NCBI GenBank assembly: GCA_964016885.1
Contig: OZ024754.1
Coordinates: 14,446,001 to 14,510,000, forward strand
Source of the DNA: Eledone cirrhosa
Lineage: Eukaryota
Length of the DNA stretch: 64,000 bases
Reading direction: 5' to 3'
The first letter of the stretch is position 1. Each line of letters starts with the position of its first letter. The notes beneath the pieces were generated by a model. That model was not told the origin of the DNA. It did not search any database and was given only the letters and a program-made list of their open reading frames with translations. Below, one piece after another: positions 1-64,000 of this stretch. The position numbers and the translations under genes were made by a program.

Positions 1-220
1 ATCACCATCACCATCACAATCACCATCACAACCACAACCACCATCATCACCACCATCATCATCATCACCACCATCACCATCACCATCATCACCATCACCA
101 TCATCATCACAATCACCATCATCATCACAATCAGTACAACCATCATCATCATAATCACCATCATCTTCAAAATCACCAATACCAACGCCATTACAATCAC
201 CATCACCATCACCATCACGA
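1..220. repeat. (CAC/CAT)n trinucleotide low-complexity repeat
   Basis: Degenerate ATCACC/CATCAC runs from the window start. Confidence 0.9.
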
Positions 221-401
221 TTATTATCTTCCCAATCAATTTAATTACGAAATAGCCCCCCCCCCCCCCTCCTCCTCCACCCCAAAGCGATATATTTAGG
301 CGAGACACATTAATAACTTAATAGTAATATAGCGAAGAAACGTGAATTTCTAGTTTTACTACAGTTATAGACAATGTTGGAAGTATTCATATCTATATAG
401 G

Positions 402-432
<31 letters not shown>

Positions 433-445
433 TTTTATATATATG

Positions 446-490
<45 letters not shown>

Positions 491-498
491 GTGTATAT

Positions 499-596
<98 letters not shown>

Positions 597-677
597 ATAT
601 ACATACATACATATATATATATGTGTGTATATATACATACATATATATATGTGTATATATACATACATATATATATG

Positions 678-709
<32 letters not shown>

Positions 710-714
710 CATAC

Positions 715-1054
<340 letters not shown>

Positions 1055-1187
1055 TATATATATTATATATATATATATATATATTATATGACTTGGACTA
1101 TGCTCTACCAACGTATTGACTAGCTTTTTTTTAACTGTAGTGACCTCCACAAAACTTTTCGGGAATCCACCCCTAACACACACACGC

Positions 1188-1225
<38 letters not shown>

Positions 1226-1335
1226 TTTTCTTTAGAACTGCTGGACTAACAACCTAGTAGCTCCCTCAAGCACTGATGGTGATTACCGCTAAATATTGAT
1301 GTTGATTTGGTTATCAATATTAATATATATGGGCA

Positions 1336-1458
1336 CCCACTGAAGAATTATAAGAGCCCACTTGTATAAGTATCTGTTGATCTTATACAAGCTTCTACAT
1401 AAATTGGTATAATTTCACCCAACTTGTAGAAACCTTATAATGAAACGAGTCGTCTGGG
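1336..1458 (+). ncRNA. Type I hammerhead ribozyme with branched, extended stem II
   Basis: ccca CTGAAGA attataag[two hairpins]cttataat GAAA cg-agt-cg TC tggg. Confidence 0.8.
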
Positions 1459-1704
1459 AAGAGATATATTTGATATATCTCATATGAAATGATACAGCCA
1501 ATTCTCCACACAATACAATATAGTTACCACCCCAAACGTTTATTAGGAATATACTCAGCTATTTCCTAATATTTGTTGAGTGAGTTGGAATTTAGCCGGA
1601 GTATCGCTATTAGCTTTCTCCGATTATGTATTTATATATATATATGTATATATATATAAGTGAAAGGTGTAGAAAATATTGTAGCAAAAAGCCAGCAGTA
1701 TTCC

Positions 1705-1777
<73 letters not shown>

Positions 1778-1805
1778 GCATGTATATATACATATACATA
1801 CACTC

Positions 1806-1837
<32 letters not shown>

Positions 1838-1883
1838 AAAGTGACAGGAGGCTGGACTTGCGTAAATCCTTGAAAGGTTTATT

Positions 1884-1941
1884 ATACTATGATCATTTCA
1901 ATGACCGAGTTCCGTATGAATCCGGTGATATCATCAGGTAT
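1884..1941 (-). ncRNA. Minimal type I hammerhead ribozyme
   Basis: atac CTGATGA stem II (accgg..ttc/gaa..tcggt) GAAA tgatca TA gtat; palindromic stem III. Confidence 0.8.
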
Positions 1942-1962
1942 TCGAAATATAATAAATGAATG

Positions 1963-2019
<57 letters not shown>

Positions 2020-2079
2020 AACGAGTATTGAGTACTTTGGTGCGTTATGGTCCACCTGGTTCCTTACCACATTTCCGCC

Positions 2080-2174
<95 letters not shown>

Positions 2175-2276
2175 GCACACACACACTCACAGATGGATTT
2201 ATATACACATGTACATATATATTTATATTATATATATAAATATGTATATATGATATATTTATATGATATATATGTA

Positions 2277-2445
<169 letters not shown>

Positions 2446-3110
2446 TATGTATATATATCTATATATATGTATATATATCTATATATGTGTGTGTGGAGGT
2501 GTGCCTGTGTCTGTATGTGTGTGTCTGTGTCTGTATGTGTGTAAGTGTGTGTATGTGTGTGTTTGTAATATATGATAAGATAACTCCAAGAAAAAGAAAA
2601 ACAAAAGTAATAAGACATGGCGACGTCAAGAAATTGTATTTTGATGTTGTTAACTAGAAATTACTTATCGGGCCATTTTGTTGTTTTAATCGCTCAAGAT
2701 AGGCAACTAATTCAATAATCACAACCCTAATTTATTGCTTATCAAGATTGGCCCCTTCTAAAAATTCGGCCATGTTTATTTCTCAACTCCACCGTACCCG
2801 TTACCGTACTAACGATCCCATGTCCCACATCTCCCCACTAACATCCTAGTATGTCTTTACCTTATCAGAGCACCATGTAGACAAGCTGTCCCCCTTTATC
2901 TTCTACTACCGGTCTGTTAATCGCTGTCATACACACACACACACACACACACACACGCATGAGCGCATGCACACATACACATACACGCTTACGAGTGCAC
3001 ACACATGAATGCACACACGCACACACATGAGTGCACACACGCACACACATGAGTGCACACACGCACACACATAAGTGCGTGCCTATATATTTACATATAT
3101 AAACATGTAT

Positions 3111-3147
<37 letters not shown>

Positions 3148-3232
3148 CATGTTTATATATGTATTATATGTGTATTTATATATACAAAAACGCACACACA
3201 CACATCTATCTATCTATCGATCTATCTATCTA

Positions 3233-3422
<190 letters not shown>

Positions 3423-3478
3423 ATATATATATATAATATAAAATCAAAAGATGGTTAAAAGGTTAAAAGAGTTCCATG

Positions 3479-3549
3479 TATTTTATTATGCGAATTTCAA
3501 AAACAAATATCCTCATGGGATAATATTTGCGTTCTCATCAGATAAAATA
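3479..3549 (-). ncRNA. Minimal type I hammerhead ribozyme
   Basis: tattttat CTGATGA gaacgcaaatat..atatttgttttt GAAA ttcgca TA ataaaata; inside inverted repeat 3435-3647. Confidence 0.75.
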
Positions 3550-4070
3550 GGGAGACATGATATGAAGCTTAAAAAGCACTTGCGAGCAGTGAAGTGCGCA
3601 TAATAAAATACATGGAAATCTTTTAACCATCTTTTGATTTTATATTATTTATACTCCAGTCCTATAAACTGTTGAGTGCTACTTATCCGATATTTGTATT
3701 GCTTTATTGTGCTACAATAAAACTCACCTCCTACATTATATATATATATAAATGGAAAAGAATGAAACGAAATTTCATTTCTCACTCTTAGTACGGCAGA
3801 TACCTAAATGTAAGTATGTATACGTACATATATATGTGCGTGCATGTATGTATATATATATACATACTACCGTACGTCTGCATACATATATGTATGTACT
3901 TATATTTAGGTATCTGCCGTATTAAGAGTGAGAAATTAAATTTCGTTTCATTCTTTTCCATTTATCGTTTTCGGTGCACCCGGCCGATATGCAAATTAGG
4001 CAGCTCAGCCGTTAATATGCATAAGGAAAGTATATACTTTCAAACGTTCAATCATCTGACAGAAAGGTAT

Positions 4071-4113
4071 ACGATGCTGACGATAGCTAATAAGCTTGAA
4101 ATTAGTACATCGT
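4071..4113 (+). ncRNA. Minimal type I hammerhead ribozyme
   Basis: acgatg CTGACGA t agct-aata-agct t GAAA ttag TA catcgt. Confidence 0.8.
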
Positions 4114-4304
4114 TTCTGTGTCAGTGTTGAACAAAGGGGCGACGATGGTTGCCGAGCACTGTACGGCGTAATTCGGGCTGTTTGTTGACAAACAAACCGA
4201 ACATTATAATAAATATTCGGTAAACCCATACGTACATATATATATGTGTGCATGTATGTATGTATATACATACTACTGTACGTCTGTATACATATATGTA
4301 TGTA

Positions 4305-4370
<66 letters not shown>

Positions 4371-4509
4371 TCTAGAAATTAACCAGTTAAATTTTTTGAT
4401 TTTTTTTAGTTAATTCTATTGACTGATTAATCACTTAAGTTTATTTTAAAAACAACTCGGTTGCGAGCTTAATTCGTTTTGTGCTATTTTTGCAAATTTA
4501 TGCAATGAC

Positions 4510-4900
4510 TAGACATACTGAATTCATTTGACAAAACTAGGGGTTTTCTCCCCTTTGGAGTTCACATGTGCTTTCAAAACACTGTGAGATCTTCGTGCAG
4601 AACAAAATGCCTGTTGAGAAAGTGATATCCTTGTTCGATCATTATACCAAAAGCTTATTATTTTTTTAAGCAGACAGTATTATTGATTTAGGTGTCGCAG
4701 AAACCCTATATCGGATTTTACCATCACTTCTGAAGGTCCGGGGAAATATTTCAATCATATCTTATTTTGTTTGACCCGCTTAGTTTGCTCGCTTTTTTGG
4801 CTTAGGTGGTTAATGGCTTATTAACCATCGTCTCAGTTTTGTATGGCCTTTTTAACTTATGTTTATTGTTCTGTTATCTTCATATCCATTGAGCGCTTGC
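4510..4900. repeat. Dispersed repeat, diverged homologue of 37000-37385 (unclassified, probably TE-derived)
   Basis: Collinear shared blocks catactgaatt, cctgttgagaaagtga, gtcgcagaaaccc, ttaaccatcgtctcagt, attgagcgcttg. Confidence 0.65.
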
Positions 4901-4964
4901 CAACACAAATCGGAAGTTGCGTTTCGCTAATTTCTACTCGCCGAAATGCGATTCTCGCTAAATT

Positions 4965-5069
<105 letters not shown>

Positions 5070-5113
5070 CACAATATATTAACAAATGGAAACTATAATT
5101 ATAAAACCATATT

Positions 5114-5179
5114 TATTTCATTATACATATTTCAAGGGCCACCAAGGCAAACTATGGTGCGCTTTCATCAGATAAAATA
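5114..5179 (-). ncRNA. Minimal type I hammerhead ribozyme
   Basis: ttttat CTGATGA aagcgcacca..tggtggccctt GAAA tatgta TA atgaaa; degenerate relative at 49203-49267 (+). Confidence 0.75.
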
Positions 5180-5337
5180 TAATATAGGTTAGTTTTATAA
5201 ATAAATATTGACATACCCTGAAAAAATGCAACCATTCTGGAGGGAATCTCCTGGTTATTTACTCCAATAATTTGTTGAGTGCTATATATCTGTTATAAAA
5301 ATATTTTGCTTGTTGTATACCAACAAATTAAATATAA

Positions 5338-5451
<114 letters not shown>

Positions 5452-5570
5452 TATACGAACGTGTGTATGGAAACGGGATTTTTGAAATTTAGGATAAAAA
5501 GCTTCACCGAAATCTTTTAGACTCTAGAAAAATTAGATACAATATAGACACAGACACATTTATATACTTT

Positions 5571-5610
5571 ATCAATGTTCTTTCGTTGCACATCTGCAAC
5601 ATCGTCAGTG
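5571..5610 (-). ncRNA. Minimal type I hammerhead ribozyme
   Basis: ca CTGACGA t gttgca-gatg-tgcaac GAAA gaaca TT g; stem II covaries with the 11180-11220 copy (gtcaca/tgtgac); stem I weak. Confidence 0.65.
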
Positions 5611-5741
5611 GTGCTATTGTTTCCTCCCGTTACATTGTATGTCTACGCCATTTTTATTTGGTCTGTCTAACCAACCAAACAGTGAGTGTGTTCTGTTATT
5701 AATTCTGGCAATATTACACAAATATGACCCTCCCCAAGTAT

Positions 5742-5869
<128 letters not shown>

Positions 5870-6051
5870 CGTTTCTGAATTTGTTTAGCAAGATTCTTTA
5901 TCTGAAATCGTGTGGAACCAACCAACCAACCAACCAGAAATTTATAAGTTTGTAGATTTGTAAATTTATAAATTTATAAATATATAATAAATTGAAGTGA
6001 AAGCAACTGGTGCGTGTGTTTCTTATTGGCAACATGACCCTCCCAAAGTAT

Positions 6052-6089
<38 letters not shown>

Positions 6090-6282
6090 CGAAGGAAATG
6101 TGGTAAGGAACCAGGTGGACCATAACGCACCAAAGTACTCAATACTTGAGGTAGTAGAGTGGGTAATAGGAACCAGTAAGACCCCGACAGCTGAGCTCAA
6201 GCCGTTTCGACGGCTAATTCTGGACGAGTCCAGAATTAGCCGTCGAAACGGCTTGAGCTCAGCTGTCGGGGTCTTACTGGTT

Positions 6283-6327
<45 letters not shown>

Positions 6328-6744
6328 CATTTTCGCCGTAATCCTTGTATTCTTGTACTCACCACAACACACAATCACACACACGCGCATGTTTGCGTCT
6401 ATGTATTTATATAAGAATATAACCATATGCACATATATTTCTTCTCCATTTTATCCCTTAGAAGGCCGTTGGGGCTGAGTCTACAACTATGCTTTTGAGA
6501 GGGTTCTACCGGTAATAACCCTCTCCAAATGATTCAGCTAGATCTCCAAGGGACTCCAACACATATTAAGGATGTTATCTAACCTTCATGCTTGTGCTCT
6601 ACCTCTGCTTATGTTACTATGCTTTCCAGAGGGTTCCATCGAAGGTAACCCTGTCCATAAGATCCGACTAGATCTCCATAGATGTTATCCATATTATCCA
6701 TGTATCCATAGATATTATCTACCCTTCATACTTGTAATCTACCT

Positions 6745-8322
6745 CTATTATGTTGCTATACTTTCCAATCTACCTCAGCTTATGTTGCTATGCTTTCCAA
6801 TCTACCTCAGCTTATGTTGCTATGCTTTACAATCTACCTCTGTTTATGTTGCTATGCTTTCCAATCTACCTCTGCTTATGTTGCTATGCTTTCCAATCTA
6901 CCTCTGTTTATGTTGCTATGCTTTCCAATCTACCTCTGCTTATGTTGCTATGCTTTCCAATCTACCTCTGCTTATGTTGCTATGCTTTGCAATCTACCTC
7001 TGCTTATGTTGCTATGCTTTCCAATCTACCTCTACTTATGTTGCTATGCTTTCCAATCTACCTCTGTTTATGTTGCTATGCTTTCCAATCTACCACAGCT
7101 TATGTTGCTATGCTTTCCAATCTACCTCTGTTATGTTGCTATGCTTTCCAATCTACCTCTACTTATGTTGCTATGCTTTCCAATCTACCTCTGCTTATGT
7201 TGCTATGCTTTCCAATCTACCTCTGTTTATGTTGCTATGCTTTCCAATCTACCTCTGCTTATGTTGCTATGCTTTCCAATCTACCTCTGCTTATGTTGCT
7301 ATGCTTTGCAATCTACCTCTGCTTATGTTGCTATGCTTTCCAATCTACCTCTGCTTATGTTGCTATGCTTTCCAATCTACCTCTGCTTATGTTGCTATGC
7401 TTTGCAATCTACCTGAGCTTATGTTGCTATGCTTTCCAATCTACCTCTGTTTATGTTACTATGCTTTCCAATCTACCTCTGCTTATGTTGCTATACTTTC
7501 CAATCTACCTCTACTTATGTTGCTATGCTTTCCAATCTACCTCTGTTTATGTTACTATGTTTTCCAATCTACCTCTGCTTATGTTGCTATGCTTTACAAT
7601 CTACCTCTGCTTATGTTGCTATGCTTTCCAATCTACCTCTATTATGTTGCTATTCTTTCCAATCTACCTCTGCTTATGTTGCTATGCTTTCCAATCTACC
7701 TCTGCTTATGTTGCTATGCTTTCCAATCTACCTGAGCTTATGTTGCTATGCTTTGCAATCTACCTCTGCTTATGTTGCTATGCTTTCCAATCTACCTCTG
7801 CTTATGTTGCTATGCTTTCCAATCTACCTGAGCTTATGTTGCTATGCTTTGCAATCTACCTGAGCTTATGTTGCTATGCTTTCCAATCTACCTCTGCTTA
7901 TGTTGCTATGCTTTCCAATCTACCTGAGCTTATGTTGCTATGCTTTGCAATCTACCTCTGCTTATGTTGCTATGCTTTCCAATCTACCTGAGCTTATGTT
8001 GCTATGCTTTCCAATCTACCTCTGCTTATGTTGCTATGCTTTCCAATCTACCTCTGCTTATGTTGCTATGCTTTCCAATCTACCTCTGCTTATGTTGCTA
8101 TGCTTTCCAATCTACCTTTAATTATGTTGCTATGCTTTCCAATCTACCTCTGCTTATGTTGCTATGCTTTCCAATCTACCTCTATTATGTTGCTATGCTT
8201 TCCAATCTACCTCTGTTTATATTGCTATGCTTTCCAATCTACCTCTGCTTATGTTGCTATGCTTTGCAATCTACCTCTGCTTATGTTGCTATGCTTTCCA
8301 ATCTACCTCTGCTTATGTTGCT
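6745..8322. repeat. 32-bp minisatellite (CTTATGTTGCTATGCTTTCCAATCTACCTCTG)n, about 49 units
   Basis: Direct tandem repeat; explains the periodic ORFs in all three + frames. Confidence 0.95.
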
Positions 8323-8745
8323 GATTGGCTTTGCCCGTAAAATCCTTCCTGTGATACATAATATATAGTTTTAAAATACTTCATTAGAATTCTTCCTGAT
8401 TCGTATGCCGTATCTTTCCTTTGAGTAGAAATATGTAAATTCTCTTCGTATTATTCTTATATCATGAAAATTTTATTCCAAAATTACCAAAAACTGCCGA
8501 TAAACATGACCGGCACTGAAGCTGATAAGAGACTACAAGAAAATGTTTACTATAGATAATAAAGAAGCAACATGAAAAATGTTTATATAACATCTTATAG
8601 AGAATACGACACCATACTGACTCGGTTTCCCAATTTCCCATGTCTTTCAAAAGATCTTGTTATCTTATACTTACAAAATGATAAATGAGAACATCGTACC
8701 ATATACATGCTTGAATATATATATATATATATATATATGTGTATA

Positions 8746-8782
<37 letters not shown>

Positions 8783-8783
8783 G

Positions 8784-8927
<144 letters not shown>

Positions 8928-9019
8928 TATATGAATGTATATATATATATATATACATACATACACATGCACACGGATATATATATAAAGAGAGGGAGAG
9001 AGAGGGAGAGAGGGAGGGG

Positions 9020-9054
<35 letters not shown>

Positions 9055-9808
9055 GGTGACACATAGATAAGGAACAGACAGATAATGAGAGAGATATAGA
9101 TTTTAAAATATTCTTTTGAATATCAGAAACATTGGAGTGACGACTTAACTCTTTAACATTTAAGCTGGCTGTATCCGGCCAGAACTCACCTCTATCTTTT
9201 CAAACCGGCTGTAACCGGCTGCTCATACTTATGTTAAGGTATTGTCCTCAAAATAAATAATATCAAAATCTCATAGATTCAATATTATATGAGATAATTA
9301 TGTGAGGTAAAGACTTTACTATGAAAATACAATAGTATATATAGAGTAATGTGAATGGTAAAGGATAAAAGACAGTGGTAGTGCACCAGCTGGGGCAGGG
9401 TTTGACCAAGAAACTATAAAGATAGGAATAATCAGTTTTAATATAATAAATCAAATATTAAGTAACTACTCTTTTATTGCTTTCAGTTATTAGAATGCGG
9501 CCATGCTGGAGCATTTAGTCTATCATATTGACCTCACTTTTTATATTTCTTCAAGTCTGGTATTTATTTTATTGATATCTGTTTGTCGAACCATTAAGTC
9601 AAAGAAGCTGCCAAGTAATGGCTTGGATATCTTGCATATCTTGAAGTTCTGAGTTCAAATCCTATTGTACATACGAAGCTGCACAATTCTGACCAAATGT
9701 TAGGTGCAACGAACAGCAGTAGACGATTAAGAAGACTCCCAGTTAAGACTTTATCAACAACTGATAATAAAGTTGTTATATTTGGGGAGGGTCAAGTTGT
9801 TATAATAT

Positions 9809-10024
9809 TGTTTTCTAGTATAGGCACAAGGTGAGTAATTTGGAGGGAGGCGAAAGTCGATTAAATCGACCCCAGTACGTGACTGGTACTTTATTTTATC
9901 GACCCCATAAGGATGACAGGCATAGTTAACCTCGGCGGGATTTGAACTCGGATCATAAAGGGCTGTAACTCTATGCTGAAAAGCATGGCGTCCGACCCTC
10001 TACCAATACTGCCAATCCACCGCC
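9809..10024 (-). mobile_element. tRNA-derived SINE, family A
   Basis: Pol III A/B-box-like head (ggcggtggattggcagt..gagttcaaatccc) plus central gcctttcatcc..ggggtcgataaaataaagtaccag domain; more than 10 copies in the window. Confidence 0.85.
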
Positions 10025-10029
10025 AGAAA

Positions 10030-11037
10030 TCTGTATATATATAAAATTAAGTATGTGTGTGTCTGTGTATTACCTATAGGGGCCTACATATTACGACCGA
10101 TTTTCATGAAACTTTACAGGCTCATAGATTAGTCATCGGGGGAGTGTTTTCTATATATCAGCGTATCGTTTTTTATTTTATTCCGGGGTCATTCTGCAGA
10201 TAAAAATCGATAGGGTGTCACCTTTTTTTAGGTATCGAAAAATAAGATTTTTGGCTCTAGCTCCCACATTTTGCCACCGATTTGTTTCAAATTTTAAAGC
10301 AAAATAGGATTTATAATTGCACATCCTGTAATGGCTTTATATTTTGCATTTGTTGTTCAGGAACGGCGTGGCAGCCGTTTAAATATTCAAAAATACCACT
10401 TTTAGACTCAAATTTCCACTCTTTTGGTTCTAGCTCCCACATCAATCAACCTACTTTGTTCGAATTTTACACTACGCTAGATCTGATTATTTCACGTCTT
10501 AAAGTGGCTTTACATTTTGGATTTTTTGTTCAGGAACGGTGTGGCAGCCGCTTAAATTTTCGAAAATACCACCTTTCGCTCAAATTTCCGCCTTTTCGGC
10601 TCTAGCTCCCACATTTTTCAACCGATTTCGTTCAAATTCGAAACTTCGGCTCCACCTCACACATAAATCAATTTATTTGGTTCAACTTTTATACTACGAT
10701 AGAACCTATCATTGCACATCTTATAGATGGTCAAAGGCAAAACGATGGCCACTGACGTCGTCTGAGCTTTTAGTTGTGTATTTGAGAATTCATCGGTTTC
10801 CAATCAAGTAGCGTGAGGAAATTTGGCTTAGTGTTAGAGGTCATTACCTCCCTCCCCCAGCATGCCCCTTCGTCAGTCACCCGCGTTTCTCAGTGGTAGA
10901 GGTAATCACCACCCTCCCCCGCATGGCCTGTGTGTGGCCATAGATGAGTCACCGAGAAACAGTCGCTAAGATCAACACCTTTTCATCAAAGCAGATATTA
11001 TTTTACCTACCCAGGCAACGCTGGGCACTGCTGCTAG
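10030..11037 (+). mobile_element. Non-autonomous Helitron-like element
   Basis: A|TC 5' end, subterminal hairpin cccaggcaacgctggg (11010-11025), CTAG|T 3' end, internal imperfect repeats (ttttggctctagctcccacat). Confidence 0.75.
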
Positions 11038-11179
11038 TATATAATAAAACACACTCACTGATTGGTTTGGATTGGTTTTCGCTTCAGTATATTTTATATT
11101 TCTATAATTAATTCAGCTGGTAATCAATGTTTATCACTGATTGACCAACAGTTAAAAATATAAATATAAATATAGTTTC

Positions 11180-11220
11180 TCAGAGCTCTTTTGTCACACA
11201 CCTGTGACATCATCAGTGAT
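11180..11220 (-). ncRNA. Hammerhead motif with mutated core (GAAA>AAAA)
   Basis: tca CTGATGA t gtcaca-ggtg-tgtgac AAAA gagc TC tga. Confidence 0.65.
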
Positions 11221-11570
11221 ACTATTATGTTTCCTCCCGTTGTATTTTTGTAATGAAGTAGTTGTCATAAACATCTTTGGGTTCCTTCTTGAAAAGGGGG
11301 TCGAGAATGACATCATTCACGGCCTCTGGGTCTGTATCCTTCAACCAACATGGTGGTGTGTGTTATACATCAGATCGTATACTTTAGGACCACCTTGTTG
11401 TATTATTTCAGTTACTGTACCATCTCTCCCGGGTGCTTTGCGAGGGTTCATTTGTCTCACTGCAGGAATGGTTCACTGAAAAGGAGCTACTGGTGAAAAG
11501 CCTTCTAAGGAAAACGAAAACATACATACATACATTCATACTACGCACACATACATACACGTACATATAT

Positions 11571-11627
<57 letters not shown>

Positions 11628-11640
11628 CATACATACAAAC

Positions 11641-11971
11641 ATGGTGGCTGCCAACTCGTTTTCGAGTATGACCACTACTTTATATCCATGTAGGAGAACC
11701 CCTACCGATGCGCTGAACGAGTGTGACTTTTTAGTCCAGCCAGCGACTTGAAAACTCTGGTACAAACACTACACTTGTGACAATTATTGACACATAGTTC
11801 TGGGGCCATGGTACCATGTGACGACAAGTGCAAAGAGATCTCCAGATATAAAGCAATGCCTGTGCCGTGAAGCTTTTATAGGGAGCAAAGGCACTGCACA
11901 AAGCCAGTCCCACTCTCTTAACCAAGATGATGTTTACCAAAAAGAAGAACAAGTCAAAATCAATGGATACC
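11641..11971. mobile_element. Partial copy of the ~610-bp (CATA)n-associated element
   Basis: Near-identical to 12611-12941. Confidence 0.85.
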
Positions 11972-12610
11972 ATACAAACATACATACATACAAACATACA
12001 AATATACATACATAGATATATGATGGCTGCCCCCTCGATATCGAGTATGGCCATTGCACGATATAACATTAATAATAATTATTAATTAATTCTATCGGGC
12101 AATGCCTGTGCGTGAAGATATTTTTAAAGTGAGGAAAGACTGTGCACTGAGCCAAATCCCACTCTCTGAGCGACAGTAGCTATAACCCGAAAAGAAGAAA
12201 AGATCAATGTCATCGGTAACTATTGAGCCGCAGGTTTTATATCGGAGTTATCCCAGTTTCTTGAGTTGCCTTCTCCTAGAAGAATGCCCTGACAAAGGCT
12301 AGGGGTCATTCACTCCCAGTGGTTTAACCGCGCGGTCGGGTGTCCAGCCCGACTATTTCTATGTCCCTGCACATATACATACACATGCACCCATGTATAT
12401 ATACACATATACGTATACATACATATGTACATGTGTATATACATATTTACACACTTTTGGATGGCCGTTGACCCTTATGAGTTCTTCCGCCCTTATATAT
12501 ACATACATACATGTATACATACATACACATACAAGCACTTACACACATGCATATATACTTACATACACACATACATATATACTTACATACCAGCATACAT
12601 AGATACATAC

Positions 12611-13220
12611 ATGGTGGCTGCCAACTCGTTTTCGAGTACGGCCACTACTTTATATCCATGTAGGAGAACCCCTACCCATGCGCTGAACGAGTGTGACTTT
12701 TTAGTCCAGCCAGCGACTTGAAAACTCTGGTACAAACACTACACTTGTGACAATTATTGACACATAGTGCTGGGCCCATGGTACCATGTGACGGCAAGTG
12801 CAGAGAGATCTCCAGATATAAAGCAATGCCTGTGCCGTGAAGCTTTTATAGTGAGCAAAGGCACTGCACAAAGCCAGTCCCACTCTCTTAACCAAGATGA
12901 TATTTACCAAAAAGAAGAACAAGTCAACATCATTGGATACCATCAGGGTTGCAGGTGTTATATCAGAGTTTTCCTTCTCCTAGAATTCTGCCTTAACAAA
13001 GGCTAAGGGGTCATCTCTCCCAGTGATTTTGGATGGCCATTGACTCTTAAGAGCTCCTTTGCCCTTTGACAGGTTTTGTTTTTAGTCCTGCAGGATGTCC
13101 AAAGTCACCCTCCTCACCAAGAATCCTTGGTGGGGTTGCCAGTTTAGTCGCCAACGACCCGACCATGAGACAGGTTGTACTGGGATACATGTTACCAGTA
13201 GCACCAAGTGGTGACCTGAC
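12611..13220. mobile_element. ~610-bp non-coding interspersed element flanked by (CATA)n, longest copy
   Basis: Multiple near-identical copies with the same ends (atggtggctgccaac ... ggtgacctgac); no ORF and no TIR. Confidence 0.85.
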
Positions 13221-13297
13221 ATAACATACATACATACATACATACATACATACATACATACATACATACATACATACATACATACATACAGTTGCAT

Positions 13298-13350
<53 letters not shown>

Positions 13351-13472
13351 AAAATGTATGACCCCGACGGCAGAGCTCAAGCCGTTTCGACGGCTATTTC
13401 TGTTTCTGGACTAAATTAGAATTTTTAGCGTGGTAAATAAAATAAAATATATATATATATATAGATATATAT

Positions 13473-13928
13473 ATGGTGGCTGCCAACTTGTTTTCGAGTA
13501 CAGCCACTACTTTATATCCATGTAGGAGAACCCCTACCGAAGCGCTGAACGAGTGTGACTTTTTAGCCCAGCCAGCAACTTGAAAACTCTGGTACAAACA
13601 CTACACTTGTGACAATTATTGACACATAGTGTTGGGCCCATGGTACCATGTGACGACAAGTGCAGGTGTTATATCAGAGTTTTCCTTCTCCTTGAATTCT
13701 GCCTTGACAAAGGCTAAGGGGTCATCTCTCCCGGTGATTTTGGATGGCCATTGACTCTTAAGAGCTCCTTTGCCCTTTGACAGGTTTTGTTTTTAGTCCT
13801 GCAGGATGTCCAAAATCACCCTCCTCACCAAGAAATCTTGGTGGGGTTGCCAGTTTAGTCGCCAACGACCCGACCATGGGACAGGTTGTACTGAGATACA
13901 TGTTACCAGTAGCACCAACTGGTGACCT

Positions 13929-13931
<3 letters not shown>
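13473..13931. mobile_element. Internally deleted copy of the ~610-bp element
   Basis: Same termini; deletion joined at a tgcag microhomology near 13661-13665. Confidence 0.85.
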
Positions 13932-13975
<44 letters not shown>

Positions 13976-14579
13976 GCATACGTACGTACATACATACATA
14001 CAAACATACATACATGATGGCTGCAAACTCTGCTAAGTGTAATGCAATCGCTTTCAGATTAAAGAAAATGATGCACTTTTAGGCAACGGCCAGCCACACG
14101 TGCCTGTAACAGCTCCTGAACAAGCAATGTCCGTGCTTTGAATGTTTTTTAAGGGCTGAAAGGCCTTGCATTCGACCAATCCCACTCTCTGAGCAACGAA
14201 AACACAACCCGAAAAGGAGAACTGGTCAACATCATCGGATGCTTCAGAAGCCGCAGGTTTTTTTCAGAGTTTCCCTCTCCTAGGAGAGGGAAAATCTGAA
14301 TAAAACATGAAGCGATAATTTTTCACACGTTTCGGAATGGTTAACAATCGCCATAATTGTCGAACTTCATTTTGTTACTGCTGTTTGTGTTACTCTTTTG
14401 CAGCTGATGTTGTTGTTGTTGTTGCTGCAGACACCGCTGTTGTTGAAGTTTGTGTTGGCTAACTTAGCGTCTAAAATATACAACCCAAAAAGGTTTATAT
14501 CAATTACCCAACTTACGCTTCTTGGGGTAGAAATAACCTCGAATCTTCATCAACAATCGCTGCAGGTTATCTGAATGCG

Positions 14580-15132
14580 TGTGTATGTATGTATGTATGT
14601 ATGTATGTATGTATGTATGTATGTATGTATGTATGTATGTATGTATGTATGTATGTATGTATGTATGTATTTATGTATGAATGTATGTATGTATTTATGC
14701 ATGTATGAATACATGTATGTATGTATGTACGTATGTATGTACGTATGTATGTACGTATGTATGTACGTATGAACGTATGTATGTATGAATATATGTCTGT
14801 ATGTATGTACGTATGTACGTATGTATATTTGTATGAATGTATGTATGTATGTATGTATGTATGTATGTATGTATGTGTGTATGTATGTATGCATGTATGA
14901 ATATATGTATGTATGTGTGCATGCATGTATGAATATATCTATGTATGAACGTATGTATGTATGTATGTATGTATGTATGTATGAATATGTGTATGTATGT
15001 ACATGCGTACGTACGTATGTATGAATGTATGTATGAATGTATGTATCTATGTATGTATGTTTGTTTGTATGTATGTATGAATATATGTATGTATATATGT
15101 GTGTATGTATGCATATATATATACACACACAC

Positions 15133-15219
<87 letters not shown>

Positions 15220-15255
15220 TGTGTAGTGTGTTTGTGTGTTTGCGTGTGTGTGTAT
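14580..15255. repeat. (TATG)n / (TA)n / (TG)n compound microsatellite
   Basis: Direct inspection. Confidence 0.95.
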
Positions 15256-15346
15256 TAGCTTCGTTCACCGCCGCTGCGCTGCATGATGTATTGGATAGTA
15301 TAAGTATTAATTAGCTCACTTCTGTTTCATACACTGTTGGTCGGCC

Positions 15347-15941
15347 ATGATGATGATGATCATCATCATCATTATCACCACCAACACCACCACCACCATC
15401 ATCACCACCACCGCCACCACTACACCAACACGACGACGACGACGACGACCACCAACACCACCACCACCACCACCACCACCACCACCACCACCACTACCAC
15501 CACCACTACCACCACCACTTCCACCAATACCACCACCACTACCACCACCACCACCACCACCACCACTACCACCACCACTACCACCACCAATACCACCACC
15601 ACCACCACCACCACCACCACCACCACCACCACCATCACCACCACTACCACCACCACCACCATCATCACCACCACCACCACCACCACCACCACCACCACCA
15701 CTACCACCACCACTTCCACCAATACCACCACCACTACCACCACCACTACCACCACCACCACCACCACCATCACCACCACACCACCACCACCACCATCACC
15801 ACCACCACCACCACACCACCACCACCACCACCACTACCACCACACCCCACCATCACCACCACCACCACCACTACCACCACCACCACTACCACCACCACCA
15901 CCACCAATACCACCACCACCACCACCACCACCACCACCACC
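15347..15941. repeat. (CAC)n trinucleotide repeat
   Basis: Direct inspection; source of the poly-T/P/H ORFs. Confidence 0.95.
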
Positions 15942-16349
15942 TATCAATGTCACAGTAATTAGTGAATTTGTTTCCAATTTTTGGTGCTATTTACCGGCAA
16001 CAAAGCAACATGGTTCCTCGGCTAGAAAAAAATATTCTTTCACTCACTTCCCCTCTCTTTCCCTCTCCCTTCCCTCTCCTACTATCTCTCCCTTCCCTCT
16101 CCTACTATCTCTTTCTTCCTTCTCCTACTATCTCCGCCTTCCCTCTCTTTCCCTCTCCCTTCCATCTCCTCTACTCCCTCTCCCTTCTCCCCAACCCCCC
16201 TCCATCTCCTCTACTCTCGTTCATTCTCCTTTTATTCCTAGTTCCCTCACTTATACTCTTCCCATCCCTCTCCTGTACCAATTCTCCAGTATCCCCTCGT
16301 CATTACCCCCCTCTTAATATACCCCATTTCCCCTCTTCTATAATCCATT

Positions 16350-17332
16350 TCCCCACCATGTATTATCCACCAGCCATACCCCACCATGTATTATCCACCA
16401 GACATACCCCACCATGTCTTATCCACCAGCCATACCCCACCATGTCTTATCCACCAGCCATACGCCACCATGTCTTATCCACCAGCCATACCCCCACCGT
16501 GTCTTATCCACCAGCCATACCCCACCATGTCTTATCCACCAGCCATACCCCACCATGTCTTATCCACCAGCCATACCCCACCATGTCTTATACACCAGCC
16601 ATACCCCACCATGTCTTATCTACCAGCCATACCCCACCATGTCTTATCCACCAGCCATAGCCCACCATGTCTTATCCACCAGCCATACCCCACCATGTCT
16701 TATCTACCAGCCATACCCCACCATGTCTTATCCACCAGCCATACCCCACCATGTCTTATCCACCAGCCATACCCCACCATGTATTATCCGACAGCCATAC
16801 TTCACCATGTCTTATACACCAGCCATACCCCACCATGTCTTATCCACCAGCCATACCCCACCATGTATTATCCACCAGCCATACCCCACCATGTCTTATC
16901 CACCAGCCATACCTCACCATGTCTTATCCACCAGCCATACCTCACCATGTATTATCCACCAGCCATACCCCACCATGTATTATCCAGCAGCCATACCCCA
17001 CCATGTCTTATACACCAGCCATACCCCACCATCTTATCCACCAGCCATACCCCACCATGTATTATCTACCAGCCATACCCCACCATGTCTTATCCACCAG
17101 CCGTACCCCACCATGTCTTATCCACCAGCCATACCCCACCATATCTTCTCCACCAGCCATACCCCACCATGTCTTATCCACCAGCCATACCCCACCATGT
17201 CTTATCCACCAGCCATACCCCACCATGTCTTATCCACCAACTATACCCCACCATGTCTTCTCCACCAGCCATACCCCACCATGTCTTATACACCAGCCAT
17301 ACCCCACCATGTCGTATACACCAGCCATACCA
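16350..17332. repeat. 28-bp minisatellite (ATACCCCACCATGTCTTATCCACCAGCC)n, about 35 units
   Basis: Direct tandem repeat. Confidence 0.95.
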
Positions 17333-17419
17333 CACGCGCCATGGTCTGGGCAGGATTCAACTTCAGTTTCAATCGGATCTCCCTTCGTTCTTTTCTTCCA
17401 CCGTACACCGCTTTCTTTC

Positions 17420-17510
<91 letters not shown>

Positions 17511-17675
17511 GTATATATAAATATAAATGTGTGTATATATAAAAATATAAACATACATATATACATATATAAATTATATACACATACAAATATATACATA
17601 CATGTGTGCTTATATATATATATATATACATACATATATACACATACATACACATACATGTATATGCATACGTAA

Positions 17676-17724
<49 letters not shown>

Positions 17725-17846
17725 AACACATACATTTATATACACATATATATATTTATCATTATATTTATATATATATATATATATAAACACATACATT
17801 TATATATAGACACATACATTTATATACACATATATATATATATATC

Positions 17847-17883
<37 letters not shown>

Positions 17884-18206
17884 TACATACATATACATAT
17901 TATACATATACACACACACATAGATACCTTTTTTCTCCTATATTTTATATATTGTTATTTATCTTTTATCACATGTCTTTGTCAGTTTTGTTCGTTTTTA
18001 CTTTCCTATCTCTATTTTTCCTCTATTATATCGTATAACTTTATATTTAATCCCAGCTTGTTTGTTTTAATTTATTTCGGTAAGAATTCTCGTCGGAATG
18101 TAATAAGGGTAGATTTCAGAAATTCTAGTAGGTTTTTCTCAGCCAGAATCATTCACCTTGCCAGTCAAGAGTGTTGCCAGGAAGATCACCAAACCGAGTA
18201 AAAGAC

Positions 18207-19268
18207 CTGAGTTTACCTAATATTACCTATTGAGTACGCTGAAATGCAACCGGTATTAGCTGTGAAACCCATGCTAGCTCCGTCAACTTATTATTATTTT
18301 GTCCCAACTAGCAGAGTAACAATGAGAATAAGCTGAACAATTTTTCACATTTTTTATTATTTCGTTTAATACACGCTCTAATACCTGTTATAAATGTTCT
18401 CTCTCACTCACCAACCGGTATTAGCTGTGAAACCCATGCTAGCTCCATCAACTTATTATTATTTTGTCCCAACTAGCAGAGTAACAATGAGAATAAACTG
18501 AACAATTTTTCACATTTTTTATTGTTTCGTTTAATACATGCTCTAATACCTGTTATAAATGTTCTCTCTCACTCACCTATTGAATTGTACAAGTTGTGAA
18601 ATTGATCAGTTTACGTACGTGGTTAGTCGGATTATCTAGAATTCGAACTCTAACCAACGCGCTAACTCTATATCGCTGTCTAATCGCCTGTTGGCATTTA
18701 ACGCCCGGAAAGGTTTTAGGCACTGCCACTATTACTGTCGCACTATTTCTCGCCATTGGACTTGGAGACTGGCTACCATTCTATTGTACAACGATTGGAG
18801 ACTGAATTTTTTTTTCTAATAACCGATTTTTCACTCGCTTGTTAATTTGTGTTTGAGATAAGTTGGCTGAGTACTTATGACGGGAGTCGGTGAACAGCAT
18901 TGTGATGACGCGTAGGGATATCAGTTGCTAATGTTTTACTGTGTTGGCCGTCACATACAGTCATAGCTGAGACGGACTGGAATTCTGTCGATCGATTGGT
19001 TGTCGATTAGGCGAATCCCACTGATAAAGCCACATGCGCCGATTTGCATTGTTGCATAATAAATCCAGACAGTGGATGCTGTGCTCTCCATTGCTGCCTT
19101 AAATGAGGCCGAAACTCGAGTACGGGTAAAGATTGAAGGTACCCATTTACGTGCATTCTATTGAAGCGAATAACTGAGTGCCTACTCTGTGAGTTTACCT
19201 AATATTACCTATTGAGTACGCTGAGATGCAACCGGTAGTAGCAGTGAAACCCATGGTAGTTCCGTCAA

Positions 19269-19273
<5 letters not shown>
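18207..19273 (+). mobile_element. PLE-like 3' region with direct terminal repeats and a degenerate hammerhead
   Basis: 18207-18291 repeated at 19190-19273; ~163-bp tandem duplication within 18249-18577; CTGATAA..ggcc GAAA ctcgag TA cggg at 19021-19126; ACTC..TTGAGTAC tail; ends in (TA)n. Confidence 0.6.
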
Positions 19274-19319
<46 letters not shown>

Positions 19320-19394
19320 GAAAAGAACAAACTAAATACAGGAGGTAATTGTGCATAGTTGTATTAGGTTCACGCTTGGTGGAAGTGGAGGAGG

Positions 19395-19430
19395 TTTCAA
19401 CGTTTCGGATTTAATTCCTTCACCAGGAAA
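19395..19430 (-). ncRNA. Minimal hammerhead motif (core CTGGTGA variant)
   Basis: tttc CTGGTGA a gga-attaaa-tcc GAAA cg TT gaaa. Confidence 0.6.
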
Positions 19431-20368
19431 GTTAAGATAGGTGGAGAACAGGTACTCCGTGAGGGAGTAAGAAGGGTTGTAAGGAGGGAAGTTAACAAGG
19501 AAAGAACACAATATGAAGGGGAAAATAAAAATAAATATAAAAAACTAAAATTTAAAAAATGTTTAAATATATATATATATATATATTATTATTATTATAT
19601 AATAATAATAATATTATTTATAGTTATATATACACTATATACAACTATAAACAGGAAAGGTCAGTAATTCCTCACTACCTTATTACCAGTAAGAAAAATA
19701 GCTCAATGTAAATACATCAGATGTTTTACAGAACAGGAATATAAATTTTTTTCTATCTTCTTCTATCATATACAAATTAATCGCTAATTACCTCCCCTTT
19801 CACATTAGCTCTCCTTAATATAGATCTCAAACTGACTTCCGGAAATTAAACCGTTAGAAGAATCACTCCAGAACAACTCGAACCCAGGATAACAGTATAA
19901 TAGGACCAATATACAATCCATAGCTGTAACTAATTAAAAACATTCACTTAAATAAAATATAACCAATATAATGGAAAAGAAAACAATAGTATTAATACTC
20001 TCAACACATGCGCATTTGAACATTACAGAAACAATTATCACACTACATCCACCATAAACTCATAATTTTAATACACAAACATCTTTGTCTGCTTGATATG
20101 CTTGTAAACCTGTTATCTTTTGTGATACCTTTGCCATGCAGTAATTATATATGCCTAGTACCATTGCTTGTTTCCTACCTAGCTGTCCCGTATATGCCTA
20201 ACGCATTTACACTCTCTATACTGCTTTAATTATTATACAATTCTCTTGTAATCTCTGTCACATCCATTCCACTCTGTAAATATGAAACTATTGATGACAA
20301 CATTAATATCCATGTTATATGATTGTTCAGTTGAATAGGTAGTTAATTATATGTCCAAACTTTGCTAG

Positions 20369-20415
20369 TGCTCCGATGATTCCGAACGAAAGTTTGGAAG
20401 AAACGGTTGTCAGCA
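20369..20415 (+). ncRNA. Type I hammerhead motif (core CCGATGA variant)
   Basis: tgct CCGATGA ttccgaac-gaaa-gtttggaa GAAA c-ggtt-g TC agca, followed by aataaa. Confidence 0.7.
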
Positions 20416-20622
20416 ATAAAATGTTTTGAACATAGTTTTGATTATTGTGTAATATATATATATATATATATATATAGTACGTTATTCCGGGTTGAATCGG
20501 AGGTAACCACAGTAAGTAAGGTACTCAATACATTGCAGAGTATAAAAGTTTTAATATAGATGAGATTCTGCAGGACTAGAACTGTTTCATTCTAGAACTG
20601 TTTCATTCTTTAGAAATCATCA

Positions 20623-20671
20623 GATTCCTGATGATTTCTAAAGAATGAAACAGTTCTAGTCCTGTAGAATC
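20623..20671 (+). ncRNA. Type I hammerhead ribozyme in a palindromic PLE-like insertion (20478-20688)
   Basis: gattc CTGATGA tttc-taaa-gaat GAAA cag-ttctagtc-ctg TA gaatc; mirror copy on -; same family at 40431-40565 and 54548-54742. Confidence 0.75.
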
Positions 20672-20684
20672 TCATCTATATTAA

Positions 20685-20768
<84 letters not shown>

Positions 20769-20784
20769 GCTGTTGTTGTTCGTT

Positions 20785-21270
20785 GTGAAGACTCGTGAGG
20801 TTTAGTGGTTAGGATATTCAGCTCACAATTGTATGGTGGGTGAGTTTGATTCCCGACGGCGAACCAGTCCATTGACCTGACAGAAATCAGTTGTATCTGT
20901 AATTCAAAGAGCTAGTCAGCCTTGTCACATACCGTGTAACGCTGAATCTTCATAAGAACTAGGGTTAAGGTTAGGGTTAGTTTAGGGTTAGGGTTAGGAT
21001 TAGGGTTAAGGCTAGGGTTAGGGTTAGTTTTGGGTTAGGATAAGGGTTAAGGTTAGGGTTAGTTTAGGGTTAGGGTTAGGATTAGGGTTAAGGCTAGGGT
21101 TAGGGTTAGTTTTGGGTTAGGGTTAGGATTAGGGTTAGGGCTAGGGTTAGGGTTAGGGTTAGTTTAGGGTTAGGGTTAGGGCTAGGGTTAGGGTTAGGGT
21201 TAGTTTAGGGTTAGGGTTGATCAAGCTACTGGAACGTTCGTCGTCAAAACTGACGAACTGCCAGCAGATG
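20785..21270 (+). mobile_element. Degenerate tRNA-derived SINE interrupted by a telomeric array
   Basis: tRNA-like head (ggtttagtggttagga..gagtttgattccc) before the array; non-repetitive SINE-like sequence resumes after it. Confidence 0.55.
20960..21218 (+). repeat. Interstitial telomeric repeat (TTAGGG)n with variants
   Basis: About 43 hexamer-equivalents including TTAGGA, CTAGGG, TTAAGG and TTAGT variants. Confidence 0.92.
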
Positions 21271-21307
21271 TGGCTAATGTTATAATTAATAATCAACATT
21301 ATAATAA

Positions 21308-21635
21308 TTGTTTCTACTTTAGGCACCGGGCCAGTAATTACCCAGTGCCTTACTGGTACTTTATTTTATCGACCCCGTAAGGATGAAAGGCAAAGTCAAC
21401 CTCGGCGGGACTTGAACATTATAATAATATTGGTTTCTGATTCGGGCACGAAGTCAGCAATTTTTGGGGAGGCGAAAGTCGATTAAATCGACCCCAGTGC
21501 GTCACTGGTACTTTATTCTATGGACACTGTCGGGATGAAAGGCAAAACTTACCTCGGCGTGATTTGAACTCAGACTGTAAAGATCCCGAACAAATACTAC
21601 TACGCATTTGTCCGACACTCTAACGCCACTGCCAA
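21308..21635 (-). mobile_element. Two adjacent SINE family A copies
   Basis: ctggtactttattttatcgacccc..gatgaaaggcaaag..cctcggcg..ttgaac motif present twice. Confidence 0.8.
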
Positions 21636-21840
21636 TAATAATAATAGGAGCACACGAAGAGTTTTCAAGGATGGTTAAAGAACATTAGTCCAACCCCCAC
21701 TTTTTTTTGGAACATTTCAAAAGGCATGCTTGCTGGGAACAGCAAGAATCCCCCGATACATCCTGAATATCTTAGGCTGCAGGTAGCGGTTTGATGTTCA
21801 TATGAACAAACTTTCTAGTTAAATAACTGAGACTCCAAGA

Positions 21841-21871
<31 letters not shown>

Positions 21872-22537
21872 TCATTCTTTATTTGTCACAGGAGCCAAAA
21901 CATGTAGGACAATACAAAATACAGAGACTGGGATGATTCACAAAAAATTGTGTAAAATATGTAAACAAATAAAAGAGATAACAATAAATAATAAATTAAT
22001 AACAATATAATTTCCCCAATATGGACGAGCACCATCCAGGGGTAATTTAGGAACCCCAGAGTTTTTAAACCACCCTAATCTCTGGGAGTATCCAAGGAAT
22101 GTGCGTCTCTTCTCTCGAAACTCTCCAGCATGTTTTGACCTCAATTTCTTCAAGATAAGTTCGTATACATTAGCGAGCCAAGCCTCTTTAAGGGAATGAA
22201 CGAAAAGATTATCATGGCAGCATGACTACCAGATGAAATGGACCGAATCTCATTCAGAAATAGAAGCAGATGGTCTTACCCATTCTATAGCGGCAGTTTT
22301 ACCTTCATACAAGCATGAATATTTTATCAAATTATATCCTAGTAAGATGACATTATTTTGTCAAAGGATGTCTGTTAAATATTGAAACATGATGTTACAC
22401 TCTAGGTCAACATGTTTATTTCTTCACTCAATCTTCATGTGAAACGTTTCTTCTAGTGAAGGTTTTATGAGGTTATTCCTGTGAGTTAGCCTGTCCCTTT
22501 AACGTGCTCACCAACAAAATAATCGACATTTACAATA

Positions 22538-22868
22538 CAGTCTGTTCGCTTTTTTACGTGAACTTGAAGTACGCGAATTCGCTTTTAACGCCTCTTAAAA
22601 AAATATTACTTAATATGCGAATAGCGCTCTATAACGAGTGTGCTTTTTAATTTTTTTATTTATCAGAAATAAGACTTGAAGTACGCGAATTTGTTTTAAC
22701 ACCCCTTGAAAAAATATTTGTTTCTACTTTAGGCACAAGGCCAGCAATTACCCAGTTCATTACTGGTACTAAATATTCACTTAGCGCGAATAACGGTAGT
22801 TTTTTATTTATCAGAAAAGACATGAATTAAGCAAATTTGCTTTACGCGCTGCGTTCACGAGCAGACTG
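22538..22868. mobile_element. Tc1/mariner (pogo/Tigger-like) MITE
   Basis: TA|CAGTCTGTTCG ... CGAGCAGACTG|TA terminal inverted repeats with TA target duplication; contains a SINE 3' fragment. Confidence 0.65.
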
Positions 22869-22913
22869 TACTTAACAGAGTGGCAGAAACAAACGCATCT
22901 CACGACCTTAATA

Positions 22914-23505
22914 ATTGTTTCTGCGTTTGGCACAAGGCCAGCAATTACTAGTACATTACTGGTACTTTATTTTATCGACCCCGTAAAAATGAAAGGCAAA
23001 GTTAACCTCGGCGGGATTTGAACTCAGAATGACAAGAGCTGTAACTCTATACGTCAAAGCATGGCGTCCGACCCTCTGTCGATACTGCCAATCCACCGCC
23101 CTCACGACTTTAAGAATGGTTTCTAATTTAGACACAAGGCCAACAATTTTGGGCGAGTGGAAAGTCGATTGAATTCACCCAGTATGTTACTGGTAACTTT
23201 ATCGGCCCCGTAAGGATGCAAAGCAAAGCTAATCTCGGCGGGATATGAAGTCAGAACGTAAAGGGGCGTAACTCCATGTCGCGAACCATGGCGTCCACGC
23301 TCTACCGATATTGCCAATCCACCGCTCCCTATAATAGTTTCGGATTTAGGCACACGGAAAACAGTTCGGGAGGAAAGGAAAATCGATCAAATCAACCCCA
23401 GTGTGTTACTGGTATTTTATTTTATCGACACCGTAAAATTGAAAGGAAAAGCTAACTTCGGCGGGATTTGAATTTACATTTGTCCGAAGTCTTATCGATT
23501 CTACC
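22914..23505 (-). mobile_element. Cluster of three SINE family A copies
   Basis: Repeated central domain and heads at ~22914-23100, 23120-23325 and 23335-23505. Confidence 0.8.
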
Positions 23506-23591
23506 AACCCAGAAAGGTTTATATCAATTACCCAACTTACGCTTCTTGAGGTAGAAATAACCTCGAATCTTCATCAACATTCGCTGCAGGT

Positions 23592-23775
23592 TGGTGGATT
23601 GGCAGTATCGGTAGAGAGTCGGACGCCATGCTTTGCAGCATAGTTACGTCCCTTTACGGTCTGAGTTCAAACCCCGCCGAGGTTGACTTTGCCTTTCATC
23701 CTTACGGGGTCTATAAAATAAAGTACCAGTAATGTACTGGGTAATTTGCTGGCCTTGTGCCAAAAGTAGAAACGG
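23592..23775 (+). mobile_element. SINE family A
   Basis: Full head-to-tail copy (ggtggattggcagtatcgg...gtagaaac); an empty-site paralogue lies at 14483-14582. Confidence 0.85.
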
Positions 23776-23869
23776 TTATCTATCTGAATGTGTGTTTTTG
23801 TATATATGTATGTATGTTCGTATATATGTATGTATGTATATATGTATGTATGTATGTTTGTATATATGT

Positions 23870-24760
23870 ATGACCCCTTAGCCTTTGTTAAGGCAGAATT
23901 CTAGGAGAAGGAAAACTCTGATATAACACCTGCAACCCTGATGGTATCCAATGATGTTGACTTGCTCTTATTTTTGGTAAATATCATCTTGGTTAAGAGA
24001 GTGGGACTGGCTTTGTGCAGTGCCTTTGCTCACTGTAAAAGCTTCACGGCACAGGCATTGCTTTATATCTGGAGATCTCTCTGCACTTGTCCTCACATGG
24101 TACCATGGGCCCTGCACTATGTGTCAATATTTGTCACAAGTGTAGTGTTTGTACCAGAGTTTTCAAGTCGCTGGCTGGACTTAAAGGTCACACTCGTTCA
24201 GCGCATCGGTAGGAGTTCTCCTACATGGATATAAAGTAGTGACCGTACTCGAAAACGAGTTGGCAGCCACCACCATGTATGTATGTATGTATGTATGTAT
24301 GTATGTATGTATGTATGTATGTATGTATGTATGTATGTATGTGTGTATGAATGTGTGTATGTATGTATGTATGTATGTATGTATGTATGTATGTCAGGTC
24401 ACCAGTTGGTGCTACTGTTAACATGTATCCCAGTACAACATGTCTCATGGTCGGGTCGTTGGCGACTAAACTGGCAACCCCACCAAGGTTTCTTGGTGAG
24501 GAGGGTGACTTTGGACATCCTGCAGGACTAAAAACAAGACCTGTCAAAGAGAATAGGAGCTCTTAAGAGTCAATGGCCATCCAAAATCACCGGGAGAGAT
24601 GACCCCTTAGCCTTTGTCAAGGCAGAATTCTAGGAGAAGGAAAACTCTGATATAACACCTCGTGTTATAAAAAGTCACACTCGTTCAGCGCTTCGGTAGG
24701 GGTTCTCCTACATGGATATAAAGTAGTGGCCGTACTCGAAAACGAGTTGGCAGCCACCAT
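23870..24760. mobile_element. Two copies of the ~610-bp element in opposite orientation, separated by (TATG)n
   Basis: Reverse complement of 12611-13220; 23870-24276 is truncated and 24392-24760 is internally deleted. Confidence 0.85.
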
Positions 24761-25019
24761 GTATGTATGTATGTATGTATGTATGTATGTATGTATGTAT
24801 GTATGTATGTATGTATGTATGTATGTCTGTATGAATGTGTGTATGTATGTATGTCGACTCCTCTACTTGACATGTACTATATTCTATAGACTTTGGAAGT
24901 ATGAAAGGCAAAGATCCGTACAAATACTACCAAGCTTGTTTCTCAGGCTCTCACCATTCAGCTAATTCTCCGATCTTAATAACAAGGATTTATAATTTAG
25001 TTACAAGGCCATCAATTCG

Positions 25020-27273
25020 TGTGATGGTGGTGGTGGTGTGTATATGTGGTGGTGGTGGTGGTGGTGGTGTGTATATGTGGTGGTGGTGGTGGTGTGTATG
25101 TGTGATGGTGATGGTGGTGGTGGTAGTGGTGTGTATGTGTGATGGTGTTGGTGGTGTGTATGTGTGTGGTGGTGGAGGTGGTGTGTATGTGTGATGGTGG
25201 TGGTGGTGGTGGTGGTGGTGGTGGTAGTGGTGTGTATGTGTGATGGTGGTGGTGGTAGTGGTGTGTATGTACGATGGTGGTGGTGGTGGTGTGGTGTGTA
25301 TGTGTGGTGGTGGTAGTGGTGTGTATGTGTGATGGTGGTGGTGGTAGTGGTGTGTATGTGTGGTGGTGGTGGTGGTAGTGGTGTGTATGTGTGGTGGTGG
25401 TGGTGGTAGTGGTGTGTATGTGTGATGGTGGTGGTGGTAGTGGTGTGTATGTGTGATGGTGGTGGTGGTAGTGGTGTGTATGTGTGGTGGTGGTGGTGGT
25501 AGTGGTGTGTATGTGTGATGGTGATGGTGGTGGTGGTGTGTATGTACGATGGTGGTGGTGGTGGTGTGGTGTGTTTGTGTGGTGGTGGTAGTGGTGTGTA
25601 TGGGTGATGGTGGTGGTGGTAGTGGTGTGTATGTGTGGTGGTGGTGGTGGTAGTGGTGTGTATGTGTGGTGGTGGTGGTAGTGGTGTGTATGTGTGGTGG
25701 TGGTGGTGGTGTGTATGTGTGGTGGTGGTGGTGGTGGTAGTGGTGTGTATGTGTGGTGGTGGTGGTGGTGGTGGTGGTGTGTATGTGTGGTGGTGGTGGT
25801 GGTAGTGGTGTGTATGTGTGGTGGTGGTGGTAGTGGTGTGTATATGTGGTGGTGGTGGAGGTAGTGGTGTGTATGTGTGATGGTGGTGGTGGTAGTGGTG
25901 TGTATATGTGGTGGTGGTGGAGGTAGTGGTGTGTATGGGTGATGGTGGTGGTGGTAGTGGTGTGTATGTGTGGTGGTGGTGGTGGTAGTGGTGTGTATGT
26001 GTGGTGGTGGTGGTAGTGGTGTGTATATGTGGTGGTGGTGGAGGTAGTGGTGTGTATGTGTGATGGTGGTGGTGGTAGTGGTGTGTATATGTGGTGGTGG
26101 TGGTGGTAGTGGTGTGTATGTGTGGTGGTGGTGGTGGTGGTAGTGGTGTGTATGTGTGGTGGTGGTGGTGGTAGTGGTGTGTATGTGTGGTGGTGGTGGT
26201 GGTAGTGGTGTGTATGTGTGGTGGTGGTAGTGGTGGTGGTGTGTATGTGTGGTGGGGGTGGTGGTGGTAGTGGTGTGTATGTGTGGTGGTGGTAGTGGTG
26301 TGTATATGTGGTGGTGGTGGTGGTAGTGGTGTGTATGTGTGGTGGTGGTGGTAGTGGTGTGTATGTGTGGTGGTGGTGGTGGTAGTGGTGTGTATGGGTG
26401 ATGGTGGTGATGGTAGTGGTGTGTATGTGTGGTGGTGGTGGTGGTGGTAGTGATGTGTATGTGTGGTGGTGGTGGTGGTAGTGGTGTGTATGTGTGGTGG
26501 TGGTGGTGGTAGTGGTGTGTATGGGTGATGGTGGTGATGGTAGTGGTGTGTATGGGTGATGGTGGTGATGGTAGTGGTGTGTATGTGTGGTGGTGGTGGT
26601 GGTGGTAGTGGTGTGTATGTGTGGTGGTGGTGATGGTAGTGGTGTGTATGTGTGGTGGTGGTGGTGGTAATGGTGTGTATGGGTGATGGTGGTGATGGTA
26701 GTGGTGTGTATGTGTGGTGGTGGTGGTGGTGGTAGTGGTGTGTATGTGTGGTGGTGGTGGTGGTAGTGGTGTGTATGTGTGGTGGTGGTGGTGGTAGTGG
26801 TGTGTATGTGTGGTGGTGGTGGTGGTGGTAGTGGTGTGTATGGGTGATGGTGGTGATGGTAGTGGTGTGTATGTGTGGTGGTGGTGGTGGTAGTGGTGTG
26901 TATGTGTGGTGGTGGTGATGGTAGTGGTGTGTATGTGTGGTGGTGGTGGTGGTGGTAGTGGTGTGTATGGGTGATGGTGGTGATGGTAGTGGTGTGTATG
27001 TGTGGTGGTGGTGGTGGTGGTGGTGGTGTGTATGTGTGGTGGTGGTGGTGGTAGTGGTGTGTATGTGTGGTGGTGGTGGTGGTGGTAGTGGTGTGTATGG
27101 GTGATGGTGGTGATGGTAGTGGTGTGTATGTGTGGTGGTGGTGGTGGTGGTAGTGGTGTGTATGTGTGGTGGTGGTGGTGGTAGTGGTGTGTATGTGTGG
27201 TGGTGGTGGTGGTGGTAGTGGTGTGTATGTGTGGTGGTGGTAGTGGTGTGTATGTGTGGTGGTGGTAGTGGTG
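25020..27273. repeat. Compound (GGT)n-AGTGGTGTGTATGTGT minisatellite
   Basis: Variable-length units of ~25-35 bp; explains the 755-aa H/T/P ORF. Confidence 0.95.
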
Positions 27274-27372
27274 GGGCAATCGATTATATTGGCTCCAGTA
27301 CTTGACTGTTAGTTTAAAGACTTACACTTATCTATCAACTTCGCTCACTCACTCACTCATTCTCAATTTACC

Positions 27373-27411
<39 letters not shown>

Positions 27412-27437
27412 TTTCTCTCTCTCTCTCTCTCTATCTA

Positions 27438-27506
<69 letters not shown>

Positions 27507-27658
27507 CCCATTCTCTCACCCCTTCCAGTTTCTTTGTGTATACACACACACACACACACATATATATAGCCGTCGAAACGGCTTGAGCTCTGCCGTCGGG
27601 GTCATACTTTTTCCTATATATATATATATATATATATTTATTAAAATAACAGATTAAA

Positions 27659-27707
27659 GTTTAAGCAAAGAATCGCTGCTTTCACCCTTAACGGGATCTT
27701 CTGAAAC
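27659..27707 (-). ncRNA. Hammerhead variant (core CAGAAGA)
   Basis: gttt CAGAAGA t ccc-gttaa-ggg t GAAA gca-gcgattctt-tgc TT aaac; also at 35772-35820 (+) and 46857-46905 (-). Confidence 0.65.
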
Positions 27708-27811
27708 TCAAGTTTAATAAATATTTGCTCTATGGTTCTTATATATTTGATATATATTTATCCGTATCGAGCCCTCTTTGGATTTTAGTCTTCAAATTTA
27801 TTATTATTAAG

Positions 27812-28211
27812 ATGACCTCTTAGCCTTTGTCAAGGCAGAATTCTAGGAGAAGGAAAACTCTGATATAGCACCTGCAACTCTGATGGTATCCAATGATGTT
27901 GACTTGTTATTCTTTTTGGTAAATATCATCTTGGTTAAGAGAGTGGGACTGGCTTTGTGCAGTACCTTTGCTCACTATAAAAGCTTCACGGCACAGGCAT
28001 TGCTTTATATCTGGAGATCTCTCTGCACTTGTCGTCACATGATACCATGGGCCCAGCACTGTGTGTCAATAATTGTCACAAGTGTAGTGTTTGTACCAGA
28101 GTTTTCAAGTCGCTGGCTGGACTAAACAGTCACACTCGTTCAGCGCATCGGTAGGGGTTCTCCTACATGGTTATAAAGTAGTGGCCGTACTCGAAAACGA
28201 GTTGGCAGCCA

Positions 28212-28214
<3 letters not shown>
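27812..28214. mobile_element. Truncated copy of the ~610-bp element
   Basis: Same span as 23870-24276. Confidence 0.85.
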
Positions 28215-28307
<93 letters not shown>

Positions 28308-28517
28308 ATAATAATATATATATATACATATATATACGTAGCGCTAATGTTTTCTTTTACAATAGGGAACAATAGGTGCAGAATAAGCGGAGAGACCTTG
28401 AACTAGCGTCTTTGAGATAATAAACTTTAATATCTAAGGGAAAGCAGGAATTAATCAAAGATTAGACTCCAGCTGTCATTGCCTGTGACCTACGAAAATC
28501 GCTTCTATGCTTTCTCT

Positions 28518-28563
<46 letters not shown>

Positions 28564-28594
28564 GCGCGCGTGAGCGCGCGAGCACGCACATACG

Positions 28595-28684
<90 letters not shown>

Positions 28685-28685
<1 letters not shown>

Positions 28686-29173
28686 GAAAAAAGTTTGTCC
28701 TTCATCAGTGATCTTCCAACTATCATAGGCATTTCATCGCTTTAAAGACCATATACCTCCGGTTGGTGCGAGCAACGGCTAAAAAAAGTCGTTCGGACAC
28801 GTAAATAAAGGGGACGCGAGGGTAAACAAACAAAATGGTGAAGCAACAGAAAGTGAGGAAGAAGGAGACAAGTCCCAGATTTCTATGAATTTAAGTTCGG
28901 TGAAATCGTGAACGAGAGAATAAAGACCATCAAACCTGGTTCGGACACGATTTCACCGAACTTAAATTCATAGAAATCTGGGACTTGTCTCCTTCTTCCT
29001 CACTTTCTGTTGCTTCACCATTTTGTTTGTTTACCCTTGCGTCCCCTTTATTTACGTGTCCCAACGACTTTTTTTAGCCGTTGCTCGCACCAACCGGAGG
29101 TATATGGTCTTTAAAGCGATGAAATGCCTATGATAGTTGGAAGATCACTGATGAAGGACAAACTTTTTTCATA
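28685..29173. mobile_element. Palindromic insertion of a retroelement 3' end carrying a structured RNA
   Basis: Arms ~28685-28910 and 28948-29173 are near-perfect inverted repeats; relatives at 55569-55820 (-) and 59810-60040 (+). Confidence 0.75.
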
Positions 29174-29209
29174 TGTAACCCATTTGCAACTCCGCAGCGC
29201 CCTTATTAT

Positions 29210-29295
<86 letters not shown>

Positions 29296-29425
29296 TAAAC
29301 CCCTTTATACAATACCTGGTTTGAAATACTGAATTCATTTTCTTTTTTAAGTTACTACGACCAGTTCAGAACCAAGAGTGTGAAATTTGGTAGGCTGAAG
29401 CTGCGCGGAAGCTCGTCCTATATAT

Positions 29426-29501
<76 letters not shown>

Positions 29502-29541
29502 AGAAACACATAATGTTGTTTTCGTTTTCTCAAAGAACTGG

Positions 29542-29619
<78 letters not shown>

Positions 29620-29741
29620 AAGAATATTTTCGAAACAGTGAGTAGATTTGAAATTAAATTTCTAATAATTTATATATATATGCCTCCAGTTCTTTGAGAA
29701 ATCAACATTATGTGTTTCTGTTTTTTCTGTTCAAGTTCTAA

Positions 29742-29797
29742 CTGTCTGATGAGGTCATAGCTGTTGAATAATCGTTATCCCTGAAATATATATAACA
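29742..29797 (+). ncRNA. Minimal type I hammerhead ribozyme
   Basis: tgt CTGATGA ggtcatagc..gttatccct GAAA tatata TA aca; related to 44135-44190. Confidence 0.7.
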
Positions 29798-30229
29798 CCA
29801 AATATGAATAAACAAAGTTAATTTTAACCTGTTGACTTACACTTCGTGTTTATATATGAGTATAGGACGGGCTAGACGCTGGGACACATGCGCGTTCAAC
29901 AACACATTTCTCTCAGTCTTCCTAAGTCTTTTGAAGTGAAACATACCAATTTCTGGATACCTGCAGTTGAGCACAGGAATGGAAATTTTCACTTAATTGT
30001 TGCGAAACAAATTTAAGTTTTGAAATTTAAATTTGTCCGGGTATCACGGCTATTGCCAATATAGGTTTGTTTTTATTGATTTATTATTTTAAATCGAGAC
30101 AGGCAAACTATATTAATTTAATTAATATTTTTCAATCTAGCTAACTTGGTCATTTGCAATACAAACACTTATATACTTGTATTAGTGTTTATCCATATCA
30201 TATATTCATTTGTATATATCTATGTCTTG

Positions 30230-30296
<67 letters not shown>

Positions 30297-30427
30297 AGTG
30301 GGTGTAGCTGCCGATTATTGAGTCGGGTAGGATCGATATAGATCGAACCTTGAGCTGATCAGTGGCAAAACGCGCGTCACCTATCAATAAATGCATTGAA
30401 GGAATAATCAATCGTCCTTTTTATCCT

Positions 30428-30537
<110 letters not shown>

Positions 30538-30702
30538 CTCTATATATATATGTATATCTATATATATATGTCTTGATTTTTTTTTATTGAGTTTGAATTA
30601 TTTTCCCACATCTTACGTTAACTACTTTTCCATTTTGACGTTATAGTCACTTATATATATTATGAAATACTGCTGGCTTCACGCTCACAATAATTTCTAT
30701 AC

Positions 30703-30827
<125 letters not shown>

Positions 30828-31321
30828 GTCCTAAACTCCATTCTAGATCTTGTTTTACTTTTCTTAAAATGGACGCGATGATTTAAACGTGTTTTCACCT
30901 TGAACCCGTTAATATAAATCAATCTGTTAATATAAATTCTCAACTTCCAGATGTTTACCCACAACTATATATTTCACAAACTATGTCAATTGTCTTTTTA
31001 TTTCTGCTCTTAATATTTCATATATTCAGCTCAGTTTCTTGTTGAGAGATACTAGTGAGTATTTCTGTTCATTCAATGTTTTGTTTATCATCTTAAATAC
31101 ATCTCACCAACAACGCGGTTCTCCAATCACTTGCAAAAACTGGAATTTCAACTGCAATATCGCCATAATGCACGAAATTGCACTGTAAGTTGGCTGACGA
31201 AGTAGAGGTGCAGTTGTCTGTTCGTCTTATAGACATGTTTTTGTGTGTCGATAATATATAGTAGATATAGGTTTCTAAAATACGAGAAAAACCTCAACAC
31301 ACACACACACAGACACACACA

Positions 31322-31391
<70 letters not shown>

Positions 31392-31562
31392 AGTGTATAT
31401 ACTGGCTGCTAATACATGCACACTGTGGTGCATATAAAGTTTCTAGTGAAGCTCTGGAAAGGTAGACAGATGTATTTCCATGTGAAATATCAGATTAGAC
31501 TTCTCCAGTTCGTTGATCCATCATCTAGAACTGGCACGTCGTCTCACATTTCTTTGAAACCA

Positions 31563-33680
31563 ACACATAGACACAGACACACATATATACAAACATAGTC
31601 ATATATACACACATACAAACACCTACATACACACACAGACACACATATATACAAAGATAGTCATATATACACACATACAAACACGTACATACACACACAG
31701 ACACACATATATGTACAAACATAGTCATATATACACACATACAAACACGTACATATACACACATACAAACACGTACATACACACACAGGCACACATATAT
31801 ACAAACATGGTCATATATACACACATACAAATACGTACTTATACACACATACAAACACGTACTTATACACACATACAAACACGTACATATACACACAGAC
31901 ACATATATACAAACATAGTCATATATACACACATACAAACACGTACATATACACACATACAAACACGTACATATACACAGACACATATATACAAACATAG
32001 TCATATATACATACATACAAACACGTACATATACACACATACAAACACGTACATATACACACAGACACACATATATACAAACATAGTCATATATACACAC
32101 ATACAAACACGTACATATACACACATACAAACACGTACATATACACAGACACATATATACAAACATAGTCATATATACATACATACAAACACGTACATAT
32201 GCACACATACAAACACGTACATATACACACAGACACACATATATACAAACATAGTCATATATACACACATACAAACACGTACATATACACACATACAAAC
32301 ACGTACATACACACACAGGCACACATATATACAAACATAGTCATATATACACACATACAAACACGTACATATACACACATACAAACACGTACATATATAC
32401 ACAGACACACATATATACAAACATAGTCATATATACACACATACAAACACGTACTTATACACACATACAAACACGTACTTATACACACATACAAACACGT
32501 ACATATACACACAGACACACATATATACAAACATAGTCATATATACACACATACAAACACGTACATATACACACATACAAACACGTACATATACACAGAC
32601 ACATATATACAAACATAGTCATATATACATACATACAAACACGTACATATACACACATACAAACACGTACATATACACACAGACACACATATATACAAAC
32701 ATAGTCATATATACACACATACAAACACGTACATATACACACATACAAACACGTACATACACACACAGGCACACATATATACAAACATAGTCATATATAC
32801 ACACATACAAACACGTACATATACACACATACAAACACGTACATATACACACATACAAACACGTACATATACACACAGACACACATATATACAAACATAG
32901 TCATATATACACACATACAAGCACGTACATATACACACATACAAACACGTACATATATACACAGACACACATATATACAAACATAGTCATATATACACAC
33001 ATACAAACACGTACTTATACACACATACAAACACGTACATATACACATACAAACACATATATGTACAAACATAGTCATATATACACACATACAAACACGT
33101 ACATATACACACATACAAACACGTACATATACACACAGACACACATATATACAAACATAGTCATATATACACACATACAAACACGTACATATACACACAG
33201 ACACACATATATACAAACATAGTCATATATACACACATATAAAGACGTACATATACACACATACAAACACGTACATACACACACAGGCACACATATATAC
33301 AAACATAGTCATATATACACACATACAAACACGTACATATACACACATACAAACACGTACATACACACACAGACACACATATATACAAACATAGTCATAT
33401 ATACACACACACAAACACGTACATATACACACAGACATACATATATACAAACATAGTCATATATACACACATACAAACACGTACATATACACACATACAA
33501 ACACGTACATACACACACAGGCACACATATATACAAACATAGTCATATATACACACATACAAACACGTACATATACACACATACAAACACGTACATACAC
33601 ACACAGACACACATATATACAAACATAGTCATATATACACACATACAAACACGTACATATACACACACACATACACACCT
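31563..33680. repeat. Compound CA/TA-derived minisatellite (24-bp and ~38-bp sub-units)
   Basis: Recurring acatagtcatatatacacacatacaaacacgtacat units. Confidence 0.92.
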
Positions 33681-34369
33681 CTCACACAAGTCTCTCTCTC
33701 TCTTTCTCTCTCTCTATCTCTCTCTTTCTCTCTCTCTCTCTCTCTTACAATCACACCAAACACATTCACACCCCACTTTCTTTCATATATACATGTATGT
33801 ATGTATGTATGTATGTATGTATGTATGTATGTATGTATGTATGTACGTACGTATGTATGTGTGTATATATGAATGTATGTGTGTATGTATGTAAGTATGT
33901 ATGTAGGTATGTACGTACGTATGTATGTATGTACATATGTATGTATATATGTATGTATGTATGTATGTATGTTATCTCTTTCTCTTAATTTCGAGTATAT
34001 TTTTTTGACCGGCCACCTTCCTGGTGGCAAGGTTGTAAAAGAAAAGAAATTGTCATCCCTTGAATCGCAAGAATGTTTTGCATATTTTGAAGGTGCCAGC
34101 TATCGCAGCCATTTGTAGACTATGAATTAGGGAGCTGCGCTATGTATGTATGTATGTATGTATGTATGTATGTACGTACGTATGTATGTATGTATGTATG
34201 TATGTATGTATGTATGTATGTATGTATGTGTGTATATATGAATGTATGTGTGTATGTAAGTATGTATGTAGGTATGTACGTACGTATGTATGTATGTATG
34301 TATGTATGTATGTATGTATGTATGTATGTATGTATGTATGTATGTATGTATATTGCTCACCCTTAGGAT

Positions 34370-35232
34370 CACACTCAGTCACTCGCTCAACATGCACTCA
34401 CTCACTCGTTTACACTCACACCAACATACATTCACTCACTCACTCTCTGCCCCTCTCATCAACACGCACTCACTCGCTTATACTCACACTAATACACACT
34501 CACTCAATCGCTTTCATTCACTCGCTTACACTCACACCAACACACACTTCACTCACTCGCTTACACTCACACCAACACACACTTCACTCACTCGCTTACA
34601 CTCACACCAACGCGCACTCACTCACTCACTCACTCGCTTACACTCACACCAACACACACTTCACTCACTCGCTTACACTCACACCAACGCGCACTCACTC
34701 ACTCGCTTACACTCACACCAACACACACTTCACTCACTCGCTTACACTCACACCAACACACACTCACTCACTCGCTTACACTCACACCAACACACTTCAC
34801 TCACTCGCTTACACTCACACCAACACACACTTCACTCACTCGCTTACACTCACACCAACACACACTTCACTCACTCGCTTACACTCACACCAACACACAC
34901 TTCACTCACTCGCTTACACTCACACCAACACACACTTCACTCACTCGCTTACACTCACACCAACACACACTTCACTCACTCGCTTACACTCACACCAACA
35001 CACACTTCACTCACTCGCTTACACTCACACCAACACACACTTCACTCACTCGCTTACACTCACACCAACACACACTCACTCACTCGCTTACACTCACACC
35101 AACACACACTCAGTCACTCGCTTACACTCACACCAACGCGCACTCACTCACTCGCTTACACTCACTCACTCGCTTACACTCACACCAACACTCACTCACT
35201 CCCCCTCTCTCTCTCTCTCACCAACACTCACT
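34370..35232. repeat. 35-bp minisatellite (CACTCACTCGCTTACACTCACACCAACACACACTT)n
   Basis: Direct tandem repeat. Confidence 0.9.
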
Positions 35233-35832
35233 ATCTACCAAAGAAGTTCACAAAGCAATCATTAGGTCTCGGCTCCGATCTTGTTGTGTACCAGTTCTCC
35301 TCTATACTCACAACTCCATCTATAAAGACTCAGGTTCCTGTGAGACCACATGACAAATGCCAACTTAACAAAAGCCAAACTTGGCCTTAATTAAAAAAAT
35401 ATTTATCTCTACTCTGGTATTGAGTTCTACTTCTTGCGACCATCAATACTTAGCGTGTGTATATATATATATCTATGTATATATATGTATATCGGTTGTC
35501 CAGCCCGACTATGTCCATGTCCCCGCATATATACATACACATGCACCCATGTATATACACATATACATATACATACATATGTATATGTGCATATACATAT
35601 TTACACACTTTCGGATGGCCGTTGGCTCTTATGAGTCCTGCCGCCCTTTGATCGCGCAATGGCCATACTCGATGACGAGGGGGCAGCCATCACATATATA
35701 TATATAGTAATAATATAGTAATAATAATAAATTTGAAGACTGAAATCCAAAGAGGGCTCGATAAGGGCTCAGTTTCAGAAGATCCCGTTAAGGGTGTAAG
35801 CAGCGATTCTTTGCTTAAACTTTAATCTGTTA

Positions 35833-35892
<60 letters not shown>

Positions 35893-35899
<7 letters not shown>

Positions 35900-36413
35900 A
35901 TATTTGGGGAGGGTCATATTTGCGTAATATTGCCAGAATTAATAACAGAACACACTCACTGTTTGGTTGGTTTTCGCTTCTCGCTGTCTTTTATATATAT
36001 ATATCTGCGATCTAACTTACTCGGTCCTCAATGTTGCCATTGACTGACCGGCGGTCAAAAATAATACAGATACAATATAGACACAAACACATATATATAG
36101 TTTACATAATTTACATAATGTGCAACGAAAGATTTATGTAAATTATGTAAACTATATATATGTGTTTGTGTCTATATTGTATCTGTATTATTTTTGACCG
36201 CCGGTCAGTCAATGGCAACATTGAGGACCGAGTAAGTTAGATCGCAGATATATATATATAAAAGACAGCGAGAAGCGAAAACCAACCAAACAGTGAGTGT
36301 GTTCTGTTATTAATTCTGGCAATATTACGCAAATATGACCCTCCCCAAATATAACAATATCTGTTTCGACACACGATTTCATATAAAAAACCTCGCAAAA
36401 CTAATTCATCGCC

Positions 36414-36415
<2 letters not shown>
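35893..36415. mobile_element. Palindromic PLE-like insertion
   Basis: ~220-bp perfect inverted arms around a centre containing an HHR 3' half (tgcaac GAAA gatt TA); the right arm continues into a 3' tail. Confidence 0.75.
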
Positions 36416-36477
<62 letters not shown>

Positions 36478-36701
36478 CATATATATATAAATAAAAAGAT
36501 TCAGGACCCCGACGGTTGAGCTCCGGCTGTTTCGACAACTGTCGAGGTCTTGACTCTTTTCCTATTACCCACTCTACTACCCCAAGTATCGAGTACTCTG
36601 GTGGGTTATAGTCCAGCTGGTTCCTTACTACACCCTCTTTGTTGTATATATATATGTGTGTGTGTGTGTGTGTACACACGCACACACATATATATATATA
36701 A

Positions 36702-36906
36702 GTCGATCGACTTTCGTCAAATCGGACCGAGGAAACAATGTTTCCGTTGGTCTTTCCAATTGCTAATACTTTCTATCGGTCGCAACTCCTGGTAGAAGGA
36801 GCAATGTGAAATAAAGTGTCTTGCTCAAGGACATAACGCATCGCCTGGTCCGAACTCTCAATCTCACGATTGCGATTCCAATTCTCTAACCACTCAGCCA
36901 CGCGCC

Positions 36907-36910
<4 letters not shown>
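36702..36910 (-). mobile_element. tRNA-derived SINE, family B (CORE-like central domain)
   Basis: Head gaaggcgcgtggctgagtggttagag..gagttcg, then tgtccttgagcaagacactttatttcac; copies at 60560-60770 and 62221-62428. Confidence 0.8.
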
Positions 36911-36971
<61 letters not shown>

Positions 36972-37500
36972 GATATTTTGCATTTTTGCAATAATATACA
37001 CATACTGAATTTCATCCGCCAAAAATAAGGGTTGCCTCCCTTGTCGAGCCCCACGTGGGTATCGGTAACGGTCATTCCTTGCCTGGTACTTGAACTAAAA
37101 CCTGTTGAGAAAGTGACTTCCTTGTTCAATCATCTTTCCAGAAGCCTAACATTATTTGTCTAAGCGGACAGTACTTGACTTAGGAGTCGCAGAAACCCAA
37201 ATGCTGGATTTTACCAACCATCCAGGGGTCCGGGTAAATTTTTTCAATCACATTTTTTTTATTTGTTTGACCCGAATTACTTGGTCGTTTCTATGGCTGT
37301 GCGGATGACGGTTTAACCATCGTCTCAGTGTGTTTGGCCTTTAACGTATGTTGTAGCTCTGGTTCGTCAGAATTATTGAGCGCTTGTTATTTAATAAATA
37401 TTTGCTCTACGGTTCTTATATATTTGATATATATTCATCCTGATCGAGCCCTCTTTGGATTTTAGTCTTCAAATGTATTATTATTACTATATATATATAG

Positions 37501-37690
37501 GGCGGTAGATTGGCAGTATCGGTAGAGGGTCGGACGCCATGCTTTGACGCATAAAGTTACGGCCCTTGCTATTCTGAGTTCAAATCCCGCTGAGGTTAAC
37601 TTTGCCTTTCATCCTTATGGGGTCGATAAAATAAAGTACCAGTAATACACTGGGTAATTGCTGGCCTTGTGCCAAAAGTAGAAACAATTA
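37501..37690 (+). mobile_element. SINE family A, full length
   Basis: ggcggtagattggcagtatcgg...gagttcaaatcccg...gtagaaacaattatt. Confidence 0.88.
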
Positions 37691-37691
37691 T

Positions 37692-37756
<65 letters not shown>

Positions 37757-37911
37757 TATACACGGGTGTGTATGATTGTGTATAGAAGATTATATTAATA
37801 AGAGGAATTCCAACTTTGTCTGATTTACTCGTTTTATTTACAATCCTTTAAAATTTATAATGGCATTATAATGAAATAGTATGATAGAATATTAAATGTT
37901 AAGTGTTAATT

Positions 37912-37948
37912 GAACAAGTACTTTCATGCTTTCGCAATCTTCAGGTTC
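37912..37948 (-). ncRNA. Minimal type I hammerhead ribozyme
   Basis: gaac CTGAAGA t tgc-GAAA-gca t GAAA gtac TT gttc; identical motif at 63261-63297. Confidence 0.8.
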
Positions 37949-37989
37949 ATAATATGTGGTGACAGTCAAGTTTGCAATTTTCAACTGTC

Positions 37990-38033
<44 letters not shown>

Positions 38034-38240
38034 TATATTTATGTAGAAGTAGTTCCACAACAGTTAGTACACAATTTCCGAGGATAATGGTTTACTAACT
38101 GTTGTGGAACTACTTCTACCAAAGTCCTCTCATGGACTGAGTGGTCTACTACTGTGGACATAACCCACCAGTGTTCTGCTACTATATATATATATATATA
38201 TTCAAATTATTAACAAAATAGATATTCTTGTGATCAATTA

Positions 38241-38307
38241 TATTTTATTATACATATTTCAGAGGTGCTGAGTTAAGTTCAACAGTACGTCCTCATCAGA
38301 TAAAATA
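38241..38307 (-). ncRNA. Minimal type I hammerhead ribozyme (left arm of palindrome 38202-38530)
   Basis: Mirror of 38424-38490. Confidence 0.8.
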
Positions 38308-38423
38308 AAATGATACATGACATACCCTGACATATTAGATGGTTAAGATTTAGTCATACTACCATGACTAAATCTTAACCATCTAATATGTCAGGGTATG
38401 TCATGTATCATTTTATTTTATTT

Positions 38424-38490
38424 TATTTTATCTGATGAGGACGTACTGTTGAACTTAACTCAGTACCTCTGAAATATGTATAATAAAATA
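38424..38490 (+). ncRNA. Minimal type I hammerhead ribozyme
   Basis: tattttat CTGATGA ggacgtactg..cagtacctct GAAA tatgta TA ataaaata; degenerate relative at 46511-46574. Confidence 0.8.
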
Positions 38491-38666
38491 TAATTGATCA
38501 CAAGAATATCTATTTTGTTAATATTTGGAATTAATATTAATAACTCTGGAAAACCTAATACTGTTGAGTGCTTCCAATCTATTGTAAAACTCATTCTTTG
38601 ATGTATACATTGAACCTTGTTTAACTTTTATATATATATATATATGTATTCTTCTTTCTTCTCATG

Positions 38667-38823
<157 letters not shown>

Positions 38824-39130
38824 GAGAATGAGGGGGCGCAGGAGAGTGAGAGTGGGTAGAGAGAGAAAGAGAGAGTCGGAGATATAGAGAAAAAGAGAAG
38901 TGAGAGTCAGTTATATACTGCAATGAAGAAAAGTTATTGTGGCGGCTGACATTCAAACTTGCCGAATATGTTGTCTTCGGGTCTTTTAGGAGAATTCCAT
39001 CGACTTGAAGAAAATAATAAAAGAAAAAGAAACCTGAATATTTCTAAACGGAAGTTTCAGCTGAACTAACTCAACCATGCCTTCCACTTTCATTTATTGT
39101 TGTTGTTGTTGCTGTTGCTGTTGCTGTTGC

Positions 39131-39295
<165 letters not shown>

Positions 39296-39336
39296 TCCCC
39301 TGAAGAAATAGGTGGTGCTTCGAACTGGAGAAGGGT

Positions 39337-39453
<117 letters not shown>

Positions 39454-39603
39454 TATATATAAATATATATATAAATATATATATAAATATATATATAAAT
39501 ATATATATATCTGTATGTAAAAAGCAAACAGAAATAACGACACAATCGGTACAGTATATGAAAAGGATATATTAGGTTAACGTTTGATATAGCAGGAAGA
39601 GTG

Positions 39604-39639
39604 TCTTAACGTTTCGGACGCTAGTCCTTCATCAGAAGA
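39604..39639 (-). ncRNA. Minimal type I hammerhead ribozyme
   Basis: tctt CTGATGA a ggac-tagc-gtcc GAAA cg TT aaga. Confidence 0.85.
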
Positions 39640-39760
39640 AAGAATGAGAAATAAGATAGATTGAGAGGACGGGCGGGTTGGAACTGGAAAAAATGTCTTC
39701 AGATAAAATTAACAGGTCCATTCATGTCACTTACGTCTTTTCGGTGAAAGAAGGGAGAGA

Positions 39761-39802
39761 AGCTGACAGTCTGTTTCACGCTGGTTGGCATTCATCAGAG
39801 CC
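39761..39802 (-). ncRNA. Type I hammerhead ribozyme
   Basis: ggct CTGATGA atgc-caacca-gcgt GAAA ca-gac-tg TC agct; decayed inverted copy at 40196-40237 (+). Confidence 0.8.
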
Positions 39803-40383
39803 ACGCATTCACCCGGTTCCGCCGAAAAGTATAGAAGCTGGATTCTTATAGAATTCGAGTAATAATCTGGAGCTGATTATACAGAACGATTGCCGGTCCA
39901 GCAAAAACATTTAGAAGACGATACGCTATCAGTTTTCGCCGAAAAGAAGTAAGTGACATAGTCACTACTTTAAAACCGATAGCGTATGGACTTCTAAATG
40001 TTTTTAATTAAACATATGGTATATTGCCAAATATACTATACATCATTCATGTATACATCGCTATTTCAGAGCACCAATCCTAATACCTAATTTTTGCTGG
40101 ACCGGCAATCGCTTTGTATAATCAGCTTCTGATTATTACTGGAATTCTATAAGAATCCAGCTTCTATAATTTTCGGCGGAAGCAGGGGAGTGCGTGGCCC
40201 TGATGCACGCCAACTAGTGTGAAACAGACTATCAGCTTCTCTTCCTTCTTTCTCAGAAAAGAAGTAAGTGACATAGTCACTACTTTAAAACTGATAGCGT
40301 ATGGTCTTTTAAATGTTTTTAATTAAACATATGGTATATTGCTAAATATACCATATATACATTCACGCGCGCGCGCGCGCGCG

Positions 40384-40431
<48 letters not shown>

Positions 40432-40515
40432 CGTTATTCCGGGTTGAATCGGAGGTAACCACAGTAAGTAAGGTACTCAATACATAGCAGAGTATAAAAG
40501 TTTTAATATAGATGA

Positions 40516-40564
40516 GATTCTACAGGACTAGAACTGTTTCATTCATTAGAAATCATCAGGAATC
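40516..40564 (-). ncRNA. Type I hammerhead ribozyme
   Basis: gattc CTGATGA tttctaatgaat GAAA cag..ctg TA gaatc. Confidence 0.75.
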
Positions 40565-40816
40565 ATATATATATATATATATATATATACTATATAAATG
40601 GCAATTTCTCCCTGTTTGTGTGTAACCAGTTGGCGTCTAAACGAGTGATCAGATCCTGATCAAACTTTACACACACGTTAAGTTAATATTCAGGAACAGG
40701 ACTGGCTAATTGGATATCCACAACTCAGTCCTCCAAAACGAGGCAACAACTTATTTATTTTTTGTTCTTCATTCTGTAGAGAAAGAGACAGAGGAGATAA
40801 GAAAGAAAGAGAGGGC

Positions 40817-40890
<74 letters not shown>

Positions 40891-40934
40891 GTGTGTGTGT
40901 GTGTTTCTTCTTGCTATTGTTGTTATATATTTTA

Positions 40935-41660
40935 GATATTTGGCAGAACCGTCAGAGCCAAGGACAACATGACTTATATTATACCATCCGGCTCTTTAGG
41001 TTCTCAGTTCAAAGCTCACCAAGGTCAACCTTGCCTTACTATTCGGCCTGTAATATAATTAACATATAATCGATTTTCTCCTCCTCCTGCTACCTCCAAA
41101 ATTGACCTTGTGCGTAATGAAAAAAATCATTGTTATTGGCGGTGTTTCATCTTTACGGGTTGGTAAAATAAAGGACCAGTAACGCACTTAACATTTAGTC
41201 ATGGCTTTTTATGTTCTGAGTTCAAATCCCGCCTCGGTCAACTCTACTTTTCACCCTTTCGCAGTTGACAAAATAAAGTACCACTCAAGTACCGATATCG
41301 ATATAATGGTTGACCTTTGTTACTAAATTAGAAACCATTGTAAGAGCACGGTGGGTTATTGAAATACATATTTCATCGAGCCCAGAAGGATAAACGGCTA
41401 GGTTGAATTTGGTGGGATTTGAACTCAGACAGTAAAAGGCAAAGACAAATACTGCTCAGCATTTGTCTAATGCTCTTATGATTCTACCAATAAATAATTT
41501 CTAACTTGTGCACAAGGCCAGCAATGTAGGGAGAAAGGGAAAGTCAAATATATCGACTCCCGTATTTGATTGGTACTTTATTTTATCGACCTCGGAAGGA
41601 TGAAAGGTAAAATCGACCTTGACAGGATTTCAACTCGGAACGTAAAGGATCGTAAATGAA
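40935..41660. mobile_element. Cluster of degenerate SINE family A copies on both strands
   Basis: gagttcaaatcccgcc and gatgaaagg..ttgaactc motifs. Confidence 0.65.
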
Positions 41661-41664
41661 TGCC

Positions 41665-41739
<75 letters not shown>

Positions 41740-41948
41740 TGCGTTTGCTGTTGCTGCTACTGCTACTGCTGCTGATGCTGATGTAGATGATGCTGATGCT
41801 GATGCTCATGATGACGGTAAAAGCTCGCTGAAAACGCCCGCAAGATGCTGCAGAAAGGATATTTTCAGTAAAGGTTAAACTTATCTTTCTGGTTGTTGAT
41901 TATTTTTATACTGGAGCTTCGTATACTGATGTTTAAAACATATGTAGA

Positions 41949-42490
41949 GTGTTGGTGGTGGTGGTGGTGGTGGTGGTGGTGTTGGTTGTGGTGGTGGTGG
42001 TGGTGGTGGTGGTGGCGGTGGTGGTGGTGGTGGTGCTGGTAGTGGTGGTAGTGGTGTTTGTGGTGGTGTTGGTGGTGGTGGTGGTTGTGGTGGTGGTAGT
42101 GGTGGTGGTGGTGGTGGTGGCGTTGGTGGTGGTGGTAGTGGTGGTGGTGTTGGTGGTGGTGGTTGTGGTGGTGTTGGTGGTGGCGTTGGTGGTGGTGGTA
42201 GTGGTGGTGGTGTGTTGTGGTGGTGGTTGTGGTGGTGTTGGTGGTGGTTGTGGTGGTGGTGGTGGTTGTGGTGTTTGTGGTGGTGGTGCTGATGATGGTG
42301 GTGGTTGTGGTGGTGGTGGTGGCGGTGGTGTTTGTGGTGGTGGTGGTGATGGTGGTAGTGGTGGTGGTGGTGGTGGTGTTTGTGGTGTTTGTGGTGGTGG
42401 TGATGATAGTGGTGGTGGTGGTGGTGGTGGCGGCGGTGGTGGTGGTGGTGGTGGTGGCGGCGGTGGTGCTGGTGGTGGCGTTGGTGGTGG
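41949..42490. repeat. (GGT)n trinucleotide repeat
   Basis: Direct inspection. Confidence 0.95.
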
Positions 42491-42735
42491 ATGTATGTAT
42501 ACATGGTTCTGACTGCATGTGCATAGTTGTGCATAGGTACGGACATGTGTGTGTATGTGCCTACATATAAGTGTATGTGTATATGTACATGGTTGTGTGT
42601 GATGGGTTCTTTATTATAGGCCGTGGATTCCTATAGAACTACCAATACTTGTTCTCATGTAAAATAAGAAGAGACTGAACGTTTCATAGCCACGTGTATC
42701 CTTAACGCAATTATATATATATATACAGTATATAA

Positions 42736-42767
<32 letters not shown>

Positions 42768-43058
42768 ATATATAACCAAAGGTTAATACTGGAATACGTG
42801 TACCTTAACACAATTATATATATATATATAATTGCGTTAAGGATATATATAAATGTATATATATATATATATATATATTTCGTTTCTGAATTTGTTTAGC
42901 AAGATTCTTTATCTGAAATCGTGTGTTGAAACCGATATTGTTATACTTTGGGAGGGTCATGTTGCCAATAAGAAACACACTGTGCCTTTCCTTTCTTCTA
43001 TCAAAAATGGCGTAGGATAGAAGAAAGGAAAGGCACAGAAACGAAGAAAGGAATCCCC

Positions 43059-43103
43059 AGTCACTGAAGAGGTCACAGAATGTGTGACGAAAGGACTATG
43101 ACT
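43059..43103 (+). ncRNA. Minimal type I hammerhead ribozyme
   Basis: agtca CTGAAGA g gtcaca-gaatg-tgtgac GAAA ggac TA tgact. Confidence 0.82.
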
Positions 43104-43259
43104 ATATATATAAACAACTATCTGGTTGTGGAACCAACCAACCAACCAGAAATTTATAGGTTTGTAAATTTGTAGATTTATAAATTTATAAATATATAAT
43201 AAATTGAAGTGAAAGCAACTGGTGCGTGTGTTTCTTATTGGCAACATGACCCTCCCAAA

Positions 43260-43362
<103 letters not shown>

Positions 43363-43431
43363 CAAGGTTTAGCAAATAATGAAAAAGTTTCAAAATAAAT
43401 TTTAAAAAATTGACTTTACCTACTATAGTTA

Positions 43432-43513
43432 CCTTTACCGAATCGGTTTCGAATCTCAAAAATAAACGGAGACCATACGGCCTTCGTTGCAAAGAAAGAT
43501 TCTCGTCAGAAGG
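43432..43513 (-). ncRNA. Type I hammerhead ribozyme, all three stems well formed
   Basis: cctt CTGACGA gaatct..agattc GAAA ccg-att-cgg TA aagg. Confidence 0.85.
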
Positions 43514-43913
43514 TTCTTTTCATTCGAAGAATATAAAATTCTTGAATTTAAATTACGAACTAGCGCTATCCAAAACTGTTCCCGAGATGAGAGTAAATAA
43601 AGTGGAATCAATTTTTTCAAGGGCCGAAGTAAAGATAGAGGCAGAGGGAGGTAGGTCAATCGGCTACCACTATCACTAGCAGCAGTCGGAGCGACCAAAT
43701 TTTTTCTCAACATAGAGGAGATAGTAATAATAGGATATGTGTTCCTACACGCACAAGGCGCTAAGGGACACTTGTATTGTCCAACCATATGCCAATGTGG
43801 TTCAATGGCAGGTTAATAAATTAACGAGCCAGAACATATATAATCAAGGTTTAGCAAATAATGAAACAGTTTCAAAATAAATTTTTAAAAATTGACTTTA
43901 CCTACTATAGTTA

Positions 43914-43995
43914 CCTTTACCGAATCGGTTTCGAATCTCAAAAATAAACGGAGACCATACGGCCTTCGTTGCAAAGAAAGATTCTCGTCAGAAAG
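43914..43995 (-). ncRNA. Type I hammerhead ribozyme (second copy)
   Basis: cttt CTGACGA gaatct..agattc GAAA ccgattcgg TA aagg. Confidence 0.85.
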
Positions 43996-44134
43996 TTCTT
44001 TTCATTCGAAGAATATAAAATTCTTGAATTTAAATTACGAACTAGCGCTATCCAAAACTGTTCCCGAGATGAGAGTATATATATATATAGTGACGAAACA
44101 TAAGTCAATTGCATGAACTCATAATCCTTTATTT

Positions 44135-44190
44135 ACTGCTATATATCTTTCGATGATAGCCATTGAATGGCTATGACCTCATCAGGCAGT
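44135..44190 (-). ncRNA. Minimal type I hammerhead ribozyme downstream of the GIY-YIG ORF
   Basis: actgc CTGATGA ggtcatagcca-ttcaa-tggctatcatc GAAA gatata TA gcagt. Confidence 0.85.
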
Positions 44191-45289
44191 TAGTCAGTCC
44201 TTAGATATGCCAGCTCTGTGTTTATAGTGTTGATGGTATCAGAGCCTTGGGACATATGAGCTTGTTAGGAATAAATTAATGTTGTCAACAGGAATAGTCT
44301 TGATTATCATTGGTCAGTTTGTAGATGCTAGTAGGGTTGGTATTTGACCTCAAAGAGGCAGGTGGTTTTGTAAAGTTCAAACCGTTAGGCAAGATGACAA
44401 TAGTTCCATATGACTGATTTTCACAAAAGGCATTCCTGGTCAGATATATATTCAATTGAGGTTAATAGTATGAATAGATACTACAGGTCATTCTTAAATT
44501 GAGGAATTTATGTGGAGTGGTGCTACTGAAATTATGGTTGGAGTAGAAAATTTACAAATAAAAAGACTTATGTAGTTTGGCTTGCACTACACTCACACCC
44601 ACCTCCATAGACGCACACACATCCACACATACAAAATGTGGGGTGGTAATACTTAAAATATTGGTTAGAGTCCAATACTTAGATAGTTTAGAAAATTTAG
44701 AAATAAAAGGTTTATGCTGGTTGACTTGTACATACACTCACACCTACCCTCTCAGACACTCACACATCTACACACACAAATCCATACAGGTGTGCATATA
44801 TATACACGTATGCATGTATGTACGCACAAGCATACACATATATATATATAAAATATATACATATATACACAGAACATACATATATATAAAATATATACAT
44901 ATAAAAATATAAAAAATATATATATACATAAAATACACACATACATAAAATATATACACACATAAACCATACATACATATATATATATAAAATACACGCA
45001 CATATACATATACATATAAAATATATACATACACATACATACATATATATATACATACACATATATACACATATAAAATATACATAAATATACACATGAT
45101 ACATACATATATATATAAAATCAGGTTCAATAAAACGTGGTTTAGATGTCTCCTAACCAGTAGAGGATCCGGTGGACCATCCACCATAGGGGCCACAAAC
45201 TATGGGTGGTGGTTGTTGTCCATTGGTCATTGGTACGGGGTGTAGGGGACCTACAGGGGGAGGGCGTTGTGGGAGGCTGTAACCGGGGT

Positions 45290-46270
45290 TTATCCATATA
45301 GCTTGAGGAAAGTTCCCGTCCTTAGGTGTCTGCAGGCACCGAATAAGTTGGCCCTTCTGTTTAATAGCTTGGTTCCGCCATGAAGAATCTCGAGTGTCTC
45401 ACTAAGACAGAGGTAGCAAATACCAGACCCGCCTCTGTCTGGGGGAACCTTTCTAACCACGGACCAGACCAGACAGTGCGGGGTCTTTTCAAGTTTGAGC
45501 TTCCAGATCAATTCAGAAATGGCCGTACATTTCCTCTTATCTATTCTGTTAAAGGAATGGCAATGGTTATACCACCGATCTTTGAAGCTCGTCGCTGTGG
45601 ATCCTATGTAGTGGTGCTCCGAGTTAGGGGTTGTGACCTTGCACCTGTAGACCACGTTTTTCGTCATGCATTCATTACTAAGGGGGCATAGTGATGGGTC
45701 TCTGCAATTACATGACTTCTTAAGCCCCACCACATGTACCGCGTGGTTACCATCACTCGGGGTTGGCTGAGTAGCCGCCGTAATCAGCACAGGGTCGTTG
45801 GGTTCCGGTGTGCTAGTTGGGTCTGTCCGGGTTCCGTTGCGTCCCGCGTGCTAGTTCTGTTGGGTGTCTCCGGGGTTTACGGTGGTATTAGAGGCAGTGA
45901 GCCTATTCCTATTTATGCCAGCTATGTGCTGGGCTACGGAGCGTGTGGTTGAGTAGGAAAGTTTCACCGTGTGCCTGTTGAATATTTTATGGTACTTGTG
46001 GGCCCTAGGGAAACATTTATCCAGTACTCTAAAGAATATTCTAGCCAGGCTGGTACGTAGACCCACCGAGTATGGAGGGTTATACCATGTGACCTTCCTG
46101 GTCCTATTCTTGCGGGGTTGTTGGGTGTCCGCCGTGGGCCATCGCGTGGTTGTGCACAGCTCAGGTCGAGCTCGGTTGGTGTCACTCGGGTGTGCGGAGC
46201 GGTCACTATCATGAGGGTTATATGGGCCCACTCTGGGGCTATAAACCTGCGAGGTGCGGCCTCCCTGCTC

Positions 46271-46272
<2 letters not shown>
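45290..46272 (-). pseudogene. Penelope-like retroelement C-terminal linker plus GIY-YIG endonuclease, 5'-truncated
   Basis: [24 protein letters not shown], then in the same frame after one TAG (45851-45853) CNCR..CPL..C..VVY..YIGST..FKDRWYNH..CYLCLSE..LLNRR..CRH; 5' end abuts (TA)n. Confidence 0.88.
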
Positions 46273-46339
<67 letters not shown>

Positions 46340-46390
46340 CAAATAGTATTTGTTTTTATATATATCAGCTCGTGTGTTACCTTTCTACAT

Positions 46391-46440
<50 letters not shown>

Positions 46441-46729
46441 TACTGTCAACACTGGAATTGAAATATCAAGACCGTAGAGGTATGTCATATATCTATATCA
46501 AATAATATATTTTATATGACGAGGACGTAGTGGGAAAAAAACAACACAGTACCTTCGAAATATATATAATAAAGCTTATATTTTGATTATGTGAATATCT
46601 TCATTTGTTAATAATATTTTGAAAAATATATATATATATATATATTCCCCTCCCCTTCCACTCTCAAGAGCGTGAAACTAATAAACCTTTGTTCGTACTG
46701 CCTCTCTGTTTTGTTCCCGTTCCATTTTT

Positions 46730-46821
<92 letters not shown>

Positions 46822-46856
46822 ATATATATATATATATATTAAAATAACAGATTAAA

Positions 46857-46905
46857 GTTTATGCAAAAAATCGCTGCTTTCACCCTTAACGGGATCTTCT
46901 GAAAC
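46857..46905 (-). ncRNA. Hammerhead variant (core CAGAAGA) in palindrome 46840-46968
   Basis: Same family as 27659-27707. Confidence 0.6.
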
Positions 46906-47324
46906 TCAAAAGATCCCGTTAAGGGTGAAAGCAGCGATTCTTTGCTTCAACTTTAATCTGTTATTTTAATAAATATTTGCTCTACGGTTCTTATATATTT
47001 GATATATATTTATCCTTATCGAGCCCTCTTTGGATTTTAGTCTTCACATTTATTATTATTACTCAGTAATGCACTGGGTAATTGCTGGCCTTGTGCCTAA
47101 CGTAGAAACAATTATTACTATATATAATATGTATATATATATATGTGTGTGTGTGTGTATATATATATAATAATAAAATGTAGTTTGCTTGAAGCATTGT
47201 ATATATAACGTTGAAAAAGATAGAAGGCTAAACAAAACAAAATGGACTGCAAGATAAGGTAACGAGAAGTAAGTTACCTGGTAATCTTTGTTTTGTTTTT
47301 TGTTGTTGTATATGTATATATACA

Positions 47325-47577
47325 AGGCGGGTTAAATTACCGAGATCTATAGACGAGTCCTCTCCAGCGGTCTCTGACCTTCATCATCATAGCTATGTCT
47401 CGCATCTCCGAGAGACCAGTGTCTGTCCTTAGGGCATCAATATATGTTACCCTCGGTCTCTCTCTTCCAGTGTGTCTGTTTAGCGGCTCCCACAGGACCA
47501 TTTAGTCCAGTGTCAACTCTGAATGTCGGTGGGCATGTCCAGCTAACCTCAGTCTCCTCTGTGTAACTTTCGAGCTA
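47325..47577 (-). mobile_element. RTE-clade LINE 3' end
   Basis: SSKVTQRRLRLAGHAHRH..LWEP..RPRVTYIDALRTDTG..RDRWR; homologous to 56190-56428. Confidence 0.85.
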
Positions 47578-48104
47578 AAAAGATCTCAGATGCTGAATTT
47601 TTGCTGATGACATAGTTCTGATGACAAACACAGCGAATGAGGCAGAGGAGTTGATGTGAGAGGTGGAGACTGTGTCTATGCGTGTGGGGCTGAGAATGAA
47701 TGAGAGTAAGACGAAGTATCTGGTGGGGAACATGAAGGAGCCAGAGAAGATTATGAATGTCGACTGGAAGGTGCTAGAGCTGGTTGAGGACTTCCTGTAT
47801 CTGGGAGCAAAAATTGGGAACACAGAGGATGATGTGGCGGAGAGGAAGAGCAAAGCCTGGGTGGCGTGTCAAAGTTTGAGGTCGGTGTGGAAGTCCGACC
47901 TTCGTAAAGACCTGAAGATCCGTCTCTTCGTTGCTACAGTGGTGTCTATGCTGCTGTACGGGTCTAAGACTGGGACACTGACCAAGAAACTCACTCAGAT
48001 GGTGGATGGGTGTTACACGAGAATGCTGAGGATGGCTCTGAACATTAATCAGTATACAGTGAGGATGAAGAACTCAGAGCTGTACAGGAGCCTCCCAAAA
48101 GTTA
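47578..48104 (+). pseudogene. RTE-clade LINE reverse transcriptase fragment (inverted segment)
   Basis: FADD motif near 47600, GLRMNESKTKYL, VEDFLYLG, KIRLFVATVVSMLLYGS, YTRMLRMAL, ELYRSLPKV. Confidence 0.9.
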
Positions 48105-48134
48105 CACACGCACACACACACTGGCAGACACACA

Positions 48135-48220
<86 letters not shown>

Positions 48221-48236
48221 TACATACATACATACA

Positions 48237-48289
<53 letters not shown>

Positions 48290-48292
48290 ACA

Positions 48293-48457
48293 TCTGTAAT
48301 TGCGAGTCCCTGAGTGTGTTTTTGTGTTACCGTAAGTGTACATTTATTAATTGAAGAATTTCATAAATTTATATAATTTACATTAAACACCCAAACACTT
48401 TTTAAAAATCTATTTCTACATATTCAGCATCCAGGCAACGCTGGGTGCTTCTGCTAG
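48293..48457 (+). mobile_element. Short Helitron-like element or 3' end
   Basis: ccaggcaacgctggg hairpin plus CTAG|T, same as 11010-11037; possible A|TC start. Confidence 0.55.
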
Positions 48458-48890
48458 TTCGTGGATATTAATTGCAAATTATTCATTAGTATATAAATGA
48501 TCACTTTTTCTATATCCCAATTCAAAGATTATTCTTTCAAACGATTTCCTCATATCGTCTTTCACCCATTTCCGTTTCCATCTAATAGTTCGTTCTTCCT
48601 TTTCCTTTTCTTTAAAAATCCTTTAAAACTTTTAGCTCTATCTCTCGCCCCCAGCCCTCTCCCCGTCTCTCTATTTCTCTTTCTTTCTGTTATTTTCTTC
48701 CTTTCAGTTTTCGAATATTCAATAAGACACACTCCGGCAACTGTCCTCACTTTTTGTGTCCCTTGTGTGTCTCGACCGACGGAAACGAGCAGAGGCTATA
48801 CATCTGGCAATAAAGCCCTTTCTTTTCATGGATTTGCTACACACACACACACACACACACACATACACACACACAAATTCACATGCATTG

Positions 48891-48930
<40 letters not shown>

Positions 48931-49311
48931 ATTACCAAATACGTGTTTACATTAAATATTGTTTATTATAATAAATTAGTCTTTTGAGGTGTTTTAACTC
49001 TCGACCAACCTCCTTCCAACTTTTATATTGTTTTTGTAAAAAATGATATAAATGATATATATTTCATATATATATATATATATATAATATACATATATAT
49101 ATATATATATATATGCAAATTTCCTACCAAGGCAGCCTCCTAATTTAATGGTCGCTTATATTATGGTACGTCAAAATTATTTATAAAACTGTTTATATAT
49201 TGTATTTTATCTTACGAAGGCATGCCATATTTTTAATATGGTATTCCTGAAATATGTATAATGAAATAAATATGGTTTTATAAATATAGTTTCCATTTGT
49301 TTAATATCGTG

Positions 49312-49421
<110 letters not shown>

Positions 49422-49848
49422 GTTAAAAGAATAGAGGTGTAACACACAAGTTATTATATATTGGTAAACGGAATAGAAAATGCTGACAAATTGTTCACAG
49501 TTGAAAAATGGTTTAATTAGGAATAAAAGAGTATTAGTGATTGTATGGGTTAGTATTCAGTTGTGGTTTTAAGTTTTTAAGTTTTTACCGGTTGCGCATT
49601 TCTAAATGCTTTTCAAAAATAATTTTGAGATAGAGTGTCCGTGCTGTTTGCTCTGATCAGAGCAAATAGCACGGACACTCTATCTCAAAATTATTTTTGA
49701 AAAGCATTTAGAAATGCGCAACCGGTAAAAACTTAAAAACTTAAAACCACAACTGAATACTAACCCATACAATCACTAATACTCTTTTATTCCTAATTAA
49801 ACCATTTTTCAACTGTGAACAATTTGTCAGCATTTTCTATTCCGTTTA

Positions 49849-49852
<4 letters not shown>
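49422..49852. mobile_element. Palindromic insertion in (TA)n with no recognisable hammerhead
   Basis: ~195-bp near-perfect inverted arms centred on ctctgatcagag (~49651-49662); the left arm is ~40 bp longer. Confidence 0.75.
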
Positions 49853-49897
<45 letters not shown>

Positions 49898-49917
49898 CGA
49901 GAGAGAGTGTGAGTGAT

Positions 49918-50000
<83 letters not shown>

Positions 50001-50629
50001 ATTCGTAACTCATTGCCTATTTGTAGTCATGAAGTCTAAACGCTTTAGGTGGCAGGAAACGTAAAAGCTTTTTTCTGATGGTCATTTCCCAAAAGCATTC
50101 ATTAAGCCATAGAAATTCAAAGGGTTACAAATAAGAATAGATTTATAAAAAGAAATCTTAAGATCTAGTTCCTGTATTTGTTGTTGCTCTTTAGCCCCAA
50201 GAAAATCCACGATTAAAGGTCTTCATGTCAAGGTTGTCCCATTTTGTTCATAGACATCAATCAATGCATGACATTGACATTAGTCAATGTATCGATAAAG
50301 CAACAGAATGTTCTTTGGTGAGAATATTCCGCTGCTATTTCTAGCCAATCTAGAAGCTTGGCTTTCGTGACAATTGAATGTAGAATATAAAGGGGATGAA
50401 ACTAATAATAATATTAATAATAAACTTCCGGCCAGCATGGTATAGCAAGCGACACCGGACACTGGAATAGTTCCTTTATTTTCCTCGGAAGAAGAGATAT
50501 TAACCTAGAAATATCAGGACATACAAATAAATTAAGGTAGAAGAACAACCCCTGTTTCTTACGATTTAATTATTTTCCGTCCAGACCCGCATTGTCGTGG
50601 TTTTCAAACTTCGAATTCTTTATAATAAT

Positions 50630-50817
50630 AATTGTTTCTACTTTAGGCACAAGGCCAGCAAATTACCCAGTACATTACTGGTACTTTATTTTATCGACTC
50701 CGTAAGGATGAAAGGCAAAGTTAACCTCGGCGTGATTTGAACTCAGACCGTAAAGGGACGTAACTATGCTGGAAAGCATGGCGTCCGACTCTCTACCGAT
50801 ACTGCCAATCCACCACC
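50630..50817 (-). mobile_element. SINE family A with apparent target-site duplication
   Basis: Full copy flanked by attctttataataataat on both sides. Confidence 0.88.
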
Positions 50818-52474
50818 CATTCTTTATAATAATAATAATATTCAAATAATAAGGATAATATTTTAGAATGATCCCTGGTTTAACAACTCTGCAAGAAGCG
50901 CGAAAAATTGTTTTAACTGATACGGCAGACGTATCGAGAAGAGTTCTAACGCTGTGGGAAAAATAATCATCTATGTAATTACTTTTACATTACTTTATTT
51001 GATTATATTCTATAATTATGTAAGTTGTAAATAATTGAGCACTCTTATATGATTGAATATAATTATGTTGTAAATATTGTTTTAAAAAGATAATGTATGT
51101 ATGTATCTATAAAGCAAATGATATACTTGTAATTGTACAAAGTAATTGATATGAACAATCTGGTGTGTATATTTTTGTGGCTTATCAACGTATGCAGTGA
51201 GGTTTTCTAATTTAGGTGCCGAGAGACACACGGCAAGAAATGGAAACAAAACTGAGGAAGAGGAAAAACACTAACAATAGCAGTGATAAATACAATACAT
51301 TTCTTAGTGATGATACAACAAAAATAAATTTGATATTTTCTTTATGATTTTGACATTTCCTGACGATGATGGAAAAAACATTATTTTTTTTTATTTGAAC
51401 TGTTATTGAAATAAAACTCCTGGAAGAAGTCGAAATTTTATAACTTTATGGAAACTTTATAACTACATGGAAAATTCATCAAAAGATATATGATAGAAAT
51501 GATATTCGTTTCAGACACTGTAAACTCACCAGTACCAAAAGAAATTAATAAATAACGAAATATGTGTAAAGTACCATATGTTCTTATCTCCCGCTTTCAT
51601 CTAACTCTTCTTCCTTGGAAACTATTTAAAGCATATCACGTGAATAACTTCTATATTTTCCAACCTTTATGTTGACTAAATATTATACCGCTGTTGAAGT
51701 AATATTGGCAGTTGCCATGGAATGGGATGCTTGCAATTCCTGGCACTACAACCATGCAGACACACACACATATACATACACGCATATATATATACACACA
51801 TACACACACATATACATACACGCATATATATATACACACATACACACATACGTACACACAAATACATACACACATACACACATACCCACACACATACACA
51901 AGCACACACGCGCACACACACGCATGCACACGCACATACACACGCATGCACACACACACACATACACGCATACGGACACATACATATACATACACGCATA
52001 TATATATACACACATACACACACATATACATACACGCATATATATATACACACATACACACATACGTACACACAAATACATACACACATACACACATACC
52101 CACACACATACACAAGCACACACACGCACACACACGCATGCACACGCACATACACACGCATGCACACACACACAAACATACACGCATACGGACACATACA
52201 TATGCATACATGCATGCACACGCACGCACATACATACACACATACACACATACACACACTAACTGACACATACACACATACACACATAAACAGACATATG
52301 CACGCACACACACAGAAATACCAGCAAACGTATGTTGACATACATGTATATATACGTAGGCAGGCAGACATTCACACACACACACACCTGTATATACAGA
52401 TACTTGCGTACATATACACATGTTCGAGCCGGTACAATTATCTATAAACCGTCTCACACATATATATATCTATA

Positions 52475-52838
52475 TATTCACTTTGGAAGAAGAATCAGGA
52501 TGGAGAGAGAGGTGCTGTACCGCAGCAAGTTTTATGAAAGGTGGGTGAAAGTGGCGAGAATGGCCCGAGTGAATGGGCCTTCTCTCTATATCAGCCTGTA
52601 GATTGAGGAAAAGGAGGAGGAGAGGAAAGGAGTACAAGCTCTTCGTACTCCTGGAGATGAGGGTTGCACATTTTTTCGGGGGTATGTGTTACCCATATAA
52701 ACTGTCTCCCTCTATTGGGGAAAATCGACTAACTTTTAAATTCCATTTGTGATAACATTTTACACGTTTTTATTGTATGTAAACTTCCCCCTTTGTATTT
52801 GTCCCCTTCTTTTGTGCCCCTGTGGCTAATAAAGAAAT
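52475..52838 (+). mobile_element. Probable LINE (L1/Tx1-like) 3' end
   Basis: Short coding-like stretch RRIRMEREVL..FYERWVKVARM, T-rich UTR and aataaag before (TA)n; related tail inverted at ~21873-21925. Confidence 0.45.
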
Positions 52839-53957
52839 ATATATATTATAATATATATATTATGGAATACTGTTGGCTTTTTGCTACAATGTTTTCTATA
52901 CCTTTCATTTATATATCTATATGTATATATATGTATATATGTGTATGTGTGTGTGTGTGTGTGTGTATGTGTTTCTGTGTGTGTGTGTATGTGGGTGAGT
53001 GCGTGTGTGTATTTCTGTGTGCGTGTATGTGCGTGGGTTTCTCTGTGTGTGTGTGTATGTGCGTGTGTGTGTGTGTGTGTGCGTGAGTGTGTGTGTATGT
53101 GTGTGAGTGTGTGTGTGTGTGTGTGTGTTTCTGTGCGTGTGTGTGTGTGTGTGTGTTTCTGTGTGTGTGTGTGTCTGTGTGTATGTGTGTTTCTGCGTGT
53201 ATGTGTGTGTGTGTGTATGTGTGTGTGTTTCTGTGCGTGTGTTCTGTGTGTGTGTGTGTGTGTTTCTGTGTGTATGTGTATGAGTGTGTGTTTCTGCGTG
53301 TATGTGTGTGAGTGTGTGTGTGTTTCTGTGTATGAGTGTGTGTGTGTTTCTCTGTGTGTGTGCGTGTGTTTCTGTGTGTGTGTGTGTGTGTATGTGTGTG
53401 AGTCTGTGTGTGTTTCTGTGTGTGTGTGTGTGTGTATGTGTGTGAGTTTGTGTGTGTGTGTGTGTGTGTGTTTCTGTGTGTGAATGTGTATGTGTGCGTG
53501 TGTGTGCATGGTCTCATAACTCCTGATAGAGTCGTAGGAACGCTGTACTGACATACGGCGTTTCTTGGGCATTTTAAGCTTGGTGGAGCGCCTCCCTCTC
53601 CAGGCCTAGGTACAGTTGATTCCTTCTAGAGAAAGATAGAGAGTGAGAGAGAGGACATAAGAAAGAGATATAGAGGAAGAATTGACCCCAGTACTAGACT
53701 GGTCCTTTCTTTTATCAATCTCGAAAAGATGGAGGGCAAAGTCGACCTCGGTGGGATCAACCTGATTAGTTCTATCGTTACTTTGGTATGTATTGTGCGT
53801 TAGTTTCGCCTACCACGATGTTCGATTTGTCAAGCTATTTAAACGTCTGTTATTACTCTAAGGTCCTATCTTATCGAGTGCTTTGCTAACTCATCATTTC
53901 ATATAAGTAGGCCGAATTTACTTGCAAACCGCCAGAGATTCCATTTTACTGATTTCC

Positions 53958-54210
<253 letters not shown>

Positions 54211-54563
54211 ACAAAAAAATCAGGTGGACCATAACGCACCAGAGTACTCGATACTTAGGGTAGTAGAGTGGGTAATAGGAAAAGTGTGAAGGCCCCGACG
54301 GCTGAGCCTCGGCCGTTTCAACAGCTAGATCCGAACGCAGCTAGTTGGGATCTAGCTGTCGAAACAGCCGGAGTTCAGCCGTCGGGGTCCTGACTCTTTT
54401 CCTATATATATATATATATATATATATCGTTTCTGAATTTGTTTAGCAAGATTCTTTATCTGAAATCGTGTGTTGAAACCGATATTGTTATACTTTGGCA
54501 ACATGACCCTCCCAAAGTATAACAATATATATATATATATATATATAGTTTTAATATAGATGA

Positions 54564-54657
54564 GATTCTACAGGACTAGAACTGTTTCATTCATTAGAAA
54601 TCATCAGGAATCTCTGATGATTTCTAATGAATGAAACAGTTCTAGTCCTGTAGAATC
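54564..54657. ncRNA. Head-to-head pair of type I hammerheads
   Basis: 54564-54612 (-) complete; 54614-54657 (+) from CTGATGA to TA gaatc. Confidence 0.75.
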
Positions 54658-54740
54658 TCATCTATATTAAAACTGTTATACTCTGCTATGTATTGAGTAC
54701 CTTACTTACTGTGGTTACCTCCGATTCAACCCGGAATAAC

Positions 54741-54794
<54 letters not shown>

Positions 54795-54936
54795 TTTGAG
54801 TATATGTTGTTTGTTTACCGACACCTAAGTATGCAGAATGGAGCACTCGAGGTGGTGCGCAGGTTCGTTTGGTTACTCCGGAGTAATGTAAAATAAAATA
54901 AATAAGTCAAATATTTAAAATTTTGCTTCCTTTATT

Positions 54937-54991
54937 ACTGCTATATATATTTCGGTGACAGCCATCTTTGGCTGTGACCTATTCAGGCAGT
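54937..54991 (-). ncRNA. Hammerhead motif (core CTGAATA, mutated), left arm of palindrome 54893-55320
   Basis: actgc CTGAATA ggtcacagcca-aaga-tggctgtcacc GAAA tatata TA gcagt. Confidence 0.7.
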
Positions 54992-55220
54992 CCGAATTGG
55001 TGTGGTAGAGACGGCTACACATGTTGTTGAGGTGTTTAACTTTGTCAATACTCCGATATGCCCAGTTCCAGGTTGGGTTGTTATTTCTCTGAGGAACTGG
55101 AATCCTATGATTCCAGTTCCTCAGAGATTCCAGTTCCTCATATGATTCCAGTTCCTCGGAGTATTGACGAAGTTAAACACCTCAACAACATGTGTAGCCG
55201 TCTCTACCACACCAATTCGG

Positions 55221-55276
55221 ACTGCCTGAAGAGGTCACAGACCAAAAAGGGGTGTCACCGAAATATATATAGCAGT
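55221..55276 (+). ncRNA. Minimal type I hammerhead ribozyme
   Basis: actgc CTGAAGA ggtcacagacc..gggtgtcacc GAAA tatata TA gcagt. Confidence 0.8.
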
Positions 55277-55317
55277 AATAAACGAAGCCAAGTTTTAAAT
55301 ATTTGACTTATTTATTT

Positions 55318-55393
<76 letters not shown>

Positions 55394-55480
55394 GTATGTA
55401 TGTATATATATTTATATATGTATATATATGTATGTATGTATATATATTTATATATGTATATATATATATATGTATATATG

Positions 55481-55572
<92 letters not shown>

Positions 55573-56169
55573 TAAAGTTAGTCCTTCATCAGTGATCTTC
55601 CAACCATCATTGGTATTTCATCGCTTTAAAGACCATATACCTCCGGTTGGTGCGAGCAACGGCTAAAGAAAGTCGTTGGGACACGTAAATAAGGGGAACG
55701 AGCGAGAATGTAAACAAACAAAGATGGTAAAGCAACGAAAAGTGAGGAAGAAAGAGTCAAGTCCCAGATTTAAGTTCGGTGAAATCGTGAACGAGAGAGA
55801 ATAAAGACCATCAAACCTAGTCGAAAGGTGAGCCAGGAAGGAATTCCGCACATATATATATATATATATAAAAGAAAATTTCACTCTACATGACTGAATA
55901 TAATAAATGTAATCTGAGTTTTTCGCATGCCAACACAAGAGCAAGAATGAAGTGTTCATTCTACTGACATGGCTATAAAATTGAGTCTTGTTTGCATAAT
56001 TGCAAACGAATCGAATGTTATTATTAATATTCGAAAAACTCAGATTACATTTATTATATATATATATACGGCGATGAATTTGTTTTGCAATGTTTTTCAT
56101 ATGAAATCGTGTGGAAACATATATTGTTACATTTGGAGAGGGTCGAGTTGTTATAATATTGCCAGAAAT

Positions 56170-56428
56170 ATAATATTCTATTCTCTATTCTAAGGCGGAT
56201 AAAATTCCCGAGATCCATGGATGAGTTCTCTCCAGCGGTCTCTGTCCCTCATTATCGATGCCATGTCCTGCGTCTCCAACAGACCAGTGTCTGTTCTTAG
56301 GGCATCAACATATGTTAACCTTGGTCTTCCTCTTCTAGTGTGTCCATGTAGGGGCTCCCAAAGGAGCACTGAGTGCAATGTCAACCCTGGATGTCGGTGA
56401 GCATGTCCAGCTAACCTCAGTCTCCTCT
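56170..56428 (-). mobile_element. RTE-clade LINE 3' end with (GAATA)-like tail
   Basis: RRLRLAGHAHRH..LLWEPLHGHTRRGRPRLTYVDALRTDTG..DRDRWR, stop, then agaatagagaatagaata. Confidence 0.85.
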
Positions 56429-56539
56429 ATAATATACTGTAGTGAAAACCAAGCCCAACAGTGAGTGTGTTTTACTATTTGTCTTGAAACATCGTCATTA
56501 TTTTGGTTGTGAAGAGGGCGGTGAAGAGGGCGGTGAAGA

Positions 56540-56718
56540 GGGCGGTGAATTGGCAGTTATGGTCCTTTACGGTCTGAGTTCAAATCCCGCCGAGGTTAGC
56601 TTGGTCTTACATCCTTCTGGAGTCGATAAAATAAAGCACCAGTAATGAACTGGGGTCGATTTAATCGACTTTCTCCTCCCTTTCAAATTGCTGGCCTTGT
56701 GTCTAAAGTAGAAACAAT
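56540..56718 (+). mobile_element. SINE family A, internally deleted
   Basis: ggcggtgaattggcag head, B box and central domain. Confidence 0.75.
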
Positions 56719-57427
56719 TGTTTTGGTTGTAAAGTCGCGTGGCTTAGTGCTTAAAGTGTTTGGCTGATGATCATGAGTTCGATTATTACACTGGTCACCC
56801 AGTTGTGTCTTGTAACAAGACGTTTTATTCTATATATGGAGCATTCTGTAGTTGTTCTCAGCTCTTTGCATTTGATCTCTATTGGCTAACTTCTTCTGGT
56901 GGTGGTGGCGGTGGCGGTGATGGTGATAACGTTTAATGGAGTTGGACAAATATCGGTCCCTCATTGATAAGTGCCCATTCGGTGTATGTGAGTAAGAGAG
57001 GGAGGAGGGGGGGGGGGGGCTTTGTCCGGTGCGTAAGTGGGTGAGTGGTGGGGGCGTTGTCTGGTGCATGGCAGCCCAGGCGCAGGCAGCCTCGAGGTCC
57101 CAGCAGACAGAATGAAGCAAAAGCAGGTTTTACTTTTGCGGGGGACCAAAACTGTCAAGATAGTAGTGATTAGGGAGAGAGGTGGTCCGGAGAGGTAAGA
57201 ACGCTGGAGGTCTACACTACTACAAACCTATCGGGGGGGGGGGGGGGGGGGAGACAGCTGATACTTCAACAATTTGCGTTATTCGGCTTAACGGGCTCCA
57301 AAACCTGGTTCAGCCCCTGCATGCAACAGGTTAGGGTCAGGTTTAAGTTTAGCATGTGTTTTAAGGGAGATTACATTGTTATTTCTAGAGAGTAACCTTA
57401 AAATCTTCAGCACTCAATGTTTATATA

Positions 57428-57640
57428 ATGGTTTCTGATTTAGACAGAAGGACAACGATTTTCGGGAGGGGGATTTGATTAAATCGACCCTAGTGTATTA
57501 CTGGTGCTTTATTTTATCGACCCAGTAAGGATGAAAGGCAAAGTTAACCTCGGCAAGATTTGAAATCAAAACGTAAAGGGCCGTAACTCTACTGCAAAGT
57601 ATGTTGTCCGACGCTCTACCTATTACTGCAAACCCATCGT
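57428..57640 (-). mobile_element. SINE family A
   Basis: Central domain and 3' tail match the other copies. Confidence 0.75.
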
Positions 57641-57731
57641 TCTCAGTATTTACATAATGTTAATAATTACTGCTCCCTGTGTAAGATTAATAAAGCAAAT
57701 CTGAATTCATTGTTCTCCCACGTTATGCATA

Positions 57732-57906
57732 TTGTTGTTGTTGTTGTTGTTGTTGTAGCTGCTGCTGCTGTTGCTGTTGTTGTAGCTGCTGCTGTTGCTG
57801 TTGCTGCTGCTGCTGTTGTAGCGGTTGCTGCTGCTGTTGTTGCTGCTGCTGTTGTTACTGTTGCTGCTGCTGCTGTTTCTGTTATTGCTGCTGCTGCTGC
57901 TGTAGC

Positions 57907-57958
<52 letters not shown>

Positions 57959-58060
57959 ACTGCTGCTGTTGTTTCTGTTGTTGCTGTTGCTGCTGCTGCT
58001 GCTGCTGTTACTGCTGCTGTAGTTGCTGCTGCTGTTACTGCTGCTGCTATTGCTGTTGTC

Positions 58061-58100
<40 letters not shown>

Positions 58101-58153
58101 TTGTTGCTGTTGCTGTTTCTGTTGCTGTTTCTGCTGCTGCTGCTGTTGTTGTT

Positions 58154-58192
<39 letters not shown>
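57732..58192. repeat. (GCT/GTT)n trinucleotide repeat
   Basis: Direct inspection. Confidence 0.92.
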
Positions 58193-58828
58193 ATGTAGTA
58201 ACCACAGGTAAGTGACACAAATATAATGAAAGGTGATCCAGTAAATTTGACATTAATCCATAACAATTACTGGATAATGAGACATTACAGCTGCCTTGAA
58301 GATTCCTAAGTGTGCGTGTTGGTGTGTGTGTATGTGTGTGTGTGTTTATGTATGTGTGTATGTGTGTATGTGTTTATGTATGTGTGTGTGTTGGTGTGTG
58401 TGTGTGTGTGTATGTGTGCATCTATGTGTGCGTGTTGGTGTGAGCGTTTCTGTGTGTATGTGCGTGTTTGCGTGAGTGTGTGTGTGTGTTCATGTATGTG
58501 TGCATGTATATGTGTATGTATGTGTATGTATGTGTCCATGTATGTGTGGCTGTTTGCGTGTTTGAGCGCATGTATGTGTGCGTGTATGTGAATGTGTTTG
58601 TGTGTGTTTGTGTGCGTATATGTGTGCGTTCCCTTAAGTTGCATGTATCTGGATGGATGGAGGGGGGGGGGCATAGTAAGGCGTAATGTTAACGTTTTAT
58701 CGAGTTTAGATGAATATTATAACAACAATAACAACAACAATAAAAACAACAACATCAACAACAACAGCAACAACAACAACATCAACACCAACAACAGCAA
58801 CAACACCACCACCACCACCACCACCACC

Positions 58829-58875
<47 letters not shown>

Positions 58876-59304
58876 GAATAACATCAACAACAACAAAATA
58901 ACAGACTATACCGCCATAACAAAGAAAATAACTGAACGACAACAGGACATGAGGGAAGATTATCTAAAGAAGGAATGGTTAGAGCGCCGCCAAGATGGCG
59001 ACATGAGTCTTTTAAAGGTGAAATATTCTCGCCATCCCAACCATTGTTTATAGTATCATCCTTAGTTTCCCTTCTCTTCCCCCACATCTCAACTGTAATC
59101 AGTAATATCACTTCATTGTACACCACCAACAACAACTACTACAACACCCCTTTACCACCACCACCACCACCACCACCACCACCACAAACAACAACAACAA
59201 CACCCCTCCAGCATGACCACTAATACCACCTTCACCACCTTTACCACCACCACAACCAACAGCTACTACTACAACACCCCTCCACGATGACCACTAATAC
59301 CACC

Positions 59305-59336
<32 letters not shown>

Positions 59337-59930
59337 CAACAGCAGCAACAGCAACAACAACACAACACACCTCCAGCATGAACACAAACTTTAATCTCTA
59401 CATCTAATAAACATTTGCTCTACGGGTTTTTTTTAAATATATATAATCGTTATCAAGCCCCCTTCGGATTTTAGTATTCTCATTTACTATTACTATATAT
59501 ATATATAGATAGATATTTGCAACAACGCAGCACGCCATTTTTCATTCCTATATTTGTTTCCCCTCGCTGTGACCTGTCTTTTTCTATCACCTTACTGCTA
59601 TCTTCTTTCTCTCTCCCCCTTCTCTCTCCTTGTACCTCTTATTTTCATTCACCCCCTCTGCTGGTCACTCTCTCTCGGCTGGCCACTTCCTCACACTTTC
59701 ACTCACTCACTCTCTGCTACTCCCCCTCTCTCACTTCCTCCCGTCTGACCTGTGTGATATCCTTTTCTCGCTCACATTTCGCAGGGTTGGGACGCATCCT
59801 TCTTCTCGTCAATGATTTGCTAGAACTTAAGTTCACATGTATCACTGACTTGTTTTCTCATTTTCCTCTCTTTACGTTGCCTTACCAATTTGTTTGTTTA
59901 CATGTCTCTCTTTCTCCACCCAATTCTTTT

Positions 59931-60035
59931 TATCCCAATAACTTATTTTAGTTATTGCTCGCACTGACTTTGAGGTATCTGGTCTTTAATGCGAAGAAAT
60001 ACCGATGATAGTCAGAAGATCACTGATGACGGATA
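59931..60035 (+). ncRNA. Unclassified conserved structured RNA with covarying helices
   Basis: Compensatory changes relative to copies at 29057-29160 (+), ~28697-28800 (-) and ~55580-55683 (-). Confidence 0.6.
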
Positions 60036-60510
60036 GTCCTGGTTTCTTGCTCTATTTTTCAATTCATATGTATCACATTCGCAACAACGCAGCACGCCAT
60101 TTTTCAATCATTTATATATATATATATATAGTACAATATGTAGAAAGGGTAACACACTAGAGAGAGAGAGTGCGTGTACGATTAATAAAACAGGGAAACC
60201 ACGAGTGCATGGAATCTATAACCTATGGAAGGCAGGGTAGACACACAATAATTAAAAATATAAATTAAAATACGCATACACACCTCTATAACTATATAGC
60301 ACACACGTACAAATCCAAAGAGATCTGTTTCGCCAGGAAGTTGCTGACTGAAATGGAAGCGCCTATGGTTCATCAGAGTGTCTCTCCCTCTAGTGTGTTA
60401 CCCTTTCTACATATTGTACTTTAAAGAGCTCAGGATTCCTTTTCCTTTGACCACATAATTTACAGGGAATAACGAGAGTCTATGGCTCCGTTAATTTATC
60501 TTGATGCATA

Positions 60511-60560
<50 letters not shown>

Positions 60561-60786
60561 GTCGATCGACAAGATCCCAAACCTTGTCAAATCGGACCGA
60601 GGAAACAATGTTTCCATTGGTTTTCGAATTGCTAATAATCTCTACCGGTCGCAAATACAGGCAGAAGGAGCAACGTGAAATGCAGTGTCTTGCTCAAGGA
60701 CATAAACCATCGCCAGAAATCGAACTCACAGTCTCAAGATACCTAATTCAATTCTCTTACCAGTCAGCCACATGTGTGTGTACATA

Positions 60787-60864
<78 letters not shown>

Positions 60865-61229
60865 AGGAAGGAATTGTGGTAAGGAACCAGATAGACCATA
60901 ACGCACCAAAGTACTCAATACTTAGTGTAGTAGAGTGAGTAATAGGAAAAAGTATGACCCCGACGGCAGAGCTCAAGCCGTTTCGACGGCTATTCCTGTC
61001 GAAACGGCTTGAGCTCTGGCGTCGGGGTCATACTTTTTCCTATATATATATACATAAGAAGACATACACAGGAAACAGTGTCAATTAGATAATATTAGCT
61101 AAGTGATATGGGTGTGAAGTAACTAGGAAGATTTTGACAAAATGACAACCATGTATTAAATGGTGACTACAAGTAAATATAGTCTGTAAAGAAGGAGAGT
61201 GTGACGTATTGATACAGTCACGTGCAGAT

Positions 61230-61579
61230 ACATTGTCACTTACGCACACACACACGCACGCACACACATATACACTCTGTCACTTACACACACACACGCA
61301 CACACACACATACACACACACATACATATACATAGACACACATATATATATACACACACACACACACGTACATATACACTCTGTCACTTACACACTCACA
61401 CACGCACATACATATATACACTCTGTTAGTTACACGCACACACACATATATACACTCTGTCAGTTACACACACACACACGTACATATACACTCTGTCACT
61501 TAAACACACACACACACACACACATGTACATATACACTCTGTTACTTACACACACACGTACATATACACTCGGTCACTT

Positions 61580-61611
<32 letters not shown>

Positions 61612-62185
61612 TCTGTCACTTACACACTCACACACATACATATACACTCTGTCACTTACACACTCACACACACACATATACACTCTGTCACTTACACACT
61701 CACACACTCGTGTACACAAGTATACACAGACACACTCACAAACACACACAGACACACTCACACACTTACTCGTGTACACAAACACACACAGACACACTCA
61801 CACACTCACTCGTGTACACAAGTACACACAGACACACTCACACACTTACTCGTGTACACAAGTACACACAGACACACTTACACACTTGCTCGTGTACACA
61901 AGTACACACAGACACACTCACGCACTTGCTCGTGTACACAAGTACACACAGACACAGTTACTCACTTGCTCGTGTACACAAGTACACACAGACACACTCA
62001 CACACTTACTCGTGTACACAAGTACACACAGACACACTTACTCACTTACTCGTGTACACAAGTACACACATACACACTCACACACTTACTCGTGTACACA
62101 AGTACACACAGACACACTCACGCACTTGCTCGTGTACACAAGTACACACACAGACACACTTACTCGTGTACACGAATACACAGAC
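61230..62185. repeat. CA-derived minisatellites (~32-bp unit, then 40-bp CGTGTACACAAGTACACACAGACACACTCACACACTTACT)
   Basis: Direct tandem repeats. Confidence 0.9.
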
Positions 62186-62220
62186 GCAAATCTCAATATA
62201 ATTACAAAGAAATATGAGGA

Positions 62221-62428
62221 GTCGATCGACTTTCGTCAAATCGGACCAAGGAAACAATGTTTCCGTTGGTCTTTCCAATTGCTAATACTATCTATCGGTC
62301 GCAACTCCAGGTAGAAGGAGCAACGTGAAATAAAGTGTCTTGCTGAAGGACATAACGCATCAACCGGCCCTGGAATCGAACTCACAATGTCACGATTGTG
62401 AATCCCATTCGCTAGCCACGCGCCTTCA
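62221..62428 (-). mobile_element. SINE family B
   Basis: Highly similar to 36702-36910. Confidence 0.8.
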
Positions 62429-62736
62429 CTAAAGACATTTAAATACAAAGAAATGATATCTTATATAAAAATAAATATGCATGCCCTCCCACATTCTACT
62501 AACGCATGGAGTACGGGTACCGGATGTATATCGGAAGGTGACCACAGGTAAGGTACTAAATACGTTAGTAGAGTACCTTAACTTTTGGTTTTGCTTGATT
62601 AAGAAGTCAGGTGAGCAGATCGAGCTGGAGTCTGGTCTATAGCATTTGCATAGATCCTCAGCCAACCATCTGTGAAACGGTCGTAACTTAGTAAAATCAA
62701 TAAAGGCCTCAATGTGAAACCTCGCTTTGTTTTCAC

Positions 62737-62829
<93 letters not shown>

Positions 62830-63056
62830 TTACATTCATTTGATTTATTGATTTATTGATTTTTTATCTGAGTGTCCCGAATCTTCCAGATCGCAATTTT
62901 TCGGTTGTATGGTTGATTATAGACTTGTTCTATGTGTGACGGTATTTTAACGATAGTTATAGCTCTGATTTATCTAAATTATTGAGCCCTCTGCCGCTCA
63001 TATCGAATTTTGTTTATCGTGAACTCGTGCGCCGATTTTTCGATACTCGATTATTC

Positions 63057-63107
<51 letters not shown>

Positions 63108-63260
63108 TACACAGGTGTGTATGATTGTGTATAGAAGATTATATTAATAAAAGGAATTCCAACTTTGTCTGATTTACTCGTTTTATTTACAATCCTTTAA
63201 AATTTATAATGGTATTAGAATGAAATAGTATGGTAGAATAGTAAATGTTAAGTGTTAATT

Positions 63261-63297
63261 GAACAAGTACTTTCATGCTTTCGCAATCTTCAGGTTC
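63261..63297 (-). ncRNA. Minimal type I hammerhead ribozyme
   Basis: Identical to 37912-37948, within a ~235-bp repeat (63103-63337 vs 37754-37987). Confidence 0.8.
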
Positions 63298-64000
63298 ATA
63301 ATGTGTGGTGACAGTCAAGTTTGCAATTTTCAACTGCACAGTTGAAATTGCGTACCGTTGGACGGTTCAAGCAAGCTTTCGATGTAGCTCATTAAACTAA
63401 ACAAAGTAAATTTGAATACATAGAAGAAAAACGTACTTTATGTAAACATGAAAACCTTAGGCTCTATTCCAGCAAAATAATTAATATGTGAGCTCGGTGT
63501 CTTTTTTGACAACAGTAAAAGCGCATCATGAAATAGAGAAGTGAAGTGAATAATAGACACTATTATATACAAGGCATAATATTGTAAAAGTTATGACATC
63601 ACTTAATGTATGGACATCAAGCTTGAAACGATAAATTATACAATGTCAAATCTATAACTTAACTTAGTAATCTGTTAGAAATTGCTGGTTGTTAAATATA
63701 CAAAATGATATTGTTAGTCTCGAGGAAGCGTACCTTTCTGTTTCAAGTACAAAGAGTAAATTAAAATCCGAATGAGCCGAATTACGAAAGATAACTCTTG
63801 TCTTACTTAATCACGAAAATTCACACAAATAACCGAAACTTTTTTAATGTCTCCAAAGGCCCCAATTTCTATTTTTGAAAACCTTTGTAGATCATGTACA
63901 GGTTTTGTGCAAGGAGAAGCTATGTAAAAAATTTCAAAGAATGAATGGTTTAGAATGTATGAGCCCTCATTAAAAAGTGTCCACACACACATACACACAC

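Follow-up and report, generated by a model that had tools for sequence, protein, structure and literature searches.

The window, by which we mean the whole stretch of 64,000 nucleotides that was analysed, contains an RNA of about 105 bases (59931-60035, plus strand), and the question it raises is whether this is a structured RNA of a new kind or a known ribozyme in an unusual arrangement. The original prediction had described a conserved RNA with two pseudoknots, lying at the 3' end of a mobile family and a candidate self-cleaving ribozyme, and in these respects it is supported. It had also called the RNA unclassified and not a hammerhead, which no longer holds: every nucleotide of the hammerhead core is present, in the S-G-C block order known from PMC10085705. 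We put a probability of roughly 85% on the reading that this is a complete hammerhead core in S-G-C order with two extra helices, likely to cleave itself after H17 and to process the transcripts of a Penelope-like repeat that is non-coding and likely derived from Naiads.

All four copies first reported are present in the window. The flagged copy at 59931-60035 belongs to subfamily A. Subfamily B is represented by a plus-strand copy (29057-29160, with H17 an A at 29104) and by a minus-strand copy in an inverted arm (28696-28799, one base away from the 28697-28800 first given), in which H17 falls at 28752 and a C>G change breaks one P2 pair. The fourth, a B-related copy, lies on the minus strand at 55580-55683, with H17 an A at 55636.

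A hammerhead core in S-G-C order

The RNA holds the full hammerhead core in a non-circular order, GGTAT-H-TGGTCT, followed by GAAA and then by AGATCA-CTGATGA. Structurally, GGTAT/ATACC is hammerhead stem III with its U16.1-A15.1 pair, and TGGTCT/AGATCA is stem I. In the flagged copy, block S (59974-59985) is made up of the stem III strand GGTAT, H17 (a C at 59979) and the stem I strand TGGTCT. A linker of 4 nt then leads from stem I to stem II, and block G (59990-60003) follows with the 11.x strand of stem II, G12-A13-A14 (59996-59998) and the stem III strand ATACC. Block C (60017-60030) contains the stem I strand AGATCA, CTGATGA (60023-60029) and one extra base, here a C mismatched to 59995. 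This order is none of the circular ones, C-G-S, G-S-C and S-C-G, that define types I, II and III. The predicted cleavage site lies between 59979 and 59980, after H17.

A consistently placed GAAA and UH had been reported as lacking. Both are invariant in the 22 aligned copies, but they are sited upstream of CTGATGA instead of downstream: GAAA (59996-59999) and U16.1 are present in 22/22, while H17 is A in 14 copies, C in 8 and never G. The same invariance holds for the 12 core or core-flanking positions checked, for U1.1/A2.1, and for CUGAnGA, which has a strand of stem I on its 5' side. N7 (T or C) and H17 vary in the manner of hammerheads.

Eckert et al. 2023 (PMC10085705) named the S-G-C order type SGC, reported in vitro cleavage at 0.007-0.19 per minute, and described a short linker from stem I to stem II plus a helix joining both stems. 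In the literature available to us, the known non-circularly permuted hammerheads comprise one bacterial candidate besides a few hundred sequences of environmental RNA, and the three blocks are assumed to be unbreakable. No known Rfam family, including twister, HDV-like, pistol, hatchet and SECIS, matches the window at the gathering score, and there are no matches at E up to 10 in 59800-60200. This blank would be expected, since Rfam models cannot follow a non-circular order. It is also what a new class of self-cleaving ribozyme that merely contains CUGAUGA, the leading idea of the original prediction, would give, and the six-helix topology is unusual. However, all three hammerhead blocks and the stems are present and conserved, and we regard a new class as extremely unlikely; the RNA is better described as a structural variant of the S-G-C hammerhead form, with every core nucleotide in place.

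Conservation and covariation of the helices

Clustering at 90% placed 85 distinct full-length copies in 18 groups. The alignment of 22 natural copies comprises the four window copies, representatives of 16 groups and two more; the representatives of L031 (identical to window copy B over the stretch) and L134 were left out. Mean identity across the 22 is 76%, while the core is invariant. The helices that were originally named are all present in these copies, and the two extra pairings proposed from the same loop, TCGC/GCGA and TGGTCT/AGATCA, are real and correspond to stem II and stem I.

In the six-helix model, 89.4% of cells are paired and two-sided change is seen in 19 of the 34 pairs. None of 500 shuffles was as high for pairing and two-sided change, and slid controls were 27-48% paired; the number of further pair types did not beat the shuffles (420/500), and the shuffle control ignores relatedness among copies. 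The two-sided changes are found in 5/6 pairs of stem I (95.5% paired), in 6/6 pairs of the helix that joins stems I and II, and in 5/7 pairs of P2. Stem III is 99.1% paired and differs in sequence in other clades. Inside the main clade, two-sided change affects 1/5 pairs each in stems III and II, and covariation in these two stems comes only from comparison of clade with clade.

The layout recurs in coral-type copies from metagenomes, with stems I, II, III, P1 and P2 all wholly different in sequence. Searching strictly for the complete module gave a positive result in 18 of 37 copies, divided into 12/17 of the main clade, 5/7 of the coral-type copies and 1/13 of other own-genome families. Copies with the strict module beat 59 or 60 of 60 shuffles of their 5' part, and for each of the five coral-type copies with the full module 0/60 shuffles scored as high. 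Single-strand folding, which cannot model pseudoknots, was uninformative, with weak z-scores for the copies in the window (-0.8 to -2.0).

Stem II and the inserted helices

The departure from published hammerheads is concentrated around stem II. The strand expected 3' of CUGAUGA sits at the 5' end of the RNA, and the strand that actually follows CUGAUGA closes a different helix, P1. In the flagged copy the 5' arm of P1, TATCC (59931-59935), pairs with GGATA (60031-60035) and closes the RNA; this helix is 75.5% paired across the alignment. It is followed by the P2 hairpin CAATAAC/GTTATTG (59936-59957) and by the displaced 10.x strand of stem II, TCGCA (59959-59963), which pairs with TGCGA at 59990-59994 and has another sequence in coral-type copies. 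The 5' arm of the joining helix, CTGACT (59964-59969), pairs with AGTCAG at 60010-60015, and this helix is the equivalent of helix 'I' of type SGC. P1 and P2 are thus inserted at A9/10.1, between A9 and the rest of stem II. In type SGC, block C is uninterrupted and the stem II strand lies directly 3' of CUGAnGA, which is not the arrangement found here.

The assignment of stem II to TCGCA/TGCGA is based on its tether to stem I, made up of the 4-nt linker and the joining helix, as in type SGC. Since the chain leaves into P1 after A9 and stem II is completed by the 5' TCGCA, the RNA is an SGC hammerhead opened inside block C. Sequence and covariation together demonstrate stems I and III, a stem II with its 10.x strand moved 5', the joining helix and the P1/P2 insert. 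The helices would fold into an ordinary hammerhead active site, with P1 and P2 stacking and looping out to form a four-way junction.

Between A9 and G12, stem II is not a plain helix: it consists of one covarying pair (17/22), then of the helix completed by the displaced strand, which is 84.5% paired. That one pair joins the bases immediately 3' of A9 and immediately 5' of G12, as A-U in 6 copies, U-A in 5, G-C in 3 and G-U in 3; P1 also claims the G in two of the G-C cases. In the main clade the usual G10.1-C11.1 pair lacks conservation, and no pair is formed in 5/22 copies, including the flagged one (C-A), which may be weaker than its relatives. Penelope hammerheads can have a single unpaired base following A9 (PMC4209133). 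Catalysis could be slowed or abolished by the insertion of two helices at A9/10.1. Another candidate pairing, between the bases that immediately precede G12 and the displaced strand, occurs in 3/22 copies by column and in 5/22 with two gap-shifted rows corrected, and was rejected for the main clade.

Alternatively, the hammerhead may be the same and the stacking different, with P1 (GTCC/GGAC, like a classic stem II) on the core and the break in the chain between C11.1 and G12 instead of after A9. The junction pairs of P1 are C-G in 19/22 and 21/22 copies and are similar to stem II in one of the window's canonical minimal hammerheads (-39635). In coral-type copies, though, the G-C pair adjoining G12 belongs to the displaced helix while P1 begins with A-U, and the displaced helix also has the tether to stem I that stem II has in type SGC. 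This stacking is therefore very improbable, and we retain the displaced helix as stem II.

What is new with respect to published SGC ribozymes is the displaced stem II strand together with the two extra helices at A9/10.1, which break a block assumed to be unbreakable. A literature search, mostly of papers outside subscription and of text without figures, found no report of an opened-block-C form in animals or retroelements, and the supplement of PMC10085705, under a search by term, contains no mention of Acropora, Octopus, Metazoa or junction. The accessible part of PMC13725137 states that variants with additional helices or other permutations exist and is no more specific than that.

Abundance in the genome

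The core pattern has 20,646 matches in the 3.0-Gb genome, a count inflated slightly by overlapping matches, compared with 71 for a reversed-pattern control. The S-G-C structure descriptor gave 82 hits in the window and 60 loci and 0 in reversed or complemented controls, a contrast far beyond chance. In 60 loci picked by the 3' half only, 70 of 71 own-genome pattern matches passed the stem test, as against 11 of 120 matches in viral contigs. The viral figure refers to the relaxed test (strict, 3/120), and these passes were treated as background. Two related viral contigs, L426 and L455, pass the strict S-G-C stem test with a possible closing helix, and may reflect chance or coding sequence.

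A second pattern with another stem III had 242 matches, compared with 6 for its control. Further S-G-C-order families are found at own-genome loci L152-L165; their stem III is GGT/ACC, and their stem I sequences are unrelated. The layout with P2 and the displaced strand can be made out by eye in some of them, and the strict module is present in 1/13. A search for a pyrimidine at 1.3 returned 16 matches at 7 places, mostly truncated copies adjoining (TA)n, and the divergent families were taken from the genome core-pattern search instead. A family that breaks block C is thus present at about 20,000 copies in one animal genome.

The carrier element

The RNA is carried by a non-coding repeat of about 470-625 nt, tandem or inverted, that lies in (TA)n. 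In subfamily A (59515-60109, plus strand) the unit is non-coding and 562 nt long (59515-60073), and its start is repeated behind it (60068-60109). The subfamily B carrier (28679-29217, both strands) is a 5'-truncated inverted pair, 28679-28941 on the minus strand and from 28946 on the plus strand, and the B-related carrier (55563-55852, minus strand) is also 5'-truncated. Tandem periods are mostly 470-624 nt; the unit measures 562 nt in subfamily A, ranges from about 493 to 624 nt in B and from 512 to 535 nt in C, and its longest ATG frames are 43 aa in subfamily A and 24 aa in B. Copies are 5'-truncated, tandem or inverted, and end in a short repeat of the unit start, with the RNA 45-100 nt from the 3' end of the insertion. 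One locus (L073) has five consecutive units, each with its ribozyme. When compared with four contig sets, the subfamily B unit was present in one organism and in pieces in two more; these contigs show no molecule ends.

This layout fits Penelope-like insertions as PMC8557442 describes them, and it fits non-LTR retrozymes as presented in bioRxiv 10.64898/2026.07.22.740005, except that their hammerheads are type I. By analogy with Penelope retrozymes, tandem units would be transcribed, cut once per unit and possibly circularised, and a Penelope-like RT/endonuclease, provided in trans, would then reverse-transcribe the unit RNA at (TA)n targets.

The original prediction had placed the RNA where sister families carry a hammerhead. 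Hammerheads in canonical order do occur in the window, but no homology between them and the carrier emerged when three element units were compared with the window by blastn. There are 13 descriptor matches to the type I form, most with a short stem III; their CTGANGA motifs lie at +4077, +38432, +43064, +51360 and +55226 on the plus strand and at -44185, -43991, -43509, -39798, -39635, -38299, -5171 and -3541 on the minus strand. A separate repeat at about 20560-20690, 40500-40560 and 54540-54680 has long inverted arms around CTGATGA on both strands. The window also contains a Penelope-like ORF remnant (45290-46384, minus strand) whose C-terminal domain is GIY-YIG-like (Pfam E 0.0019, which falls short of the curated cut-off); all 150 of 150 scored genome candidates match it at 81% or more, and the order of domains suggests the label Neptune. 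A frame at 47660-48313 on the plus strand resembles the RT end of an RTE-type LINE.

Insertion ends at the predicted cut

If the cut RNA serves as template, insertions are expected to begin at or just after position 1.1. Among coral-type copies, 33 of 62 junctions fall within 13 nt upstream of the G block, where the cut lies at 11, with 7 at 14-56 and 22 further up; this count leaves out 16 contig ends and 2 unrelated matches. In the own-genome subfamily, 10 of 58 ends lie in the first 22 nt (cut at 16) where 2.4 were expected (p = 1e-4); with the next 99 nt as reference, p = 0.004. That sample began with 62 outermost copies, from which one duplicate was dropped, and the 58 are those ending within one unit, mainly of one subfamily. 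A second pile-up (6/58, L292-L351) lies 444-453 nt upstream of GAAA and is probably the natural unit start. We take the clustering of 5' ends as an indirect sign of cleavage. AT microhomology with (TA)n targets could account for the clustering, and in the own genome could add to it; the sample is of copies truncated outside the core.

These junctions bear on the idea that the RNA derives from a hammerhead but is no longer catalytic, its fold being kept as an RT-recognition or 3'-protection element. A position 45-100 nt from the 3' ends of insertions would suit such a role, the 10.1-11.1 pair is variable, and activity is itself a prediction from sequence. On the other hand, the invariant positions are those of the catalytic core, including a cleavage site that is never G, which a binding scaffold would not need, and the 5' ends of insertions pile up at the predicted cut. 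Loss of catalysis is for these reasons quite unlikely, and a self-cleaving hammerhead remains the preferred reading.

Probable relationship to Naiad retrotransposons

Craig et al. 2021 (PMC8557442) reported Naiads without a canonical hammerhead and flagged 'core' and 'half core' cases, Naiad_Ovul among them. In the accessible text, the absence is taken as a sign that Penelope-like elements need no hammerhead, and the half cores are left unexplained. We read by eye about 400 nt of the 3' ends of 45 consensus records in the supplement of that paper. An S-G-C order with an upstream stem II partner is visible in eight of them (Amil, Aacu, Anas, 3_Chem, 2_Movir, Obim, Ovul and Esco); P1 and P2 stand out best in the records from Acropora and Octopus. 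The C-S-G order is found instead at the end of six records from nematodes (1-3_Nbra, Hcon, Hpol and Asuum), and this form is represented by two sequences in Eckert et al. (PMC10085705). In the other 31 of 45, neither order is clear in the portion covered. Also by eye, the Octopus Naiads and subfamily A have a P2 loop motif of 10 nt in common, CTTATTTTAG.

Bivalve Naiad records have two other conserved 3' motifs, the first in Mgal, Bpla, Mphi, Scon and Mmer and the second in CGi, Sglo, Olur, Tgra and Pmar. The first, in our estimation, resembles a twister ribozyme.

Two short Acropora motifs led to 120 metagenome stretches, 80 of which were analysed. They gave 25 descriptor hits at 25 loci (22 coral-type and 3 unrelated), and none of the 80 loci is flanked by a long ORF. 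The own genome contains four decayed Naiad-like RT remnants (L352-L355), matched by a second RT pattern, 67-83% alike and broken by nested insertions, and none of the four has an attached ribozyme; a ribozyme 2.2 kb upstream of one (L352) was rejected as its partner, being a separate insertion. The search for a coding partner returned 0 matches to the Naiad_Ovul motif and 0 to one Naiad RT pattern. One locus (L199) runs into a Naiad-like start with no ORF over 108 aa. The units themselves are non-coding, with no ORF of N-terminal GIY-YIG and C-terminal RT attached to the repeat. The C-terminal GIY-YIG element of the window was likewise rejected as a partner: an S-G-C hit is found in 1/30 of its loci (L110), outside the 3' end of the ORF, and nine printed 3' ends of this element contain none.

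Because no coding partner is linked to the repeat in this genome and its RT remnants are without the ribozyme, Naiad ancestry is something we infer. The comparison with the Naiad records nevertheless suggests that the S-G-C RNA is likely the overlooked ribozyme of Naiad retrotransposons. A broader proposition seems to us, on balance, probable: that Naiads and their non-coding derivatives run on a family of reverse-order hammerheads, with the C-S-G form in nematodes and the permutation opened in block C, with its four-way junction at A9/10.1, in cnidarians and cephalopods.

If the RNAs cleave, the apparent lack of hammerheads in Naiads is explained by the descriptors used in searching, and self-cleavage may be part of Penelope-like transposition in general. 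Were the broader proposition of a reverse-order family true, the view of Naiads as lacking hammerheads would be overturned and the three-block rule for permutations broken, and non-circular hammerheads would be abundant in animal genomes, not a curiosity of viroid-like RNAs. Cleavage would also make A9/10.1 a natural site that tolerates a two-helix insert, useful for ribozyme engineering.

Comparison with known systems

The closest relative among known ribozymes is the type-SGC hammerhead (HRIMA-1 motif and variants, as set out in the accessible text of PMC10085705), which has the same S-G-C order, the full core and, within the core, two helices that cross. In both, a joining helix connects stems I and II at their far sides, and the linker is 4 nt here and typically 3 there. 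Whereas type SGC has the 10.x strand and one joining-helix arm 3' of CUGAnGA, both are found 5' of block S here, and P1 and P2 occupy A9/10.1, where PMC10085705 assumes at most 1-2 nt.

Like the non-LTR retrozymes and the Penelope-like pLTR hammerheads described in PMC4209133 and bioRxiv 10.64898/2026.07.22.740005, the elements are non-coding tandem units with one ribozyme each and with truncated and inverted copies. The hammerheads of those systems are of type I (C-G-S), often minimal and working as dimers, whereas the present one is non-circularly permuted. It has a full 5-bp stem III, and cleavage as a monomer would therefore be allowed.

With Naiads, as described in PMC8557442, the elements have in common (TA)n targeting, a pLTR-like tandem and inverted structure, and a short tail. 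By eye, the same ribozyme layout is found at the 3' ends of the Acropora, Clytia, Morbakka, Octopus and Euprymna records. Unlike Naiads, the elements here are non-coding, with no Naiad ORF linked to them in the genome. Single features recur in other structured RNAs: a double pseudoknot is also found in twister and HDV-like ribozymes, and the word TGATGA in the C box of C/D snoRNAs and in SECIS. Unlike any of these, or pistol or hatchet, the RNA has no Rfam match, and its conserved positions are those of the hammerhead core.
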